A stretch of DNA of 64,000 nucleotides, from positions 1 through 64,000 of IMG/VR virus record IMGVR_UViG_3300035670_000135. One strand, 5' to 3'. This DNA comes from an uncultured virus (IMG/VR IMGVR_UViG_3300035670_000135) (Duplodnaviria; Heunggongvirae; Uroviricota; Caudoviricetes). Under the pieces are notes generated by a model. The model was not told the origin of the DNA. It ran no database searches and saw only the letters and a list, made by a program, of their open reading frames with translations. This document shows positions 1 through 64,000 of the stretch, piece by piece (position 1 is the stretch's first letter; each line of letters starts with the position of its first letter). The position numbers and the translations under genes are program-made.

Positions 1-2
1 CT

Positions 3-299
3 GGCTCTCAAAGTTCACCTGCTCAAGGCATTGGTACTTCTAATGGCTCCAATAATACAGCATCTACTTTTGCAAGCACCGAAATTTACATCCCAAATTA
101 TACAAGTAGTAATAATAAAAGTTATTCCGTAGACGCTGTGCAGGAATCAAATGATGCGAGCGGCAACATTTATGCTACTTTACTTGCTGGGCTATGGTCA
201 AATACATCAGCAATTACTTCAATAACACTTTATATTGAAGAATCTAAAAATTGGGTCCAATACTCAACCGCAACCCTTTACGGAATAAAAAATACTTAA
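3..299 (+). CDS. Partial (5'-truncated) tail fibre/adhesin-type protein
   Basis: Read manually in frame 3: ...STEIYIPNYTSSNNKS...GLWSNTSAITSITLY...STATLYGIKNT*. The C-terminus resembles that of 5885..7153. Confidence 0.7.
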   Translation, partial: GSQSSPAQGIGTSNGSNNTASTFASTEIYIPNYTSSNNKSYSVDAVQESNDASGNIYATLLAGLWSNTSAITSITLYIEESKNWVQYSTATLYGIKNT

Positions 300-324
300 G
301 GTATAATAGAATAGGAGGAGAATA

Positions 325-738
325 ATGGCTAATAAAGACTTTAAAGTAAAAAATGGCATAGACATTCAATCTCCCCTACCTGTAACAATGGGCGGAACAG
401 GACAAACTTCTACTACTAATACTTTAAATTCTTTACTTCCCGCCCAAACTGATCATCTATCAAAATTCTTACAGACAGACGGAACTAATACATCTTGGGC
501 TATTCCAAATTATTCAGAATTAGCAAAAAGCGGGGTTACCCAAACAGCTAGAAAGACTTTAAATTTAATTGGAGCCTTAATTGGTGACGATTCAGGAAAT
601 AATAGAACTAATGTTACAATTATAGGGTCCCCATTGGATGTTTTGGACGGGGGATCTTATGATTCCGTCGCCCCATATGATGGAGGATATTATGATACAG
701 CAAGCTTTACATACACATTTGATGGAGGAACACCCTAA
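325..738 (+). CDS. Virion fibre-associated protein (N-terminal 'DFKVKNG' motif)
   Basis: SD GGAGG at 314-318. N-terminus is paralogous to 5885..7153 (MANKDFKVKNG vs MADKDFKVKNK; both have the GGTGxT motif). Confidence 0.65.
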   Translation: MANKDFKVKNGIDIQSPLPVTMGGTGQTSTTNTLNSLLPAQTDHLSKFLQTDGTNTSWAIPNYSELAKSGVTQTARKTLNLIGALIGDDSGNNRTNVTIIGSPLDVLDGGSYDSVAPYDGGYYDTASFTYTFDGGTP

Positions 739-1088
739 TGGCAGTTAACACACAATTACAAGTTCGACGAGGAACGGCGTCTCAATGGACTTCAACTAAT
801 CCAACATTAGCTGCTGGAGAATTCGGATTTGAAACAGATACTGGAAAATTTAAAATAGGTACTGGTTCAACTGCATGGACATCATTATCTTATGCTACGA
901 TTTCAGCATCAACTGCTGACACTCTTACTAATAAAACAATTTCTGGATCCTCAAATACTTTAAGCAATATTGGAAACTCATCTTTAACCAACTCAAGCAT
1001 TACAATTAACGGAAGCTCAGTGTCTTTAGGCGGATCAGTAACAATTACTGGTGAATCGTTCCACCCATTCTTGTTAATGGGAACATGA
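738..1088 (+). CDS. Tail fibre protein with Mtd-N/hyaluronidase-like N-terminal domain
   Basis: QVRRGTASQWTSTNPTLAAGEFGFETDTGKFKIG motif; TAATG coupling to the upstream gene. Confidence 0.75.
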   Translation: MAVNTQLQVRRGTASQWTSTNPTLAAGEFGFETDTGKFKIGTGSTAWTSLSYATISASTADTLTNKTISGSSNTLSNIGNSSLTNSSITINGSSVSLGGSVTITGESFHPFLLMGT

Positions 1089-1113
1089 TTAAATAAAAAT
1101 AAGGAGGAAATAA

Positions 1114-1476
1114 GTGCCAACAACATATAAAGTATTAGCAATGACTGGAGCCGCAGGCAACTACGGAAATGGTGCACAAACGCTAACTGCTACAACAAAT
1201 ACTAATTTGTATACAGTGCCAGCAGCAACTCAAACAGTTGTTTCATCAATTGTTATATGTAATCAAGCAGCAACTGCAGGAACATATAGAATTGCTGTTC
1301 GCCCAGCTGGTGCAGCAATAGATAATAGACATTATATTATTTATGATGCTACAGTAGCGGCAAATGATTCAACAATTATGACAATTGGTTTGACTCTCGG
1401 TGCGACGGATATAGTTACAGTATATGCCTCCGCAACAACAATGTCATTTTCACTATACGGAAGCGAGATTGCATAA
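1114..1476 (+). CDS. Phage structural/fibre accessory protein
   Basis: GTG start after AAGGAGG; beta-rich, LYTVPA...SFSLYGSEI pattern. Confidence 0.6.
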   Translation: MPTTYKVLAMTGAAGNYGNGAQTLTATTNTNLYTVPAATQTVVSSIVICNQAATAGTYRIAVRPAGAAIDNRHYIIYDATVAANDSTIMTIGLTLGATDIVTVYASATTMSFSLYGSEIA

Positions 1477-1865
1477 TGGGAATTAATAGCGTAAATGCTC
1501 AAAATCAAGCAATCTATACTGCTCCTATAATTACACAAACAATTAATACTCAAACTGGAACAACATATACTCCTGTCGCAAGCGACGCAGCTTCTGTTGT
1601 TTTGATGAATAATTCTAGTGCAAATACATTTTACATTCCAACAAATGCAGCAGTTGGATATGCAGTAGGAACTGCTTTAAATGTAGTTCAATATGGAACA
1701 GGTGCAACAACTATTCAAGCATCAAACTCAGGAACTACAACAATTTATTGTAATGGTTCAAATAATAATAATACTGCAAGCCCTGTATTCAGAGGAAGGT
1801 ATTCAGCAGCAACATGTCTTAAAATTGCAACAGATACTTGGTTAGTAGTAGGAGATGTGTATTGA
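1476..1865 (+). CDS. Fibre accessory protein
   Basis: TAATG coupling; QTGTTYT...YSAATCLKIATDTWLVVGD pattern typical of phage fibre modules. Confidence 0.6.
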   Translation: MGINSVNAQNQAIYTAPIITQTINTQTGTTYTPVASDAASVVLMNNSSANTFYIPTNAAVGYAVGTALNVVQYGTGATTIQASNSGTTTIYCNGSNNNNTASPVFRGRYSAATCLKIATDTWLVVGDVY

Positions 1866-2905
1866 CATTCAGACCATTTTTATATCCAGGCGTTGGTGCT
1901 AAGACAAGATCACAATCTGCTTTTTATGGCAGAAGCACAATGCCTTCAGCTGCAGGTTGGTATTCAGTAGCATATAATGGAAGCACATTTGCTGCTTTAG
2001 TTACTGGAACAACAGCTGCCGCAACATCAACAGATGGTGCAACATGGACAGCAAGGACTTCGGCTGGATCTTATAACTGGTCTGGAATGTATGCAGTAGG
2101 TGGAACATTCTGCGCTGTCTCAGATGCTGGATATGCTCAAACATCTACAGACGGAATTACTTGGACTTTAAGAACTTTACCTAGAAGCCATAATTATAGA
2201 CTTTATGGATATTTTGGTGGAACACAACCAGCATTTTTAGCAATAGGAGGTCAATATACTGCTTATTCTTCTAATGGTGGAGTTACTTGGACAGAAGGAA
2301 CGCTGCCAGAATCATATCAATATTCTGGAGTAGCTTATAATGGAACTATTTGGATGGCGGCAGCAGAAAATCTCGGAGGATGGGTTACAACATCTACAAA
2401 TGGCACAACATGGAGTGCTAAAAAATATATTCCAGAATTATTTGATATAGATAGAGTAGATAAAAAAGGATTCTATTTGACGGGTCCGTTTGTAATAGGA
2501 AACGATTTTTATTTATTTTATAATTATAATCATAGATGGGCATTAAAATCAAGCGATGGAAATACATGGACAAGAGTTCTTAGAAACAATTACAATCCAT
2601 ACTCTCTAAGTGGCGAAGGTGGAGAAGTTTTTTTCAGCGCCCCATATGCATCATATGCATCAGACGGAACTACATTTACAGTAATTAATGTATATAATGG
2701 AAATGGTCAAGGTATATTTACAACAAATGATTTTTTAACTTGGCGAAGAAAGTCTTCTCCAAGAAACAACACGTATGGATATGCTTTTCAAGATAGAGTA
2801 TCAATAGCTGTTGGAGGAGGAAAACTGGCTGCAGTTTTTCCTGCAGGCAGCGGACAGTCAGCATGCGTATATGGAACATATTCAAGTGCAGCAAGTAGAC
2901 CTTAA
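1862..2905 (+). CDS. Adhesin with Asp-box/BNR-like repeats (beta-propeller)
   Basis: Repeated S-T/S-D/N-G-x-T-W boxes (STDGATW, STDGITW, SSNGGVTW, STNGTTW, SSDGNTW). Probable TTG start at 1862 after GGAG. Confidence 0.7.
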   Translation: MTFRPFLYPGVGAKTRSQSAFYGRSTMPSAAGWYSVAYNGSTFAALVTGTTAAATSTDGATWTARTSAGSYNWSGMYAVGGTFCAVSDAGYAQTSTDGITWTLRTLPRSHNYRLYGYFGGTQPAFLAIGGQYTAYSSNGGVTWTEGTLPESYQYSGVAYNGTIWMAAAENLGGWVTTSTNGTTWSAKKYIPELFDIDRVDKKGFYLTGPFVIGNDFYLFYNYNHRWALKSSDGNTWTRVLRNNYNPYSLSGEGGEVFFSAPYASYASDGTTFTVINVYNGNGQGIFTTNDFLTWRRKSSPRNNTYGYAFQDRVSIAVGGGKLAAVFPAGSGQSACVYGTYSSAASRP

Positions 2906-2914
2906 GGAGATAAA

Positions 2915-3211
2915 ATGAGATACGAGATAGATCAAGATACATTTGCAATAAGCATATTTGAAGATGGACAAGATATTCCATTTCAATATCAACCACATTA
3001 TCCAAATGGAGATTCATTTGATTCATTTGAAGAGGCAGAGTCTTGGGCAGTTGCAGCAGTAGCTGCACACAGCCCAGAGGTAAATTTTTATGCTCCAGAT
3101 GGTAAAAATCATGAGCCAAAACAAAAAATAAATTATAATGCTAGAACACAGCTTATGGAAAAATTAGGAATTACTGAAGAAGAGGTAAAGCTGCTTTTGC
3201 TAGAGCAGTAA
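2915..3211 (+). CDS. Small acidic fibre partner/assembly chaperone-like protein
   Basis: SD AAGGAG; C-terminal EKLGITEEE motif shared with 7155..7361. Confidence 0.6.
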   Translation: MRYEIDQDTFAISIFEDGQDIPFQYQPHYPNGDSFDSFEEAESWAVAAVAAHSPEVNFYAPDGKNHEPKQKINYNARTQLMEKLGITEEEVKLLLLEQ

Positions 3212-3217
3212 AATAAA

Positions 3218-4681
3218 ATGTCGATAAAGCATGCCAGCGAAGAATCAGCTAGAAATAATCCTACATCTAGAGTTTTAAGAGGAGCAAAAGTTTCTATACC
3301 AGAAGATAAAGTTTCTGGCGTCATAGACACTGCTCCAGTAATTAGCTCTGTAACAAATGTTGGCTGCACAGCATATGTGACATTTTCTCATACACCAACT
3401 ACTGGCGGAGTAGCAACATCATTTACTGCTACCAGTAGTCCAGGAAGTATAACTGCTACAGTTATAGATCAAACTAAACCAATTATAGTGACTGGATTAA
3501 CTGCCAACACTTCATATACATTTACAGTTACAGCAACAAATAGCGTTAGTCAAAAAACAAGTTCTTCAAGTAGCAGTATAACTACAACTGTTTCAAGTGT
3601 TACATCTAACCAAAGCGCAACAGATTTATACACTGTTATGACAACTTTGGCAAATAGCGTAACTACATCTACTCCAACTGCAGGCGGAACATTAACATTA
3701 AATGGAGTATCTCTTGGATCATATGACTATGTAATAAAAAGAGGAAATCAAACTATATCAACATTTACAAATTCAGATTGGTTTACCAATACAGCGGATA
3801 CTAGATCTGCTTTAGTTGTTGTTGATGGAGACCTTACAATAAATCGTTTAGAAAGATTTATCCCATCAAATAGAAAATTATTTACTTGTATATATGTAAC
3901 TGGTAATTTAACTAATAATGGACAAATATTGATGACAGATAGGGGAGCTAATCATTCTGCCACCGCCGCTGGCAACATAAGATTACATACTGGAACATTT
4001 ACTGGTGTAACAAATCCACAAATTCCTGCCTCTGGTGGAGCAGGCGGAGGAACAGTAACTAGATCTGGCCCACCAACTGGAACAACAAATGGAATCCCTG
4101 GATCTGCTGGAACAAATGGTGGTACTGGCGGAGGAAGCGGAGGGTGCGCTATTTGCGCTGGAGATGCAACAGGATCTACAGTAATTGGTGGGTCTGGGTC
4201 AGCAGGAACATCTTTTACTGGCGGAGGAGGCGGAGGTTCAATAATGGTTTATTCAGGAAGTGGAACTTCTGGAAATGCAGTAGCAAATGGTGGGGCAGGA
4301 GGAAATGCTGGGACTTCATATACATATGGGTCAAGTGGTGGCGTAGGAAATCCAGCAGGATCATCAAATCAAGGCGGCACTCAAGGAAGTTACCCATTTG
4401 ATGCAGGGGATGGAACAGCAGGTTCTCTCTGTATATTTGTTTTGGGGGAATTAAGAGGACAAGGACTCATTCAGTCTAACGGGCATAGCAACATGGGATA
4501 TCAGTATAATCAATACATGCAGTGTCCAGGAGGATCTGGTGGAGGAGGCTCTGTAACTATATTTTATAAATATGATAATTCATTAATAACACCTACAGCA
4601 AATGGTGGTAAGGCTCCTGGACAAGGAGACAGAGATGGCGGCGGCGGAGCGGGAACAGCAAGAAAGTTGGCACTACCATGA
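3218..4681 (+). CDS. FN3-domain, glycine-rich tail/fibre protein
   Basis: IVTGLTANTSYTFTVTATN (FN3 signature); long Gly-rich C-terminal half. Confidence 0.7.
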   Translation: MSIKHASEESARNNPTSRVLRGAKVSIPEDKVSGVIDTAPVISSVTNVGCTAYVTFSHTPTTGGVATSFTATSSPGSITATVIDQTKPIIVTGLTANTSYTFTVTATNSVSQKTSSSSSSITTTVSSVTSNQSATDLYTVMTTLANSVTTSTPTAGGTLTLNGVSLGSYDYVIKRGNQTISTFTNSDWFTNTADTRSALVVVDGDLTINRLERFIPSNRKLFTCIYVTGNLTNNGQILMTDRGANHSATAAGNIRLHTGTFTGVTNPQIPASGGAGGGTVTRSGPPTGTTNGIPGSAGTNGGTGGGSGGCAICAGDATGSTVIGGSGSAGTSFTGGGGGGSIMVYSGSGTSGNAVANGGAGGNAGTSYTYGSSGGVGNPAGSSNQGGTQGSYPFDAGDGTAGSLCIFVLGELRGQGLIQSNGHSNMGYQYNQYMQCPGGSGGGGSVTIFYKYDNSLITPTANGGKAPGQGDRDGGGGAGTARKLALP

Positions 4682-5031
4682 TAGATATAAATAAAATATA
4701 TGTATTTCATAATGTTTATGGAGATGCTCAAGATTTGATTGACACGGCTCCAGAAAATGCAGAATTTATTCCATTTGGTTGGACGGAAGAAATAGAAAAT
4801 AATAGAAATCAATTAATGCAAGAATTAGGCATAGGGGTTTCTGTTTTACCTACAGCAGTAGCTTGGAATAATAATAGAAAATCAACATTTAAAATAAAAA
4901 ATCCAAATACTAATTTAATTGAAACTATTACGCATGATTTAGAGCCAGGATGGGAAACGATTCCAGTAGGTCTATGGAATCCACAAGACTGGACATGGCA
5001 AAAAATAAATAAAGAATTAGAAAAGTTTTAA
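4678..5031 (+). CDS. Hypothetical partner protein
   Basis: ATGA overlap with the upstream fibre gene; 117 aa. Confidence 0.6.
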   Translation: MIDINKIYVFHNVYGDAQDLIDTAPENAEFIPFGWTEEIENNRNQLMQELGIGVSVLPTAVAWNNNRKSTFKIKNPNTNLIETITHDLEPGWETIPVGLWNPQDWTWQKINKELEKF

Positions 5032-5037
5032 TACCTA

Positions 5038-5066
5038 TTGAAAATTATATTTTCATATAGTAGAAT
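5038..5066 (+). promoter_or_regulatory. Sigma70-type promoter, leaderless transcript
   Basis: TTGAAA-17 nt-TAGAAT; ATG 8 nt downstream; no SD. Confidence 0.65.
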
Positions 5067-5074
5067 GTATTTAT

Positions 5075-5821
5075 ATGAAAAATAAAGATGAGATAACAAT
5101 TTATTGGTCTCCAGCAGCCTATGTTGCAGATAAAGAATCATGGGCTTTAGCATATGCAGAGCCAGTAAGTTTGATAAATGAGTATAGACAAAATAAAAAT
5201 TTACAAAATGGTTCTAATAATTTTTTTGCATGCCCAGCGGTAAGCGATATGTTTAAAAATATATATGTCGTGAGACAGCAATTTGATGATAAAATTATTA
5301 TTTCTGATATAGATAGACACTTTGAAGATAATGAAAAAATAAATGGCGGATCCTTGCTTTCGTCATTTACGCCACGTAAATCTTCTTTAAATAATTATTT
5401 TAATATCCAATATAATATGTGCTGGACTTTTTTTGCAGATGAGCCAGTTGTTGCAAGATTTACGTCTCCATACTTTCCTCCGCATTCACCAGCAAAAGGA
5501 GCATTGTTAATGTGTGGAGAATTTGATATAGGTTCTTGGTATAGAACATTTAATCTTGATTATCATATTCCTTTAGATACAAAAGAAATGGTTTTTAATC
5601 AAAACGATCCACTTTTTTATATTGAGTTTAAAACTGATAAAAAAGTCATCTTAAAAAGATATATGCAGTCAGATACTCTTTTTAATATTGGGCGGGAAAT
5701 GGTAAATTCTCCATCTAGCTATGGAAGATTTAAGTCTTTAAAAGAAAAATACTTAATGTCTAAAAAGGCAAAAATGCCAGAAATCATACTTTCTGAGATT
5801 CGTAAAAATTTAATTGACTAG
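5075..5821 (+). CDS. Hypothetical protein (moron-like, own promoter)
   Basis: 248-aa AT-rich ORF with FFACPA and GEFDIGSWYR motifs; not fibre-like. Confidence 0.65.
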   Translation: MKNKDEITIYWSPAAYVADKESWALAYAEPVSLINEYRQNKNLQNGSNNFFACPAVSDMFKNIYVVRQQFDDKIIISDIDRHFEDNEKINGGSLLSSFTPRKSSLNNYFNIQYNMCWTFFADEPVVARFTSPYFPPHSPAKGALLMCGEFDIGSWYRTFNLDYHIPLDTKEMVFNQNDPLFYIEFKTDKKVILKRYMQSDTLFNIGREMVNSPSSYGRFKSLKEKYLMSKKAKMPEIILSEIRKNLID

Positions 5822-5824
5822 CCT

Positions 5825-5853
5825 TTGGCTTTAATATGCCATTCTGATATAAT
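5825..5853 (+). promoter_or_regulatory. Promoter with extended -10
   Basis: TTGGCT-17 nt-TATAAT, with TG at 5845-46. Confidence 0.6.
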
Positions 5854-5884
5854 ATATATATAATCCAAAGGGGAGAGTGATCCT

Positions 5885-7153
5885 GTGGCAGATAAAGACT
5901 TTAAGGTCAAAAATAAGCTATTTGTAAATGGCTTATCCCACAATTCTGGCGTCATTCTTGCCACAAATAATAATTTAGATTCTCATACTAATGTTCCGAC
6001 CCAATATGGCGGAACTGGAACAACTCAATCGCCAAATGCGGGTCAGGTTTTATTTTCATCGGCGGGAACAAATTATGTCCCAACCACTCTAACATCTCTT
6101 GATGTAAAGGGTTCTTCATATTCTGCAGATGCCCCAACAAGTCCAGTAGTTGGACAGATCTGGGTAGAATCAGATTCGGCAGCAACTGCCTTTGATCCAA
6201 ACATTGTAAAGCGTCAATCATTTACAGCAACGGCGGCACAAACAGTATTTACAACTTCACATACATGGATTGAAGGATATGAGCAGGTTTATTTAAATGG
6301 ACTTTTGCTTCTCCGCACAACAGATTATACAACTTCAAATTCTAATACTGTAACACTTGTTGAGGCGGCGGCAGTAAATGATATTCTAGAAGTAGTTACA
6401 GTAACAAACTTTAATGTAAATGTATCTGGGTATACTCAAGATGCCGCTCCAGAATCTGCAACAGATGGACAAATTTGGCTTGATACAAATGGAACTCTTG
6501 CAGATGCCGCATTTATTCCTAATACATTAACAACAACAACAGGTGATATTATCTATGCATCTGCTGCAAATACTCCAGCTAGGCTGGGAATTGGCTCAAG
6601 CGGACAGTATTTGTCGGTTTCTGGCGGAGTTCCATCATGGCAAACTAACTCTCAAGGCTGGACTTTACTTAGTACTACAAATCATAGCGGAAATGCTACT
6701 TGCACAATTACTGGAATTAGTACAGCGTATAAAAATCTTAGAATTTTGGTAAAAGAAGCAATGTCATCATCAACTGCTGGAGCCCTGTACCTTGATGTGG
6801 GACAAGCAAGTTTTTATTCGCAACAAGCTTTTTGGACTAATGGCTCGGCTCAAACAACTAGCAATACACTATTTCAGGTGAGTGGTGGACAGGCATTTGT
6901 TAATCTTACTGGAACTTCGCTTAGAAGTGCCAACGGAGACTCTATATTTGTAATAGATCTTTATGACTATAAAAATACAACAACATACAAAATGGGTCGC
7001 TGGACAGCATATTATTTGCAAGGTGCAAACCACGGTGAAATGACTTCTGGCTGGTTTACTGCAAATGATTTAGCAGCCGTAACTCAAATAATTTTACAAC
7101 TTCAAGGCGGGGCTAATCTTTCTGCTACAGTAGAAATATATGGAGAAAACTAA
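5885..7153 (+). CDS. Modular tail fibre protein
   Basis: DFKVKN N-terminus, two APxxxxxGQIW repeats, QVYLNGLLL domain, GDIIYASAANTPARLGIG segment, lectin-like C-terminus. Confidence 0.7.
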   Translation: MADKDFKVKNKLFVNGLSHNSGVILATNNNLDSHTNVPTQYGGTGTTQSPNAGQVLFSSAGTNYVPTTLTSLDVKGSSYSADAPTSPVVGQIWVESDSAATAFDPNIVKRQSFTATAAQTVFTTSHTWIEGYEQVYLNGLLLLRTTDYTTSNSNTVTLVEAAAVNDILEVVTVTNFNVNVSGYTQDAAPESATDGQIWLDTNGTLADAAFIPNTLTTTTGDIIYASAANTPARLGIGSSGQYLSVSGGVPSWQTNSQGWTLLSTTNHSGNATCTITGISTAYKNLRILVKEAMSSSTAGALYLDVGQASFYSQQAFWTNGSAQTTSNTLFQVSGGQAFVNLTGTSLRSANGDSIFVIDLYDYKNTTTYKMGRWTAYYLQGANHGEMTSGWFTANDLAAVTQIILQLQGGANLSATVEIYGEN

Positions 7154-7154
7154 T

Positions 7155-7361
7155 ATGCAAATTGCTGAACATAATATTACCACTGGCGAAACCATAGTTC
7201 GTGATGCTACAGAATCTGAACTAAAAAAGTTTCAGTCTTGGAAAGAGTATAATGAAAAGGTAGAGGCTGATAAGGCAGAAGCACAAGCCAAACGCCAAGC
7301 CCTATTAGAAAAGCTAGGAATTACAGAAGAAGAAGCTCAATTATTATTAGGAGGTAACTAA
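7155..7361 (+). CDS. Small fibre partner/chaperone-like protein
   Basis: HNITTGETIVRDAT...LLEKLGITEEEAQLLL; probable start at ATG 7155. Confidence 0.65.
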   Translation: MQIAEHNITTGETIVRDATESELKKFQSWKEYNEKVEADKAEAQAKRQALLEKLGITEEEAQLLLGGN

Positions 7362-8416
7362 TGCCAACAGTAGGAACTACTAGCAAGCCTGCATATGTTT
7401 ATGATGCAGGAACTGATACATGGGTTCCAGTTGGAGTAGGGGCTCATACTCATGATACCTCCGCCCTTGTCCCATATAGTAATTATTTTGTGGCGGGCAA
7501 AAATAAAATAATCAACGGAGATTTTGGGATTTGGCAGCGTGGAACAACTTTTAATTCTGTAAATGGTTTATATACTGCAGATAGATGGATTGGCGCAACT
7601 AATAAGACCGTTATTGTATCTAGAGAAGCATTTGCTCCAGGTTCCGCACCAGTTGCTGGATATGAAGGGACCTATTTTTTAAGAAGTACACAAAGCGCCA
7701 GCGGAAGCTATTATGCAATTCAGCAAAGAATAGAAGATGTAAGAACTTTGGCGGGACAAACAGTAACACTATCTTTTTGGGCTAAAGCTGACGCTACAGT
7801 ATCAAATAGATCTTATCTGGGACAAATTTTTGGATCAGGTGGATCTTCCAATGTAGATAATTATTCAAGCCCTTTTAATATAACAACATCTTGGGCTAGA
7901 TATACTCAAACAGTAACATTGCCTTCAATGAGTGGAAAAACTATTGGGTCTAATAGTTATTTAAATATTCAACCAATTTTACAAGAAGATTCTGCTGCAC
8001 ACATAGTAGATATTTGGGGAGTTCAAGTTGAGGCTGGTTCTGTCGCCACTCCATTTTCAACAGCAACTGGCACACTCGCAGGGGAGTTAGCCGCTTGCCA
8101 AAGGTATTATGAGCGCATAGGAAATGTTGGATTAGCCACTCATCAATATTGCAACACAAGTTGTTATAGCAGCACTTTATTTTTGGGCGTCATTCCTTAT
8201 AAGGTTCAAAAAAGAGTGCAACCTAGTTTATCATCAACGGCATACACAACATTTGGTCACGACGGCGTAGGTTTACTTGGTATAGGATTTCAAGACCAGG
8301 ATACTCAGACATTGTTAGTTAGACTAGATGTATCTGGCGCAACACCAGGATTTGCTAGTCGTTTATATGGTGCAGGTGCCACAACAAATTACATTGAGGT
8401 GAATTCTGAATTATGA
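7361..8416 (+). CDS. Tail fibre with carbohydrate-binding-module-like domain (paralogue 1)
   Basis: AGKNKIINGDFGIWQRGT...LAGQTVTLSFWAKA...GVQVEAGSVATPF...ELAACQRYY. Confidence 0.75.
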   Translation: MPTVGTTSKPAYVYDAGTDTWVPVGVGAHTHDTSALVPYSNYFVAGKNKIINGDFGIWQRGTTFNSVNGLYTADRWIGATNKTVIVSREAFAPGSAPVAGYEGTYFLRSTQSASGSYYAIQQRIEDVRTLAGQTVTLSFWAKADATVSNRSYLGQIFGSGGSSNVDNYSSPFNITTSWARYTQTVTLPSMSGKTIGSNSYLNIQPILQEDSAAHIVDIWGVQVEAGSVATPFSTATGTLAGELAACQRYYERIGNVGLATHQYCNTSCYSSTLFLGVIPYKVQKRVQPSLSSTAYTTFGHDGVGLLGIGFQDQDTQTLLVRLDVSGATPGFASRLYGAGATTNYIEVNSEL

Positions 8417-8577
8417 AATATGAATTGATTACTTATGAAAATAATTCACAGGTAATTCTTCGCACAGATGAAGATAATAAAACTTGGTCAATCCCACTAG
8501 ACCCAGCCAACTCAGACTATCAACGCTATCTTCGCTGGCTAGAAAACCCAGATGCCGAAGAAGGCGGAACACTCTAA
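8413..8577 (+). CDS. Tail fibre assembly chaperone-like protein, 54 aa (not in ORF track)
   Basis: Translated manually: MKYELITYENNSQVILRTDEDNKTWSIPLDPANSDYQRYLRWLENPDAEEGGTL; IPxDPxNxDYxxYLxW motif; ATGA overlap. Confidence 0.75.
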   Translation: MKYELITYENNSQVILRTDEDNKTWSIPLDPANSDYQRYLRWLENPDAEEGGTL

Positions 8578-8616
8578 TAGGAGTTTATAATATGATAAAA
8601 TGGACGGAGGAGAACA

Positions 8617-9747
8617 ATGAGCAGAATTAGAGATCTAGCTAAAATACTAACAGCATCTACTGATATGGCTACTGATGCTGAAGTAACTAGTTCTATTGCT
8701 TCTCATGCTGCCGCCGCAGATCCACATACAGCATATTTAAAAGAATCGGAATATTGGGCTGCTGGTAAAAATAAGATTATTAACGGCGATTTCAATATTT
8801 GGCAACGAGGAACAAGTTTTAGCCCTGCCTCTTCAGTAGGTGTTTATTTGGCAGATCGATTTAATTGTTATGTTGAAGGTTCAGGTGCAACTAGAACAAT
8901 TTCACAACAAACATTTACAACTGGCAGTGCTCCAGTATCTGGATACGAGGGTCGTTTCTTTTTGCGCTATGCACAAAGCGTCGGCCCATCCGCTGGTATT
9001 GGTAATAACCTTTTAAGACAATTTATAGAAGGTGTTAGAACCTTTGCTGGGCAAACAGTAACATTTAGTTTTTGGGCAAAAGCATCGTCTAGTATGACTG
9101 TTGAACTCATAGATTTAATTCAAGATATGGGGCTAGGTGGAAGCCCATCATCTAATACACAAACTGTTTTAGCAACAAATGTTTCTATAGGAACAAGTTG
9201 GACTCGCTATACTTATACAGCTACCCTACCATCATTATCTGGAAAAACTTTAGGAACAAGCGGCAACGATAACTTGGCAATAAGATTAAATATGCCTACA
9301 GGTTCAGGTGCAACATTTACATTTGATACTTGGGGATGGCAACTTGAGGCTGGATCAACAGCAACTACATTTACTACCGCAACAGGAAATCCTGCTCTAG
9401 AACTTGCTGCCTGCCAAAGATATTATTGGAGACAAGTTTCAGGAACAAATTATGGTTTAGTTTGTACTTCTGGTATTATGGAGAGTACAACTGGTGGTTC
9501 TTTTGTTGTACAGTTGCCTGTACCTATGCGAGTTGCTCCAACAAGCATAGATACTTCTAATCTAAGAATTACTGACTTACACACTACTAATAGCCCAGCG
9601 TCTAGTTTCACCTTAAGTGATAAAAATGAATTATTTGTTGTCGTTAGAGCAAATGCATCTGGATTAACAGCAAATCGTCCTGCTTGGTTAACGGGTTATA
9701 ATAGCGGCACAAGTTATTTAGGACTATCAGCGGAGTTGGTAATATGA
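8617..9747 (+). CDS. Tail fibre with CBM-like domain (paralogue 2)
   Basis: AGKNKIINGDFNIWQRGT...FAGQTVTFSFWAKA...QLEAGSTATTF...ELAACQRYY; SD GGAGG. Confidence 0.75.
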   Translation: MSRIRDLAKILTASTDMATDAEVTSSIASHAAAADPHTAYLKESEYWAAGKNKIINGDFNIWQRGTSFSPASSVGVYLADRFNCYVEGSGATRTISQQTFTTGSAPVSGYEGRFFLRYAQSVGPSAGIGNNLLRQFIEGVRTFAGQTVTFSFWAKASSSMTVELIDLIQDMGLGGSPSSNTQTVLATNVSIGTSWTRYTYTATLPSLSGKTLGTSGNDNLAIRLNMPTGSGATFTFDTWGWQLEAGSTATTFTTATGNPALELAACQRYYWRQVSGTNYGLVCTSGIMESTTGGSFVVQLPVPMRVAPTSIDTSNLRITDLHTTNSPASSFTLSDKNELFVVVRANASGLTANRPAWLTGYNSGTSYLGLSAELVI

Positions 9748-9887
9748 ATATTAAAGAAATTGAAGTAGAAAATGCAGATGGAACTAAATCTACTCATATA
9801 ATTATCGATAAGGGAAATAACGAATTTACCTCAATGCCAAAATCGGTTTGGGATGAAATAAAGACGGCGGAGGAAACTAATGGCTAA
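9744..9887 (+). CDS. Small fibre partner protein, 47 aa (not in ORF track)
   Basis: MNIKEIEVENADGTKSTHIIIDKGNNEFTSMPKSVWDEIKTAEETNG; ATGA overlap. Confidence 0.7.
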   Translation: MNIKEIEVENADGTKSTHIIIDKGNNEFTSMPKSVWDEIKTAEETNG

Positions 9888-10293
9888 ACTAATTAAAGTA
9901 TGGGATGGAAGTGCATGGCAGTCTGTTGGCGTAGCCGCCGCACAAGGTCCAACTGGACCAACTGGCGCAACAGGGCCACAAGGACCAACTGGTCCAACAG
10001 GACCAGCGGCGGTAGTAAATGAGTCCATATCTTCTAATATTACTTTAGTTGCTGGAACAAGATATTTTGTAGATACTACTGCTGCTAGAACTCTTACTCT
10101 TCCAGCATCTCCTTCAGTTGGAAATGAAATTCAAGTATTTGATGCATCAGGAACGGCGGGGACGTATAATATTACAATTAACTCAAATAGTGGTAAAATT
10201 AATGGTAGCGTTCAAGACGCAATATTAGACGTAAATGGTGTAGCGACTAGTTTAATTTATACTGGTTCTACATATGGATGGAGATTAGGATAA
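9880..10293 (+). CDS. Short collagen-like fibre protein
   Basis: About 7 G-X-Y triplets, then YFVDTTAARTLTLPASPSVG fibre motif. Confidence 0.7.
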   Translation: MAKLIKVWDGSAWQSVGVAAAQGPTGPTGATGPQGPTGPTGPAAVVNESISSNITLVAGTRYFVDTTAARTLTLPASPSVGNEIQVFDASGTAGTYNITINSNSGKINGSVQDAILDVNGVATSLIYTGSTYGWRLG

Positions 10294-11687
10294 TGCCAAT
10301 TAATTACTCGCTTCTTTTTGGAGATGCAGCTTCACAAACATTCCCAGCAACTGCGGCAGGAACATATACCTTATCTACACCTTTGGCGGCAGGACTATAT
10401 GAAATCACAACTGACACTTCGCAATCCTCATTTACATTAGGTTTTGGAACAGATAGTGGTTATGTTTTTAATGGAACAATTAGAGGTGGCAAAGGATATA
10501 TATCAGTTCCAACAAATTCTACAAAAATCGTTATTCCAGCAGGGATGACTTACCCAGCAAATATTAATATAAGACTTGGTTCGTATACAATGATGTCGGC
10601 TCCAACAGGAGTTTCTTTAACTCTAACTGGTGGAACAAACGGAACTATTGCATGGACAAATCCATCTGGATCAACGGATACAGTTGCATATTTCCGAAAT
10701 GGCACTAGCACATCTTTGGCAACTACAACTTCTCCTAAAACTTCAGTTAATATCGGCGGTGCTACGCATAATAATTATGGTAATATTTTGCTGGTAAGCA
10801 AAGATGCTAACGGACTCCTTGGATTAGGAACAGAAGCTCAATCAAGTTCTACATTCAATATTGTAATTAATGGTGGAACAATAACACAATATTCATCTGG
10901 TGGAACAAATTATTTAGTAAATACTTTTACTGGTTCTGGAACATTAAATGTTTTATCAACATCAACAATTAGTTACTTAATAGTTGCAGGCGGCGGCGGA
11001 GGAGGAGGCCAAGGAGGAGGCGGAGGCGGAGGATTATTAACTGGAAGCGTTAGCGTTCCAGCAGGTTCATATGCAGTAACTGTTGGTTCTGGTGGTCTTG
11101 GACAATCTAGCAGCGCAAAAGGAGTTAATGGAGGCAATTCTGTTATAGCATTTCCTTCTACCCTTACAGCACCTGGAGGCGGAGGCGGCGGAACATATGC
11201 TGGAGTTACTAGCACATGGGTTCCTGGTGCAAATGGTGGCTGTGGCGGCGGCGGAGGAATGAGTTACTACGACACTGGATCACTTGCTGGTGGAACTGGA
11301 AATCCTGGTTATAATGGTGGCAATGGTCAAGAGTTTAATTACGCCAACTGGAAAGGCGCAGGCGGAGGCGGAGGAGGAATGGGTGGCGTAGGAGAAAGTG
11401 CAACTCAAGGAAATTCTGGTGATGGTGGAAATGGAAATGGTGGAGGACGCCCAGGTAATGGTGGTTTAAGCACAAACAATAGCATAAGAACTGGTTCTAA
11501 TGTTGCGTATGCAGGAGGCGGCGGAGGATATAGTGGTGGAAATCCAACATATGGAAATAATAGAACTGGTGGCGGAGGTGGCGCAGGTGGATCAAGCACA
11601 GCAGGAACTGCAAACACTGGAGGCGGAGGCGGCGGAAATGCTGGTAATGGTGGTTCAGGAATCGTAGTAGTAAGGGTGGTAGTATAA
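10293..11687 (+). CDS. Glycine-rich tail/fibre protein
   Basis: YLIVAGGGGGG...GGSGIVVVR glycine-rich domain; ATG 10293 is coupled to the upstream stop. Confidence 0.75.
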   Translation: MPINYSLLFGDAASQTFPATAAGTYTLSTPLAAGLYEITTDTSQSSFTLGFGTDSGYVFNGTIRGGKGYISVPTNSTKIVIPAGMTYPANINIRLGSYTMMSAPTGVSLTLTGGTNGTIAWTNPSGSTDTVAYFRNGTSTSLATTTSPKTSVNIGGATHNNYGNILLVSKDANGLLGLGTEAQSSSTFNIVINGGTITQYSSGGTNYLVNTFTGSGTLNVLSTSTISYLIVAGGGGGGGQGGGGGGGLLTGSVSVPAGSYAVTVGSGGLGQSSSAKGVNGGNSVIAFPSTLTAPGGGGGGTYAGVTSTWVPGANGGCGGGGGMSYYDTGSLAGGTGNPGYNGGNGQEFNYANWKGAGGGGGGMGGVGESATQGNSGDGGNGNGGGRPGNGGLSTNNSIRTGSNVAYAGGGGGYSGGNPTYGNNRTGGGGGAGGSSTAGTANTGGGGGGNAGNGGSGIVVVRVVV

Positions 11688-12529
11688 TGGCACATTTTGC
11701 AAGGTTAAATGAAAATAATATGGTAATTGATGTTATCGTAGTAGATAATAGTAATCTAATCGTTGATGGAATAGAATCAGAGCAGGCTGGCAAAGACTAT
11801 ATTGCTTCAATTGGTTTAGAAGGAACATGGATACAAACATCATATAATAATCAATTTAGAAAAATGTTTGCTGGATTTGGCAGCTTTTATGATGAAGAAA
11901 AAGATGAGTTTATACTTTTACAAGAAAAAACAAAATGGCTTTCTTTAGCAAATGAGTCTCAGGTTAATGATGTATCTAAGACATCAATTCTTGTAGACGG
12001 ATTTCCAAGATCAGGAAATGTATACCTTTCATATCTATTAGGATTTGTATTTAAAGAATGCGATCAGTATACTGGATACAATTTTTTTCATAATAAAAAA
12101 AGTATTACGGAAGCTGTAAATAAGTTTGATATTGTTGTTGTTCCCGTAAGAACACCAGTAGACTCTATCAAGTCTACAATAATGTATTCAAATTTAGATC
12201 AATCAGACACACAGTCTATTTTTAGAGTTGCAACAGACAATCTAGCGTGGATGAAATTAATTCGTGATAATAAAAATAATATATGTGTGGTAGATTTTTC
12301 AACACTAATATCGGATCCTTTTGTAATTATAAATAAAATTGCAAAAAAAATAATGGTGCTTCCTTCTGAATTTACAAATCAAGAAGTAATTGATAGAATG
12401 AATGAAGACAATATGTCTTATAACCTTCCAAATGATGTTACTTCAAATGCGGATATCGATTTAAGTAATCCGCTAATAGCTGAAGTTATAGAAGAGGCTA
12501 CAGCAATTTATAACGAAATCATAGGTTAA
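11687..12529 (+). CDS. Fibre-partner domain fused to a sulfotransferase-like domain
   Basis: N-terminal MAHFA...WIQTSYN...YDEEKDEF domain; C-terminal ILVDGFPRSGNVYL (PAPS-binding loop-like) and VVVPVRTPVDSIKS (3'-PB-like). Confidence 0.65.
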   Translation: MAHFARLNENNMVIDVIVVDNSNLIVDGIESEQAGKDYIASIGLEGTWIQTSYNNQFRKMFAGFGSFYDEEKDEFILLQEKTKWLSLANESQVNDVSKTSILVDGFPRSGNVYLSYLLGFVFKECDQYTGYNFFHNKKSITEAVNKFDIVVVPVRTPVDSIKSTIMYSNLDQSDTQSIFRVATDNLAWMKLIRDNKNNICVVDFSTLISDPFVIINKIAKKIMVLPSEFTNQEVIDRMNEDNMSYNLPNDVTSNADIDLSNPLIAEVIEEATAIYNEIIG

Positions 12530-12530
12530 A

Positions 12531-12575
12531 ATGATTATACAAATTATAGGTCTACCTGGAAATGGCCGCCTTTGA
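12531..12575 (+). pseudogene. Truncated P-loop kinase remnant (adenylylsulfate kinase-like N-terminus)
   Basis: MIIQIIGLPGNGRL*: hydrophobic strand plus GLPG, the start of a Walker A loop, broken by an immediate stop. Confidence 0.5.
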
Positions 12576-12608
12576 TTATTCTGGATGCAAAAATAAAAAC
12601 ACAATATA

Positions 12609-12637
12609 TTTACAATAATTGTTAAATTTGCTACAAT
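12609..12637 (+). promoter_or_regulatory. Promoter with extended -10, leaderless
   Basis: TTTACA-17 nt-TACAAT with TG extension; ATG 6 nt downstream. Confidence 0.65.
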
Positions 12638-12643
12638 AAATAC

Positions 12644-13699
12644 ATGCGTTTTCATGTAATATCATTACCTCATACAAATACAACTTTAGAATTTACATCA
12701 TGTGCATTTACTGAAAAGGTAAGACGTTTCTGCATGATGATGAAAGATATGGGACATGAAGTATTTTTATATGCTGGCGAATTTAATTCCGCCCCCGTTG
12801 ATGAACATATTCCATGTATTTCCGAAACGGAAAGATTAGAAAGTCTAAACGGTAATCATTATACAGCTGGATCATTTGATTCATCTCTGTCTCATTGGGT
12901 TAAATATAATAACAAAGTAATTATAGAATTATCAAAGCGAATACAGCAAAAAGATTTTATATGTTTAATTGGCGGCTACGCCCAAAAATCAATTGCAGAT
13001 TATTTCCCAAATCATATGTCTGTAGAATTTGGAATAGGATATCCAGGAACATTTGCTAAGTATAGAGTATTTGAATCATATGCTTGGATGCATAGTATTT
13101 ATGCACAGCATAATCTTGCTTCCGCCGTCGATGGTAAATTCTTTGATGCTGTAATTCCAGGATATTTAGAACCACACATGTTCCCACTTCAAGAACAAAA
13201 GGAAGATTATTATCTTTTCATTGGCCGCCTAATTGAACGCAAAGGATATAGAATCGCACAAGAGGTTTGCCAAGCTTTAGGTAAGCGCCTAATTCTTGCA
13301 GGTGCTGGTCCACAAGATGGATATGGAGAATTTGTTGGGGCGGTAGGACCAGAAGAACGTGCAAAATTAATGGGAGGCGCAATAGCAGTATTTGCTCCAA
13401 CTATATACATAGAACCATTTGGCAACATTGTGCCAGAGGCACATTTTTGCGGGACTCCTACAATTACAACAGACTGGGGCGCATTTACAGAAACAAATAT
13501 AAATGGAGTTACTGGATATAGATGCAGAACTCTTGATGAATTTTGTAGGGCGGCAGAGGATGTAAAGAAATTAGATCCCAGAACTATATATGAGACGGCA
13601 AAGAATAAATATTCATTAGAAGCTATTGCTCCACAGTATGATAATTACTTCCGCCGCCTTTTAACCCTATGGGATAAAGGCTGGTACGAAAGGTCTTAG
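12644..13699 (+). CDS. Glycosyltransferase, GT-B fold (GT4/GT1 group)
   Basis: YYLFIGRLIERKG and EPFGNIVPEAHFCGTPTITTDWG (E-x7-E) motifs. Confidence 0.9.
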   Translation: MRFHVISLPHTNTTLEFTSCAFTEKVRRFCMMMKDMGHEVFLYAGEFNSAPVDEHIPCISETERLESLNGNHYTAGSFDSSLSHWVKYNNKVIIELSKRIQQKDFICLIGGYAQKSIADYFPNHMSVEFGIGYPGTFAKYRVFESYAWMHSIYAQHNLASAVDGKFFDAVIPGYLEPHMFPLQEQKEDYYLFIGRLIERKGYRIAQEVCQALGKRLILAGAGPQDGYGEFVGAVGPEERAKLMGGAIAVFAPTIYIEPFGNIVPEAHFCGTPTITTDWGAFTETNINGVTGYRCRTLDEFCRAAEDVKKLDPRTIYETAKNKYSLEAIAPQYDNYFRRLLTLWDKGWYERS

Positions 13700-13707
13700 T
13701 GGTATAA

Positions 13708-14901
<1,194 letters not shown>

Positions 14902-14903
14902 TC

Positions 14904-16436
14904 ATGGTAAGCAAATTATATGATGGCTCTAACTGGAAAAATATAAACGGATTAAAATTATACAATGGTTCCGCCTGGAAAAATGCAGTAAGAGGTTGGA
15001 TGTGGAATGGATCTGCATGGAAACAATGGTATCCAGAATATCCAATAAATACGGCGGCACCAACAGTATCTGGAACAGCTACACAAGGAAATACTCTTTC
15101 TTGTACAACAGGATCTTGGAACTCTAATCTAGCATACTCACCAGCGTCATACTCCTATCAGTGGAGACGTGGATCAAGCGACATATCTGGTGCAACTAGT
15201 TCTACATATAGCACAGTTGTTGCAGATGTTGGAAATGCAATATCTTGTAGAGTAACCGCAACAAATAATAGAGGATCTACCCCAGTAATATCTAGTAATT
15301 CAATTACTGTAACTAGTGCTGCTGTAACAAATGTTACAGCGCCAACTACTGGAGGTAGCACATTTTTAGGCGGAACAGCAACAGTTACAACAGGAACATG
15401 GAATGGTAATCCAAACTCTTATTCATATCAATGGTATAACGCAAGTAACGGAACAGCAATATCTGGAGCTACATCCTCATCACTAACAATCCCAGCATCT
15501 GTAGTTGGAGCATCTGTATGGTGTCTAGTTACTGCTACAAATACATCGACAGGATCTTCAGCTTCTGCATATAGCAGTTCATTTATTGCATTGCCAACGG
15601 TAACAGGTTTGTCAGTATCTGATTCAACAATTACCCCAGGAGCACCGTCTTCAGTTAGCGTAACAGTTACTGGACAAACAACTGCAAACGTATCTTGGGG
15701 AGCAGGAACAAACATATCTTTTTATGATGGATATTCATCTGTTGGAACTTTAACAAATAGAAATGATAGTACTAGAACTGCAAATGTTGTAAGCGGTACT
15801 GCAGGAACTTCCTTTACTGTTTTTATAAGATCTGCAAATTTTAATGGTCGTGTTACTGGAAGCTGGAATGCAATATCTGGATCACACACTACAGTTACAT
15901 ATTATATTTATGTAGATGGAAGTTTTATTACTACTACAACTTCTAATTCTTATACATATACAAAAGGAAATACTTCAGGAAGCACATCTTTTCAAGTGGT
16001 GGCATATGTGGGAGGCTCGCAAGGATCTTCACAATCAGGTTCTGTTAGTTTAACTACTAAGTATTCAGGATATACAAGTGGATCTGGAACTTTTCAATCT
16101 GCAGCAGTAGCGCCATCTACCCCAACAAATGGTGGAGGAACGTATCAGCTTCCTTCGTCTGGAAATAATTTTAATTATATAACAAATGCTACTTTCACAT
16201 CTTCGTCTTCTGGAACAACTCCAATTACTTATAGTTGGACAGTGTATTCATCAGACTTTAATACTGGACCATGGTCTCTTAGAAATTCAGGAACACTTTC
16301 TTCTAGCAGCTTATCCACAACTTTAAATATTCCCCAGCAAGGATGGGATTCTGATTCGTATGGTTCGTGGGCACAATATAATGTAACTGCATCAAATAGC
16401 GCTGGAAGTAGCGGAACATTAACATGGGTGATTTAA
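14904..16436 (+). CDS. Ig-like/FN3 repeat virion protein
   Basis: Three N-terminal [YW][DN]GSxWK repeats; two GxW...SYSYQW...ISGATSS...VG...CxVTATN Ig-like repeats. Confidence 0.75.
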   Translation: MVSKLYDGSNWKNINGLKLYNGSAWKNAVRGWMWNGSAWKQWYPEYPINTAAPTVSGTATQGNTLSCTTGSWNSNLAYSPASYSYQWRRGSSDISGATSSTYSTVVADVGNAISCRVTATNNRGSTPVISSNSITVTSAAVTNVTAPTTGGSTFLGGTATVTTGTWNGNPNSYSYQWYNASNGTAISGATSSSLTIPASVVGASVWCLVTATNTSTGSSASAYSSSFIALPTVTGLSVSDSTITPGAPSSVSVTVTGQTTANVSWGAGTNISFYDGYSSVGTLTNRNDSTRTANVVSGTAGTSFTVFIRSANFNGRVTGSWNAISGSHTTVTYYIYVDGSFITTTTSNSYTYTKGNTSGSTSFQVVAYVGGSQGSSQSGSVSLTTKYSGYTSGSGTFQSAAVAPSTPTNGGGTYQLPSSGNNFNYITNATFTSSSSGTTPITYSWTVYSSDFNTGPWSLRNSGTLSSSSLSTTLNIPQQGWDSDSYGSWAQYNVTASNSAGSSGTLTWVI

Positions 16437-16630
16437 TGGATACCATAGATAAAATAAAAGTATTGTCTGCTAAAATAAATGCTATAGAAATAGGATTGGA
16501 ATGGCTTGCTGAAAATAATTCAACTGGCCCTATACCAAATGGTAAGATGTCAACAGAGCAGCAAATCTCTGATTTGATATCTCAAAAAAATGCCTTACAA
16601 CAAGAAGTTGATAGGCTAAATAATATATAG
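16436..16630 (+). CDS. Small coiled-coil protein
   Basis: TAATG coupling; heptad pattern. Confidence 0.6.
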   Translation: MDTIDKIKVLSAKINAIEIGLEWLAENNSTGPIPNGKMSTEQQISDLISQKNALQQEVDRLNNI

Positions 16631-16638
16631 GAGGAATA

Positions 16639-16839
16639 ATGGCAACATATACACAACTTACAGATGATGAAAAGGCTCAGATTAAGATTGCAGCAAAACG
16701 TAATCTTGAATATCAGATGTATGCTCTTGAGGTTGAAGTAATTGCAGAAAATGCAAAAACATCACCAGATGCAGCAAAGCTTTCTGATTTAGAGGATCAA
16801 ATTGCTGAGAAACAAGCTCAAATAACAGCAATAAATTAA
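16639..16839 (+). CDS. Small coiled-coil protein
   Basis: SD AGGAGG; 66 aa, helical. Confidence 0.65.
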   Translation: MATYTQLTDDEKAQIKIAAKRNLEYQMYALEVEVIAENAKTSPDAAKLSDLEDQIAEKQAQITAIN

Positions 16840-18710
16840 TGTCATATAAAGCAGCAGTGCTATATGATTATCCTATAGCATATTATCCATTAGACGATCT
16901 AACAACAGTCGATCTAGTAGATAACTTTACTGCTTTTTTGGCACAATTTGCAACATACCAAGATGTATTAGATAACATATCTTCATATGCAAATATATAT
17001 GGAGATGTTGCTTATGATCATTCAGGATGTGAAAATGATGGGAATTATATTGGAGATCCCGCCCCAGATTTAATACCACTTGTGGCGGGAAACAGTAGAG
17101 CAACCAATATAACAAATACCAACTCAATTATATATAATATTAACAATGACTATACTGCTACTGCAACAACTAGCCAATTTGGAACAGCGTCATCATCGGA
17201 TAATGATTTTACAATAGAGTTCTGGTTCCACCCTCAAATTTCTTCAACTGATGAAATTCCTTTAGTAGGAGATTCGGCGGAAGACGTAGGAGTATTTTAT
17301 CAAAAAGGAAATATAGTATTTAAACTAGATACAGATTCTGTAGAATATACATTGCCCTCTACAAATAAATCCTTTCATGTAGCCTCCGTTTATTCAGTTA
17401 ACTCTGCATCAATTTATATAGATGGACAATTGGCAGCTACAAAAAGCTTAAATAATTTTGAGTTTACAAATACTAATTTAAATCTAATTACTGGGCCTAC
17501 TCCTGACAGCTCAAATGTATTTTTAATAAATAGCGTAGCTATATATAGATACGGCTTATCTCAAAATCAAATTGCATATCATTTTGCACAAGGACAACCT
17601 TTGCCAGCTATTCAAATAGTAGATCCAGCAAATGGAGAATTGTTTGAAATGTATGATGATGAAATGTCCTCATTATATAAATTCCAATATCCTTATAGCA
17701 AAGGATGGGACGAATTAGTTACAACTGGCTTGACACATAACCTTACTTTAGATTGTCTTGAAATTACTCAAACGGATTCTGCAGCATCTAGTACTGTTAC
17801 TATAAATGATTTTATTTCTATCCCTTCTTCCGCCACATTTGATTCGTCTAAAATTGAGTGGCATGGCGACAATGGAATTACTGTTCAGGCAAGCATAGAT
17901 GGAGTAACCTATAACAATTGTATTAATGGACAACAGATACCAGGATATACATTAAATAGTTTTTCGTCGGCAGGAACAATATATTTGAGAATTATATTTA
18001 CCTCTACAGATACAACAAGATATATTCCTAGGCTGTTTAACCTAGATATGCTTTTCTATAATAATCAAACCAGATATGCCTATAATGGAAATAGCTATAT
18101 GACAACACTTGAAGAAGATGCTGGAATATCGGATTATAGAATTACTTTGGGCAAACTCCCATATGATATCCTTTCAAGAAATAGTAGAAATGGATTAAGG
18201 ACAGTAGTTGATTCTGGATTTGAAATTACTACGACAAAGGGAGTTCAGACTTTAGAATTTTTCTACACCCCCGCCACTTTAACTGATAGTGGGCTAATTT
18301 CTACAACTGCCACAAATGGCTATGCCGCTTCAAATATATCTTGGCACAATTCGGGGGCGGTATCAAAAACCAATATCTCAGCAATATATGTAAATGGGGT
18401 AAATAAAACCTCACAGACAAATGTCTCAAATATATTTAGGGCAGGACAATTACACCACGTCCTCATAGTATTTGGGTCGGCGGTATCAAATGATATTAGA
18501 TTTAATTATTCTGTATATGGATCAGTCTCAGCCCTATATCAATATATAGCCCTATATGAGACTGCATTTAATTCTACACAGGCGGCAGCCAATTATGACC
18601 TATATAGACGTAAACAAAGTTCCTCAATTACAGATTCTTCGACAACAACCATGACAGAAGATGGCGTTGAATCATATAATAATGACTGGATCGTAATCCA
18701 AAACGTATAA
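16839..18710 (+). CDS. LamG/ConA-like domain virion protein
   Basis: PIAYYPLDD...FTIEFWF...HVASVY...IYIDGQL LamG pattern; second lectin-like domain at the C-terminus. Confidence 0.75.
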   Translation: MSYKAAVLYDYPIAYYPLDDLTTVDLVDNFTAFLAQFATYQDVLDNISSYANIYGDVAYDHSGCENDGNYIGDPAPDLIPLVAGNSRATNITNTNSIIYNINNDYTATATTSQFGTASSSDNDFTIEFWFHPQISSTDEIPLVGDSAEDVGVFYQKGNIVFKLDTDSVEYTLPSTNKSFHVASVYSVNSASIYIDGQLAATKSLNNFEFTNTNLNLITGPTPDSSNVFLINSVAIYRYGLSQNQIAYHFAQGQPLPAIQIVDPANGELFEMYDDEMSSLYKFQYPYSKGWDELVTTGLTHNLTLDCLEITQTDSAASSTVTINDFISIPSSATFDSSKIEWHGDNGITVQASIDGVTYNNCINGQQIPGYTLNSFSSAGTIYLRIIFTSTDTTRYIPRLFNLDMLFYNNQTRYAYNGNSYMTTLEEDAGISDYRITLGKLPYDILSRNSRNGLRTVVDSGFEITTTKGVQTLEFFYTPATLTDSGLISTTATNGYAASNISWHNSGAVSKTNISAIYVNGVNKTSQTNVSNIFRAGQLHHVLIVFGSAVSNDIRFNYSVYGSVSALYQYIALYETAFNSTQAAANYDLYRRKQSSSITDSSTTTMTEDGVESYNNDWIVIQNV

Positions 18711-18736
18711 TTTTGTCATATTGCCTGACAAAAAGC

Positions 18737-18765
18737 TGGACTTAAGCCCACAAAGGTGGTAAAAT
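18737..18765 (+). promoter_or_regulatory. Head-module promoter (leaderless)
   Basis: TGGACT-17 nt-TAAAAT with TG extension; ATG 8 nt downstream. Confidence 0.6.
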
Positions 18766-18773
18766 AAACATCT

Positions 18774-19115
18774 ATGGACCTAAAAAGAACAAATGCCACT
18801 ATGTCTCCAGAGGAAACTACCCTTGGAATCTATGTTTGGGAGATGCCTGATGGCAGATGGATTGGCGATGATGAAGGAAACTTCTTATCCGTAACGGCAA
18901 TGAAAAACAATAGGGCCAAGATAGATATGCTAGCCAGAGAAGTTAGGTCATATGGAATCTATGAGGGGCAGCCAAAGTTTTTATCAGGGCGGAGAAAGAT
19001 TGACGACGAGGAATTTGAATACCAGCAACAAAGATTAAAATGGGGCCTAGTTCCAGATCCGCTGGACATTGGCGTTTATAAAGAAGATACAAAAAAGGCG
19101 CAGAGGAAGAAATAA
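18774..19115 (+). CDS. Hypothetical protein upstream of portal
   Basis: 113-aa ORF with GIYVWEMPDGRWIGD. Confidence 0.75.
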   Translation: MDLKRTNATMSPEETTLGIYVWEMPDGRWIGDDEGNFLSVTAMKNNRAKIDMLAREVRSYGIYEGQPKFLSGRRKIDDEEFEYQQQRLKWGLVPDPLDIGVYKEDTKKAQRKK

Positions 19116-19116
19116 A

Positions 19117-20703
19117 ATGGGAATGATAGAAGATAACAACGAAGAAATAGACACAGGTTTAAGGGCATTTACTGCCTCCGATTTTCATATACCATCAACA
19201 GTTATTACAAAAACAAATGATGTGTTTATGGCCTCTGGCGAAGAGCTACAGAAGATATCTGGATTGGGCTCTTCATTCCGCCGCAAACTAAGCAGAAATA
19301 TTCAAAAGAGATTTGTGGGAATTGAAGGAACAGAGACACAACAGAATCTATTAGCACAAGCCATTACAGGCTATGCTATGTTTGATCTTATTGAGCCTCC
19401 ATATAATCTTGAATACCTATCTCAGATATATGAAATATCTCCATACAACTATGCAGCAATTAATGCTAAAGTATCAAACGTAGTTGGACTTGGCTTTGAC
19501 TTTATCGAAACCCGTAAAACAGTAGATGCTATTGATGAGATTGATAACGATGCACAATTAGAAAGAGCACGTCGTAAGCTTGATAGACTTCGCCAAGATC
19601 TACATGAGTGGCTAGAAGCTTGTAATGAAGAAGAAACATTCAAAGAGACCTTGATTAAATTCTACACAGATGTTGAAGCAACAGGAAATGGCTATCTAGA
19701 AATTTCAAGAACTACATCTGGCAAGGTAGGATATATTGGGCATATCCCTTCAAAGACAATGCGTGTACGCCGCCTAAGAGATGGCTTCATTCAATTGCTA
19801 TACGGCAAGGCTGTATACTTTAGAAACTTTGGAGACCAGGAAACGCCAAATCCAATTTCGGACGGCAGCGATAGACCTAATGAGATTATCCATTTCAAGA
19901 AGTACACTCCACGCAATAACTATTACGGAATCCCAGATATTGTCGCAGCAGCAAATGCTATGGCAGGAAATGAATTTGCTGGAAAGTATAACTTAGACTA
20001 TTTTGAAAACAAGGCGGTCCCAAGATATATCATCACAGTAAAGGGTGCTAAATTATCCCCAGAGTCCGAGAGAAAGCTTCTGGAATTTTTCCAGGTCGGT
20101 CTTAAAGGAAGAAATCACCGCTCACTATATATCCCACTTCCACCAGATTCCCCAGATTCTAAAACTGAATTTAAGATGGAACCAATTGAGGCGGGAACCC
20201 AAGAGTCCTCATTTAATGTATATCGTCAATCCAATAGAGACGAAATATTAATGGCTCACCGTGTTCCTATTTCTAAAATTGGAAGTCCTCAAGGAATTTC
20301 ATTGGCAAATGCTCGTGATGCAGACAAGACATTTAAAGAGCAGGTATGCAAGCCAGTTCAGGAAATTCTAGAAAAGAAATTAAATAAATTAATTGAAGAA
20401 ATGACTGACGCCCTGCAAATTAAATTTAATGAATTAAGTCTCACAGATGAGGATACCCAATCTAAGATCGATGAGAGATATTTAAGGATGCAGGTAATTA
20501 CCCCTAATGAAATTAGAATTAGAAAGGGTATGGTTCCAAGGGACGGCGGAGACGAAGTAGTCCAATTAAAACCACAACAGCAGGCGGAAATAAGGGCCCA
20601 AGCTGGAAATACCAGAAATAGAACTCAAGAGAGGGAAAATAATTCACCCGATATTTCAGGGGAATCTAGAAATCCTCAAGGCGAAGGCAGACAGGTCGAG
20701 TAA
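19117..20703 (+). CDS. Portal protein (HK97/PBSX-like)
   Basis: ATGNGYLEI, EIIHFK...YYGIPD, YFENKAVP, ILMAHRVP, ITPNEIR motifs; position before the protease. Confidence 0.92.
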   Translation: MGMIEDNNEEIDTGLRAFTASDFHIPSTVITKTNDVFMASGEELQKISGLGSSFRRKLSRNIQKRFVGIEGTETQQNLLAQAITGYAMFDLIEPPYNLEYLSQIYEISPYNYAAINAKVSNVVGLGFDFIETRKTVDAIDEIDNDAQLERARRKLDRLRQDLHEWLEACNEEETFKETLIKFYTDVEATGNGYLEISRTTSGKVGYIGHIPSKTMRVRRLRDGFIQLLYGKAVYFRNFGDQETPNPISDGSDRPNEIIHFKKYTPRNNYYGIPDIVAAANAMAGNEFAGKYNLDYFENKAVPRYIITVKGAKLSPESERKLLEFFQVGLKGRNHRSLYIPLPPDSPDSKTEFKMEPIEAGTQESSFNVYRQSNRDEILMAHRVPISKIGSPQGISLANARDADKTFKEQVCKPVQEILEKKLNKLIEEMTDALQIKFNELSLTDEDTQSKIDERYLRMQVITPNEIRIRKGMVPRDGGDEVVQLKPQQQAEIRAQAGNTRNRTQERENNSPDISGESRNPQGEGRQVE

Positions 20704-20721
20704 TACTACTCAACTGATTAT

Positions 20722-20750
20722 TTGCCTTATATATAATAACGTTATAAAAT
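20722..20750 (+). promoter_or_regulatory. Promoter (leaderless) for protease/capsid
   Basis: TTGCCT-17 nt-TAAAAT; ATG 7 nt downstream. Confidence 0.65.
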
Positions 20751-20757
20751 TAAGCAT

Positions 20758-22074
20758 ATGAATATTGAGAAATCTCTATGGTCATCTAATGGCGACGACA
20801 TCAGCCTATCCGTGCCATTCACGAAAGTCAATCGTGAGAAGCGCACAGTTTCTGGTTTTGCCACACTAGACAATCTTGATCAAACAGGAGATGTTGTAAC
20901 AGCAGAAGCAAGCATTAAAGCATTCGAATCTTTCCGTGGAAATATTCGTGAAATGCACGGAAGCAATGCTGTTGGCAAAATGGTTTCATTCAAGCCAGAA
21001 ACGTATTTTGACGCAAAGACTGGCGAATTTTTTAACGGAGTTTATGTAGACGCATACATTTCCAAAGGCGCACAAGATACATGGGAAAAGATTTTGGACG
21101 GAACCCTACAAGGATTTTCAATCGGCGGAAAGATTATTGACTCAGAAAATGAAGTTAATAAAGCAACAGGTAAGCCAGTAAGATTTATCAAAGACTATTC
21201 TCTTATGGAGCTATCAGTAGTTGATTCTCCAGCAAATGAACTTTGCAACATTTTGTCTATTCAAAAGAGTAATGGCAAATTAATGTTCAAGGGAATTGCA
21301 GCAGAGACAAAAGTAGAAAACATTTTTTATTGTGAAGATAGCGATTCTGTATTTATGTCAACAGATGCAGAATATACATCACCAGTTTCTGGAAAGCCAG
21401 CAGCTTTAATTGGTTGGGTAGAATCAAACGATGTAAACAAAGCAAAGGAAATAAATAGAATTCTTGATTTACATAAGTCAAGATTAACGTTGCCTGATAC
21501 AAACACAATTGCAAAACAGGCAAACGCAGAAGGAGGTAATGAAGTGTCAGAAAATACAGAAAACGCAGTAGTTGAAGAAACTCCTGCAGTTGAAGAGACA
21601 GCACCTGCTGAAGTAGCAGCTGTTGAAGAAGCAGCTCCTGCCGAAGAGGCAGCACCTGCTGAAGACGCTTCTGCCGAAACTCTGGAAAAAGCAGCCGACG
21701 TATCAGAAGTTATGGTTGATGAACCTGATTTTGCAAAGATGCTTGGCGATCTAAAAGGCTTTTTCTCAGAAACACTGAACAAGGCTTCCGAAGCTAACGC
21801 TCAACAGGTATCAGCTATCAAAGAGACAGTTGAAACATTCAGCAAGAGCGTCGATGGTCGTATTTCAGAATTGGCAGAACAACATACAGCACTTTCAAAG
21901 GCTGTAGAAGATATCAAGAACACGATTGATGGCGTAGAAAAGCGTGTCGTAGCGGTAGAATCAGAGACCGCAATTAAGAAGTCCTCAGACCTTGGCGGGT
22001 CTCAGGAAGTAACAATCAAGAAATCAAAATGGAACGGTTCTTTCCTCGGTTCCGTGAATGAACTTTTAAAATAA
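20758..22074 (+). CDS. HK97-type prohead protease fused to acidic/coiled-coil scaffold
   Basis: IREMH, GFSIGG and ELSVVDSPAN protease motifs; EE-A-P-rich linker and coiled-coil C-terminus. Confidence 0.9.
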   Translation: MNIEKSLWSSNGDDISLSVPFTKVNREKRTVSGFATLDNLDQTGDVVTAEASIKAFESFRGNIREMHGSNAVGKMVSFKPETYFDAKTGEFFNGVYVDAYISKGAQDTWEKILDGTLQGFSIGGKIIDSENEVNKATGKPVRFIKDYSLMELSVVDSPANELCNILSIQKSNGKLMFKGIAAETKVENIFYCEDSDSVFMSTDAEYTSPVSGKPAALIGWVESNDVNKAKEINRILDLHKSRLTLPDTNTIAKQANAEGGNEVSENTENAVVEETPAVEETAPAEVAAVEEAAPAEEAAPAEDASAETLEKAADVSEVMVDEPDFAKMLGDLKGFFSETLNKASEANAQQVSAIKETVETFSKSVDGRISELAEQHTALSKAVEDIKNTIDGVEKRVVAVESETAIKKSSDLGGSQEVTIKKSKWNGSFLGSVNELLK

Positions 22075-22094
22075 AAAGGTAGGTGAAAAATAAA

Positions 22095-23144
22095 ATGAGT
22101 AATGAAATGTTAGAAAAAGCAGTAGCTGCTAACACTCAAGTTACCGCTAATATGACTGGGTCTGCAGTAGCAACCACAGGCGTACATATCGGTTCAGAGG
22201 GTGAGGGCGGACTACTAAATCCAGAACAATCAGCTCGCTTCCTAGACTATATGTTCGACGCTACCGTAATTGGTAAGGTTGCACGTACAGTTAGAATGAG
22301 AGCAGATACCACTGAAATTGATCGTATGTCAGTAGGCGAGAAGCTTATGAAGCTTGCGACAGAGGCAGATAACGATGGCGTAAATAGCGCAGTATCTTTC
22401 TCAAAGATTTCTTTGACAACAAAGAAACTACGTTTAGACTGGGAGCTTTCAACAGAGTCTCTTGAAGACAATATTGAGGGTCCAGATCTAGAAGATCATA
22501 TTGCACGTTTGATGGCAACACAGGCAGGTAACGACATTGAAGACGTAGTCCTCAATGGAAATACCGCTCTCACAGGAGATGCCCTATACAAGTCATTTGA
22601 TGGTGTAGTAAAGAAGGCAAAGCAATACGGACATGTTGTTGATGCTGCAGGAGCAAACGTAAGCCGTGCTGTATTTAACAGCGCACTTAAGGAGCTTCCA
22701 CGTAAGTACAAGCAACGCCGTGGCGATCTTCGCTTCCTTGCAGGTTCCAATTTGATTCAGGACTTCCTGTACGCAAATAGCATTGGAACAAATCAAACTA
22801 TCCCACAGGATATTGCATCAAGCATCATCCGTGGAGCAACTGAGCCACTAGGTGGTCCAGCAGGATACGTAGCACCATTCGCATTCGGTATTCCAATCGT
22901 TGAAGTACCTCTTCTAAAAGAGGCACAAGACGGAGACTACTCTGGCGAAACTGGCGATCATGGAGATATCCACTTGACATTCCCAAATAACGTAGTTATT
23001 GGTATCAAGCGTGATGTAACCGTATACCGCTTCTTCCAGCCTCGTAAGGATTCCATCGAGTATACAATGTATACACGTGTTGGCGTTCAAATCGAGCAGG
23101 CAGACGCATGGGTCGTTGTTAAGAACGTTAAGGTCGCTTCCTAA
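22095..23144 (+). CDS. Major capsid protein (HK97 fold)
   Basis: GGLLNPEQSARF, LEDNIEG, FGIPIVEVP; biased codon usage; followed by a terminator. Confidence 0.92.
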   Translation: MSNEMLEKAVAANTQVTANMTGSAVATTGVHIGSEGEGGLLNPEQSARFLDYMFDATVIGKVARTVRMRADTTEIDRMSVGEKLMKLATEADNDGVNSAVSFSKISLTTKKLRLDWELSTESLEDNIEGPDLEDHIARLMATQAGNDIEDVVLNGNTALTGDALYKSFDGVVKKAKQYGHVVDAAGANVSRAVFNSALKELPRKYKQRRGDLRFLAGSNLIQDFLYANSIGTNQTIPQDIASSIIRGATEPLGGPAGYVAPFAFGIPIVEVPLLKEAQDGDYSGETGDHGDIHLTFPNNVVIGIKRDVTVYRFFQPRKDSIEYTMYTRVGVQIEQADAWVVVKNVKVAS

Positions 23145-23163
23145 TTTAGGATTTAGATCTGCT

Positions 23164-23198
23164 GAAAGGCCCCCATTAATTTGGGGGCTTTTCCTTTT
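23164..23198 (+). terminator. Rho-independent terminator after capsid gene
   Basis: GCCCCCA-ttaatt-TGGGGGC followed by TTTTCCTTTT. Confidence 0.85.
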
Positions 23199-23243
23199 AA
23201 TTGACTAATGCTATAATTAAATAACCTACAAAAGGAGAAATTA

Positions 23244-23639
23244 ATGTCATTTGATACATTAAAAGTTGCAGAGTTAAAGCAAATTGCAGAAGACTTTGCA
23301 GTAGATATAGCAGAACAAAAAGGTAAAAAAGATATAATTGCTGCTCTTGCAGAAGAAGGCGTAACCTGGGCTATTTATCAAAAGTCTAAGGACATAGAGG
23401 AAGAAGAATTAGAAATGAACGAAACATTACCAAAGGCGGCACCAAAGGCAGTTAAAGAAGAAGATATGGTTCTTGTAAAAATGAATCGTGCAAACTTTAG
23501 CTACGAAATTATGGGACATCGTTTTACAAAAGAACATCCATTTATTGCTATGGACAAAGATACAGCCCAAGCAATTTTTGATAAGGAGGAAGGCTTTGTG
23601 TTAGCTACCCCAGCAGAAGTGCAGGAGTTCTACAACTAA
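23244..23639 (+). CDS. Head-associated hypothetical protein (Rho-N/SAP-like N-terminus)
   Basis: LKVAELKQIA...KKDIIAAL motif; SD AAGGAG; TGCTATAAT promoter at 23209-17. Confidence 0.7.
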   Translation: MSFDTLKVAELKQIAEDFAVDIAEQKGKKDIIAALAEEGVTWAIYQKSKDIEEEELEMNETLPKAAPKAVKEEDMVLVKMNRANFSYEIMGHRFTKEHPFIAMDKDTAQAIFDKEEGFVLATPAEVQEFYN

Positions 23640-23648
23640 GCCATACAG

Positions 23649-24641
23649 ATGGCAGAAATATACATTAACACAAACTCCCCAATAACTCATAGAGTATTTT
23701 GGCAGGGAGAAATTGTAGCAGCGGATGCTGCACCAACAGTAAAGGTGTATGATGTAACTTCTGACATCACCATAACACCAGCAATTCTTCCAACGACTTT
23801 ACTTACTACATTAACTTCAACGGCGGCAGAAACAGATACTGGTAGTTACTATGTAAATCTACCATTAAGCCTTACCCAGCGTCAAAGAAAATTTAAATTA
23901 CTTTGGGAGTATACGGTAAATTCTAGCGCTGCCTCACATACAGCCTATGTAGATGTAGTGACCCCATATGTAAATATTTATGAGGCAATGGATGAATTAA
24001 ACCTTGGAGTAGATCCAAGCGATCCTAATTATAAAACATACACTGAAATTACTAGGGCTGAAAGATATGCTCGTAAACAGATTGAAGATTATACTGGACA
24101 GGACTTCTTTACATATGATGATGTAGAGGTGGTATTTGGAAATGATTCTGATATCCTGCCGCTTCCTTATCGTATTGTAAATGTTCATAAGTTATACCAT
24201 AATGATATTTTACTTGTAGATACTGTTTCTACTCCAACTGTAAATAACTGGACATACACTCCGATCATTTCAGAAACTAATTTTGGAATTAGAGTTGATA
24301 GAACTGGATTGCTAGACAATACTGTATATATTGCAAATGGTCTTGTGCCGCCGTCCATTAATGATACATATAACGGAATGGCATTTGCCAAGAATGTAAG
24401 ATATAGAGTTGAAGGAAGATACGGCTGGGAATCAGTCCCAGGCAATGTACAACTTGCATGCATTGAGCTTATGAAAGACTACTTTGCTAAAGATACCGTA
24501 TGGAGAACTAAATACGTTAAGAACATTCAGACATTCGATTGGCAGTTTGAGTATTCTGGAGATGCATATTCTGGAACAGGAAATCAGCTTGCCGATAAGT
24601 TGCTCGGCGCATATGTTCTTACCCAAATGGTAGTGGTATAA
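23649..24641 (+). CDS. Head-to-tail adaptor/connector
   Basis: ARKQIEDYTGQDF...GRYGWESVPGNVQLACIEL...TGNQLADKLL; synteny. Confidence 0.75.
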   Translation: MAEIYINTNSPITHRVFWQGEIVAADAAPTVKVYDVTSDITITPAILPTTLLTTLTSTAAETDTGSYYVNLPLSLTQRQRKFKLLWEYTVNSSAASHTAYVDVVTPYVNIYEAMDELNLGVDPSDPNYKTYTEITRAERYARKQIEDYTGQDFFTYDDVEVVFGNDSDILPLPYRIVNVHKLYHNDILLVDTVSTPTVNNWTYTPIISETNFGIRVDRTGLLDNTVYIANGLVPPSINDTYNGMAFAKNVRYRVEGRYGWESVPGNVQLACIELMKDYFAKDTVWRTKYVKNIQTFDWQFEYSGDAYSGTGNQLADKLLGAYVLTQMVVV

Positions 24642-25070
24642 ATGTTGGACCTCGTAGACTCAGTATTGTCTATGAAAATGGACGTATATCGTCAATTTGA
24701 TTTACAAGATGCTGACACTGGGGCATTGGTAAAAGAATGGGTTTATTACAAAACCATAGACTGCTCGGCCAAGGGCGTAATCAGTAATTCTTCATCTACC
24801 CGCACAAATAGCATTCAGTCTTATGGAACTAAATATAATAATGAGGAGATTCTTCAAGTAAGAACTTCTCATAAATTAACCTATAGAGAAAAAGTTACAA
24901 ACATTAGAGATTCAAAGAACAATCCTATCTGGGTAGAATTAAATTATCCTTCAGAGACTCCCACCGTTTTTGAGGTAATTGGAAGCACTCCCGTAACAGA
25001 CGGATTCGGCACGGTGATAGCATACAACTCAGTAATTAAGAGATCGGAGAACCAGAGAATTGGACTATAG
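24642..25070 (+). CDS. Head closure/stopper protein
   Basis: Synteny, size and beta-rich composition. Confidence 0.6.
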   Translation: MLDLVDSVLSMKMDVYRQFDLQDADTGALVKEWVYYKTIDCSAKGVISNSSSTRTNSIQSYGTKYNNEEILQVRTSHKLTYREKVTNIRDSKNNPIWVELNYPSETPTVFEVIGSTPVTDGFGTVIAYNSVIKRSENQRIGL

Positions 25071-25839
25071 CACTCCCTTAATTCAGGCCGCTAGTGGACT
25101 ACAAAACCTCATGGTTAAGTCCAAGGGCGGCATTTTAAAAGAAAGCCTTGTAGCTCAAATATCCGCATACGTATATTACAATGTCCAAGTAATTAGCAAG
25201 CTGACTACAAATGCGTCATTTAAAAATAAATTTAGAGAAGTTATATTTAATCAATTAGAAAAAGACTTTGGCGAATATGTAGATTCTCAGGCTAGGGTAA
25301 AGCCTAAAACCCTTCACCATGTATATGAATGGAATCAGGTCGGAGATTCAGGATCAAGATTATTTAAATTAAATAAATTAAATACAGAAGGTTTAGGATT
25401 TTCTATTTCTTATGAATTTCTGCCTTCAAAAACATTTGCCTCAACTGAGGGTAATCGCAGACATGTATTTGTAAGCAAAGCCTCTGTGATGGAAGCTGGA
25501 ATGCCCCTTAAAATTGCTCCACGCCATTCTAAGCGCCTTGTATTTGAGACCAATGGTTATACGGTCTTCATGCCAGAAGGAGCCTCTGTGGTCGTTAAAA
25601 GGCCTGGAGGAGTGGGTGTCAAAAATTCATTTATGATGACATATTCTAGATTCTTTAAGAGTAATTTAGTTAATGCCTCAATTAAGAAATCTGGATTCCA
25701 AAGATTATTTAATAATGCTATGACTAAGGCTCTTAGGGTTCCCGCCGATATTAGAACAGTTAAATATACATTTAATCCAAATACAATTGCTGTACAGGCT
25801 GACGCAGCCCTGACTTCAGCATTCGGAGCATCATTATGA
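25060..25839 (+). CDS. Neck/tail completion protein
   Basis: Basic protein located between stopper and terminator; LHHVYEW motif. Confidence 0.55.
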   Translation: MDYSTPLIQAASGLQNLMVKSKGGILKESLVAQISAYVYYNVQVISKLTTNASFKNKFREVIFNQLEKDFGEYVDSQARVKPKTLHHVYEWNQVGDSGSRLFKLNKLNTEGLGFSISYEFLPSKTFASTEGNRRHVFVSKASVMEAGMPLKIAPRHSKRLVFETNGYTVFMPEGASVVVKRPGGVGVKNSFMMTYSRFFKSNLVNASIKKSGFQRLFNNAMTKALRVPADIRTVKYTFNPNTIAVQADAALTSAFGASL

Positions 25840-26351
25840 CAGTTAATTATAAATTAGACGCAATGCTTGAGCTTCGCAAATATATTTGGACAAAATTGCA
25901 GGCGGCAGAGATATTTAACCCAGACGATTATTATAGCGATAATATAGGAGAGACTTTAGTTCCTATTATCCCAGTACAACAGATCCCAGATATGAATCAA
26001 TTTTTGAGCGGGAAGGACCATATAGTCTACGATAAAATCGGAGTCTCATATGACACCCTATGGCTAATCTGTAATGAGCAAATCCTATTTACCGTATATT
26101 CAACAGATGTTTCCAAGATTAATGAAGTCCGCAATTTCATGATAGATGAATTTAGAAGAATGGATGAATCTGCCAGAGATGTCAATTTGTCCGCAAACTT
26201 CAATTCTCAGAAATTCAAATTCCATAGTATTCATGTTGACGATATGTCCCCGACAGAGCCATCGCAGGAAATGCAGGGTTTCTATTCGGCAGATATCATT
26301 CTTGAGATCAAATATTCTCGCATAACCAATACCTCTGGCCGATATACCTAG
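25836..26351 (+). CDS. Tail terminator-like protein
   Basis: Directly upstream of the major tail gene; 171 aa, acidic. Confidence 0.55.
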   Translation: MTVNYKLDAMLELRKYIWTKLQAAEIFNPDDYYSDNIGETLVPIIPVQQIPDMNQFLSGKDHIVYDKIGVSYDTLWLICNEQILFTVYSTDVSKINEVRNFMIDEFRRMDESARDVNLSANFNSQKFKFHSIHVDDMSPTEPSQEMQGFYSADIILEIKYSRITNTSGRYT

Positions 26352-26354
26352 TAT

Positions 26355-26383
26355 TTGCCTTTTGTCCTCCTATGCCTTAAAAT
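26355..26383 (+). promoter_or_regulatory. Major tail gene promoter
   Basis: TTGCCT-17 nt-TAAAAT, the same hexamers as the protease promoter. Confidence 0.65.
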
Positions 26384-26455
26384 TGGACATAGAGGAAAGA
26401 GGAAAGAGCCTAGCCAGCTCAAACAATTAATTTTTTAAAATAGGAGGTAGAAACA

Positions 26456-27166
26456 ATGGCATTTAATAATGCTAAAAACATCATCGTCGGTGCAGCCCCA
26501 GTATTTATTTCTACAAAAGACTCAACCGATGCAACTTATGCAGCAGATTTCGAAAACTTGCTAGATGCTGGACACATCACCTTTACAGGTGGTACAACAG
26601 CTTCAACAGCTTTGACTGCTTCAGCTAAGGTTCGTAATGTTGGTTTTACAAACAATGGTCTTCAGATCACTTATAACCCAACATTCGAAGACGTTACCGT
26701 AGATCAGTTGCTAGACGCAGCAAAGCTTTTCAAGTCTGCTATGCAGGTCATGATTATGACTGAAATGACAGAAGGAACTTTGCAAAACGTTCTAACAGTA
26801 TTTGGACAAGGTGCATCAACTCTTAAGAAGAATGGTTCAGCATCAACAGATAACTATGCAGGCCCTAGCGGTGCAGCAGGAGACCTAACTCTTGGTCTTG
26901 AGGCAGGTGCTCTTGGAATTGCTCCAACAGAGCGTCAGCTATTTGCAGTTGGACAAGCTCCAACATTCAAAACTGTAACAGCCACAGAGTCATCAGCAAA
27001 TTCTGAGCGTGTATACTATGCTCGTCGTGTTCTTTCTGTACAACAGACACAGTTCACCCTAGCACGTAATACCCCAACCACATTCCCAGTGACCTTCCGT
27101 CTCCTTCCAGACGCTAATTACGTCGGATCAGAGTATGGTAAGATTATTGATAGAATCCTAGCTTAA
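26456..27166 (+). CDS. Major tail (tube) protein
   Basis: NIIVGAAPVF...VGFTNNGLQITYNP...VDQLLD...FPVTFRLLPD; strong SD; terminator downstream. Confidence 0.85.
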   Translation: MAFNNAKNIIVGAAPVFISTKDSTDATYAADFENLLDAGHITFTGGTTASTALTASAKVRNVGFTNNGLQITYNPTFEDVTVDQLLDAAKLFKSAMQVMIMTEMTEGTLQNVLTVFGQGASTLKKNGSASTDNYAGPSGAAGDLTLGLEAGALGIAPTERQLFAVGQAPTFKTVTATESSANSERVYYARRVLSVQQTQFTLARNTPTTFPVTFRLLPDANYVGSEYGKIIDRILA

Positions 27167-27183
27167 TTCATTTAGGCTATTTG

Positions 27184-27212
27184 CAAAACCCCCGTAAAAT
27201 ACGGGGGTTTTG
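27184..27212 (+). terminator. Rho-independent terminator
   Basis: CAAAACCCCCGTA-aaa-TACGGGGGTTTTG, a perfect 13-bp stem. Confidence 0.85.
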
Positions 27213-27271
27213 TGCTTGTGTTAATAAAATCTATTTGTTATAATGTTTATAACTATCCATAGGAGGATAAA

Positions 27272-27604
27272 TTGGCTACTACAGTATACGACGTAGAAGA
27301 AATAAAACTACAAAATGGCGATACGGTTCAATTGAAACCGCTATCTATTAAGCAGCTCCGTAAATTTATGGCAGCTATGAATAAGGCCCAAGAGGCTACA
27401 ACAGAAGATCAATCACTAAGTGTTTTAATTGACGCATGTGCAATTGCATTAGAGACACAACTTCCAGAACTTATAAAAGATCGGGACAAGCTTGAGGAAG
27501 CTTTAGATGTTCCTACAATTAATAGAATCCTCGAAGTTTGTGGAGGAATTAAACTAGACGACCCAAACCTAATAGCGGCAGCAGTTCTGGCTGGTCAGAA
27601 CTAG
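27272..27604 (+). CDS. Tail assembly chaperone (gpG-like)
   Basis: Between major tail and tape measure genes; TTG start after AGGAGG. Confidence 0.8.
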   Translation: MATTVYDVEEIKLQNGDTVQLKPLSIKQLRKFMAAMNKAQEATTEDQSLSVLIDACAIALETQLPELIKDRDKLEEALDVPTINRILEVCGGIKLDDPNLIAAAVLAGQN

Positions 27605-27930
27605 ATTTAGCCGCTCTAGTAAAAAGAGTTTTTCTTTTGGGAGCTTGGAAAAGCTACCAAGACCTAGAAGAAAGCCTTTCATTACCAGAACTTTTGCAAA
27701 CGATAGAATCAATGCAAAAGGATGAAAGTGAAAAAAGAATATTCTTGGCATCTTTAAAGGGCATAGACCTAAGAGATGAGCAAGAACAAAAAGGTCCAAC
27801 CTTTGAAGATATCCGATTAAGGGCTATGGGCATAGAGGCCACAACAGATGATGTGGTTTCTTTGCAAGGCTCGATGGCTGCAGAAGCAGGATTTGGTATC
27901 GGAGCAGGACTTGGATACTCTAAGGAGTAA
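27562..27930 (+). CDS. Tail assembly chaperone gpGT extension (-1 frameshift frame)
   Basis: The -1 frame is open from the slippery site C CCA AAC (27562-68) to 27930: PKPNSGSSSGWSELDLAALVKRVFLLGAWK... Confidence 0.75.
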   Translation, partial: PKPNSGSSSGWSELDLAALVKRVFLLGAWKSYQDLEESLSLPELLQTIESMQKDESEKRIFLASLKGIDLRDEQEQKGPTFEDIRLRAMGIEATTDDVVSLQGSMAAEAGFGIGAGLGYSKE

Positions 27931-27941
27931 CAAAGAGGTAA

Positions 27942-30900
27942 ATGGCTGACGAAAAAATTGTAACTAGTATAGTTGCAAATTCGGATTTTTCAAATCTTAT
28001 TGCCGATGTGCAACGAGTTACAAGCAGCCTATTCAAACTTCAACAAGAATTTGCTGGTGCCAATAGAGCGTTAGCTGGTCAGATAGATGCAGCTAATGCA
28101 ATGTTCAACCAGAACATGCTCAAGACTGGGCAATTTTCTTCACACTTTGTAAGCCTAACATCAGATGTAGAAAAATTTGGCAAGAATCTAGATGGTGGAA
28201 GATTAAAGCTAAGAGATTATTTTAGAACATATCAAGAACATTCAAGAACAAGCGGCGGATTAATCAGAGATCTCGCTAAGCAACAAGTTCAATTACAAAA
28301 TGCTGTATTGCAACCCCTAGGTAAAAATGCCCAGGGGCTAATGCAATATAACGTACATATTCCAAGAGGATTAGATTTAGTAAAAAATAAAACATCTCTA
28401 CTAAGACAAGAATTCCAGATAATGAATAAGGTTATTCAGGATGGTGGAGTTCAGCTTATTAACTGGGGTAAAAATACTCAATGGGCAGGACGTCAGTTAA
28501 CAGTAGGATTAACACTACCACTTGCAGCATTTGGTAAAGCAGCAGCAGATGCATTTAAAACAGCAGATCAAGAATTAACCCGTTTAACTAAGGTTTATGG
28601 AGATGTTGCTGGAACTTCCGCACAAGAGTTATCTAGAATTAGAGATGAGGTCTCTGCTACCGCAAAAGAACTATCCTCTGCAATGGGAGTTAATTTCTCA
28701 GAAACAATTGCTCTTGCCGCTGATATTGCTGCTACTGGAAAAACAGGGGACGAGCTCCTATCTTCAATTTCAGAAACTACAAGATTAGCAGTATTAGGTG
28801 AAGTTGATAGACAAGAAGCCATGAAGGCAACTCTTGCTATTCAAACAGCATTTAAACAAAATACAGAAGAACTTTCTCAATCAATTAACTTTTTAAACGC
28901 AGTAGAAAACCAAACATCAACAACGCTAAATGATTTGGTAACTGCAATTCCAAAAGCAGGTCCAGTTGTAAGAAGTCTTGGTGGAGACATACAGGACCTT
29001 GCTCTTTATCTAACAGCAATGCGAGAGGGCGGAATCAATGCTTCAGAAGCAGCTAACGCTATTAAGTCTGGATTAGCTTCTTTAATTAATCCAACAAAAC
29101 AAACCGTTGGCTTAATGAAAGATTTTGGAATAGATATTCTTGGCATGGTAAAAGCAAATGCAGGAGATACAACCTCATTACTTTTAGATTTACAATCAGC
29201 ATTAGATCAACTTGATCCTCTTTCAAAAGCACAAGCAATTGAACAGATGTTCGGTAAGTTTCAGTTTGCAAGAATCAGCGCTTTACTAAATAACCTAGGT
29301 AGAGAGGGCAGCCAGACGCTACAAGTTTTAGATTTAATGGGTGCCAGCGTAGCAGAACTAGAACAAGTGGCTGGTCGAGAGTTGGCGGCAGTAACAGAAT
29401 CAGCAGCAGGAAGATTCCGTAGAGCGGTAGAAGGACTTAAAGCAGATCTTGCAGGCGTAGGAGAAGACTTCCTAAATATAGGAACTAAATTAATCAATGT
29501 TCTTAGTGCAATCCTTGACTTTGCTCAAAAATTACCAGATCCAATAAAGAAGGTAATGGCATTTGGTGGAGCATTTACAGCAATTATCGGTCCAGTAATT
29601 ATGCTTACTGGTGTTCTTGCTAACTTCTTTGGATATATTATTAAAGGACTTGGACATTTCAAAGCCTTATTTAGAGGCGCAGAAGGATTTCAACTTCTAA
29701 CCCCAGAAATTATAGCAGCTAAAAACGCTAGCTCAATGCTTAGTGATGAGTTCTATAGTGATGCAAAAGCTGCTGATACTTTAAGTCTTGCAATTAAAAG
29801 ATTAAATGAAGACCTAAAAGGCCTTCAGGCAAACGCCTCTAACGCAACATCAACAACAAATGCTTTAGGTGCAACTATAGCAACTGCAGCGGGAACTCCA
29901 ATAATGACAGTGGGTGGAGGTCTAGGGGCTCCAAGAGTTACAGATCCAAATCATCCTTTAGTTGGTCCACAAACAAGAGCGGCGGCACATTTAAATCCAC
30001 GTGATCCTAATAATCCTTCAAGTATATTTGGATTAACCTTACAGCCAGTTCCAGTAAATAGAAAGATTGGCGCAACACCACAGATATTAATGTCTGAAAG
30101 ACTTCCAGATGTTCCAGGATTAACCACAGTGTCTGGAGTATCGACAGGAGTTGTTGCAGCAGAGCATGCTAAATTTGCAGCTCTTATGGCAACACTTGGA
30201 GTTCAAAGCCAGCAAGAAATTGATGCATTAAAGAAAACTATTGGCTTAGGTGGACAGGTATCAAGAGAATTATTAGATACATTTGACGACATATTGCCAA
30301 TCACACAAAGATTGACTGCAAATGCGGCAGCGCAATCTGCTAGCATTGTTGCAGAATTAAGAGCGGGAACAATAAATGTGCAGCAAGCACGTGCACAAAT
30401 TATAGCCGTAAATGCTCAACTTGAAGCAATGATGGGCGCTGAAGTTTCTGCATATGCCGCAGCACGTGGCAGAACAATTGATTTAACAAAAGCGCCTTTA
30501 ATAAATCAGCCTGTAGTTGATATTGCTGGCAAGCCAAATATTCGTGGTGCATATCGTGGCGGAATATTCCTAGATGTAATGGAAAGCTTGGGAAGAGCTA
30601 CTGGAACTAAGTCTTTTGGTGGACCATATAGTATTGAGACAACAAGGCCTATTCAAAGAAATACTGGTGGTGGAGTATTTTATAATGATGGGAATCAAGT
30701 TCCTGGTCCAAATGTAAACGCAGATGTAGTTCCTGCAATGCTTACCCCAGGAGAATTTGTAATTCGTAGAGATGTAGCACAGCAAGATCCAGATGGAATG
30801 AGAGCTCTTAATGAAGGAAGAGCCATAGTTATTCCAGTGCAAAGAAATATTGGTGGAGTTATACCGTTGCTGCGAGCATTGCAAACAAGAAGACGATCTA

Positions 30901-33900
30901 TTTCTGGATTAAGAGTGGCTGGAGAAAGATCTGGAAGGCAAGCGTATACTCCAGGTCAACTTAATTTTGAAGCAATGTCAAGAAGCCCTAAAAGAGGCGG
31001 AACAACTATTCCAAGACTTCAAGAGTCTGGATATCTTACTAAAGAAGAAGCAGCATCTTTATCAGCAATGATAGGTGCTCATGGAGTGTCTAGGAGATTT
31101 ATATCTAATATAGGTTCTAGAACTGCACAGGGAGCTTATCCAACAAGTTCTTTTGAAGATGTATATAATAGATTTACTTTAACTGGATCTATGACTCCAA
31201 CAGGCAGTCGTAGATCTGCCGCACAAAGATATATTGCAGAAGGAAGAACAGCTCAAATTTTACCAGGTTCTGTTGTTCATATTGATGGTGCCTTGAACAA
31301 CAGAATAAGTTCAGGAACAGCAACTAGAGCAGATTTTGCTAACATACAAGGTTATCAGATGACAAATCTTTTAGACTTTTTGTCAGCACGAGGAATACCT
31401 TCACAGCTAGCTAGAAAGATAGCTAATGATGCTGCAAGTAAATTAAAGAGCTCATTGCCTTCTACAAATATAGATGAGCTTGCTTGGGCAAAAGCAATTG
31501 AAAAAGCAGAACAATCAGCAATAGTTAGCAATGCAGGAGAATTATCACCATACACTAGGGCATTTGCTGCTAATCGTGGAGGCATGGTTCCAGGATATAA
31601 CGCAGGCGGCGGAGTATCAAGAGCAGGACTTCTTGCTAAACTTGGTGCTAAATTTAAATATGAAGGCAAAACTTTTGATGGACCACAATCTTTAAAAACT
31701 TACAAAATTAATGCAATGGATATACAAGGCGGAAAGAAATACTTTGGTCATATTCCAGGATTAAGTGATAAAGCTAGAGGAGCTTTATATGATGCAACTC
31801 TAGATTATTTTAATACTTCAAAAATTACAGGACACAAGATTGATGGAAAGAGAATGTTTAATCCAACATCAATGCTTACAGCGTTCCCAACAATTGCACA
31901 ATTTGCTGTTACATCAAATAAAAGCTGGCTGCCAGAATCAGATTTAGCAATATTACAATCATTTGCAAATAAGGGCGCAAGTTTAGGCGGAACAGTTGGG
32001 TCTTCTGCTTCTGGTATGGCGAAAGTTTACGGAAAACTATTTGGTGCAAACAATGGCGGAATGGTCCCAGGATATAATGTCGGTGGTTTGATTCCTTCAC
32101 AAAATGGACAAAAGTATGGATCAGGAGGCATGGTTCCAAGATATCAATTTGGTGGCAATGTAAGAGGCAGCGGAATATTAAGAAGTTTACTTTTTGGTTC
32201 ATTAGGATCAATGGCGGGTTCTACAATAGGTTCAAGATTTGGACAAACTGGATCAATGATGGGCGGAATGCTTGGCTATATGATTCCAGATTTGTTAATG
32301 GGAAGAGCGGGACGTTCTGGAATAACCCCCTCACAAAGATTAGGAATACAGACATCTGTTCCAAATCCAAACTTTATGTTTGGGTCGCCAATATCTGCAC
32401 AGAACCCTATGCTCGCAGCCTCTACTGTACCTTCAATTCCTGGAAGACAGCAGTCCATATTTGCTGGAACTAGAGCAGCAAGTTCAATTGCAGGAATGGC
32501 GGAAAGCACAGGAAGATTTACTCCAATAATTGGAAAAGCTTTAGCTGGAATTACTAGATTAAATGTTGCGTTAGGACTAGTGGCGGGATCAGCAGCTTTA
32601 GCTAAAAAAGCATTTGATAATTATAACGAAACTCAAAGATTAAGCGCCGCCGCATTCGGGCTAACATCAGAATCTGCAGAAAAAGCAGGACTTCAATTTA
32701 CTAATTATAATACTAAAATTAAAGACGCAGTAGCTGCACAAAAACTTATGATTGATCAAAATATGATAACATATGAAAGTTTAGCATCTGCTGGTACTCC
32801 ATTTAAAATGACTATTGAAGAATATAAGAAATTAAGAAAAGAATTAAAAGAAACTATGGCGGAGCAAATTAAAGTAATTAATGCCACATCCCGCCCAGAC
32901 GCAGCAAGAGTTGCTGTTCAATTAAAAGAGCAATTAATGGCTGCAGGGTTATCGGCAGAAGAAGCTGCAAAACGTATATACACATTATTTAATTTGTCTA
33001 ATAAAGCTGGACAATCAGTAAGCGTAATAAATACAGATGCATTTAGAGGAATAGTAGATGCTCAGACTGCCGCCGCTAGCGCTCTTCAATCATTTAATTA
33101 TGCCAAGAATTTTGAGAATACAAGAGATCAGGCGGCAGCATTAAATACAGCGTTAACTGCAATTAATACTGGCGTAGAAGATTATGTTTCAGAAAGCGAA
33201 AAGGCTGCTAAAAAGAAAAAGCAAGAATTTAATGAAACCGAAGCCAGATATAAAGCAGAGCAAAAAATGCTTGATATCATTGCAAGCAAGGTCAAGAGTC
33301 AAGAATCAATAGGTCAAGGCGTATTACAAAACCTAAAGAAACAAAATCCTGAAATTGAAAAATTTGTAAATGCACAAGATACTGCTGTAAGCGTATTTCA
33401 AAAACTAAGATTAGTAGCTAGAGGCTTTACAGGAGACTTAGCCGATTTAAATGCACAACAAGTAGACGCTGTCTATAAATTACAGATAGCAACAGCACAA
33501 GCAGTTGCAACCGTTAACAAAAAAGGATTGCTATCGGCAGAAACTAAAGCTTATAAAGAGCTCAAGAAGCAACGTGACGACTTAGCCGCCGCTGCAAAGG
33601 GTCAAAGCGTAAAAGAACAAATTGATGCTAGAGAACGACTTAAAGCTTTAGATAAAGAAATAAAGAAAATTAATGATAAGGCTGAGGCTAGAAAGAAAGC
33701 CTTGCGTGAGGAAGCTCAAGCGCAAGACATGGCACTTAGACTCCAGCAGCAACAACTTGAATATGAAAAAGCAGTAGCTGCTGGAGATTTTGCTGGGGCC
33801 GCAACAGCTAAAATTGAGTTACAAAGGCTACAGAATGAGCAACAGGTAACATTAACAGAACAGCAAATTGAAGAGCGTAGACTAAAAGATATTAAGCCAC

Positions 33901-35009
33901 TTGAGCTTGAAAAAGAAAGATTACAAAACGCACAAGATGCTCTTGCAAATAAAGCTGCCCTTGCTGCAGAAAGCCTTGAATCTATTAATAAAAGACTTGA
34001 AAAGCAAAAAGAAAAAATAGATGCAGTTAATGATGCAATGACAAATCTTAAAGTTGCGATGGATCTAAATAAAGATGATCTTGAAAACTTTAAACAATCT
34101 GATGAATTTAAAGGTCTTGCAGGTAAATTAGTAGACGCAGTAAGAGGGACTGGTCAAACTGTCGCAACAACTTCCCTTCCAGATGTTGCACAGGGAAGAC
34201 TTAAAGAAGATATAGGCACTATGGCCACCGATCTTCTTTCCAAATATGGCTCAGAGATAACTACAATAGTTGCACAAAAAGGTGTTACAGTAACGGCTAC
34301 TGGAAATATTATTGTTGACGGCAAAAAAATAGATATGGATGCAGATTATTCTGGGGATAGAAAAACAAAAGCTGGAGAAACTTTTGGCGCCGAAAAACAA
34401 ACAGTAAAATCTAAAACATTAAAAGAAGCAGGAGCTCAAGCACAAACAGGCAAGAAGACTCAAACTTACGTACCAGCAACAGGTGGGCCAGGATTTGATG
34501 TTTTTGAATGGAATGGTAAAACCTATGCAATAGATAAAAGTAATGGAGTAATATATAATTTTGATGCTAAAAATCAAAAGCTTGGAGATAGAGCTAAATA
34601 TGCAAGTGGAGGATTATTGCGTGGTCCAGGAACTAAAACATCAGACTCAATAATTGGCATGTACGCAAATGGCGGAATGGTAAGAGTATCTAATGGCGAA
34701 TATATAGTAAATGCAGATACCGTATCTAAATTAGGAGTTCCATTCTTTGATAGAATTAATGGTATGAAAAATGGCGGACTTATGCTAAACTATGATATAC
34801 CAAGATACGAGCATGGCGGACCAATGGTTCAAACTATGCCATATAATCCAGATGGCGGCAGCTCAGTATATAAGATAGGATCTGTAACCATGCAATTTGC
34901 AGAAGCTCCCGCAAATGGCAGACAGCTATTTGAAGAATTTAAGGTTGCTATGGCTTTAGAGCAAAGAAAGTCTAATCCAGAAAGAAATATATCAAGGAGA
35001 TATCAGTAA
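27942..35009 (+). CDS. Tape measure protein (TP901-family core), 2355 aa
   Basis: WGKNTQWAGRQLTVGLT and LTRLTKVYG core; Ala-rich helical regions; follows the G/GT chaperones. Confidence 0.93.
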   Translation: MADEKIVTSIVANSDFSNLIADVQRVTSSLFKLQQEFAGANRALAGQIDAANAMFNQNMLKTGQFSSHFVSLTSDVEKFGKNLDGGRLKLRDYFRTYQEHSRTSGGLIRDLAKQQVQLQNAVLQPLGKNAQGLMQYNVHIPRGLDLVKNKTSLLRQEFQIMNKVIQDGGVQLINWGKNTQWAGRQLTVGLTLPLAAFGKAAADAFKTADQELTRLTKVYGDVAGTSAQELSRIRDEVSATAKELSSAMGVNFSETIALAADIAATGKTGDELLSSISETTRLAVLGEVDRQEAMKATLAIQTAFKQNTEELSQSINFLNAVENQTSTTLNDLVTAIPKAGPVVRSLGGDIQDLALYLTAMREGGINASEAANAIKSGLASLINPTKQTVGLMKDFGIDILGMVKANAGDTTSLLLDLQSALDQLDPLSKAQAIEQMFGKFQFARISALLNNLGREGSQTLQVLDLMGASVAELEQVAGRELAAVTESAAGRFRRAVEGLKADLAGVGEDFLNIGTKLINVLSAILDFAQKLPDPIKKVMAFGGAFTAIIGPVIMLTGVLANFFGYIIKGLGHFKALFRGAEGFQLLTPEIIAAKNASSMLSDEFYSDAKAADTLSLAIKRLNEDLKGLQANASNATSTTNALGATIATAAGTPIMTVGGGLGAPRVTDPNHPLVGPQTRAAAHLNPRDPNNPSSIFGLTLQPVPVNRKIGATPQILMSERLPDVPGLTTVSGVSTGVVAAEHAKFAALMATLGVQSQQEIDALKKTIGLGGQVSRELLDTFDDILPITQRLTANAAAQSASIVAELRAGTINVQQARAQIIAVNAQLEAMMGAEVSAYAAARGRTIDLTKAPLINQPVVDIAGKPNIRGAYRGGIFLDVMESLGRATGTKSFGGPYSIETTRPIQRNTGGGVFYNDGNQVPGPNVNADVVPAMLTPGEFVIRRDVAQQDPDGMRALNEGRAIVIPVQRNIGGVIPLLRALQTRRRSISGLRVAGERSGRQAYTPGQLNFEAMSRSPKRGGTTIPRLQESGYLTKEEAASLSAMIGAHGVSRRFISNIGSRTAQGAYPTSSFEDVYNRFTLTGSMTPTGSRRSAAQRYIAEGRTAQILPGSVVHIDGALNNRISSGTATRADFANIQGYQMTNLLDFLSARGIPSQLARKIANDAASKLKSSLPSTNIDELAWAKAIEKAEQSAIVSNAGELSPYTRAFAANRGGMVPGYNAGGGVSRAGLLAKLGAKFKYEGKTFDGPQSLKTYKINAMDIQGGKKYFGHIPGLSDKARGALYDATLDYFNTSKITGHKIDGKRMFNPTSMLTAFPTIAQFAVTSNKSWLPESDLAILQSFANKGASLGGTVGSSASGMAKVYGKLFGANNGGMVPGYNVGGLIPSQNGQKYGSGGMVPRYQFGGNVRGSGILRSLLFGSLGSMAGSTIGSRFGQTGSMMGGMLGYMIPDLLMGRAGRSGITPSQRLGIQTSVPNPNFMFGSPISAQNPMLAASTVPSIPGRQQSIFAGTRAASSIAGMAESTGRFTPIIGKALAGITRLNVALGLVAGSAALAKKAFDNYNETQRLSAAAFGLTSESAEKAGLQFTNYNTKIKDAVAAQKLMIDQNMITYESLASAGTPFKMTIEEYKKLRKELKETMAEQIKVINATSRPDAARVAVQLKEQLMAAGLSAEEAAKRIYTLFNLSNKAGQSVSVINTDAFRGIVDAQTAAASALQSFNYAKNFENTRDQAAALNTALTAINTGVEDYVSESEKAAKKKKQEFNETEARYKAEQKMLDIIASKVKSQESIGQGVLQNLKKQNPEIEKFVNAQDTAVSVFQKLRLVARGFTGDLADLNAQQVDAVYKLQIATAQAVATVNKKGLLSAETKAYKELKKQRDDLAAAAKGQSVKEQIDARERLKALDKEIKKINDKAEARKKALREEAQAQDMALRLQQQQLEYEKAVAAGDFAGAATAKIELQRLQNEQQVTLTEQQIEERRLKDIKPLELEKERLQNAQDALANKAALAAESLESINKRLEKQKEKIDAVNDAMTNLKVAMDLNKDDLENFKQSDEFKGLAGKLVDAVRGTGQTVATTSLPDVAQGRLKEDIGTMATDLLSKYGSEITTIVAQKGVTVTATGNIIVDGKKIDMDADYSGDRKTKAGETFGAEKQTVKSKTLKEAGAQAQTGKKTQTYVPATGGPGFDVFEWNGKTYAIDKSNGVIYNFDAKNQKLGDRAKYASGGLLRGPGTKTSDSIIGMYANGGMVRVSNGEYIVNADTVSKLGVPFFDRINGMKNGGLMLNYDIPRYEHGGPMVQTMPYNPDGGSSVYKIGSVTMQFAEAPANGRQLFEEFKVAMALEQRKSNPERNISRRYQ

Positions 35010-35494
35010 TGACAAACGGTAATAGAACTAGTTATTTACCTAGAGGATCTGCAATACAGGTATATGCTAGAGACCTTTATGCCGACCCAAGTGATACAAC
35101 TCAATCCTGGATTAAATTAAGTGAACACAATAGAAGTGAATTAGGTATATCTATTCAAAGAATTGAGCAGGCCCAAAGAATGGCAAACGGCTCTTTGAGA
35201 AAATATTTTGTAGCGGATAAAAAACAGTTCGATGTTTCTTGGGTCATGCTTCCAGGAACTAGAGGATATACGGTAGATGGGCAATGGGGAGCATTAGATT
35301 TAATAGAATTTTACAATAGCACAGAGGGTCAGGGAACTTTTAACATTAGATTAAACTTTGCTAAAAGTGGAACAAGTCAAGAATCTTCAGGTTATGAAGA
35401 ATATACAGTTTCTTGTACATCGTTTAGCGCCACCCTTTTAAAACGAGGAGAGGTTCCTTTTTATAACGTATCTATGTCAATGGAGCAGGTATAA
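35009..35494 (+). CDS. Distal tail (Dit)-like minor tail protein
   Basis: Immediately after the TMP; RMANGSLRKY motif. Confidence 0.65.
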   Translation: MTNGNRTSYLPRGSAIQVYARDLYADPSDTTQSWIKLSEHNRSELGISIQRIEQAQRMANGSLRKYFVADKKQFDVSWVMLPGTRGYTVDGQWGALDLIEFYNSTEGQGTFNIRLNFAKSGTSQESSGYEEYTVSCTSFSATLLKRGEVPFYNVSMSMEQV

Positions 35495-37746
35495 TGATAA
35501 CTGCTAGCAATGACTTAAAAAATATATTTTATAATTCCCGCACCGTTAATATTTCGGCGGGAGCAACAATAGAATACAATATGAACACTTTACTAGATAA
35601 TATAACAATATCTACAACAGCAACCGATCAAAATTATAAAGATGGAATTGATGAGCAGCCTGGTCAATTAATTAGAATTAACCCATTTAAAAAATTGTTT
35701 CCATTAGATTCTATTTTAAAGCCATTTAGACCAGTATTGCCAGGTGTTAAATATTATATTAATCTAGACTCAGATCATCAAGGTTCAAATAAATTTTACG
35801 ACTATAGAACACTCCCTTATCCAGCCGCCCCAAGAGTATATTATCCTGGATCAACAACTTATTATAAATATTGGGTTACTCCACAAAATACGGGAGTTAA
35901 TGTTACAGTTAATTATATTATTGCCACAGCATCTATAAGTCAGGCATATGCTACTGGTTCAAAGGTTGTATATAAAACCACAACAGATCACGGATTTACT
36001 ATTAATAAAAGAGTAACCATATCAGGCTCAGGAAACTCATCATTTAATTTAACAAATCAATTAATTACGGATGTGCCAGACTCTAGAACATTTTCTGTTA
36101 CTAATAATTTAGCTGAAGCTTCTGAAAGTAGCCTATCTAAAACTGCAACTCTAGTAAATTCTAGCGGAAGTGCTACTCCAACAAAGCCAGCATTAGCAAA
36201 TAAAATAGTTGTAGCATTTGAGAAGTATCATACGCTGCCATCAACCTGTTCATTGTTAATAACGTATTCAGACAATACAACTGCATCTGTTACATCGGTA
36301 AATGTCCCAACTTCAGATGGCAGGCTTATTGTTTATTATAATGGTACATCTTGGTCTACCACTGCCCCTTTTAGTTCATCTCAAGCAATTTCTTACCCAG
36401 CACCAAGAGAAATAAAGTCTATCAATGTCACAACACCTTCGGCGGGGGCTGGAAGAATAATTGGAGTCACAGAAATATCTGCCAGATGGATAAAGGATAT
36501 ATCATCAGACATAGTATCTTTTGATATAGACAAAGAGTCTACATCAAGCGCAACAGACATATTGCCAGTAGGCAATATTACTGCAAACAATTTAACTTTA
36601 AGTTTAGACAAGTATAATCAATCAAATCTTAGAGTTCTTTCATACAATAGAGATGAAAATTGGACAGTTTCTCCAGTGCCAAATGATGTAATTTATTTTG
36701 CTAAAAATGCAGAAATTAAACCACATTTTAAAATTTTTCATTCTCTTGGAGCGGTCACAGAAGGCTCTTTAAAATATGATCGGGTAGAACAGGGAACATA
36801 TTATCTAGAATCTCATTCAATATCAGAATATGGTGATGTTCAGGTTGAAGCTTTAGATGGATCAAAGCAATTAATGGAAACACTAATCCCAGATTTAATT
36901 TATAAAAATGCCCCAGTTACTTCTATTATTATGGGAATTTTAGATTCCATTGGTTTTACTAACTATAATATGAATATTTTATTAGACGGCGGCGGATCAA
37001 GTATAGATACTTCAGTCCCAACATTGACAGTTTGGTGGAGTGAAAATAATAAAACAGTTTGGGATTGCTTACAAGAACTATGTAGAGACATTCAAATGAA
37101 TGCATACTTTGATGAAAATAATATTTTGCAATTTTACACAAGAGATAAAATGTATCAGGGTTCAACAACACACTGGGAATTTCACTATGAACAAAGCGGA
37201 AATAAGCTTGCTAATATTATAGACTTTAATAAACAAGAAGTGGCATCAGCCAACCAAGTGAAAATTATATGGAAGACCCCAATGAACTCTTTGTATACTC
37301 AAACTGCAACTGATTTGTGGGCGTCTGAACCTTCATTTTTAATATCAGGCGGACTAAGATTTGATATTGCAGCAGATACACCAGCAGAGTTAATTGATTT
37401 TGATATTGATATTGACAATTTAGATCCGTTAACAAAACTAGAATCTACTTTTAATTACTCTGGATATTTTTTAGTAAATTCAGAAGTTTTTGAGTATGAT
37501 GCAATACAATTCAAATATGTTCCTTTAAGTAGTTCTAGCAATGAAGGGATACCAGTATTTATTGGCTCAGAAGGAGATTGGGCACAATATAGAGCACTTT
37601 CAAAAACTGGACCAGAATACTTTAAGCCAACTGGAAAATACAGAATTAAAGCTAGAGGTGTTTTTGGGACCACCCCAGCCGCACATACATCAACAGCCTC
37701 TACATCATTAAGTGCATGGTTTCAGAAAACGGATGAGTGGCGCTAA
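35494..37746 (+). CDS. Minor tail/baseplate hub protein
   Basis: TVWDCLQELCRDIQMNAYFDENNILQF hub-like motif; synteny. Confidence 0.7.
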   Translation: MITASNDLKNIFYNSRTVNISAGATIEYNMNTLLDNITISTTATDQNYKDGIDEQPGQLIRINPFKKLFPLDSILKPFRPVLPGVKYYINLDSDHQGSNKFYDYRTLPYPAAPRVYYPGSTTYYKYWVTPQNTGVNVTVNYIIATASISQAYATGSKVVYKTTTDHGFTINKRVTISGSGNSSFNLTNQLITDVPDSRTFSVTNNLAEASESSLSKTATLVNSSGSATPTKPALANKIVVAFEKYHTLPSTCSLLITYSDNTTASVTSVNVPTSDGRLIVYYNGTSWSTTAPFSSSQAISYPAPREIKSINVTTPSAGAGRIIGVTEISARWIKDISSDIVSFDIDKESTSSATDILPVGNITANNLTLSLDKYNQSNLRVLSYNRDENWTVSPVPNDVIYFAKNAEIKPHFKIFHSLGAVTEGSLKYDRVEQGTYYLESHSISEYGDVQVEALDGSKQLMETLIPDLIYKNAPVTSIIMGILDSIGFTNYNMNILLDGGGSSIDTSVPTLTVWWSENNKTVWDCLQELCRDIQMNAYFDENNILQFYTRDKMYQGSTTHWEFHYEQSGNKLANIIDFNKQEVASANQVKIIWKTPMNSLYTQTATDLWASEPSFLISGGLRFDIAADTPAELIDFDIDIDNLDPLTKLESTFNYSGYFLVNSEVFEYDAIQFKYVPLSSSSNEGIPVFIGSEGDWAQYRALSKTGPEYFKPTGKYRIKARGVFGTTPAAHTSTASTSLSAWFQKTDEWR

Positions 37747-39428
37747 TGTATTATAGAACAATAAATGGGGGAAGCAGCATCCCAGAACTTTATCAGGTAT
37801 TTAGCCCAGGAATTACATCGACTTCAACTACAATGACTGTAACAATATCAATGCTCGGTGTTTCAGGAACTCCAACCACCTACTCAGTAACATATCAAAA
37901 AATGTTAAATGAAACTACAACTGATGGTGCCGAGCAGACACAGACATCAGCATCAAATGGAATAGCTATAACTGGGCTTACAGCTAATGCATTATATAAA
38001 GTAACTACAAAACTTTCTAACTCTTCGGGCCAAGGCAATCAAATGCAAGTTTTTCATAAACTTTCTTCTACAACTTCTTCACCCTCCAAAACAGGATCGC
38101 CAAAAGAAATTGGAGAAAAGGTAACCGCTAAATCATTTTTGACTATAAAGGGCGGTGAAAAAAGAGATAATGAGTATACTTATGCTTACAAGAGCTTCAA
38201 TGCCATACAGCTACCCGTTTCTACCACATCAACTTTTGGCGAAGGGGCTTTCGCCAGACCTGTAAAAAATTATACAGAAAGCTACTATGCATTTGGTACA
38301 TCCGTTATATTTGAGCCCCTAATTAAATATAAGCCTCAAGGTGCTGCCATAGGATTCTTTTTTGATGAATCTAATGTTTCTGGATATTTTATTTCTTTAG
38401 AAACAAGCGCAACTGCAGCTTCGGCAAATTCATCGCCATTAAAAATATTTAAATTAGATAAAAAAAGAATTATAAAGCTAAAAGATTCTCAAAAAGGAAA
38501 TAGAGCAACTCTTGATCAATTATTTGCAGGAACAGTTTATAATGTTGACGTTAAAGTAAAAATAGTAAATAAAACAATTACGATAACTGCATATGTTAAC
38601 GGCTTTAAAGTAGAGGCCTCAGATACAACTATATCTCAATCTGATAAAACAATTTTAGATCCAACAAATAAGATTGCCTTAGTGGGATTGTCGGGAACAA
38701 GTAAATTTGATTATGTATATGGGGAATCAATTAATGCTGAGCTTTATGATCGAGACTATCAATCTTTAAATTTCTATAATGGTCAATTTACAAAAGACTT
38801 TTTAGATTTATCATACGGAGACATGTTATATAATGCATCAAACGAAGATGTTGATATGACAACTAAGCAAAATGCCTTTGATGAATTTGGAACGGTAGTT
38901 AGAGAGATATCTAGAAAAACAGTAAGGTTTGGTAGCGCACCATCTATTCCAATTAGATGGACAACTGGTGGAAATAAGCTAGCTAAAATAATTGGACAGA
39001 GTTATGATAATTTTAAGGCAGATGTTTTAGTTTTAAATAATACATCAATAACAGTTCCTCTTTCAGACAAAGGGGTAAATCAATTATCTATTTATGGCAA
39101 TACAATAGGATTTTCTGGCGAGATAGAATATGATACATCCTCAGTAAACGAATATGCATCATCTGAGCCAGTCATTTTTGAATCTGTTTGGCTACAAAAC
39201 CAAAAAGACGTTAAATCCTTAGCTGAATGGATACAGGGGCGGGTAGTAAATAAGGCTAATATAATAACAATGAAAGTATTTGGAAACCCACTCATATCGG
39301 TAGGAGATATCATAACTATAAACTATCCTTACCAAGGCTTCACGGGTACTCAAAAAATTATAGTTGTAAAGGTATCGCAAAGGTATCAGGAAGGACTAGA
39401 AACCGAAATAGTTGGACGAACTCTTTAG
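37746..39428 (+). CDS. Minor tail protein (hub C-terminal-like, with FN3)
   Basis: TAATG coupling; ITGLTANALY (FN3) and C-terminal GNPLISVGDIITI motif. Confidence 0.7.
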   Translation: MYYRTINGGSSIPELYQVFSPGITSTSTTMTVTISMLGVSGTPTTYSVTYQKMLNETTTDGAEQTQTSASNGIAITGLTANALYKVTTKLSNSSGQGNQMQVFHKLSSTTSSPSKTGSPKEIGEKVTAKSFLTIKGGEKRDNEYTYAYKSFNAIQLPVSTTSTFGEGAFARPVKNYTESYYAFGTSVIFEPLIKYKPQGAAIGFFFDESNVSGYFISLETSATAASANSSPLKIFKLDKKRIIKLKDSQKGNRATLDQLFAGTVYNVDVKVKIVNKTITITAYVNGFKVEASDTTISQSDKTILDPTNKIALVGLSGTSKFDYVYGESINAELYDRDYQSLNFYNGQFTKDFLDLSYGDMLYNASNEDVDMTTKQNAFDEFGTVVREISRKTVRFGSAPSIPIRWTTGGNKLAKIIGQSYDNFKADVLVLNNTSITVPLSDKGVNQLSIYGNTIGFSGEIEYDTSSVNEYASSEPVIFESVWLQNQKDVKSLAEWIQGRVVNKANIITMKVFGNPLISVGDIITINYPYQGFTGTQKIIVVKVSQRYQEGLETEIVGRTL

Positions 39429-39453
39429 TTCAACTAAATGGTATAATTAAAAA

Positions 39454-39840
39454 ATGGCAAAAAGAGTTTCTAAATCCAGCATAGTCTCTACTACAAAAAG
39501 AGTACTTCCAGCAGGGCACCCAGATTTAGTTTGGTATGACCCAAGTGAAGTTATTATTATTGGCGAAGATTCAGAATATAAAGTAAGCGGAACAGGAGTA
39601 TCTTCTTTTTTAAGCGGCTCATTAACTTCAGGATCACCAATATCAGCACAAGAAGTAATAAGTGAATCAGCAGATGTACCTCAACTTTCAGATATTGAAG
39701 ATATTCAATATATTAAATATTTTGATCCAGTTTCAAAAATTGAAAAATTAAAAGTAGTTATTAAAATTAGAAATGCTAGTAAAAATAAAAAAGATGTTGA
39801 TGGTGTCGATGCCAGAATATATCAGCCTAGGGGAGCGTAA
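39454..39840 (+). CDS. Hypothetical tail protein
   Basis: Leaderless after TGGTATAAT (39439-47). Confidence 0.65.
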   Translation: MAKRVSKSSIVSTTKRVLPAGHPDLVWYDPSEVIIIGEDSEYKVSGTGVSSFLSGSLTSGSPISAQEVISESADVPQLSDIEDIQYIKYFDPVSKIEKLKVVIKIRNASKNKKDVDGVDARIYQPRGA

Positions 39841-40775
39841 TGATAAAAGGAACATACATATTTTATGAGAATGGAAAAGAGATATTTCGTAAGTCAAACG
39901 TAATTACTAAATTTGGTAAAAGATTTTTGACTAACTTTATTGCTGGTAATATTTTAAATTCTAATAAAGATATGGCCTTCGGAATTGACTCCACCGCAGC
40001 AACTGTTAATGATACAAGATTAGGTTTTGAATTTTACAGGCTTCCTGTTCTTTTTGGATCAACTGATATACAAACAACAAGTGGAGTTACAACATACTCT
40101 GTTGTTTATAAAACAACTATTCCGCAAGATGTTGTTGCAGAAATATATGAAATTGGTTTGTATCCAACAAATAGGTCATCAATAAACAATTTTGATAGTA
40201 AATTTTTAACTGATTTTGATGACTTACTAGACTGGGAAACATCCGCAGGAGTAAATCCATTAACTACTACATCTAATTATAGAATTGGCGGAAACCTATT
40301 AAGAATGTCTGCCAATACAAGTTCTTCAACTGAATATAAGTCGTCTATACAAGCTTTAGATTTATCTGGATATAGTGAAGCAGATTCTATTCGATTAGCT
40401 TATTACAGAGAAGATGCAAACCTATCTACAATTAAAATAAGGCTCTATAGCGAAGCTTCAAAGTATTATGAGGTTACAGTTACTCCGACAGCAGGAACTG
40501 GATATAAATTATCTTCAAATATTTTATTATCAACATTATTTGCTGGCGCTACCTCCCCCGCCCCAGACATAACAAATATAAATGAAATTGGAATTACAGT
40601 AACCGCAAGTTCAGGAGGAGCAACATCGGTTGGTCTAGACGGACTTAGAATAAATGATGAAGATACATTTGATCCAATATTTGGATTAATAAGCAGATCT
40701 CATTTAACTACGCCAATTTCAAAAGTGGCGGGAAGACAAGTAGACGTAGAATATAGATTAGATTTGAGCTTCTAG
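39840..40775 (+). CDS. Baseplate/tail-collar-like protein
   Basis: NVITKFGKRFL...MAFGID...DTRLGFEFYR...EIGLY...VEYRL pattern. Confidence 0.65.
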   Translation: MIKGTYIFYENGKEIFRKSNVITKFGKRFLTNFIAGNILNSNKDMAFGIDSTAATVNDTRLGFEFYRLPVLFGSTDIQTTSGVTTYSVVYKTTIPQDVVAEIYEIGLYPTNRSSINNFDSKFLTDFDDLLDWETSAGVNPLTTTSNYRIGGNLLRMSANTSSSTEYKSSIQALDLSGYSEADSIRLAYYREDANLSTIKIRLYSEASKYYEVTVTPTAGTGYKLSSNILLSTLFAGATSPAPDITNINEIGITVTASSGGATSVGLDGLRINDEDTFDPIFGLISRSHLTTPISKVAGRQVDVEYRLDLSF

Positions 40776-40776
40776 T

Positions 40777-43044
40777 ATGTCAGAGTTATATGAAGACCTA
40801 TTGCAGGATTCAAGCGAATCATTTGAGGATGGTAATTATTTTCTTGTAACTATAACTGAATTAGAATTAGAGCAAGAATATCCTGTTGAGTTTAGATGGA
40901 AATTTAAAGACGGAAGTTTTGGACAGTGGGGCCCTGTAAAAACTTTAAATTCACAAGCAAAAACAGTTCCAGTAGCACCAGACTTAAATTCTGCAGACGT
41001 AGAAGGACTTCCTGGATTTATTAAAGTATCATGGGGAGGATTTTCTGGAGGAACAGTAGCAACAGATTTCGATAGAGTAAATATTTACATTACTGGCGGA
41101 TCATTCGGTGACGGAACTAAACCAGCGGGATTTTTTAAGAAAGCAGAAACAAGGACATTTCCAGCAGAGCCTGGAATTTATATAGTGGTTCTCAAAATAC
41201 AAACTGTTAATGGAGCAGAGTCATTAGCTAGTATATCTAGATCTGTTACCGTTGCTCCACTAGAAGAACAAGTTCAAGCTCCAGTAACCCCAAAAGGATT
41301 CTCTTCAGAAAGAGTTTTGGGTGGCATACAGGTTAATTGGGACGGCACATATACAGGCGACGCTGAATGGTATGGATTTCAAGCTGTAAATATATATGCA
41401 GGAACATCTTCTTCTGCAACAGGTGGAACATATATAAAAGTTGGCCAAATGACGGCTAATAAAACTACAAATAAAATAGTAATTCCAGTTGACGGAACAT
41501 ATGTTAGATACGATACTCCAGTATACATACATGCAAGTTCTGTAAATAGAGCTAGTCCGCCAGTAGAATCTTCAATATCTGCAAATGTAACAAGTCAGGC
41601 TTTAGGTGCAAGATCTGCAATAGCTAGTGATTTGGCAGATCAAATTATTACAAATGCTAAATTGGTAGACGATGCAGTTACTGCTGCAAAAATTGCTACA
41701 TCAGCAATTACAGAGACTAAAATTGCATCTGATGCTGTTACTTCTCCTAAAATTGTAGCAAATGCAATTACGGCAGACAAGATAGTTTCTTCAGCAATTA
41801 CAGCTGATAAGATTGCAACAAATGCAGTTACTGCTGGTAAAATTTTAGCTGGAACTATTGATGTAACAAAACTTTCTGCTGGAACAATATCTGTAAATAA
41901 TCTTGAATCTGGAACTCTTAGCGCTACATCCTTTATTCGTGCAGGAACTGCGGGTTCTTCTAGAATAGAAATATCTAGCGCTGCCGTAGGAGCTGTTGCG
42001 GCAGGACTATACATTTACAACGGAGGAACTGCAGTATTACAAGCTCCACTTGGGGGAGGCTTGACAGTAACAGGATCACTAACAGCAACACAAATATCTA
42101 CATCATCTGGTGCTTTTTCTGTAAATACAAGTGGAATTTTAACTGCCACATCGGCAGATATTTCTGGAACATTAAAAGCTACTGCTGGATATATAGGGTC
42201 AGCCAACGGAGCTAGTGGATGGACAATAACATCAAGCGGACTTCAAAGTACATCTGGATCTGTAGTTTTAAATGGAACAACTGGAGAAATCACTGGCGCA
42301 ACAGTAACAGGTGGAACTGTTCAAACTTCATCTGGCACATACTCTGTAATTATGAATGGAGCTAGCAATGCATTACAATTTAAAGTTGCAGGCTCGATAT
42401 CTGGGAATGTATTGCCTCTTGGAACAGCTGGCATACTTATGCATTACGGAAGTACACCAGACTCAACAGGTTCAAGCTATCCAAAGGTGCAATTAAGTTT
42501 TTCAACAGCATTATTGCAGGGCAGTTCTTCATATTATGTACAATCAACAAATTCAGGCAATAGCGCTCTTGGGGATTTTAGAATGTTTAACGGGCTCCAG
42601 GTAGATGGTTCATCTACATTTAATGGCACGATGTTTGCTCCAAACTTAAGCACATCAACGGCTGGAACTAATTTAAGAGTAGCAACAGGAGCAATTGGAG
42701 AAATTCAAGAAACAAGCGCATCTAGTATTAGATTTAAAGAGAATATAAATGATATATCTACTTTAAACGATTTAAATCCGAGCAACTTATTAAACCTACC
42801 AGTAAGATCTTTTACATATAAATCTGGATACATATCTGAAGAGGACGATAGATTTAATAAGCCTCTCCCTGGATTCATTGCTGAAGAGGTAGAAGAACAC
42901 TACCCAATAGCGGTAGATTATTCAGAGGGGCAACCACATACTTGGAATGAAAGATTTATTGTACCAGGAATGCTAGCCCTAATTCAAAATTTAAATCAAG
43001 AGCTAATTAGTATTAAAACAAGGCTTGACGCCCTAGAAGGATAA
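40777..43044 (+). CDS. Central tail fibre/spike with intramolecular chaperone (peptidase S74-like) C-terminus
   Basis: 10-aa [AS][VI]TAxKI repeats; SSIRFKENI...GFIAEEV...coiled-coil end. Confidence 0.82.
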   Translation: MSELYEDLLQDSSESFEDGNYFLVTITELELEQEYPVEFRWKFKDGSFGQWGPVKTLNSQAKTVPVAPDLNSADVEGLPGFIKVSWGGFSGGTVATDFDRVNIYITGGSFGDGTKPAGFFKKAETRTFPAEPGIYIVVLKIQTVNGAESLASISRSVTVAPLEEQVQAPVTPKGFSSERVLGGIQVNWDGTYTGDAEWYGFQAVNIYAGTSSSATGGTYIKVGQMTANKTTNKIVIPVDGTYVRYDTPVYIHASSVNRASPPVESSISANVTSQALGARSAIASDLADQIITNAKLVDDAVTAAKIATSAITETKIASDAVTSPKIVANAITADKIVSSAITADKIATNAVTAGKILAGTIDVTKLSAGTISVNNLESGTLSATSFIRAGTAGSSRIEISSAAVGAVAAGLYIYNGGTAVLQAPLGGGLTVTGSLTATQISTSSGAFSVNTSGILTATSADISGTLKATAGYIGSANGASGWTITSSGLQSTSGSVVLNGTTGEITGATVTGGTVQTSSGTYSVIMNGASNALQFKVAGSISGNVLPLGTAGILMHYGSTPDSTGSSYPKVQLSFSTALLQGSSSYYVQSTNSGNSALGDFRMFNGLQVDGSSTFNGTMFAPNLSTSTAGTNLRVATGAIGEIQETSASSIRFKENINDISTLNDLNPSNLLNLPVRSFTYKSGYISEEDDRFNKPLPGFIAEEVEEHYPIAVDYSEGQPHTWNERFIVPGMLALIQNLNQELISIKTRLDALEG

Positions 43045-43075
43045 TGGTATCCTTTAGGTCTACATTAGGAGAATA

Positions 43076-43231
43076 ATGGAAAAAGCAGAACTAGTTATCA
43101 CCGCCCTTCAACAACGCATTGGAGAGATTGTATCAAATTATGAAACTCAAGTTGCAATTTTACGTGCAGAAGTTACTCAACTTCTTAATGAGAAAAATGC
43201 TTCGAAGACCGAAGACAGCGACAGTAATTAG
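43076..43231 (+). CDS. Small coiled-coil protein, 51 aa (not in ORF track)
   Basis: SD AGGAG; MEKAELVITALQQRIGEIVSNYETQVAILRAEVTQLLNEKNASKTEDSDSN. Confidence 0.7.
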   Translation: MEKAELVITALQQRIGEIVSNYETQVAILRAEVTQLLNEKNASKTEDSDSN

Positions 43232-43586
43232 TCCTACTATATTCCCATCAGGTCTTGCAGTCAAGACAGATAAGGGAATATATTGGATTAAGGACAACAA
43301 GCGCTATAAGCTTATTTCTGATCGTGCCGCCAAGTCGTGGTTCTTTACAACCGTAAATGCCACAGAACAAGCGGTGGCAGGAATAAAGCTAGTAGGCAAA
43401 TTAGGATTCCGTGATGGCTCTTTGATAAAGAATATAGCGGATGGTAAAATGTATTTAATATCGCAGAATAAAAAGCGGCATATAGTCGACCCAGATTCTT
43501 TTGATAGATACGGCCTAAACCGTAAATCTGTTATTGAAGTATCTGAGGCGGAAGCAAATATGCATGAACTAGGAGATAACTTATGA
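43197..43586 (+). CDS. Hypothetical protein with two internal repeats
   Basis: GIYWIKDNKRYKL / GKMYLISQNKKRHI repeats; start probably 43188 or 43197 rather than 43119. Confidence 0.6.
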   Translation: MLRRPKTATVISPTIFPSGLAVKTDKGIYWIKDNKRYKLISDRAAKSWFFTTVNATEQAVAGIKLVGKLGFRDGSLIKNIADGKMYLISQNKKRHIVDPDSFDRYGLNRKSVIEVSEAEANMHELGDNL

Positions 43587-44020
43587 CAGAATATAATCCC
43601 GACGTAATATTTAATGCGGGTGAGCCTTTAGATGTTAATAAGTTAAATCAAATTCAAAGAAATGTTACAAGCGTATTCCAGTCTAATTACAACCTAAGCC
43701 AGACTACAAGTCAGACTATCGGCAATCTTCAAAAAGAAGTAAAGGTATTTCCTATTGTAGAAATTGGATCAGTAGAAATAGAGACAGCCCCTGGAGCCTG
43801 CCGTTCTGATGCAGTAACTTTTAAAAATAAAGCATTTACAGATGTTCCAATTATTGTTGCGAGTATAGCTTCTGATATTAATAAAGACTCTGCTGGATTA
43901 ACGATAAGAGCATCGACATCAAGCACTACTCAGGGTAGAATAGAAGTATGCTCAACTGATAAGCTAAGTCAAAAAGTTAAAATTAATTACATAGCTATTC
44001 AAATGAAAGAGATTGAATAA
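43583..44020 (+). CDS. Virion protein with H-type-lectin-like C-terminus
   Basis: VTFKNKAFTDVPIIVAS...INYIAI pattern. Confidence 0.6.
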   Translation: MTEYNPDVIFNAGEPLDVNKLNQIQRNVTSVFQSNYNLSQTTSQTIGNLQKEVKVFPIVEIGSVEIETAPGACRSDAVTFKNKAFTDVPIIVASIASDINKDSAGLTIRASTSSTTQGRIEVCSTDKLSQKVKINYIAIQMKEIE

Positions 44021-44023
44021 CCC

Positions 44024-44051
44024 TTGACAATATAAAACCAAATGCTACAAT
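44024..44051 (+). promoter_or_regulatory. Strong promoter at the start of the replication module
   Basis: TTGACA-16 nt-TACAAT with TG extension. Confidence 0.7.
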
Positions 44052-44101
44052 TCGTAGCATATAAACTGCTATCTGCAGTTTATTACTAACTTAAGGAAAT
44101 A

Positions 44102-44908
44102 ATGGCAAACGATCTTAAATGGATGTTATCGTCCGATCAACAGATTCCGTATCAAGATGATAAAGCAATTGCTTTATGGTTTAAAGTAATGAAATGGTTT
44201 AAACCAGATGTAGTAGATATTCTTGGCGACACCGACGACCAAGCTTGCTATAGCAGGTTTACCGAAGGAAGATCCGCAGAGTTTTTAAGAATGCACAAAG
44301 ATGAGAACGGCCAGATGATTGTTCCATTGATGGAGCACGAAGCAAAAGGTGCTAGAGATTTCTATGCAGAAGTAAGAAAGGTAGCAGGTAAGAATGCCCA
44401 GTTATTTTCTGCTTTAGGTAACCATGACATCAGAATATTTAATTATATAGATGCAAAGCTTCCAGATTATATTAAGCACGTAACGCCAGAAAATCTTTGG
44501 AACCTAGATTCTTTGGGGTATGATTACATTTATTATAATGAACTTCCTAAGAAAAGATTTGGAGATATTCACGTTCATCACGGCCTATCAGTAGCAGATA
44601 CTGGGGCGGTACGTAAAGACATGAACGATCTTCAGGTATCCTTAATTCGTGGACACTCACATAGAATTGCCTCTCATTTCCAAACATATGAACTAAGAAA
44701 TAATGGCAAGGGAGAAACAATACGTGGCTATGAAATCGGACATATGTGTGATGAAAAAAGTGACGGCATGAAATATGCTACTCACCATGATTGGCAAAAG
44801 GGATTTGCGGTTGCTCATATTGAGGCTGGCAAATACCCACATATACAAATGATTCATATCTCCCCAGATTATTCTTGTGTTGTAGATGGGAAATATTTTA
44901 AATTATGA
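44102..44908 (+). CDS. Calcineurin-like metallophosphoesterase
   Basis: SDQQ, LGDTDD, GNHD, HHG and GHSH motifs. Confidence 0.88.
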   Translation: MANDLKWMLSSDQQIPYQDDKAIALWFKVMKWFKPDVVDILGDTDDQACYSRFTEGRSAEFLRMHKDENGQMIVPLMEHEAKGARDFYAEVRKVAGKNAQLFSALGNHDIRIFNYIDAKLPDYIKHVTPENLWNLDSLGYDYIYYNELPKKRFGDIHVHHGLSVADTGAVRKDMNDLQVSLIRGHSHRIASHFQTYELRNNGKGETIRGYEIGHMCDEKSDGMKYATHHDWQKGFAVAHIEAGKYPHIQMIHISPDYSCVVDGKYFKL

Positions 44909-45093
44909 TGAAGTGTAAAAAATGCGGTGGTAGAGTCTTTGTGGACAGAGTCTTCTCGCAGAAATTGCATATAGAACTTTTCTGCCTATTATGCGGAAAA
45001 AGGTGGATGTTGAATAAGGATAGAAACCCTTTAGGCACATGGCTAGAACAAAAAGAACTAGAACAACAAAAGCATTACTCTATTTCTTCTTAG
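44905..45093 (+). CDS. Zn-ribbon protein
   Basis: CKKCGG...CLLCG. Confidence 0.75.
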   Translation: MMKCKKCGGRVFVDRVFSQKLHIELFCLLCGKRWMLNKDRNPLGTWLEQKELEQQKHYSISS

Positions 45094-45527
45094 AGGGCAA
45101 GATACATAAATCCCTTTATGTGTCTCGTGCAAAAGATGAGGTAACTGCTTGGTGCTATCCTGATAAACGAAGAGTTATGTATAATTATTCTTTAGTTAAG
45201 AAGTATATGAAAAGGGCTTATACTTTAAAAGAAGCAGCTAAAGTATTAAATAAGCATAAGATTACAATTGAAGATTATATTTTGGCGGGGAAGATCCAGG
45301 CTCCAACTAAAATATATCCAATTAGTAATCCTGAATCTACGGGATGGTCTCAATATATGTTAACGGAGGAAGATATCTTAAAGATACATCAGTTTATATT
45401 AGATGATGGATATTCTTCCTCCACCCCCTCCCGCACAGAATTAGTGGCTCTTCTCAGAAACGATATAATATTGTATACTAAGACAACCGATGGTCGGTTT
45501 ATCCCAGTATGGAAGGCGGAAGATTAA
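45039..45527 (+). CDS. HTH DNA-binding protein (MerR/excisionase-like)
   Basis: AYTLKEAAKVLNKHKITIEDYILAGKI...YMLTEEDI. Confidence 0.7.
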   Translation: MARTKRTRTTKALLYFFLEGKIHKSLYVSRAKDEVTAWCYPDKRRVMYNYSLVKKYMKRAYTLKEAAKVLNKHKITIEDYILAGKIQAPTKIYPISNPESTGWSQYMLTEEDILKIHQFILDDGYSSSTPSRTELVALLRNDIILYTKTTDGRFIPVWKAED

Positions 45528-45634
45528 TGGCCAATAGATTTGTTTTATGTGATATTTGTAATAAGGAAATAGAATTACGTTGGGGTATATTTGGACACGA
45601 TGCCTTGAGTAGACATAAGAAGGAGCACAAATAA
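45527..45634 (+). CDS. 35-aa C2H2-type zinc-finger microprotein (not in ORF track)
   Basis: MANRFVLCDICNKEIELRWGIFGHDALSRHKKEHK; TAATG coupling at both ends. Confidence 0.7.
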   Translation: MANRFVLCDICNKEIELRWGIFGHDALSRHKKEHK

Positions 45635-45843
45635 TGTCTGATACAAAAGTAAAGGTTGAACTGTCGTTTACCAGAAATCTTGGCAACTATGAAAGCATAA
45701 GAATTGGATTAGGCGTAGAAGATATCGTAAGGTCTGGGGAGAACGTTACTTCGGCGACTGAGCGTGTATATAAGTTTGTTGAAGAGAAGCTCATTGAGAA
45801 GACCCGTGAAGTAGAAGAGGAATTGCGTGGCAGTAAAAAATAA
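45634..45843 (+). CDS. Hypothetical phage protein
   Basis: TRNLGNYESIRI motif; SD AAGGAG. Confidence 0.75.
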   Translation: MSDTKVKVELSFTRNLGNYESIRIGLGVEDIVRSGENVTSATERVYKFVEEKLIEKTREVEEELRGSKK

Positions 45844-46150
45844 AGAACCCTACATGCTAATAGCCTACTATGAAGATTTGTATTCTCAGAAGTATAGCAG
45901 GAAGCCAAAGATAAATAGGTTTCGTGAGAAGTGGGCTATGCAAGATGTCATTGATAGTGTAGGATATGACCGTGCAAGGGAACTGCTCGATTATTATTTT
46001 AGAACAGGTAAGAACGGTCATCCATTGAACTTCTTTTTTTACAACTTTGATAGAATGGATCAGGTTGAGAAGGAAAGAGAAAAAGACAGAATTAATAGGT
46101 CTATGCTAAGGCAACAGACTAAGACCCTAGTAGAAGGCGGACAGGAATGA
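45827..46150 (+). CDS. Hypothetical protein (possible helicase loader/initiator partner)
   Basis: Directly upstream of and overlapping the DnaB gene. Confidence 0.6.
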   Translation: MAVKNKEPYMLIAYYEDLYSQKYSRKPKINRFREKWAMQDVIDSVGYDRARELLDYYFRTGKNGHPLNFFFYNFDRMDQVEKEREKDRINRSMLRQQTKTLVEGGQE

Positions 46151-47400
46151 ATATAGAGGCTAAGGTAATAACATCAGTATGCAAGAATAAAGATATTAGC
46201 ACTCTACTGACTTCAAATGTTGATGAGCTATTTACTGCCTATCGTGATGTATGGGAGAGTTTAAAGAGTTATTATTACAAGTTTAAGTCTGTTCCAGAGG
46301 TAGGTATCCTTATGGAAAGACACAAAGACTTTGAGCCAGCGCCAGATGTTAAAGGAGAGACGGGCTACTATCTTGACCAACTAAAGAATGATTATGTTTC
46401 TAGCAGACTTAAGACTATTATTTTGCAGGCAGGCTCTGCATTAAAAGAAGATTCACCGCCTAGGGTTCTTGCTGAAATGCAAAGTAGGCTGGCAACGCTA
46501 AGCCGTCATACAAATAATATCAGAGACGTAGATCTCACAGACATTGAATTAGCAGAGCAGCACTTCTCTAATGTTAAAGAGCGTTCTGCAGTAATGGGCG
46601 GAAGTCCAGGAATCCTCACAGGCATTGAAGCAATTGATAAGGCATACCCTACAGGTATGGCCCCAGGACATTTAATTGTTGCTATTGGCTGGCCAGGAAA
46701 AGGTAAGACTTGGTTTACCGCATACCTTGCATGTAAAGCATGGGAACTAGGATTCAAGCCAATGATTGTATCCTTAGAAATGTCACCAGAGAATATGCGT
46801 GATCGTATTTATACTATCATGGGCTCAGGACTATTTAAAAATAGCGACTTCTCTAAAGGCGATGTGAACATTGATGACTTTAGAGCGTGGGGTAAAAAGA
46901 AGTTTGAGAATAAGAACGGTTTTATCCTAGTATCTAATGAAGGTCTTGCGGATGTTACTCCATCTGTTGTGCAGGGTAAGATTGACCAGCATAAGCCAGA
47001 TTTAGTTATTCTAGATTACCACCAGCTATTTAACGATAACAAACGAAGCAACTCAGAAGTAGAGCGTAACCGTAATATCTCTCGTGAGTTTAAATTGCTT
47101 GCAGTATCAAATAATATTCCGATTATCGACATCACCGCTGCAACGGCAGACGATATATCGGACCAAGATGAACCACCAATGATGAGTCAAGTTGCATGGT
47201 CAAAGGCAATTGAATACGATGCCGATATGGCGATGGCTATCCACAAGTATCCGAATACAAATATGATTGAAGTGGTTAGCAGAAAGAATCGACATGGACA
47301 TGAGTTTGATTTTTATCTTGACTGGGATATCAACAGGGGAATTATCAAGCCCATCTACGAGAATTTGCCAAATCTAAATAATGATCCACAGGTCAATTAA
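46147..47400 (+). CDS. dnaB: Replicative DNA helicase (DnaB family)
   Basis: GWPGKGKT Walker A, SLEM, VILDY, IEYDAD, KNRHG. Confidence 0.93.
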   Translation: MNIEAKVITSVCKNKDISTLLTSNVDELFTAYRDVWESLKSYYYKFKSVPEVGILMERHKDFEPAPDVKGETGYYLDQLKNDYVSSRLKTIILQAGSALKEDSPPRVLAEMQSRLATLSRHTNNIRDVDLTDIELAEQHFSNVKERSAVMGGSPGILTGIEAIDKAYPTGMAPGHLIVAIGWPGKGKTWFTAYLACKAWELGFKPMIVSLEMSPENMRDRIYTIMGSGLFKNSDFSKGDVNIDDFRAWGKKKFENKNGFILVSNEGLADVTPSVVQGKIDQHKPDLVILDYHQLFNDNKRSNSEVERNRNISREFKLLAVSNNIPIIDITAATADDISDQDEPPMMSQVAWSKAIEYDADMAMAIHKYPNTNMIEVVSRKNRHGHEFDFYLDWDINRGIIKPIYENLPNLNNDPQVN

Positions 47401-47680
47401 AAAGTTTCAAGTAGGTGTAGAGTTTGCAGATGACTCAGATATGATAAGAATTAAAAATCAATTTGAGAATTTGATAACTCATGACATGAGAATAAAAGGA
47501 TATGCAAGGGTCCTTGACATTGACCCCGCATTTTCGGTAGAATTTACAGGCGAGACATGGAAGTTCCTAATGACTATCCATGGTATATATGTAGGAAAGA
47601 AGAAGGCATGGCAGTCAGAGGGGATTACACAGGGCAAGCTGATACCTCGCTCTATGCGCCCAACCACATCAAAGCAATAG
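47381..47680 (+). CDS. Hypothetical protein
   Basis: 99-aa ORF between helicase and primase, overlapping both. Confidence 0.65.
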   Translation: MIHRSIKKFQVGVEFADDSDMIRIKNQFENLITHDMRIKGYARVLDIDPAFSVEFTGETWKFLMTIHGIYVGKKKAWQSEGITQGKLIPRSMRPTTSKQ

Positions 47681-48606
47681 TCAAAGGACTAGGTCTTAGA
47701 ATTGTTGGCGGCTCAAATAATAACATAGTGCTGTATTGCCCTTTTCATAATAACACTCACACGCCATCTTTTTATATCAGCGAAGAAACTGGAGCTTGGC
47801 TATGCTTTAACCCGTCATGCGGAGAGGCAGGCGGCATAAAGGATCTTGTAAAGAAGATATCAAATAAGAATGAGTTTGAAACTTTAAGGTTTATATTATC
47901 CAAGAAGTCAGAAGCATCAGATGCATTTCAAGACACCCTAAGTTCATTATTTGATGAGAAGCCAGACTTTGAAGAATTCTCACAAGAGGTATTAGACAAT
48001 CTATATAATGAGTTAGGCACAAATGAAGAGGCAAAAGACTATTTTAAATCTAGAGGAATAAATGAAGAGTCTATGCAATACTTTAGATTAGGATATTCTT
48101 CTAAAATGGGAATGGCTATTGTCCCAGTACATAGCCCAGATGGTCTGCCAGTAGGACTTGTAGGCAGATCAATAAAAGAAAAGAAGTTTAAGAATAGTAC
48201 TAACCTTCCTAAGAATAAAACAATGTTTAATATCCATAGGGCTAAACGCATTGGAGAGAATGTTATTATTGTTGAGTCCACATTTGATGCCATACGTGTC
48301 CATCAGGCAGGATTTCCAAATGTTGTTGCAACCTTGGGCGGGCATTTATCAAAAGAGAATATTGGTTTACTAAATAGATATTTTAATAGAATAATAATAA
48401 TGACAGATTCAGATTTGGCTGGAAGAGAATTAGGACTTAGTATCGCCAGCCGATTAAGAAATAAAGACATCTTGTGGGCTTCTTACGAATATGGTAAGAT
48501 ATACCCACATGAAGCAAAAGATGCAGGCGATATGTCTGAAAAAGATATTATTGCATGTATAAAGAACGCAGTTTCTGATATCGAATATCGATCCTGGAAC
48601 TCATGA
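47608..48606 (+). CDS. dnaG: DNA primase (CHC2 Zn finger + TOPRIM)
   Basis: CPFH...CFNPSC; IIVESTFDA; DSDLAG; KDAGD. Confidence 0.92.
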   Translation: MAVRGDYTGQADTSLYAPNHIKAIVKGLGLRIVGGSNNNIVLYCPFHNNTHTPSFYISEETGAWLCFNPSCGEAGGIKDLVKKISNKNEFETLRFILSKKSEASDAFQDTLSSLFDEKPDFEEFSQEVLDNLYNELGTNEEAKDYFKSRGINEESMQYFRLGYSSKMGMAIVPVHSPDGLPVGLVGRSIKEKKFKNSTNLPKNKTMFNIHRAKRIGENVIIVESTFDAIRVHQAGFPNVVATLGGHLSKENIGLLNRYFNRIIIMTDSDLAGRELGLSIASRLRNKDILWASYEYGKIYPHEAKDAGDMSEKDIIACIKNAVSDIEYRSWNS

Positions 48607-48657
48607 TATAATGGATAAACAGACGGATATATACCGTAAACTATAGAGGAGAAATAA

Positions 48658-49332
48658 ATGAGTATAGTAAAAGGTCTAAAGGACCTAAACAAAGCGCTAG
48701 ACAAGCCTACCTACACTGGTGGGGAAGAAAATAAGGGTCGCTGGTTAAAGATTGAAGACGGCGAAAGCATCAAGATTAGATTCCTACAGGAACTAGATCC
48801 AGATTCACCAAATTATAATGACAAGCTCGGTTGCGGATTTATCGCATTAGAGCACACAAATCCAAAAGATTACCGCCGTAAAGCTCTAGATACAATGGAG
48901 ACAGAAGGCCGTGATTGGGCACAAGAACAACACCGTAAAGATCCAAAGGCTGGATGGAAGGCAAGACCACGTCTTTATATTAACGTGCTTGTTGACGACG
49001 GCAAGAATGATCCATACGTAGCAATCCTTTCTCAAGGAACAAGCGGAAAATCTGTTACACCAACTCTAATTGAGTATGCTGGTGAAATGGGAAGCATTAC
49101 AAATCTAATGTGGAGAATCAAGAGAACTGGTACAAAGACAGACACCAGTTACACAATTATTCCACTTGCAAAAGATGAGAAGCCTTTTGATTTCTCTAAC
49201 CTAGAGTTATTTGATCTAGAGAAGACAGCAGTAAGACATGTTCCTTATGCTGAGCAAGAAGCTTTTTACACAGGTGATAGTTCACAAGAAGAATACAGCT
49301 CTGCAACTGGCAGTAGCGAAGTCTGGGCATAG
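48658..49332 (+). CDS. Single-stranded DNA-binding protein (gp32-like)
   Basis: RWLKIEDGESIKIRFL...IKRTGTKTDTSY; acidic tail ending in W; own promoter TGATATAAT at 48604-12. Confidence 0.75.
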   Translation: MSIVKGLKDLNKALDKPTYTGGEENKGRWLKIEDGESIKIRFLQELDPDSPNYNDKLGCGFIALEHTNPKDYRRKALDTMETEGRDWAQEQHRKDPKAGWKARPRLYINVLVDDGKNDPYVAILSQGTSGKSVTPTLIEYAGEMGSITNLMWRIKRTGTKTDTSYTIIPLAKDEKPFDFSNLELFDLEKTAVRHVPYAEQEAFYTGDSSQEEYSSATGSSEVWA

Positions 49333-49345
49333 ACCAGTAATATTG

Positions 49346-49365
49346 TGGGGGCCTTCGGGCCCCCA
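49346..49365 (+). terminator. GC-rich hairpin with C(UUCG)G tetraloop between ssb and dnaE
   Basis: TGGGGGCC-TTCG-GGCCCCCA; only a weak U-tract follows. Confidence 0.65.
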
Positions 49366-49376
49366 TTAAGGCGGTT

Positions 49377-52300
49377 ATGAGTTTCATACATTTACACGTT
49401 CACAGCCATTACTCTGCAATGGATGGATTAAATTCACCAGAGGATTTGGTAAAGCAGGCTAAGATACTTGGCATGCCTGCAATCTCAATAACCGACCATG
49501 GAACATTATCGTCACATCGTGAAATACAAATTGCTTGTGACACGTATGGAGTAAAACCAATTCTTGGAGTAGAAGCCTATATCTCTCCAACAGATAGATT
49601 TGATAGATCATCATTTAAAGATAAAAGTATTCAAGCGTATAATCATATTATCCTTCTTGCAAAAAATAAGAAGGGGCTAGAAAATATAAATAAACTACAA
49701 GAGATAGCATGGACAGAAGGATTTTATTCTAAGCCACGTATCGATAGAGAGATATTAAATGAATACTCTGAAGGCATTATTGTTTTGTCTGGGTGCCTTA
49801 ATGGTATTGTAAGCAAAGCTATTGAAAAAGAAGAGTTCTCAGAAGCCAGAATTCTACTAAAGAATTTTAAGCAAACCTTTTTAGATGATTTTTATGTTGA
49901 GGTGCAATCTCACAATCCGCCGCAAATAAACGAAAAGCTTTTAGAATTAGCAGACGAATTAGGAATTAAGGCGGTGGCAACAGGGGATATCCACTATGCT
50001 AGAAAAGAAGATAAGCTTTTAGAAGAAGCCCTATTAATTATATCCACAAATCCAAAGGCAGACAAAGATGCCGATTTTGAAATGTCTCGTCAGATAAAAG
50101 ATATGTCAGATAGATTTGATTATTTATACCCTGACCGCCGTATGTCATTTAAGGGCATGAATCTATTTATGCAGACTCGTGAGGAAATTGAGGCGGACTT
50201 TAAAAAGGCTGGAATAAATAGAACTGATATATTTGATAATACCCTAGAGATAGCAGACAAGGTTAGCTCATATGACCTAAATCGTAACCTAGACCTCCTG
50301 CCAGTCCCAAAGACCAATGCTGATGAAAAGCTACGGGACCTAGCTGAAAAGGGCTTAGAAGGGCTAGGGAAGGCCTCAGATGAGGTCTATAGGGCTCGCC
50401 TAGAGGAAGAATTGCAGGTTATTAAGGATAAAAACTTTGCCTCATACTTTCTAATAGTTGCAGATATGATTAATTGGTCAAAGTCCCAAGGCATATTAGT
50501 TGGGCCAGGACGTGGTTCGGCAGCAGGATCGTTGGTCTGCTATACAATTGGAATTACAGATGTAGATCCAATTGAATATGGCCTCCTATTTTTTAGGTTC
50601 ATTAACCCAGATCGTAATGACTTTCCAGATATTGATACGGATTTTGAGGACCGCCGCCGTAAAGAAGTAAAAGATTATTTAAAAAAGAAATTCAAGCACG
50701 TTGCATCTATTTCTACATTTACTTATTTTAAGGATAAAGGTGTAGTTCGTGATGCTGCTCGTGCTTTTATGGTTCCGCTTTCTGATGTTAACCATGCATT
50801 AAAGTCTGTAGATACATTTGAAGAGTATGCTACTTCTCCAAATACAAAAGAGTTTAGAATGAAATATCCTGAAGTAACTTGGCTTGCAGAAAATTTACGT
50901 GGCAAGATAAGAAGTACAGGTATCCATGCTGCTGGAGTTGTGGTGGCAAAAGATGATATTAGAAATTATGGTCCAGTAGAAACTAGAGAAGACCGTGAAG
51001 ATAAGGCTTCTGGAAGAATTCCAGTAATTGCATATGACATGGACACGGTTGCAGATATTGGTCTAATTAAAATCGATGCCCTAGGACTTAAGTGCCTGTC
51101 CGTAATTGCAGACACATTAAATTCTATTAAGGAAAGAACTAGCAAAGAAATAAAACTGTCAGAGATAAGTCTTGATGATAAAGAAGTTTACAAGATGCTC
51201 ACAGAAGGATATACAAAAGGAGTATTCCAAGCAGAAGCAACCCCTTACACAAATTTATTAATTAAGATGGGGGCAAACGTATTTGAAGATCTGGTAGTCT
51301 CAAATGCCTTGGTCCGTCCAGGAGCTATGAATACAGTTGGAGCTTCTTACATAAAAAGAAAGCAAGGGGATGAGGCAGTAAATTATGTTCACCCCATAAT
51401 GGAAGAATTTACCAGAAATACTTATGGAGTTATTATATATCAAGAACAGGTTATGCAGGCTTGCGTACACCTAGGTGGAATGACTTGGTCTGAGGCAGAC
51501 AAGGTAAGAAAAATTATTGGAAAGAAAAAGGATGCAAAAGAATTCGACCAGTTCAAAGATAAATTTATTGAAGGTGCTTCAAAGCACATTTCTAAAAAAC
51601 AAGCAGAAAAACTTTGGCACGACTTTGAAGCACATGCTGGATACTCGTTCAATAGGTCTCACGCTGTTGCTTACTCTATGCTTTCTTATTATACCGCTTG
51701 GCTTAAGCTACATTATCCTTTGGAGTTTATTTTCGCAGCGCTCAAAAACGAAGGAGAAAAAGACACAAGAACCGAATACCTGATAGAAGCTAAAAGATTA
51801 GGATTAAAGGTTCAACTGCCACATATAAACGAGTCTGATGTATACTTTTCTTTACAGAAAGACTCTTTGCGATTTGGGTTGGCAGAAATTAAATTTATAT
51901 CAGACAGTATCGCAAACAAAATCATAGAAGGAAGACCATATGCAAACTATAAAGACTTTATTGAAAAAGCCTCAAAGAAAGGAAGCGGCATTAATAGTAG
52001 GGCTATTAGTTCTCTTAACGCTATTGGTGGCGCTGCCTTTCAGGATAATCCTAGGAGCGGTAAAGAAAAAGAAGGATACTACGAATACCTAGGCATACCT
52101 TCATTTGATATAAAGAATATTCCCCCAAGAGTTAAAGCTCAAGCCTTAACAATAGATCAATTTGATCCAATAGGATCCTTTGTAATGTTTGGAATGGTTA
52201 AGAGCATTAAGCGTGGCAAGGGTTGGGCACGAGTTGAATTAGTAGATGAGACTGGTGGCATAGGTTTATTCCATCATGAGCAAACTCAAATTGAAACAGG

Positions 52301-52646
52301 CAAGATGTATTTTATTCTTGTCGGAGACAATCGTATTGCTAGGTATGTTGATGTAAATGATATAAACCCAGACTCTAAAGATATATTTGTAGACTTCCTA
52401 TACCGCAAAGAATATGACCTTGCGGAAGACGAGAAGATTGTGGTAAACTTTACACCGTATCAGACGAAGGCTGGCAAGACAATGTCACACATTGTTATGT
52501 CTGATAAGGACAAAAATTTGACCAGAGCAATTGCATTTCCTTCTATGTATAAAATAACTTTAGCTAAAATGCGAGAGGGAATGAAATGTAAGCCAGTGCT
52601 ATCTAAATTAGATGACGGCACATTAATGATTAAGGAAATAAAATGA
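49377..52646 (+). CDS. dnaE: DNA polymerase III alpha subunit (family C)
   Basis: HLHVHSHYS PHP domain, GRGSAAGSL, PDIDTD, HAAGVV, KIDALGL, YQEQ, YSFNRSHA. Confidence 0.96.
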   Translation: MSFIHLHVHSHYSAMDGLNSPEDLVKQAKILGMPAISITDHGTLSSHREIQIACDTYGVKPILGVEAYISPTDRFDRSSFKDKSIQAYNHIILLAKNKKGLENINKLQEIAWTEGFYSKPRIDREILNEYSEGIIVLSGCLNGIVSKAIEKEEFSEARILLKNFKQTFLDDFYVEVQSHNPPQINEKLLELADELGIKAVATGDIHYARKEDKLLEEALLIISTNPKADKDADFEMSRQIKDMSDRFDYLYPDRRMSFKGMNLFMQTREEIEADFKKAGINRTDIFDNTLEIADKVSSYDLNRNLDLLPVPKTNADEKLRDLAEKGLEGLGKASDEVYRARLEEELQVIKDKNFASYFLIVADMINWSKSQGILVGPGRGSAAGSLVCYTIGITDVDPIEYGLLFFRFINPDRNDFPDIDTDFEDRRRKEVKDYLKKKFKHVASISTFTYFKDKGVVRDAARAFMVPLSDVNHALKSVDTFEEYATSPNTKEFRMKYPEVTWLAENLRGKIRSTGIHAAGVVVAKDDIRNYGPVETREDREDKASGRIPVIAYDMDTVADIGLIKIDALGLKCLSVIADTLNSIKERTSKEIKLSEISLDDKEVYKMLTEGYTKGVFQAEATPYTNLLIKMGANVFEDLVVSNALVRPGAMNTVGASYIKRKQGDEAVNYVHPIMEEFTRNTYGVIIYQEQVMQACVHLGGMTWSEADKVRKIIGKKKDAKEFDQFKDKFIEGASKHISKKQAEKLWHDFEAHAGYSFNRSHAVAYSMLSYYTAWLKLHYPLEFIFAALKNEGEKDTRTEYLIEAKRLGLKVQLPHINESDVYFSLQKDSLRFGLAEIKFISDSIANKIIEGRPYANYKDFIEKASKKGSGINSRAISSLNAIGGAAFQDNPRSGKEKEGYYEYLGIPSFDIKNIPPRVKAQALTIDQFDPIGSFVMFGMVKSIKRGKGWARVELVDETGGIGLFHHEQTQIETGKMYFILVGDNRIARYVDVNDINPDSKDIFVDFLYRKEYDLAEDEKIVVNFTPYQTKAGKTMSHIVMSDKDKNLTRAIAFPSMYKITLAKMREGMKCKPVLSKLDDGTLMIKEIK

Positions 52647-52831
52647 CCGAAGATATAGTTCAGTCTATGAGCCTAAATAAAATATTGGTAGCATTACTTG
52701 AAGAGCACGGCACCCTATCGGTTCCGACCACTAGATTTGTAAATGCCGCTAATGAAGATAAAGAGTTGGTCGTAGAATATGATGATCAGGATTTATCTTT
52801 TAAATTTAGTTTAAGAGGAAAAGATGAATAG
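52643..52831 (+). CDS. Hypothetical protein
   Basis: 62 aa; ATGA overlap. Confidence 0.65.
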   Translation: MTEDIVQSMSLNKILVALLEEHGTLSVPTTRFVNAANEDKELVVEYDDQDLSFKFSLRGKDE

Positions 52832-53171
52832 CGAAGATATTCTTACCCAATATGGACTCGATGCCCTCTCTGCAGTTTTACATGAAACTGCAAAAGAAAA
52901 AGGATTTTGGGATGGCGAGTATACCAATGACAAAATTGGAAATAAATTAGCTCTGGTGCATTCAGAAGTCACTGAGGTATTGGAAGCAATAAGAAAAAAG
53001 CAGGGCTCAGAAAAAATTGTTGAAGAAATAGCAGATACAATAATTAGATTATTAGATGTATATGCAGCAATGAGAAATGAAGAGGCGGTCTTGCATAGCC
53101 TAGATGATGTCCTTCACCAAAAAATAGAAATAAATAAACAGCGTCCACCCCTTCACGGGAACCTGTTCTAA
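52824..53171 (+). CDS. MazG-like NTP pyrophosphohydrolase
   Basis: LVHSEVTEVLEA...EEIADTIIRLLD. Confidence 0.85.
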   Translation: MNSEDILTQYGLDALSAVLHETAKEKGFWDGEYTNDKIGNKLALVHSEVTEVLEAIRKKQGSEKIVEEIADTIIRLLDVYAAMRNEEAVLHSLDDVLHQKIEINKQRPPLHGNLF

Positions 53172-53204
53172 ATGCTATAATAGTAGAGAGAAGAAAGATA
53201 AATA

Positions 53205-54209
53205 ATGACAATTGTCCTAGATGACATATTAGCAAAGCTAGACCCTAAAACAAGATCAAGAGTTCAGTCTGCAGTAGATGTGCAGGTTGAAAAACAACTT
53301 ACTCCAAGTATTGGTTTAAACAAAGCCCTAAAAGGCGGATTTGGATTTGGTAGACAAGTCTTAGTTTGGGGAAACAAGTCTGCTGGAAAGTCTTCCTTCT
53401 GTCTACAAATGATAGCGGAAGCACAGAAGAATGGAAAAACATGTGCCTGGATTGATGCAGAAGCATCTTATGATCAATCGTGGGCAGAAAAACTAGGAGT
53501 AGATTCATCAGAATTGATTTACTCATCAGCAAAAACTATTAATGACATGGTAGATGTTGCTACACAATTAATGGAAGCAGAAGTAGATATTATTGTAGTT
53601 GATTCTATATCCGCTCTTCTTCCCGCCATCTATTTTGAAAAAGATAGCTCAGAACTCAAGAAGCTTGAGGATACAAAACAAATCGGCGCAGAAGCAAAGG
53701 ATATGACCCACGCAGTCAAAATGTTAAACTATGCAAACAAAAATACATTACTTGTTCTCATTTCACAACAAAGAAACCAATTTGGATCTATGCATGCTAG
53801 CCACATACCCACGGGCGGAATGGCAGTTAAATTCTTTTCCTCTACAGTTGTTAAGCTCTGGTCTTCAGAAGCCGAAGCTAATGCTATTAAAGCTGGTGTT
53901 GCGGTTGGTGACAAAATTATTGAACAAAGAGTTGGCAGACCAGTCAATTGGATTATTGATTACAACAAGCTCGGTCCCCCAAATCTATCGGGACAATATG
54001 ACTTCTACTACCAAGGAGAGTCTGTAGGAATAGATTCCGTTGGAGAAACTTTAGATGTCGCTGAAATGTATGGCCTTGTAGAAAAAGGCGGTGCATGGTA
54101 TACGATAGAAAAAGAACGGCTACAAGGAAGAGCAAAGGCTGTTCAATATCTACGTGACAATCCAAAAGTCGTAGAGAAATTGACAGAGAAAATCAATGCC
54201 AAATCTTAA
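53205..54209 (+). CDS. recA: RecA/UvsX-like recombinase
   Basis: GNKSAGKS, WIDAE, IVVDS, TGGMAVKF, KGGAWY. Confidence 0.93.
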   Translation: MTIVLDDILAKLDPKTRSRVQSAVDVQVEKQLTPSIGLNKALKGGFGFGRQVLVWGNKSAGKSSFCLQMIAEAQKNGKTCAWIDAEASYDQSWAEKLGVDSSELIYSSAKTINDMVDVATQLMEAEVDIIVVDSISALLPAIYFEKDSSELKKLEDTKQIGAEAKDMTHAVKMLNYANKNTLLVLISQQRNQFGSMHASHIPTGGMAVKFFSSTVVKLWSSEAEANAIKAGVAVGDKIIEQRVGRPVNWIIDYNKLGPPNLSGQYDFYYQGESVGIDSVGETLDVAEMYGLVEKGGAWYTIEKERLQGRAKAVQYLRDNPKVVEKLTEKINAKS

Positions 54210-54378
54210 TGAATTTATTAGCAAAAAGCCAGAAGATCCTAATCTTCAAAAAGTTGAAGAGCCTAGACCGTGTGCTTCCTGCAATAAGGATTCAGAATTT
54301 TACTATTGGAATGAGGCTTCTATGGAGATGACTTGGACCTGCCCAGACAATCATAAAAATTCTTATAGGATTAACTAA
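54196..54378 (+). CDS. Small Zn-binding protein
   Basis: CASC...CPDNH. Confidence 0.65.
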   Translation: MPNLNEFISKKPEDPNLQKVEEPRPCASCNKDSEFYYWNEASMEMTWTCPDNHKNSYRIN

Positions 54379-54677
54379 TGTCAGAAAGATCTGAAGCTAA
54401 GCGTGACGGAGCTAAACAACAAAAGAATAGTGGCAGGGGGGATTACCAAAAAGGTGATGCTATCTGGAATAAGTTTGTTGTGGACTATAAAGAGTCTAAG
54501 AAGTCTGTTGCTCTTTCAAAAGAAATGTGGGCAAAGGTTTGTACCGACACATTTAAGGTTAACAGATCAATGCATCCAGTTTTAAAATTAATTATAGGCG
54601 AGGGAAATAGCAAGACAAGATTGGCAGTAATAGAATGGTCTTTACTGGAACAGTTAATAGAAGGAGAATCCAAATGA
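54378..54677 (+). CDS. PD-(D/E)XK Holliday-junction-resolvase-like nuclease
   Basis: SE...NSG...KGDA...VVDYK pattern. Confidence 0.7.
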   Translation: MSERSEAKRDGAKQQKNSGRGDYQKGDAIWNKFVVDYKESKKSVALSKEMWAKVCTDTFKVNRSMHPVLKLIIGEGNSKTRLAVIEWSLLEQLIEGESK

Positions 54678-54829
54678 AAGAAATTTTAATGACAACATTT
54701 GTAGGTGCTATGGTTGGAGGCATATTTAGTTTATTTAAATTGCCTATCCCTGCGCCACCAGTATTTGCTGGGCTTATGGGAATCGTAGGTCTTTGGATTG
54801 GCTATGCTCTAGTGACTAGGTTTATCTGA
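54674..54829 (+). CDS. XapX/DUF1427-like small membrane protein
   Basis: GGIFSLFKLPIPAPPVFAGLMGIVGLWIGY; start ATG 54674 after AAGGAG. Confidence 0.8.
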   Translation: MKEILMTTFVGAMVGGIFSLFKLPIPAPPVFAGLMGIVGLWIGYALVTRFI

Positions 54830-54939
54830 TGGAACTATTCATGCTTGGTATGACAATAGGTCTTGCATTTGGATACTCTCTAGGATTATTTATTGATAAG
54901 TTAGACAAAAAGGAGAAAGCTAAAAATGTCGGAAGATAA
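54829..54939 (+). CDS. 36-aa single-TM membrane protein (not in ORF track)
   Basis: MELFMLGMTIGLAFGYSLGLFIDKLDKKEKAKNVGR; TGATG coupling. Confidence 0.6.
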   Translation: MELFMLGMTIGLAFGYSLGLFIDKLDKKEKAKNVGR

Positions 54940-55264
54940 AAATTCTTTACAGCTAATTAGCGATATTACAGAGTTCAATGATCTTCATGAGTATATGAAA
55001 GATCAGCATTTGGATAAAGCCTTGGCTATCACAGTTAAACTGCTTATGAGCCCTGATGTTCCACCTGCCAAAGCTCCAAGCCTTATTATAGAACTTCAAG
55101 CCCTATCTACAAAGTTTTCTATGCTTGCTGCGGTATACTCTACTATAGCAAAAGATAAAGCTGGCACAATTAACAACAACAAAAAGAATGTATATTATTC
55201 AGCAAAGGAGTCGATAGATAAACTTGTAGACGCACTCAAGTATATCGTTCGTTATAATGGCTAG
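54926..55264 (+). CDS. Hypothetical helical protein
   Basis: SD AAGGAG; 112 aa. Confidence 0.7.
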   Translation: MSEDKNSLQLISDITEFNDLHEYMKDQHLDKALAITVKLLMSPDVPPAKAPSLIIELQALSTKFSMLAAVYSTIAKDKAGTINNNKKNVYYSAKESIDKLVDALKYIVRYNG

Positions 55265-56039
55265 AGAAATTGTAAAGAATTTAAAATTTAAAAAGTATGA
55301 AGGCAAGTTTGATCCAAAAGAATTTGCCAAGATGCTAGATGATGCATACCTTGCCACAAAGCGGGCAGATGGTGACATGACAAAGTATACTTTTAGCCCA
55401 AGTAGTTTTGGCTATGGTCATGGCAATTGTCCAAGATACTGGTATATGGCATTTAGTGGAGCTAACTTTGTAGATAATAATGATGCACAGGCAGTTGCCA
55501 ATATGGCTAACGGAACCTTGGCTCACGAAAGAATACAAAATTTAATTCATAAAATGGGCGGGCCAATAAAATCAGTAGAAACAGAAATTGAAATAAAGAA
55601 CGAGTATCCACCTATCAGAGGATTCATAGATCTTTTAATTAACTGGGATGATGAGAATGTAATTGGAGAAATCAAGACGGCTAAGCAAGAAGTTTGGGAT
55701 GTAAGGCAGGCAGAGATGGCCCCTTCAGCAAATCACCTTCTTCAGCTTTTAACATATATGAAGCTAAAAGATGTCAAGGAAGCATTCTTTCTTTATGAGA
55801 ATAAAAATACTCAAGAGCTTCTTATCATACCAGTTCAAATGAATGCCAAGAACAAAGAGATAATTGAAGAGTTGTTTTTATGGTTATGCGAAGTATATGA
55901 CAATTTTAAAGATGGGGATATTCCACTTAGGCCATTTGAAAAAACAAGTTATGCATGCAAGGGTTGTCCAATTAAAAAAGAGTGCTGGAAGGGCGAGACT
56001 GGCACGGTACAGATAGAAGCATACAAGGTTACCAAGTAA
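55257..56039 (+). CDS. Cas4-like PD-(D/E)XK exonuclease
   Basis: CPRYW, GTLAHE, RGFID, EIKT, QLLTY and C-terminal CKGCPIKKEC Fe-S cysteines. Confidence 0.88.
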   Translation: MAREIVKNLKFKKYEGKFDPKEFAKMLDDAYLATKRADGDMTKYTFSPSSFGYGHGNCPRYWYMAFSGANFVDNNDAQAVANMANGTLAHERIQNLIHKMGGPIKSVETEIEIKNEYPPIRGFIDLLINWDDENVIGEIKTAKQEVWDVRQAEMAPSANHLLQLLTYMKLKDVKEAFFLYENKNTQELLIIPVQMNAKNKEIIEELFLWLCEVYDNFKDGDIPLRPFEKTSYACKGCPIKKECWKGETGTVQIEAYKVTK

Positions 56040-56323
56040 TGATTTGTGCAAATAAAGAATGCCCAAATGGCAAAGAGTTTACTCCCAAAACACATAATCA
56101 AAAGTATTGCTCAGATGAATGCTGCCGAATTGCCACAAATAGAAGAATCATGGAAAAGTATTATGAGAAGAAAGCAATTAGGAGTGGGGCAAAAAGATCA
56201 TGCGTTAAATGTAATTCCAGGTTAAGCAGATATAATGAATCTAATATTTGTGCGGCATGTCAAAAGAAAGTAGACATTTCTCAGAAGTCCAAACTATTAA
56301 GGATGATAGATGAAATTAACTGA
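56039..56323 (+). CDS. Cys-rich zinc-finger protein
   Basis: CANKEC, YCSDECC, CVKC, CAAC; TAATG start at 56039. Confidence 0.75.
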   Translation: MICANKECPNGKEFTPKTHNQKYCSDECCRIATNRRIMEKYYEKKAIRSGAKRSCVKCNSRLSRYNESNICAACQKKVDISQKSKLLRMIDEIN

Positions 56324-56876
56324 TTTAATTAAGACTAAGGCAAATAGAGTATTGGGGATAGATGCCTCTACTAATTCCGTCGCATTTTGTTTAATGGAAG
56401 ATGACAAGCCAGTCAAATGGGGAAAGATAGAATTAACTGGGGCTAATATATATGAAAAGATATATGATGCTAAAGTTAAAACTTCTGTGATGCTAGATGA
56501 ATTAAAGAGTGATTATATTGCTGTAGAAGGAGCAATCCTTGTCAGATCCCCAGATGCCGTGATAAAATTATCCTATGTATATGGTGTCGTTATCGCTGAG
56601 CTTATGTCTACTGGCGCTTCCGTTATTACTATATCCCCTAGTTCTTGGCAGGCATATATCGGAAATAAGAACCCAACCAAAGAAGAAAAGGCGGCTATTA
56701 GAGTAAACAATCCAGGATATGCAGACTCTTGGTATAAAACTCAGCTACGTAATATGCGTAAACAAAGAACAGTTGACTACTTCAACAACAAATACAATCT
56801 TTCATTAACAGACTACGATGTAGCAGATTCATTTGGAATTGCTCATTATGCTAATAAGGTATTAACGGAACGATGA
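56310..56876 (+). CDS. ruvC: RuvC-like Holliday junction resolvase
   Basis: VLGIDAS, IAVE and DVADSFGIA RNase H-fold motifs. Confidence 0.85.
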   Translation: MKLTDLIKTKANRVLGIDASTNSVAFCLMEDDKPVKWGKIELTGANIYEKIYDAKVKTSVMLDELKSDYIAVEGAILVRSPDAVIKLSYVYGVVIAELMSTGASVITISPSSWQAYIGNKNPTKEEKAAIRVNNPGYADSWYKTQLRNMRKQRTVDYFNNKYNLSLTDYDVADSFGIAHYANKVLTER

Positions 56877-57013
56877 AATTATACAAGAGTAAAGACTGGT
56901 TGTATAGACGTTATGTAGTTCAGCGTAAGACTATGGAAGAGATTGCAAAAGAATGTGGCGTTACGGTAATGACCATATACAGAGCATTGAAAGATAATGG
57001 ACTAATCAAATGA
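56873..57013 (+). CDS. 46-aa HTH DNA-binding protein (not in ORF track)
   Basis: MKLYKSKDWLYRRYVVQRKTMEEIAKECGVTVMTIYRALKDNGLIK; ATGA overlaps at both ends. Confidence 0.8.
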   Translation: MKLYKSKDWLYRRYVVQRKTMEEIAKECGVTVMTIYRALKDNGLIK

Positions 57014-57765
57014 TAGAAAAAAATATATGGCAAACATATGAAACAAATTATGATGCGCTGCCAGACTATGCTAAAAAGAGTATAGGCACATGGACTGCAA
57101 ATAACCCCGACTGGAAGCATGGATATATGAGCGGCCTAGATAGAGAAGAGTTTTTTAAGAATAATTTTGATTCTAAAATAGCAGACACATATATCAATCT
57201 TCCACTAGGTGTTATGAAGGCTGGACTTTGGAGATTTGCGATTCTTTATATCTATGGAGGAATTTATGCCGACATGGATACTCACTGCAAGGTCCCAGTA
57301 GATACATGGCTTAATCAAGATTACGATATGATTCTTGATATAGAGCGGGACACCCCATGGCTTGCTACACAAACAATTGCGGCTAAAGCGGGACATCCTC
57401 TACTTAAAGCAGCTATAGACCTATGTGTTGAACGAGTTGGAGACGGAATTATTCAGCATAACCATATGGTTCATTATTATACTGATGTTCAAATGTTCAC
57501 AGATGCTTTATATCGTGAACTTGGAGTAGAGCCTTATCAAAAACATATTAATGAATGGGCGCCAGAACTTATTGAAATGCCATATCTAAAAGAAAATAAA
57601 GTTTATATTTTTCACGGCGAGAATGCAAAGCGCCTATTGGATAAAGATGTTGTTCACCTGTATTGGGGAGATGATAGAGAAGAAGGATGGATTGCATGGA
57701 AAAAGGATCCAATGGTCAATCAGTCTTACCCAAACGGCTTCAATCCTCATGATTGGGAAAAATAA
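57010..57765 (+). CDS. Glycosyltransferase, GT32/OCH1-like (DXD)
   Basis: IEKNIWQT...KAGLWRFAILYIYGGIYADMD...AKAGHPLL. Confidence 0.88.
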   Translation: MIEKNIWQTYETNYDALPDYAKKSIGTWTANNPDWKHGYMSGLDREEFFKNNFDSKIADTYINLPLGVMKAGLWRFAILYIYGGIYADMDTHCKVPVDTWLNQDYDMILDIERDTPWLATQTIAAKAGHPLLKAAIDLCVERVGDGIIQHNHMVHYYTDVQMFTDALYRELGVEPYQKHINEWAPELIEMPYLKENKVYIFHGENAKRLLDKDVVHLYWGDDREEGWIAWKKDPMVNQSYPNGFNPHDWEK

Positions 57766-58433
57766 TGCATAGAATAGGTGTATTGCCTGCTTCTGGAAAA
57801 GCGTCAAGAATTGGAGGCATCCCAAAGTTTTGTCTACCAATATCAGATGAAAGATCTTTGTTGCAATGGCATGTAGAGCAAATGCTTGAAGTTTGCGATG
57901 AAGTACGTGTAGCTACAAGACCAGAGTGGGTTCCAATTGTACAAAATATGGATATGAACATTAAGTTAATTGTTCGTGAGCCATCAACAATGTCTGATGC
58001 AATTAAATTTATGATTGGCGAATATAATGACACAGTATTTGTTGGAATGCCAGATACATATATTTTAAATGCTACAGGCAATATATATAAAGAAATGATG
58101 AAAGAAGATAAGGCTGATTTAGTTCTTGGCATATGGGAATGTGGTGATGAATTAAAAGGCAGGGTCGGACAGGTTAAAGTTTCTGATGGCAGGGTAATTG
58201 CATCTGAAGATAAGGTAGATAATTGTGACTACCCAGATATGTGGGGGACTATGCTATTCCGAAAAAATATGATAAGATACCTAGATCCTAAATTAGACCA
58301 TCCAGGAAAACAATTAAAGGAATGGATATCTGAAAGCACAAATATTAGGGCGGTAAGACCAGGCGGACGATATATGGATATTGGAACGCTAAGAGGACTA
58401 AAGAATTTATATAAGGAGATGGATAATGCTTGA
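57765..58433 (+). CDS. Sugar-phosphate nucleotidyltransferase (NTP_transferase/RmlA-like)
   Basis: GVLPASGKASRIGGIPKFCLPI, EDK and YMDIGT motifs. Confidence 0.85.
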   Translation: MHRIGVLPASGKASRIGGIPKFCLPISDERSLLQWHVEQMLEVCDEVRVATRPEWVPIVQNMDMNIKLIVREPSTMSDAIKFMIGEYNDTVFVGMPDTYILNATGNIYKEMMKEDKADLVLGIWECGDELKGRVGQVKVSDGRVIASEDKVDNCDYPDMWGTMLFRKNMIRYLDPKLDHPGKQLKEWISESTNIRAVRPGGRYMDIGTLRGLKNLYKEMDNA

Positions 58434-58749
58434 ACCAGTTTTCCCAGACTCACCACAGTTTAAATGTGAAGATTTATATTTATTAACTGTAGGCACAGAA
58501 GCAGGCAAAGAGATATTTGAAACCTGCCATGAAATTGCACACATGCTAGTCAAGAAGAATATTGCCTACGGCAATTCAGCCCTAGACCCTGTGCGTATAT
58601 TTTCGAAGGCGGGACCAAGAGAACAGCTCCATGTCAGAATTGACGATAAATTAAATAGATTAATGAAAGGCACCGAATATCCAGGCGATAATGATATCGA
58701 TGATTTAATTGGATATTTAATATTACTAAAAGTCGCTAAATCCATTTGA
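58426..58749 (+). CDS. DUF1599-like (nucleotide-modification-associated) protein
   Basis: KKNIAYGNS...RIDDKLNRL...DDLIGY. Confidence 0.75.
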   Translation: MLEPVFPDSPQFKCEDLYLLTVGTEAGKEIFETCHEIAHMLVKKNIAYGNSALDPVRIFSKAGPREQLHVRIDDKLNRLMKGTEYPGDNDIDDLIGYLILLKVAKSI

Positions 58750-58774
58750 TATTTTAGTTGACTAAGAGTACAAT
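58746..58774 (+). promoter_or_regulatory. Terminase promoter (leaderless)
   Basis: TTGATA-17 nt-TACAAT; ATG 8 nt downstream. Confidence 0.65.
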
Positions 58775-58782
58775 GGTTACAT

Positions 58783-59319
58783 ATGGACATTGAATTAGCT
58801 GATCATTTTGATCGAATGAATAAGGTTGTTGAGGAATTACTTAAGGGAAATAACCCTACCCAGATTGCCGCCCTGACGGGTTTTAAGCGGGCAGAAGTGT
58901 TAGGGTATATAGATGAGTGGAAAGAGGTCGTTAAAAACGATTCTGGGGCCCGTGAAAGGGCAAAACAGGCCATCTCTGGAGCAGACCAACACTACGCTAT
59001 GCTTATTAAAGAGGCGTGGAAGACCGTAGAGGACGCAGATCAAGCAGGTCAATTAAACGTCAAGGCTACCGCCCTAAAATTAATTGCAGATATTGAAGGC
59101 AAAAGAATTGGCATGTTGCAAGAGGTTGGTCTATTGGACAATGTGGAATTGGCAAATCAAATTGCGGAGACGGAACGAAAGCAAGAAATTTTGGTTGGTA
59201 TACTAAAGGATGTCTCAGCAGAATATCCGCAAGTAAGAAAAGAAATTATGCGTAGACTTGCACAGATAACTGGAGTTGTAGAACCTATAGAGATAATTGA
59301 GGAAGCTAGTGGATCTTGA
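58783..59319 (+). CDS. Terminase small subunit (putative)
   Basis: N-terminal HTH (GNNPTQIAALTGFKRAEV) plus helical body; directly upstream of TerL. Confidence 0.7.
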   Translation: MDIELADHFDRMNKVVEELLKGNNPTQIAALTGFKRAEVLGYIDEWKEVVKNDSGARERAKQAISGADQHYAMLIKEAWKTVEDADQAGQLNVKATALKLIADIEGKRIGMLQEVGLLDNVELANQIAETERKQEILVGILKDVSAEYPQVRKEIMRRLAQITGVVEPIEIIEEASGS

Positions 59320-61099
59320 TTTTTCAGATCTCATTGATATCCTAGACGGAGAGGAATTTGATGAAAGACCAGTCGACTTACGAACATTTGTCACAGGAGC
59401 AAATTACCTTGGACTCCCGCCACTTTCGGAGTACCAACATACGCTCATCGAAAAAAGCTCTCAGATCTATAAAGAATCCACTCTTATTAAATTATTTGGA
59501 GAAGAAGAAGGCCGACGTCGCTTTAAGCAAACCTGTAACGAAGTAATTGCACAACTAGGAAAAGGTAGCGGCAAAGATTACTGCTCAACAATTGCAGTAT
59601 CTTACATGGTTTATCTCTTGCTTTGCCTGAAAGATCCAGCAACATATTATGGTAAACCCCCTGGAGATTCCATAGATATTCTTAACATTGCTATTAACGC
59701 ACAGCAAGCAAACAATGTTTTCTTTAAAGGATTCAAAACAAGAATAGAAAGATCACCTTGGTTTATTGGTAAGTATGAAGCAAAGGCTTCTGAGATGAAA
59801 TTTAATAAGGCAATAACTGTTCACTCTGGTCACTCTGAGCGTGAGGCGTGGGAAGGGTATAACGTAATAGCAGTTATCCTTGATGAAATTTCAGGCTTTG
59901 CCACAGAGAATACGACGGGGCATGACCAAGCAAAAACAGCAGATGCAATATACGATATGTATAGAGGATCTGTAGTTTCACGTTTTCCAGACTACGGTAA
60001 GGTTATTCTTTTGTCCTTTCCCCGTTTTAAGAATGATCCAATACAAAAGTTCTATGATTCTGTTATAGCTGAAAAAGAAGTAATCGTAAGAAATAAAGTC
60101 TTGAAGATGGACGAAGGACTACCAGACGGTACAGAGGGAAATGAAATTGAGGTGGAGTGGGAGGAAGATAATATTATCTCCTACAAGATACCTAAAGTTT
60201 ATGCATTGAAAAGACCTACGTGGGAAGTCAATCCAACTAAAACAATAGATAACTTCAAAGTAGAATTTTATAAGAACATGCCAGATGCCATGGGAAGATT
60301 TGCATGTATGCCATCAGAAGCAATTGATGCATTTTTTAAATCTCGTGAGAAGGTTGAGCGGGCATTTAATAATATGTCCTTAGCCGTAGATAATTTTGGT
60401 AGATTTGAAAACTGGTTTTCGCCAGACCCAGATAAAGAATATTTTATACATGTAGATCTTGCTCAAAAGCATGACCATTGTGCTGTGGCTATGGCACATG
60501 TTCAGAAATGGGTTAATGTTAAAGTGACCGATACTTATTCACAGCCCGCTCCAATTGTAGAAGTTGACGCAGTAAGATACTGGACACCAACTTCAGATAA
60601 ATCTGTAGACTTTACAGAAGTTAAAGACTATATATTATCTTTAAGAACAAAAGGATTTAAGATTCGTGTTTGTACATTTGACCGTTGGAATTCTCATGAC
60701 ATGATGCAACAACTTAAACAATATGGTATTAATACAGAAACTTTGTCTGTAGCTAAAAAACATTATGATGATATGGCAATGGTTATAGCTGAAGATAGGT
60801 TGAGCGGGCCACACATCAAGCTTTTAATTGATGAGCTCCTACAACTTAGAATTATGAGGGACAGGGTAGACCATCCAAGAAAAGGATCAAAAGACTTGGC
60901 GGATGCAGTTTGTGGGTCTATATATAATGCTATAAGTAGAACTAGATTTGAAAGTAATGAAGAAATTGATGTGCATACCTACGACTCATTAATGCGTAGG
61001 CCATCAAAAGAGCAAGATGAAATTGTATTAAATATGGTTAGGCCGCCAAGAATGCCTTCAAAATTGGCAGACGCTTTAGAGGGTATGGAGATACTATGA
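59297..61099 (+). CDS. Terminase large subunit
   Basis: GKGSGKD Walker A, VILDE Walker B, HVDLA and TFDRWNS nuclease motifs, DH...SKDLADA. Confidence 0.93.
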   Translation: MRKLVDLDFSDLIDILDGEEFDERPVDLRTFVTGANYLGLPPLSEYQHTLIEKSSQIYKESTLIKLFGEEEGRRRFKQTCNEVIAQLGKGSGKDYCSTIAVSYMVYLLLCLKDPATYYGKPPGDSIDILNIAINAQQANNVFFKGFKTRIERSPWFIGKYEAKASEMKFNKAITVHSGHSEREAWEGYNVIAVILDEISGFATENTTGHDQAKTADAIYDMYRGSVVSRFPDYGKVILLSFPRFKNDPIQKFYDSVIAEKEVIVRNKVLKMDEGLPDGTEGNEIEVEWEEDNIISYKIPKVYALKRPTWEVNPTKTIDNFKVEFYKNMPDAMGRFACMPSEAIDAFFKSREKVERAFNNMSLAVDNFGRFENWFSPDPDKEYFIHVDLAQKHDHCAVAMAHVQKWVNVKVTDTYSQPAPIVEVDAVRYWTPTSDKSVDFTEVKDYILSLRTKGFKIRVCTFDRWNSHDMMQQLKQYGINTETLSVAKKHYDDMAMVIAEDRLSGPHIKLLIDELLQLRIMRDRVDHPRKGSKDLADAVCGSIYNAISRTRFESNEEIDVHTYDSLMRRPSKEQDEIVLNMVRPPRMPSKLADALEGMEIL

Positions 61100-61347
61100 G
61101 CATATATCAAGAAAGAGCAAAAGAATGTAAGTGTTGTGGTAAGCATGTGCCCCTTCCTACTGTACTAAAAGAGTATGAGGGAAACACGTTATGCCCAACA
61201 ACATTCTCAAATGTGATAGAATATAAGAGACTGTGGAAATCTCTTGGATCGAGGCCACCTGGTAGTATCAGAAAGCATTTTTCTGACTATGTTCAGCAGT
61301 TAGTGGAAACGACCATTGACAAAAACGAGGACGGGACTATACAATAG
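61096..61347 (+). CDS. Hypothetical Cys-containing protein
   Basis: CKCCG...LCPT; ATGA overlap. Confidence 0.65.
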   Translation: MSIYQERAKECKCCGKHVPLPTVLKEYEGNTLCPTTFSNVIEYKRLWKSLGSRPPGSIRKHFSDYVQQLVETTIDKNEDGTIQ

Positions 61348-61367
61348 TCTTATCCAAAAGGATAAAA

Positions 61368-61685
61368 ATGGACGAGGATAGAGAAGACGAAATGCAGTTG
61401 GAACATTATCTAGAAATTGGTGCCATCAGTTTAGCAGGCATGGACGAAAATGGAGAAATTATTTACGCCATTGAGGATAAGGCAAAAGAAATTGCACCAG
61501 AACTTTGGGAAGCCCACATTAGATATGTAGACGAATCTCTTATGCAGCTTTACGAAAAAGGTTTATTGCAAGTAGAATATGATGAGAATCTTGAAGCTAT
61601 GCTTCACATCAGTCCAGAAGGACAAAAGATCGCAAAAGAAATGGGGCTGATAGAAATGAATCTACCAGAACCCCCTAACAATTAG
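61368..61685 (+). CDS. Hypothetical acidic protein
   Basis: SD AAGGA; 105 aa. Confidence 0.7.
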   Translation: MDEDREDEMQLEHYLEIGAISLAGMDENGEIIYAIEDKAKEIAPELWEAHIRYVDESLMQLYEKGLLQVEYDENLEAMLHISPEGQKIAKEMGLIEMNLPEPPNN

Positions 61686-61694
61686 GAGAATAAA

Positions 61695-61877
61695 ATGCCT
61701 TGGGAAATTAAACAAAACTTTGCAGGATGCAAAGGATATGCTGTAGTAAAGCAGGGATCAAACGAATTAGTAGGATGTCATGCAGGAAAATCAGCAGCCT
61801 CTGCCCAACTAAGGGCCTTATATGCCTCAGAGGCGGATGAGAAAAAGATGCACGACAAGAAGAAGAAAATTTACTAG
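61695..61877 (+). CDS. Small phage protein
   Basis: MPWEI...C.GYAVVK...VGCH...AQLRALYASE; SD AGGAG. Confidence 0.7.
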   Translation: MPWEIKQNFAGCKGYAVVKQGSNELVGCHAGKSAASAQLRALYASEADEKKMHDKKKKIY

Positions 61878-61903
61878 ACTTAAAAAATCTAATTTGCTAT
61901 AAT
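61875..61903 (+). promoter_or_regulatory. hsp20 promoter
   Basis: TAGACT-17 nt-TATAAT with TG extension. Confidence 0.7.
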
Positions 61904-61907
61904 ATAT

Positions 61908-61965
61908 GTGGGTCGCCAATAGGGGCCCACATATTAATTTATTCGCTTAAAGGAGGAATAAAATG
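61908..61965 (+). ncRNA. Putative ROSE-like RNA thermometer (hsp20 5' UTR)
   Basis: Two hairpins; in the second, UUUAUUCGCUU pairs with GAGGAAUAAA (SD) with a bulged G, matching the ROSE U(U/C)GCU motif. Confidence 0.65.
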
Positions 61966-62382
61966 GTAACAACATTTGCTATGGATCTTTTTAGAGATCC
62001 ATTTTTTATTGGCTTCAATCGTGAAGTAGAAAGACTAAACAATATCCATCGTGAGGCTACGGCCCAGTCTTTCCCGCCATACAATATTGTCAAGGTAGAT
62101 GAAGATTCATATCGTGTATCTTTGGCGGTGGCAGGATTTGATAAGAAGGATATTGAGGTCTCAGTAGATAATCAGACTCTTATTGTTAAGGGTGAAGTTA
62201 CTACAGAAGAGACTGGAGAAGTTCTTCACAAAGGAATTGCCGCCCGTAAATTTACACGCACATTTGCGCTTGGTGAATATATGGAGGTAGTCGGAGCGGA
62301 ATTTAAAAATGGCATGCTACACATTGATGTAGATCGTCTAATTCCAGAAGACAAAAAGCCAAAGACAATCAAGGTCAAATAA
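61963..62382 (+). CDS. hsp20: Small heat-shock protein (Hsp20/IbpA-like)
   Basis: FPPYNI, LAVAGF, LHKGIAARKFTRTF, NGMLHI, KPKTIKV. Confidence 0.95.
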   Translation: MVTTFAMDLFRDPFFIGFNREVERLNNIHREATAQSFPPYNIVKVDEDSYRVSLAVAGFDKKDIEVSVDNQTLIVKGEVTTEETGEVLHKGIAARKFTRTFALGEYMEVVGAEFKNGMLHIDVDRLIPEDKKPKTIKVK

Positions 62383-62437
62383 GGTATAATGGTTCTGTCC
62401 ATGTAGATGGACACGGGCCGAATAGTTACGCCTTAGG

Positions 62438-62467
62438 ATACACCTGAGCATGTGTATAAACTGCTCA
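62438..62467 (+). ncRNA. Putative H-type RNA pseudoknot in the leader of the FmdB-like gene
   Basis: S1 ATACAC/GTGTAT, S2 TGAGCA/TGCTCA, loops of 1, 1 and 4 nt. Confidence 0.6.
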
Positions 62468-62486
62468 TTAAAATTTAGGAGAGACA

Positions 62487-62669
62487 GTGCCAGTTTACGA
62501 ATATAAATGTGTTCTATGTGAACATGTTAAGGAAGTTACCAAGTCAATCAATGACGCATCAGTTGTTGAGCTTTGCTCCAATTGTGGTTCTGCAATGATC
62601 AAGCAGTTTGGCACATTTGGTATTCAGTTTAAAGGTTCTGGCTTTTACAAAACAGATAACGCTAAGTAG
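62487..62669 (+). CDS. FmdB-family zinc-ribbon protein
   Basis: MPVYEYKCVLC...CSNCG...FKGSGFYKTD. Confidence 0.88.
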   Translation: MPVYEYKCVLCEHVKEVTKSINDASVVELCSNCGSAMIKQFGTFGIQFKGSGFYKTDNAK

Positions 62670-62718
62670 TTCAATGTTATAATTAACTTGTTATAAGATT
62701 TATAACAAGGAGTTATAG

Positions 62719-64000
62719 TTGACTAGGACAAAAGCATGGAGATTATCATTAGCCTTTATATTAGGGTTTGGATGGCTATTTTTAACTCCTGCTCAAAGTA
62801 ATTTAGATCCACTGTCTGCCGCCGCTGCAGAGATACAAGAATTAAATGCCAGCGTACCAGACTTAAACTATAAAACAGAATTTCAATCATTAATTGATGT
62901 AGCAGAATCTGATTATGATGCTGCTGTTTCGGCAAAAGAAGACATGGACCAAGCTTCAGATGAATATGATCAGGCGGTAGAAACAGAGGCGGCTAAGCTT
63001 GAAGAAGTTAATATAGCACAATCAGAAGTAGATGGTCAAACAGTCACAGTTGAAGTAGCATTACAAGATAAAAATGATGCCCTACAAGACAAGAATGATG
63101 CTCAAGATGCTCTAGATGTAGCAAATATAAATTTACAGACCGCTCAAATAACAATAAATAGTGCTGGTAATCAGGGATGGCAATTTTCCGCATATACTTT
63201 AAATGGGGATAGAACTGCTGGGTCTTTATATTGTACTGGCGTAATTACCCAAGCCTACAAAAATATGCCAGTATGCGGTAGATATGAAAATCTGTTTGTA
63301 GTTTTTAGTGGAAAAGTAACAGCTCCAGAAGGAGTTAATCAGGTCTCATTTGCAGGGTACACAGATGATGGGTTTAGAATGTATGTAGATGGATCACTTG
63401 TAATTAATCAATGGCAGGAGCAAGGTTCTACTTGGAGTCCATATTACTACCACACCTTTACAGCAGAAGATAGAGTTATAGATGTTGTATTTCATTATTA
63501 TAATGGCGGCGGCCCAGGAGTATTTCATGTTGGCTGGGGCCATAGTGGAATATGGACTGGGGTTTCATCTTCTGCAATGTCATATGGGCAAGGAGCAACA
63601 CAGGCTCAGATAGATGCTTATAGTCAGGCGGTGGAAGAACAACAGGTAGCACAATCAAATTACAATCAGATGCTTGCTATATATAACAACAAGCTATCTT
63701 ATTATAATGAGCAGAATAATATATTGAATACATATAATCAAACTTTAAATACAAAAACTAATGAATATAATACTGCTGTATCAAATACCGCAAGTGCTTT
63801 ACAAAATAAAGAAGATAAAGAAGATGCCTATGACCAATCAATAATAGATGTAAATGATTCTATTGTTTCCGCCTGGGAATATTATAATAAACAATTGGCT
63901 ACAGAATTAGCTGCCGCTATAGCACAAGCATTAGCAAACCAACCACAGCCTGAGCCAACTCTTGAACCCACACCAGAGCCCACACCGCAGACAAGCCCAG
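62719..64000 (+). CDS. Secreted coiled-coil protein with PA14-like domain and Pro-rich linker (3'-truncated; not in ORF track)
   Basis: TTG start after AAGGAG; signal peptide MTRTKAWRLSLAFILGFGWLFLTPAQS; FAGYTDDGFRMYVDG...YYNGGGPG (PA14); PEPT repeats; open to the window end. Confidence 0.8.
   Translation, partial: MTRTKAWRLSLAFILGFGWLFLTPAQSNLDPLSAAAAEIQELNASVPDLNYKTEFQSLIDVAESDYDAAVSAKEDMDQASDEYDQAVETEAAKLEEVNIAQSEVDGQTVTVEVALQDKNDALQDKNDAQDALDVANINLQTAQITINSAGNQGWQFSAYTLNGDRTAGSLYCTGVITQAYKNMPVCGRYENLFVVFSGKVTAPEGVNQVSFAGYTDDGFRMYVDGSLVINQWQEQGSTWSPYYYHTFTAEDRVIDVVFHYYNGGGPGVFHVGWGHSGIWTGVSSSAMSYGQGATQAQIDAYSQAVEEQQVAQSNYNQMLAIYNNKLSYYNEQNNILNTYNQTLNTKTNEYNTAVSNTASALQNKEDKEDAYDQSIIDVNDSIVSAWEYYNKQLATELAAAIAQALANQPQPEPTLEPTPEPTPQTSP

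What the first reader, a model, noticed from the sequence alone, without database searches (positions are those of the whole stretch)
61898..61965. Phage-encoded ROSE-like RNA thermometer in front of hsp20
Seen: a promoter (-10 at 61898-903) gives a leader of about 55 nt that folds into two hairpins. Hairpin 1 is GUGGGUC-G-CC-AAUA-GG-GGCCCAC (61908-30). Hairpin 2 pairs UUUAUUC-G-CUU (61938-48) with GAGGAAUAAA (61953-62), covering the SD up to the AUG, with G61945 bulged opposite AGGA. Established: U(U/C)GCU pairing with the SD with a bulged G defines ROSE thermometers of bacterial small HSP genes. Inference: the phage gates its own chaperone by temperature at the translation level. Both hairpins carry a bulged G, which could alternatively be a repeated protein-binding site for sHSP autoregulation. 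I do not know of a characterised phage example, but could not search.
Basis: partly seen in the sequence, partly recalled or inferred. Interest (0 to 1): 0.8.

Follow-up and report, generated by a model that had tools for sequence, protein, structure and literature searches.

The report
ROSE-like RNA leader on phage hsp20
A freshwater phage puts in front of its own small heat-shock chaperone gene the same two-hairpin RNA leader that proteobacteria use to hide the ribosome-binding site until it gets warm, and many related phages keep it, but its response to temperature has not been measured.

Summary
In detail: TGcTATAAT promoter (61895-903), hairpin 1 (61908-30, bulged G61915), hairpin 2 (61938-62, UCGCU paired with the SD, bulged G61945), ATG 61963, IbpA-like hsp20. 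All 65 distinct leaders of 79 related viral loci plus the window have this architecture. The lower stem of hairpin 1 covaries (7 of 7 pairs). Its apex (bulged G, CC/GG) and the anti-SD U(C/U)GCU are nearly invariant. Hairpin 1 has the shape of hairpin I of Rfam ROSE (RF00435), and hairpin 2 that of the last hairpin of ROSE and of E. coli ibpA ROSE_2. Predicted stability of hairpin 2 (-5.0 kcal/mol) is close to that of the validated E. coli hairpin (-4.6). SAR11-family bacteria and the cultured phages Melnitz and P-SSM4 carry the same short form. The three Rfam ROSE models do not score it, but they also miss by-eye ROSE leaders of Sneathiella. RNA contigs from river metatranscriptomes cover only 61910 to about 62470, which fits the predicted start. 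Temperature response is inferred, not shown. Feedback by the sHSP itself is a live alternative or addition. This scan has noted phage ROSE-like leaders before on other DNA (62 findings), and I found no paper describing them. Verdict: a new member of a known kind.

The parts
61875..61880 (+). weak -35-like hexamer TAGACT, 17 nt before the -10
   Evidence: 10 of 12 matches in all. It is not conserved in relatives, so it is probably dispensable with an extended -10.
61895..61903 (+). extended -10 promoter TGCTATAAT
   Evidence: TGnTATAAT stands directly upstream in 63 of 65 distinct leaders. It is one of 9 TGNTATAAT sites on the + strand of the window.
61910..61910 (+). predicted transcription start (G, 7 nt after the -10)
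   Evidence: Inferred from promoter geometry. No RNA contig of 4 metatranscriptome runs extends upstream of 61910; their first laid bases are 61910, 61926, 61928 and 61928. This is a weak hint only.
61908..61930 (+). hairpin 1 (equivalent to ROSE hairpin I): lower stem, bulged G61915, CC 61916-17 paired with GG 61922-23, loop AATA 61918-21
   Evidence: The same architecture is in 65 of 65 distinct leaders. The lower stem has 7 of 7 pairs with changes on both sides. It matches the RF00435 hairpin I consensus.
61931..61937 (+). A/U-rich single-stranded linker
   Evidence: Its sequence and length vary among relatives.
61938..61962 (+). hairpin 2 (SD-masking hairpin): anti-SD UCGCU 61943-47 with bulged G61945, loop AAAG 61949-52, SD AAGGAGG 61950-56
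   Evidence: z -4.34. TCGCT is in 64 of 65 leaders and TTGCT in 1 of 65. A ROSE-like fold is the MFE in 63 of 65. The architecture is that of the E. coli ibpA final hairpin CUC[G]CUG..CAGGAG.
61963..62382 (+). hsp20 gene, 139 aa, IbpA-like small heat-shock protein
   Evidence: Pfam HSP20 1.4e-20. It is 42% identical to E. coli IbpA over 125 aa. The equivalents of R93, R97, aromatic 34 and the IXI/V motif are conserved in 72 of 72 distinct phage homologues; K98 is T or S.
61910..62472 (+). stretch covered by RNA-library contigs (apparent monocistronic hsp20 transcript)
   Evidence: contigs of 4 riverine metatranscriptome runs span 61910/61926/61928 to 62436-62472, with nothing laid on 61600-61895. 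Contigs cannot prove transcript ends.

Best explanation
The 53-nt leader of the phage hsp20 mRNA is a short, two-hairpin member of the ROSE type of translational control elements. Transcription starts from a host sigma-70-type extended -10 promoter right at the foot of hairpin 1. Hairpin 1 is a stable, G+C-rich 5'-terminal hairpin of the same shape as ROSE hairpin I. It probably stabilises the mRNA and helps the folding of the weak second hairpin. Hairpin 2 pairs the conserved UCGCU with the Shine-Dalgarno sequence, and a bulged G keeps the helix imperfect and weak (about -5 kcal/mol at 37 C). At low temperature the 30S subunit cannot reach the SD. With rising temperature hairpin 2 opens gradually and translation of the chaperone rises. 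The bacterial versions found here in the SAR11 family sit behind a sequence that looks like a heat-shock promoter. The phage keeps only the translational layer and drives it from an ordinary promoter. Shown here: the sequence features, their conservation and covariation, the likeness to validated elements, and the comparable predicted stability. Inferred: the start site, the melting in the physiological range and the effect on translation.
For: (1) Anatomy at the stated coordinates. (2) Conservation. Loci were chosen by Hsp20 protein similarity alone (80 loci, 64-100% identity). I read 79 of them plus the window (L044 was dropped because its gene start is cut off), which gave 65 distinct leaders. 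65 of 65 have hairpin 1 with a bulged G. 63 of 65 have the CC/GG apex, 57 of 65 a 4-nt loop of variable sequence, 64 of 65 TCGCT and 1 of 65 TTGCT, and 63 of 65 TGnTATAAT. (3) Covariation on a CM-made alignment of 64 leaders: 99.2% of cells paired against 91.9% in shuffles. All 7 lower-stem pairs of hairpin 1 have changes on both sides. 0 of 500 shuffles reach the observed value on any measure, and slid partners give 55-78% paired. A second set gives the same result. The U-G wobble next to the bulge (48 of 65) argues for RNA on the + strand and against a DNA palindrome. (4) Likeness to known elements. The RF00435 consensus hairpin I is stem, bulged G, CC, tetraloop, GG, stem, and its last hairpin is UUGCU with a bulged G paired to GGAGGA. 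E. coli ibpA ROSE_2 (100.4 bits) has CCU[G]UCC..GGAAGG and CUC[G]CUG..CAGGAG. (5) Predicted stability of the isolated hairpin 2 is -5.0 kcal/mol at 37 C, against -4.6 for the experimentally validated E. coli final hairpin, with nearly the same computed melting curves. Across the 65 leaders the median is -3.2 and the range -0.7 to -6.2. (6) The protein is of the IbpA type, the class that ROSE elements control (PMC10474464 passages). (7) The same short form stands upstream of IbpA-like genes in SAR11-family genomes (8 of the 11 genomes hit, out of 116 searched), in a Rickettsiales MAG, and in the cultured phages Melnitz and P-SSM4. (8) RNA-library contigs include hairpin 2 and the 3' arm of hairpin 1 and do not extend upstream of 61910. 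This speaks against a start downstream of 61938.
Against: No Rfam ROSE model (RF00435, RF01832, RF02523) matches the leader, even at E<=10. This test is weak, however. The by-eye ROSE leaders of Sneathiella also fail the gathering score (0 ROSE matches in 20 loci; 29.3 bits against 45 for L092). My own model R1 does not find the E. coli element either. The anti-SD/SD helix shows no change on both sides in the model-fitted register (2 pairs invariant, 3 varying on one side), so its pairing rests on conservation and not on covariation. The nearest-neighbour model keeps the SD mostly paired up to 50 C (unpaired 0.20 at 4 C, 0.32 at 50 C). It therefore predicts no sharp opening in the lake range, but it behaves the same way for the validated E. 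coli element. Strong SD occlusion is not unique in this window (6 of 46 starts under 0.05). In the B-type relatives, a fold that includes the first 45 coding bases prefers a pairing of the linker with codons 3-6 that frees the SD. The SD-masking fold is thus not always the global optimum. No temperature experiment exists for any of these phage leaders.
Confidence: 0.62

Rival explanations
1. The leader is mainly a feedback site for the small heat-shock protein, not a thermometer. Oligomers of the phage Hsp20 (or of the host's IbpA) bind the stem-loops and shut off translation. When unfolded or aggregated proteins titrate the sHSP away, translation is released. The phage would then match chaperone output to the protein-folding load of the infection. 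This could also act together with thermosensing, as in E. coli.
For: E. coli IbpA represses its own translation through the stem-loops of the ibpA 5' UTR (bioRxiv 10.1101/2020.04.20.050740, passages). Binding needs R93, cationic R97/K98, an aromatic residue at 34, and oligomerisation through the C-terminal IXI motif (PMC10474464, passages). In 72 of 72 distinct phage homologues the R93 and R97 equivalents are R, position 34 is Y or F, and the IXI/V motif is kept. The apex of hairpin 1 (bulged G, CC/GG) is nearly invariant while its loop and lower stem vary. This is more sequence constraint than a mere folding helper or 5' stabiliser would seem to need.
Against: The K98 equivalent is T or S in 72 of 72, and K98A abolished repression in E. 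coli. Which part of the UTR IbpA touches is not known from the passages I read. No binding was or could be tested here. The conserved residues may be kept for chaperone function.
Confidence: 0.2
2. The leader is a constitutive expression module without a switch. Hairpin 1 is a 5'-terminal stabiliser that protects the mRNA from 5'-end-dependent decay. Hairpin 2 merely damps translation to a fixed level.
For: Hairpin 1 starts 0-7 nt after the -10 box, that is, at the very 5' end of the RNA. A stabilising role of hairpin I was proposed for Pseudomonas ibpA (PMC3669281, discussion passages). RNA contigs cover hsp20 but not its neighbours, which would fit an abundant or stable mRNA. The folding model predicts little opening up to 50 C.
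Against: A generic stabiliser does not need an invariant bulged G and CC/GG apex, nor an invariant UCGCU. The same motifs define elements for which temperature control has been shown experimentally. Only this one of the 9 TGNTATAAT promoters in the window is followed by a hairpin of this kind.
Confidence: 0.12
3. The inverted repeat 61904-61934 acts in DNA or in transcription: as an operator for a repressor overlapping the start site, or as a terminator or attenuator of transcripts coming from upstream.
For: The repeat abuts the -10 box and is a perfect 9-nt palindrome arm in this phage.
Against: In relatives the arms change sequence freely while keeping pairing, with G-U wobbles that are mismatches on the other strand. 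The conserved apex is not palindromic. No run of T follows the hairpin, and the terminator scan does not list it. It also lies downstream of its own promoter.
Confidence: 0.03

Closest known systems
Short two-hairpin ROSE-like RNA thermometers of Pseudomonas ibpA (Krajewski et al. 2013, PMC3669281; Rfam ROSE_3, RF02523)
   Same: A 5' UTR of about 60 nt with two hairpins. Hairpin I is G+C-rich and stable. The SD lies in hairpin II, imperfectly paired with U(U/C)GCU. The AUG is left outside the hairpin, and the gene is an ibpA-type sHSP (passages).
   Different: RF02523 gives no match on the phage record. The Pseudomonas genes are read from sigma-32 promoters according to the paper, the phage gene from TGnTATAAT. 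I could not compare the hairpin I sequences, because no Pseudomonas leader was fetched.
ROSE elements of alpha-proteobacteria (Rfam RF00435)
   Same: Hairpin I of the consensus (stem, bulged G, CC, tetraloop, GG, stem) and the last hairpin (UUGCU with bulged G against GGAGGA) have the shapes of the phage hairpins 1 and 2.
   Different: The consensus has a further long hairpin between them and a longer last hairpin that includes the AUG. The phage leader has neither, and RF00435 does not score it.
E. coli ibpA thermometer (Rfam ROSE_2, RF01832)
   Same: The final hairpin CUC[G]CUG-AUUU-CAGGAG is almost the B-type phage hairpin CUC[G]CU-GAAA-AGGAG. The hairpin before it also has a 5' bulged G (CCU[G]UCC..GGAAGG). 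Predicted stability is -4.6 against -5.0 kcal/mol, and the proteins are 42% identical.
   Different: E. coli is described with three stem-loops and a sigma-32 promoter. RF01832 does not match the phage leader (its only match on the record is 12 bits, elsewhere). My phage model does not match E. coli.
Leaders of IbpA-like genes in SAR11-family and Rickettsiales genomes
   Same: The same two-hairpin form: hairpin with U[G]CC..GGG, linker, UUGCU paired with AAGGAG. They match the phage model at 23-30 bits.
   Different: UUGCU instead of UCGCU, and a CCCCACAT box upstream instead of TGnTATAAT. Its likeness to a sigma-32 -10 box is recalled, not tested.
RNA thermometers already reported in phages: lambda cIII, SPbeta blyA (fourU), a fourU element before a sigma-70 gene in a gut Caudoviricetes (PMC11182007, passages)
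   Same: A phage-borne leader thought to gate translation by temperature.
   Different: These are of other structural classes (an alternative-structure switch, fourU) and stand on other genes. None is ROSE-like or controls a chaperone.

Membership tests
ROSE-like RNA thermometers | Lies in the 5' UTR of a small heat-shock gene of the proteobacterial IbpA/HspA type | tested here: met
   Pfam HSP20 1.4e-20; 42% identity to E. coli IbpA; the leader lies between the promoter and ATG 61963.
ROSE-like RNA thermometers | Two to four hairpins, the last one holding the SD | tested here: met
   Two hairpins are the MFE and the centroid. This holds in 65 of 65 distinct leaders for hairpin 1 and in 63 of 65 for hairpin 2.
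ROSE-like RNA thermometers | Conserved U(U/C)GCU imperfectly paired with the SD | tested here: met
   UCGCU at 61943-47; TCGCT in 64 of 65 and TTGCT in 1 of 65; 100% of cells paired in the anti-SD helix. No change on both sides was seen, so the support is conservation, not covariation.
ROSE-like RNA thermometers | Predicted bulged G (or G-G mismatch) opposite the SD | tested here: met
   G61945 is bulged in the MFE. C-type relatives fold with a G opposite G 1x1 loop. These are predictions; the non-canonical geometry itself is not testable here.
ROSE-like RNA thermometers | 5' hairpin like hairpin I of RF00435 (stem, bulged G, CC, tetraloop, GG, stem) | tested here: met
   Compared with the consensus printed. 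CC/GG apex in 63 of 65 and 4-nt loop in 57 of 65.
ROSE-like RNA thermometers | Match to an Rfam ROSE covariance model (RF00435, RF01832, RF02523) at the gathering score | tested here: not met
   There is no match on the leader even at E<=10, and none at gathering score in the window. The models are narrow: Sneathiella leaders with UUGCU also fail (29.3 bits against 45).
ROSE-like RNA thermometers | Temperature-dependent melting of the SD hairpin and temperature-dependent translation | not testable with these tools
   Only computed stabilities are available: -5.0 kcal/mol against -4.6 for the validated E. coli hairpin, with similar computed melting. The folding model shows no sharp transition for either.
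IbpA-type self-repression through the 5' UTR | Residues needed for mRNA binding in E. coli IbpA: R93, cationic 97 and 98, aromatic 34, C-terminal IXI | tested here: inconclusive
   R93, R97, aromatic 34 and IXI/V are kept in 72 of 72. Position 98 is T or S in 72 of 72. The requirements are taken from passages of PMC10474464.
IbpA-type self-repression through the 5' UTR | Binding of the sHSP to the leader RNA and repression of its translation | not testable with these tools
   No tool here predicts or measures protein-RNA binding.

The most novel reading that the evidence does not exclude
The nearly invariant apex of hairpin 1 (bulged G flanked by a Y-G pair and the two C-G pairs, under a loop of any sequence) is shared by alpha-proteobacterial ROSE hairpin I, SAR11-family leaders and well over a thousand viral contigs. 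It may be the docking site for IbpA-type sHSP oligomers. The phage leader would then work chiefly as a sensor of protein aggregation. Free sHSP keeps hsp20 mRNA silent, and the flood of unfolded phage and host proteins late in infection, not water temperature, releases it. This would give a function to the long-unexplained 5' hairpins of ROSE elements. It would also show a phage tapping into the host's proteostasis feedback.
Probability: 0.2. Interest if true: 0.7.

Novelty: new member of a known kind. Interest (0 to 1): 0.55.

Why it matters
ROSE elements are textbook bacterial RNA thermometers. The reported phage thermometers are few and of other classes. Here a ROSE-type leader sits on a phage chaperone gene and recurs in an estimated 1200 stored stretches of IMG/VR under a strict pattern, and in cultured phages of OM43 and Prochlorococcus. 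If it works as in bacteria, many aquatic phages adjust chaperone synthesis after transcription, without the host's heat-shock sigma factor. The phage set is also a large natural mutational series. It shows which parts of the element are free to vary (loops, lower stem, linker) and which are not (bulged G, CC/GG, UCGCU). This bears on the unexplained role of ROSE hairpin I, and these short leaders (48-57 nt) are convenient parts for temperature-controlled expression.

Tried and rejected
(1) Rfam. There is no gathering-score match in the window. At E<=10 on 61800-62100 the best matches were rli26 (20.3 bits) and freshwater-2 (RF02980, 19.7 bits against a gathering score of 49.9), with no ROSE family. 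I regard the freshwater-2 match as chance, driven by the AAGGAG..AUG end. Searches gave the same negative result on the whole virus record. (2) A search for other copies of the promoter-plus-hairpin word in the window gave only the site itself at 0 mismatches. The 102 matches at up to 3 mismatches are near the chance level (mean 81.8). (3) MAFFT alignments A1 and A2 put the clades out of structural register, so I did not use them for pair counts. I built a model from 29 B-type leaders (A3) and used model-made alignments, which lean towards the structure. (4) Weak secondary matches of R1 inside or after hsp20 (L060 3385-3439 and similar, E 0.04-0.13) turned out to be the 3' end of the hsp20 reading frame, not a leader. 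(5) A third hairpin that would hold the AUG (61963-82) is predicted in the window but is not kept among relatives (median AUG unpaired 0.44), so I rejected it as part of the element. (6) The bacterial source of the gene remains open. The 5 best genome-collection matches (56-70%) are short MAG contigs assigned to unrelated phyla and carry the phage-type leader, so they are probably phage DNA. True cellular relatives are 38-47% identical (Sneathiella, Pelagibacteraceae, Rickettsiales). The host of the phage stays unknown, and Pfam annotation of 57 ORFs gave no host marker. (7) Vibrio phage PWH3a-P1 hsp20 has no such leader. (8) Metatranscriptome contigs left 61600-61895 and most of the stretch beyond about 62470 without cover. 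Absence of cover proves nothing by itself. (9) Earlier notes of this scan by place and by sequence gave nothing.

Full report
What is there. The window is part of a 77.6-kb virus record, with all genes on one strand. It encodes portal, capsid, a 2355-aa tape measure, DnaB, primase, Pol III alpha, RecA and a terminase. Its G+C content is 37.9%. After a 60-codon ORF that ends at 61877 come TGCTATAAT (61895-903), a hairpin, an A/U-rich linker, a second hairpin that ends one base before ATG 61963, and a 139-codon gene. The product of that gene matches Pfam HSP20 (1.4e-20) and is 42% identical to E. coli IbpA. The leader folds better than shuffles: z -2.94 with 2 of 200 shuffles as good, and for the hairpin 2 segment z -4.34 with 0 of 200. 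The hsp20 SD is the second most occluded of 46 in the window, although 6 of 46 are strongly occluded.

Relatives. A protein-based scan of IMG/VR returned the 80 best of 589 confirmed loci, at 64-100% Hsp20 identity. I read the upstream DNA of 79 of them (L044 lacks its start) plus the window, which gave 65 distinct leaders. All 65 have hairpin 1 in one architecture: a lower stem of 5-13 pairs, a bulged G, two pairs (CC/GG in 63, CT/GG in 1, TC/GA in 1), and a loop of 4 nt in 57, 5 nt in 3 and 6 nt in 5. The pair next to the bulge is U-G in 48 and C-G in 17. The anti-SD is TCGCT in 64 and TTGCT in 1, and TGnTATAAT precedes 63 of 65. Loops, linker and lower stem vary freely. I built a covariance model from 29 leaders. 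It found 64 leaders at E<=0.031 among 88 sources, with the window at 23.4 bits. On that alignment 99.2% of cells pair (shuffles 91.9%; slid partners 55-78%). All 7 lower-stem pairs show changes on both sides, and 0 of 500 shuffles reach the observed value on any measure. The apex pairs and the five anti-SD/SD pairs do not covary: they are invariant or vary on one side only. A second set, chosen by a DNA pattern so that its apex and anti-SD are fixed by construction, repeats the lower-stem result. These alignments are fitted to the model and lean towards the structure. The anchor-based parse, which used no model, shows the same thing.

What it is like. E. coli ibpA carries ROSE_2 (100.4 bits). 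Its last hairpin is CUC[G]CUG-AUUU-CAGGAG, and the hairpin before it is GACCU[G]UCC..GGAAGGUC. The Rfam ROSE consensus (RF00435), printed against a Sneathiella leader, begins with cCgGcc[G]CC-uuau-GGggCcGg and ends with UUGCU, with a bulged G, paired to GGAGGA. The phage hairpin 1 (GUGGGUC[G]CC-AAUA-GGGGCCCAC) is therefore a ROSE hairpin I. Hairpin 2 is a short ROSE SD hairpin, and the middle hairpin is missing. Published definitions fit (passages of PMC3669281; PMC11182007): two to four hairpins, the SD imperfectly paired with U(U/C)GCU, and a predicted bulged G. In Pseudomonas a two-hairpin form of 61-62 nt works, its hairpin I is stable and its hairpin II alone is sufficient. The isolated phage hairpin 2 is predicted at -5.0 kcal/mol at 37 C, and the validated E. 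coli hairpin at -4.6, with similar computed melting. Among the 65 leaders the range is -0.7 to -6.2 with a median of -3.2, and 63 of 65 fold in the ROSE-like way.

What speaks against. None of the three Rfam ROSE models scores the leader. I give this limited weight, because the same models miss Sneathiella leaders that have all the motifs. The models are long, clade-specific and penalise the missing hairpin. The folding model predicts only a slow rise of SD accessibility, from 0.20 to 0.32 between 4 and 50 C, but it is just as flat for E. coli. With coding sequence added, B-type relatives prefer another fold that frees the SD. Function has not been measured anywhere.

Where else. The closest cellular Hsp20 relatives are alpha-proteobacterial: Sneathiella 43-47%, Pelagibacteraceae 40% and Rickettsiales 38%. 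Sneathiella has three-hairpin ROSE-like leaders. The Pelagibacteraceae and Rickettsiales MAGs have the two-hairpin form. The phage model hit 11 of 116 genomes of the family of the Pelagibacteraceae MAG. 8 of these hits lie before an IbpA-like gene, behind a CCCCACAT box, and 3 are unrelated. The cultured phages Melnitz (host OM43) and P-SSM4 (host Prochlorococcus) carry the element behind TATAAATA-like boxes, at 18.5 and 22.1 bits. Vibrio phage PWH3a-P1 does not carry it. 119 of the 120 are followed by IbpA-like N-termini, judged by eye from roughly 40 residues each.

Expression. Contigs of four riverine RNA libraries cover 61910, 61926, 61928 and 61928 through to 62436-62472, and none of the neighbouring genes within 61600-62700. 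Contigs of a related variant are deeper. This fits a separate, abundant hsp20 transcript that starts at or before 61910, which is the start predicted from the promoter. Contigs cannot prove ends, DNA can be present in RNA libraries, and the four studies may be one campaign.

Mechanism. I take the leader to be a ROSE-type translational gate: heat opens hairpin 2 (confidence 0.62). The chief rival, which may equally be a second layer, is repression by the sHSP itself, as in E. coli. The phage proteins keep the R93, R97, aromatic-34 and IXI/V equivalents in 72 of 72 but have T or S at 98. A constitutive stabiliser-plus-damper and a DNA-level role are less likely (see the rival explanations).

Novelty. 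Searches of the paper library found no description of a ROSE-like element in a phage. These were listings and abstracts; 0 papers with cyanophage, hsp20 and RNA thermometer. A 2024 paper counts lambda cIII, SPbeta blyA and a sigma-70 fourU element as the phage thermometers known (passages). A paper on cyanobacterial sHSP thermometers does not mention phages. Subscription journals are not covered by these searches. Earlier agents of this scan have reported the same kind of leader on phage hsp20, dnaK and groES/groEL in other genomes (62 findings). I confirmed only the hsp20 part, and the presence in cultured phages.

Noticed in passing
window 61981-62008: A terminator-like hairpin lies inside the hsp20 reading frame, 19 nt after the ATG: ATGGATCT-TTTTAG-AGATCCAT followed by TTTTTT. 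The GGATC..GATCC core and the T run are kept in nearly all homologues. They encode the conserved D-L-F..D-P-F-F, so the hairpin may be a by-product of the protein sequence. An early attenuator is not excluded.
   Followed up: partly
window 62675-62721: A second TGTTATAAT promoter is followed by a 10-bp hairpin CTTGTTATAA-GAT-TTATAACAAG. Its 3' arm overlaps the SD (AAGGAG) of the TTG-started ORF at 62719, which has a weak PA14 match. This is another leader that may mask its SD, and it is not ROSE-like.
   Followed up: no
window 62385-62472: A TATAAT at 62385-90 follows directly after the hsp20 stop, with a hairpin TGTCCATGTAGATGGACA after it. The RNA contigs that cover hsp20 end at 62436-62472, near a second inverted repeat at 62438-57. 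The 3' end of the hsp20 transcript may lie here.
   Followed up: no
L008, L010, L012-L023 and other B-type loci, about 30 nt before to 20 nt after the hsp20 ATG: In B-type leaders the linker AAATGAAACT is complementary to codons 3-6 (AGTTCATTT). A fold that includes the coding start prefers this pairing and frees the SD. By eye, the same linker holds an ATG that opens a short upstream frame ending in the TAA that overlaps hsp20 codons 2-3 (read, not tested).
   Followed up: partly
L008, L010, L014, L016-L018, L020-L024, L034, L036, L046, L047 and others, up to 110 nt upstream of hsp20; L084 817-1429: In many relatives the hsp20 promoter follows directly on a tRNA gene: T-arm-like sequences, and three tRNAs at gathering score in L084. 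In the window it follows a 60-codon ORF instead.
   Followed up: no
L243 (IMG/VR locus): The same leader (GCCTAC[G]CC-TTCG-GGGTAGGC, then ACTCGCTTATTAGGAG) stands before an ORF whose first 40 residues do not look like an sHSP. Earlier notes of this scan report such leaders on phage dnaK and groES/groEL. Only 150 nt of flank was held, so the gene was not identified.
   Followed up: no
L084-L088 (genome collection): Five short MAG contigs assigned to Methylococcus, Sediminibacterium, Acidimicrobiaceae, Polynucleobacter and Flavobacterium carry the phage-type hsp20 (56-70% identity) with the phage-type promoter and leader. They are probably phage DNA binned with bacteria.
   Followed up: partly
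window 59297-61099: The terminase gene is 64-68% identical in DNA over about 1.4 kb to terminase genes of 127 Streptomyces and 3 Rhodococcus phage records of roughly 130 kb, although this phage is A+T-rich. The window also encodes a Pol III alpha subunit, DnaB, primase and RecA.
   Followed up: no
window 61961-62009, runs X15-X17: In the river RNA libraries, contigs of a related phage are deeper (27-42) than those of this phage (10-13). Their leader reads ..TTATTCGCTCAAGGAGGAAT, a variant with a shorter loop (table 7).
   Followed up: no
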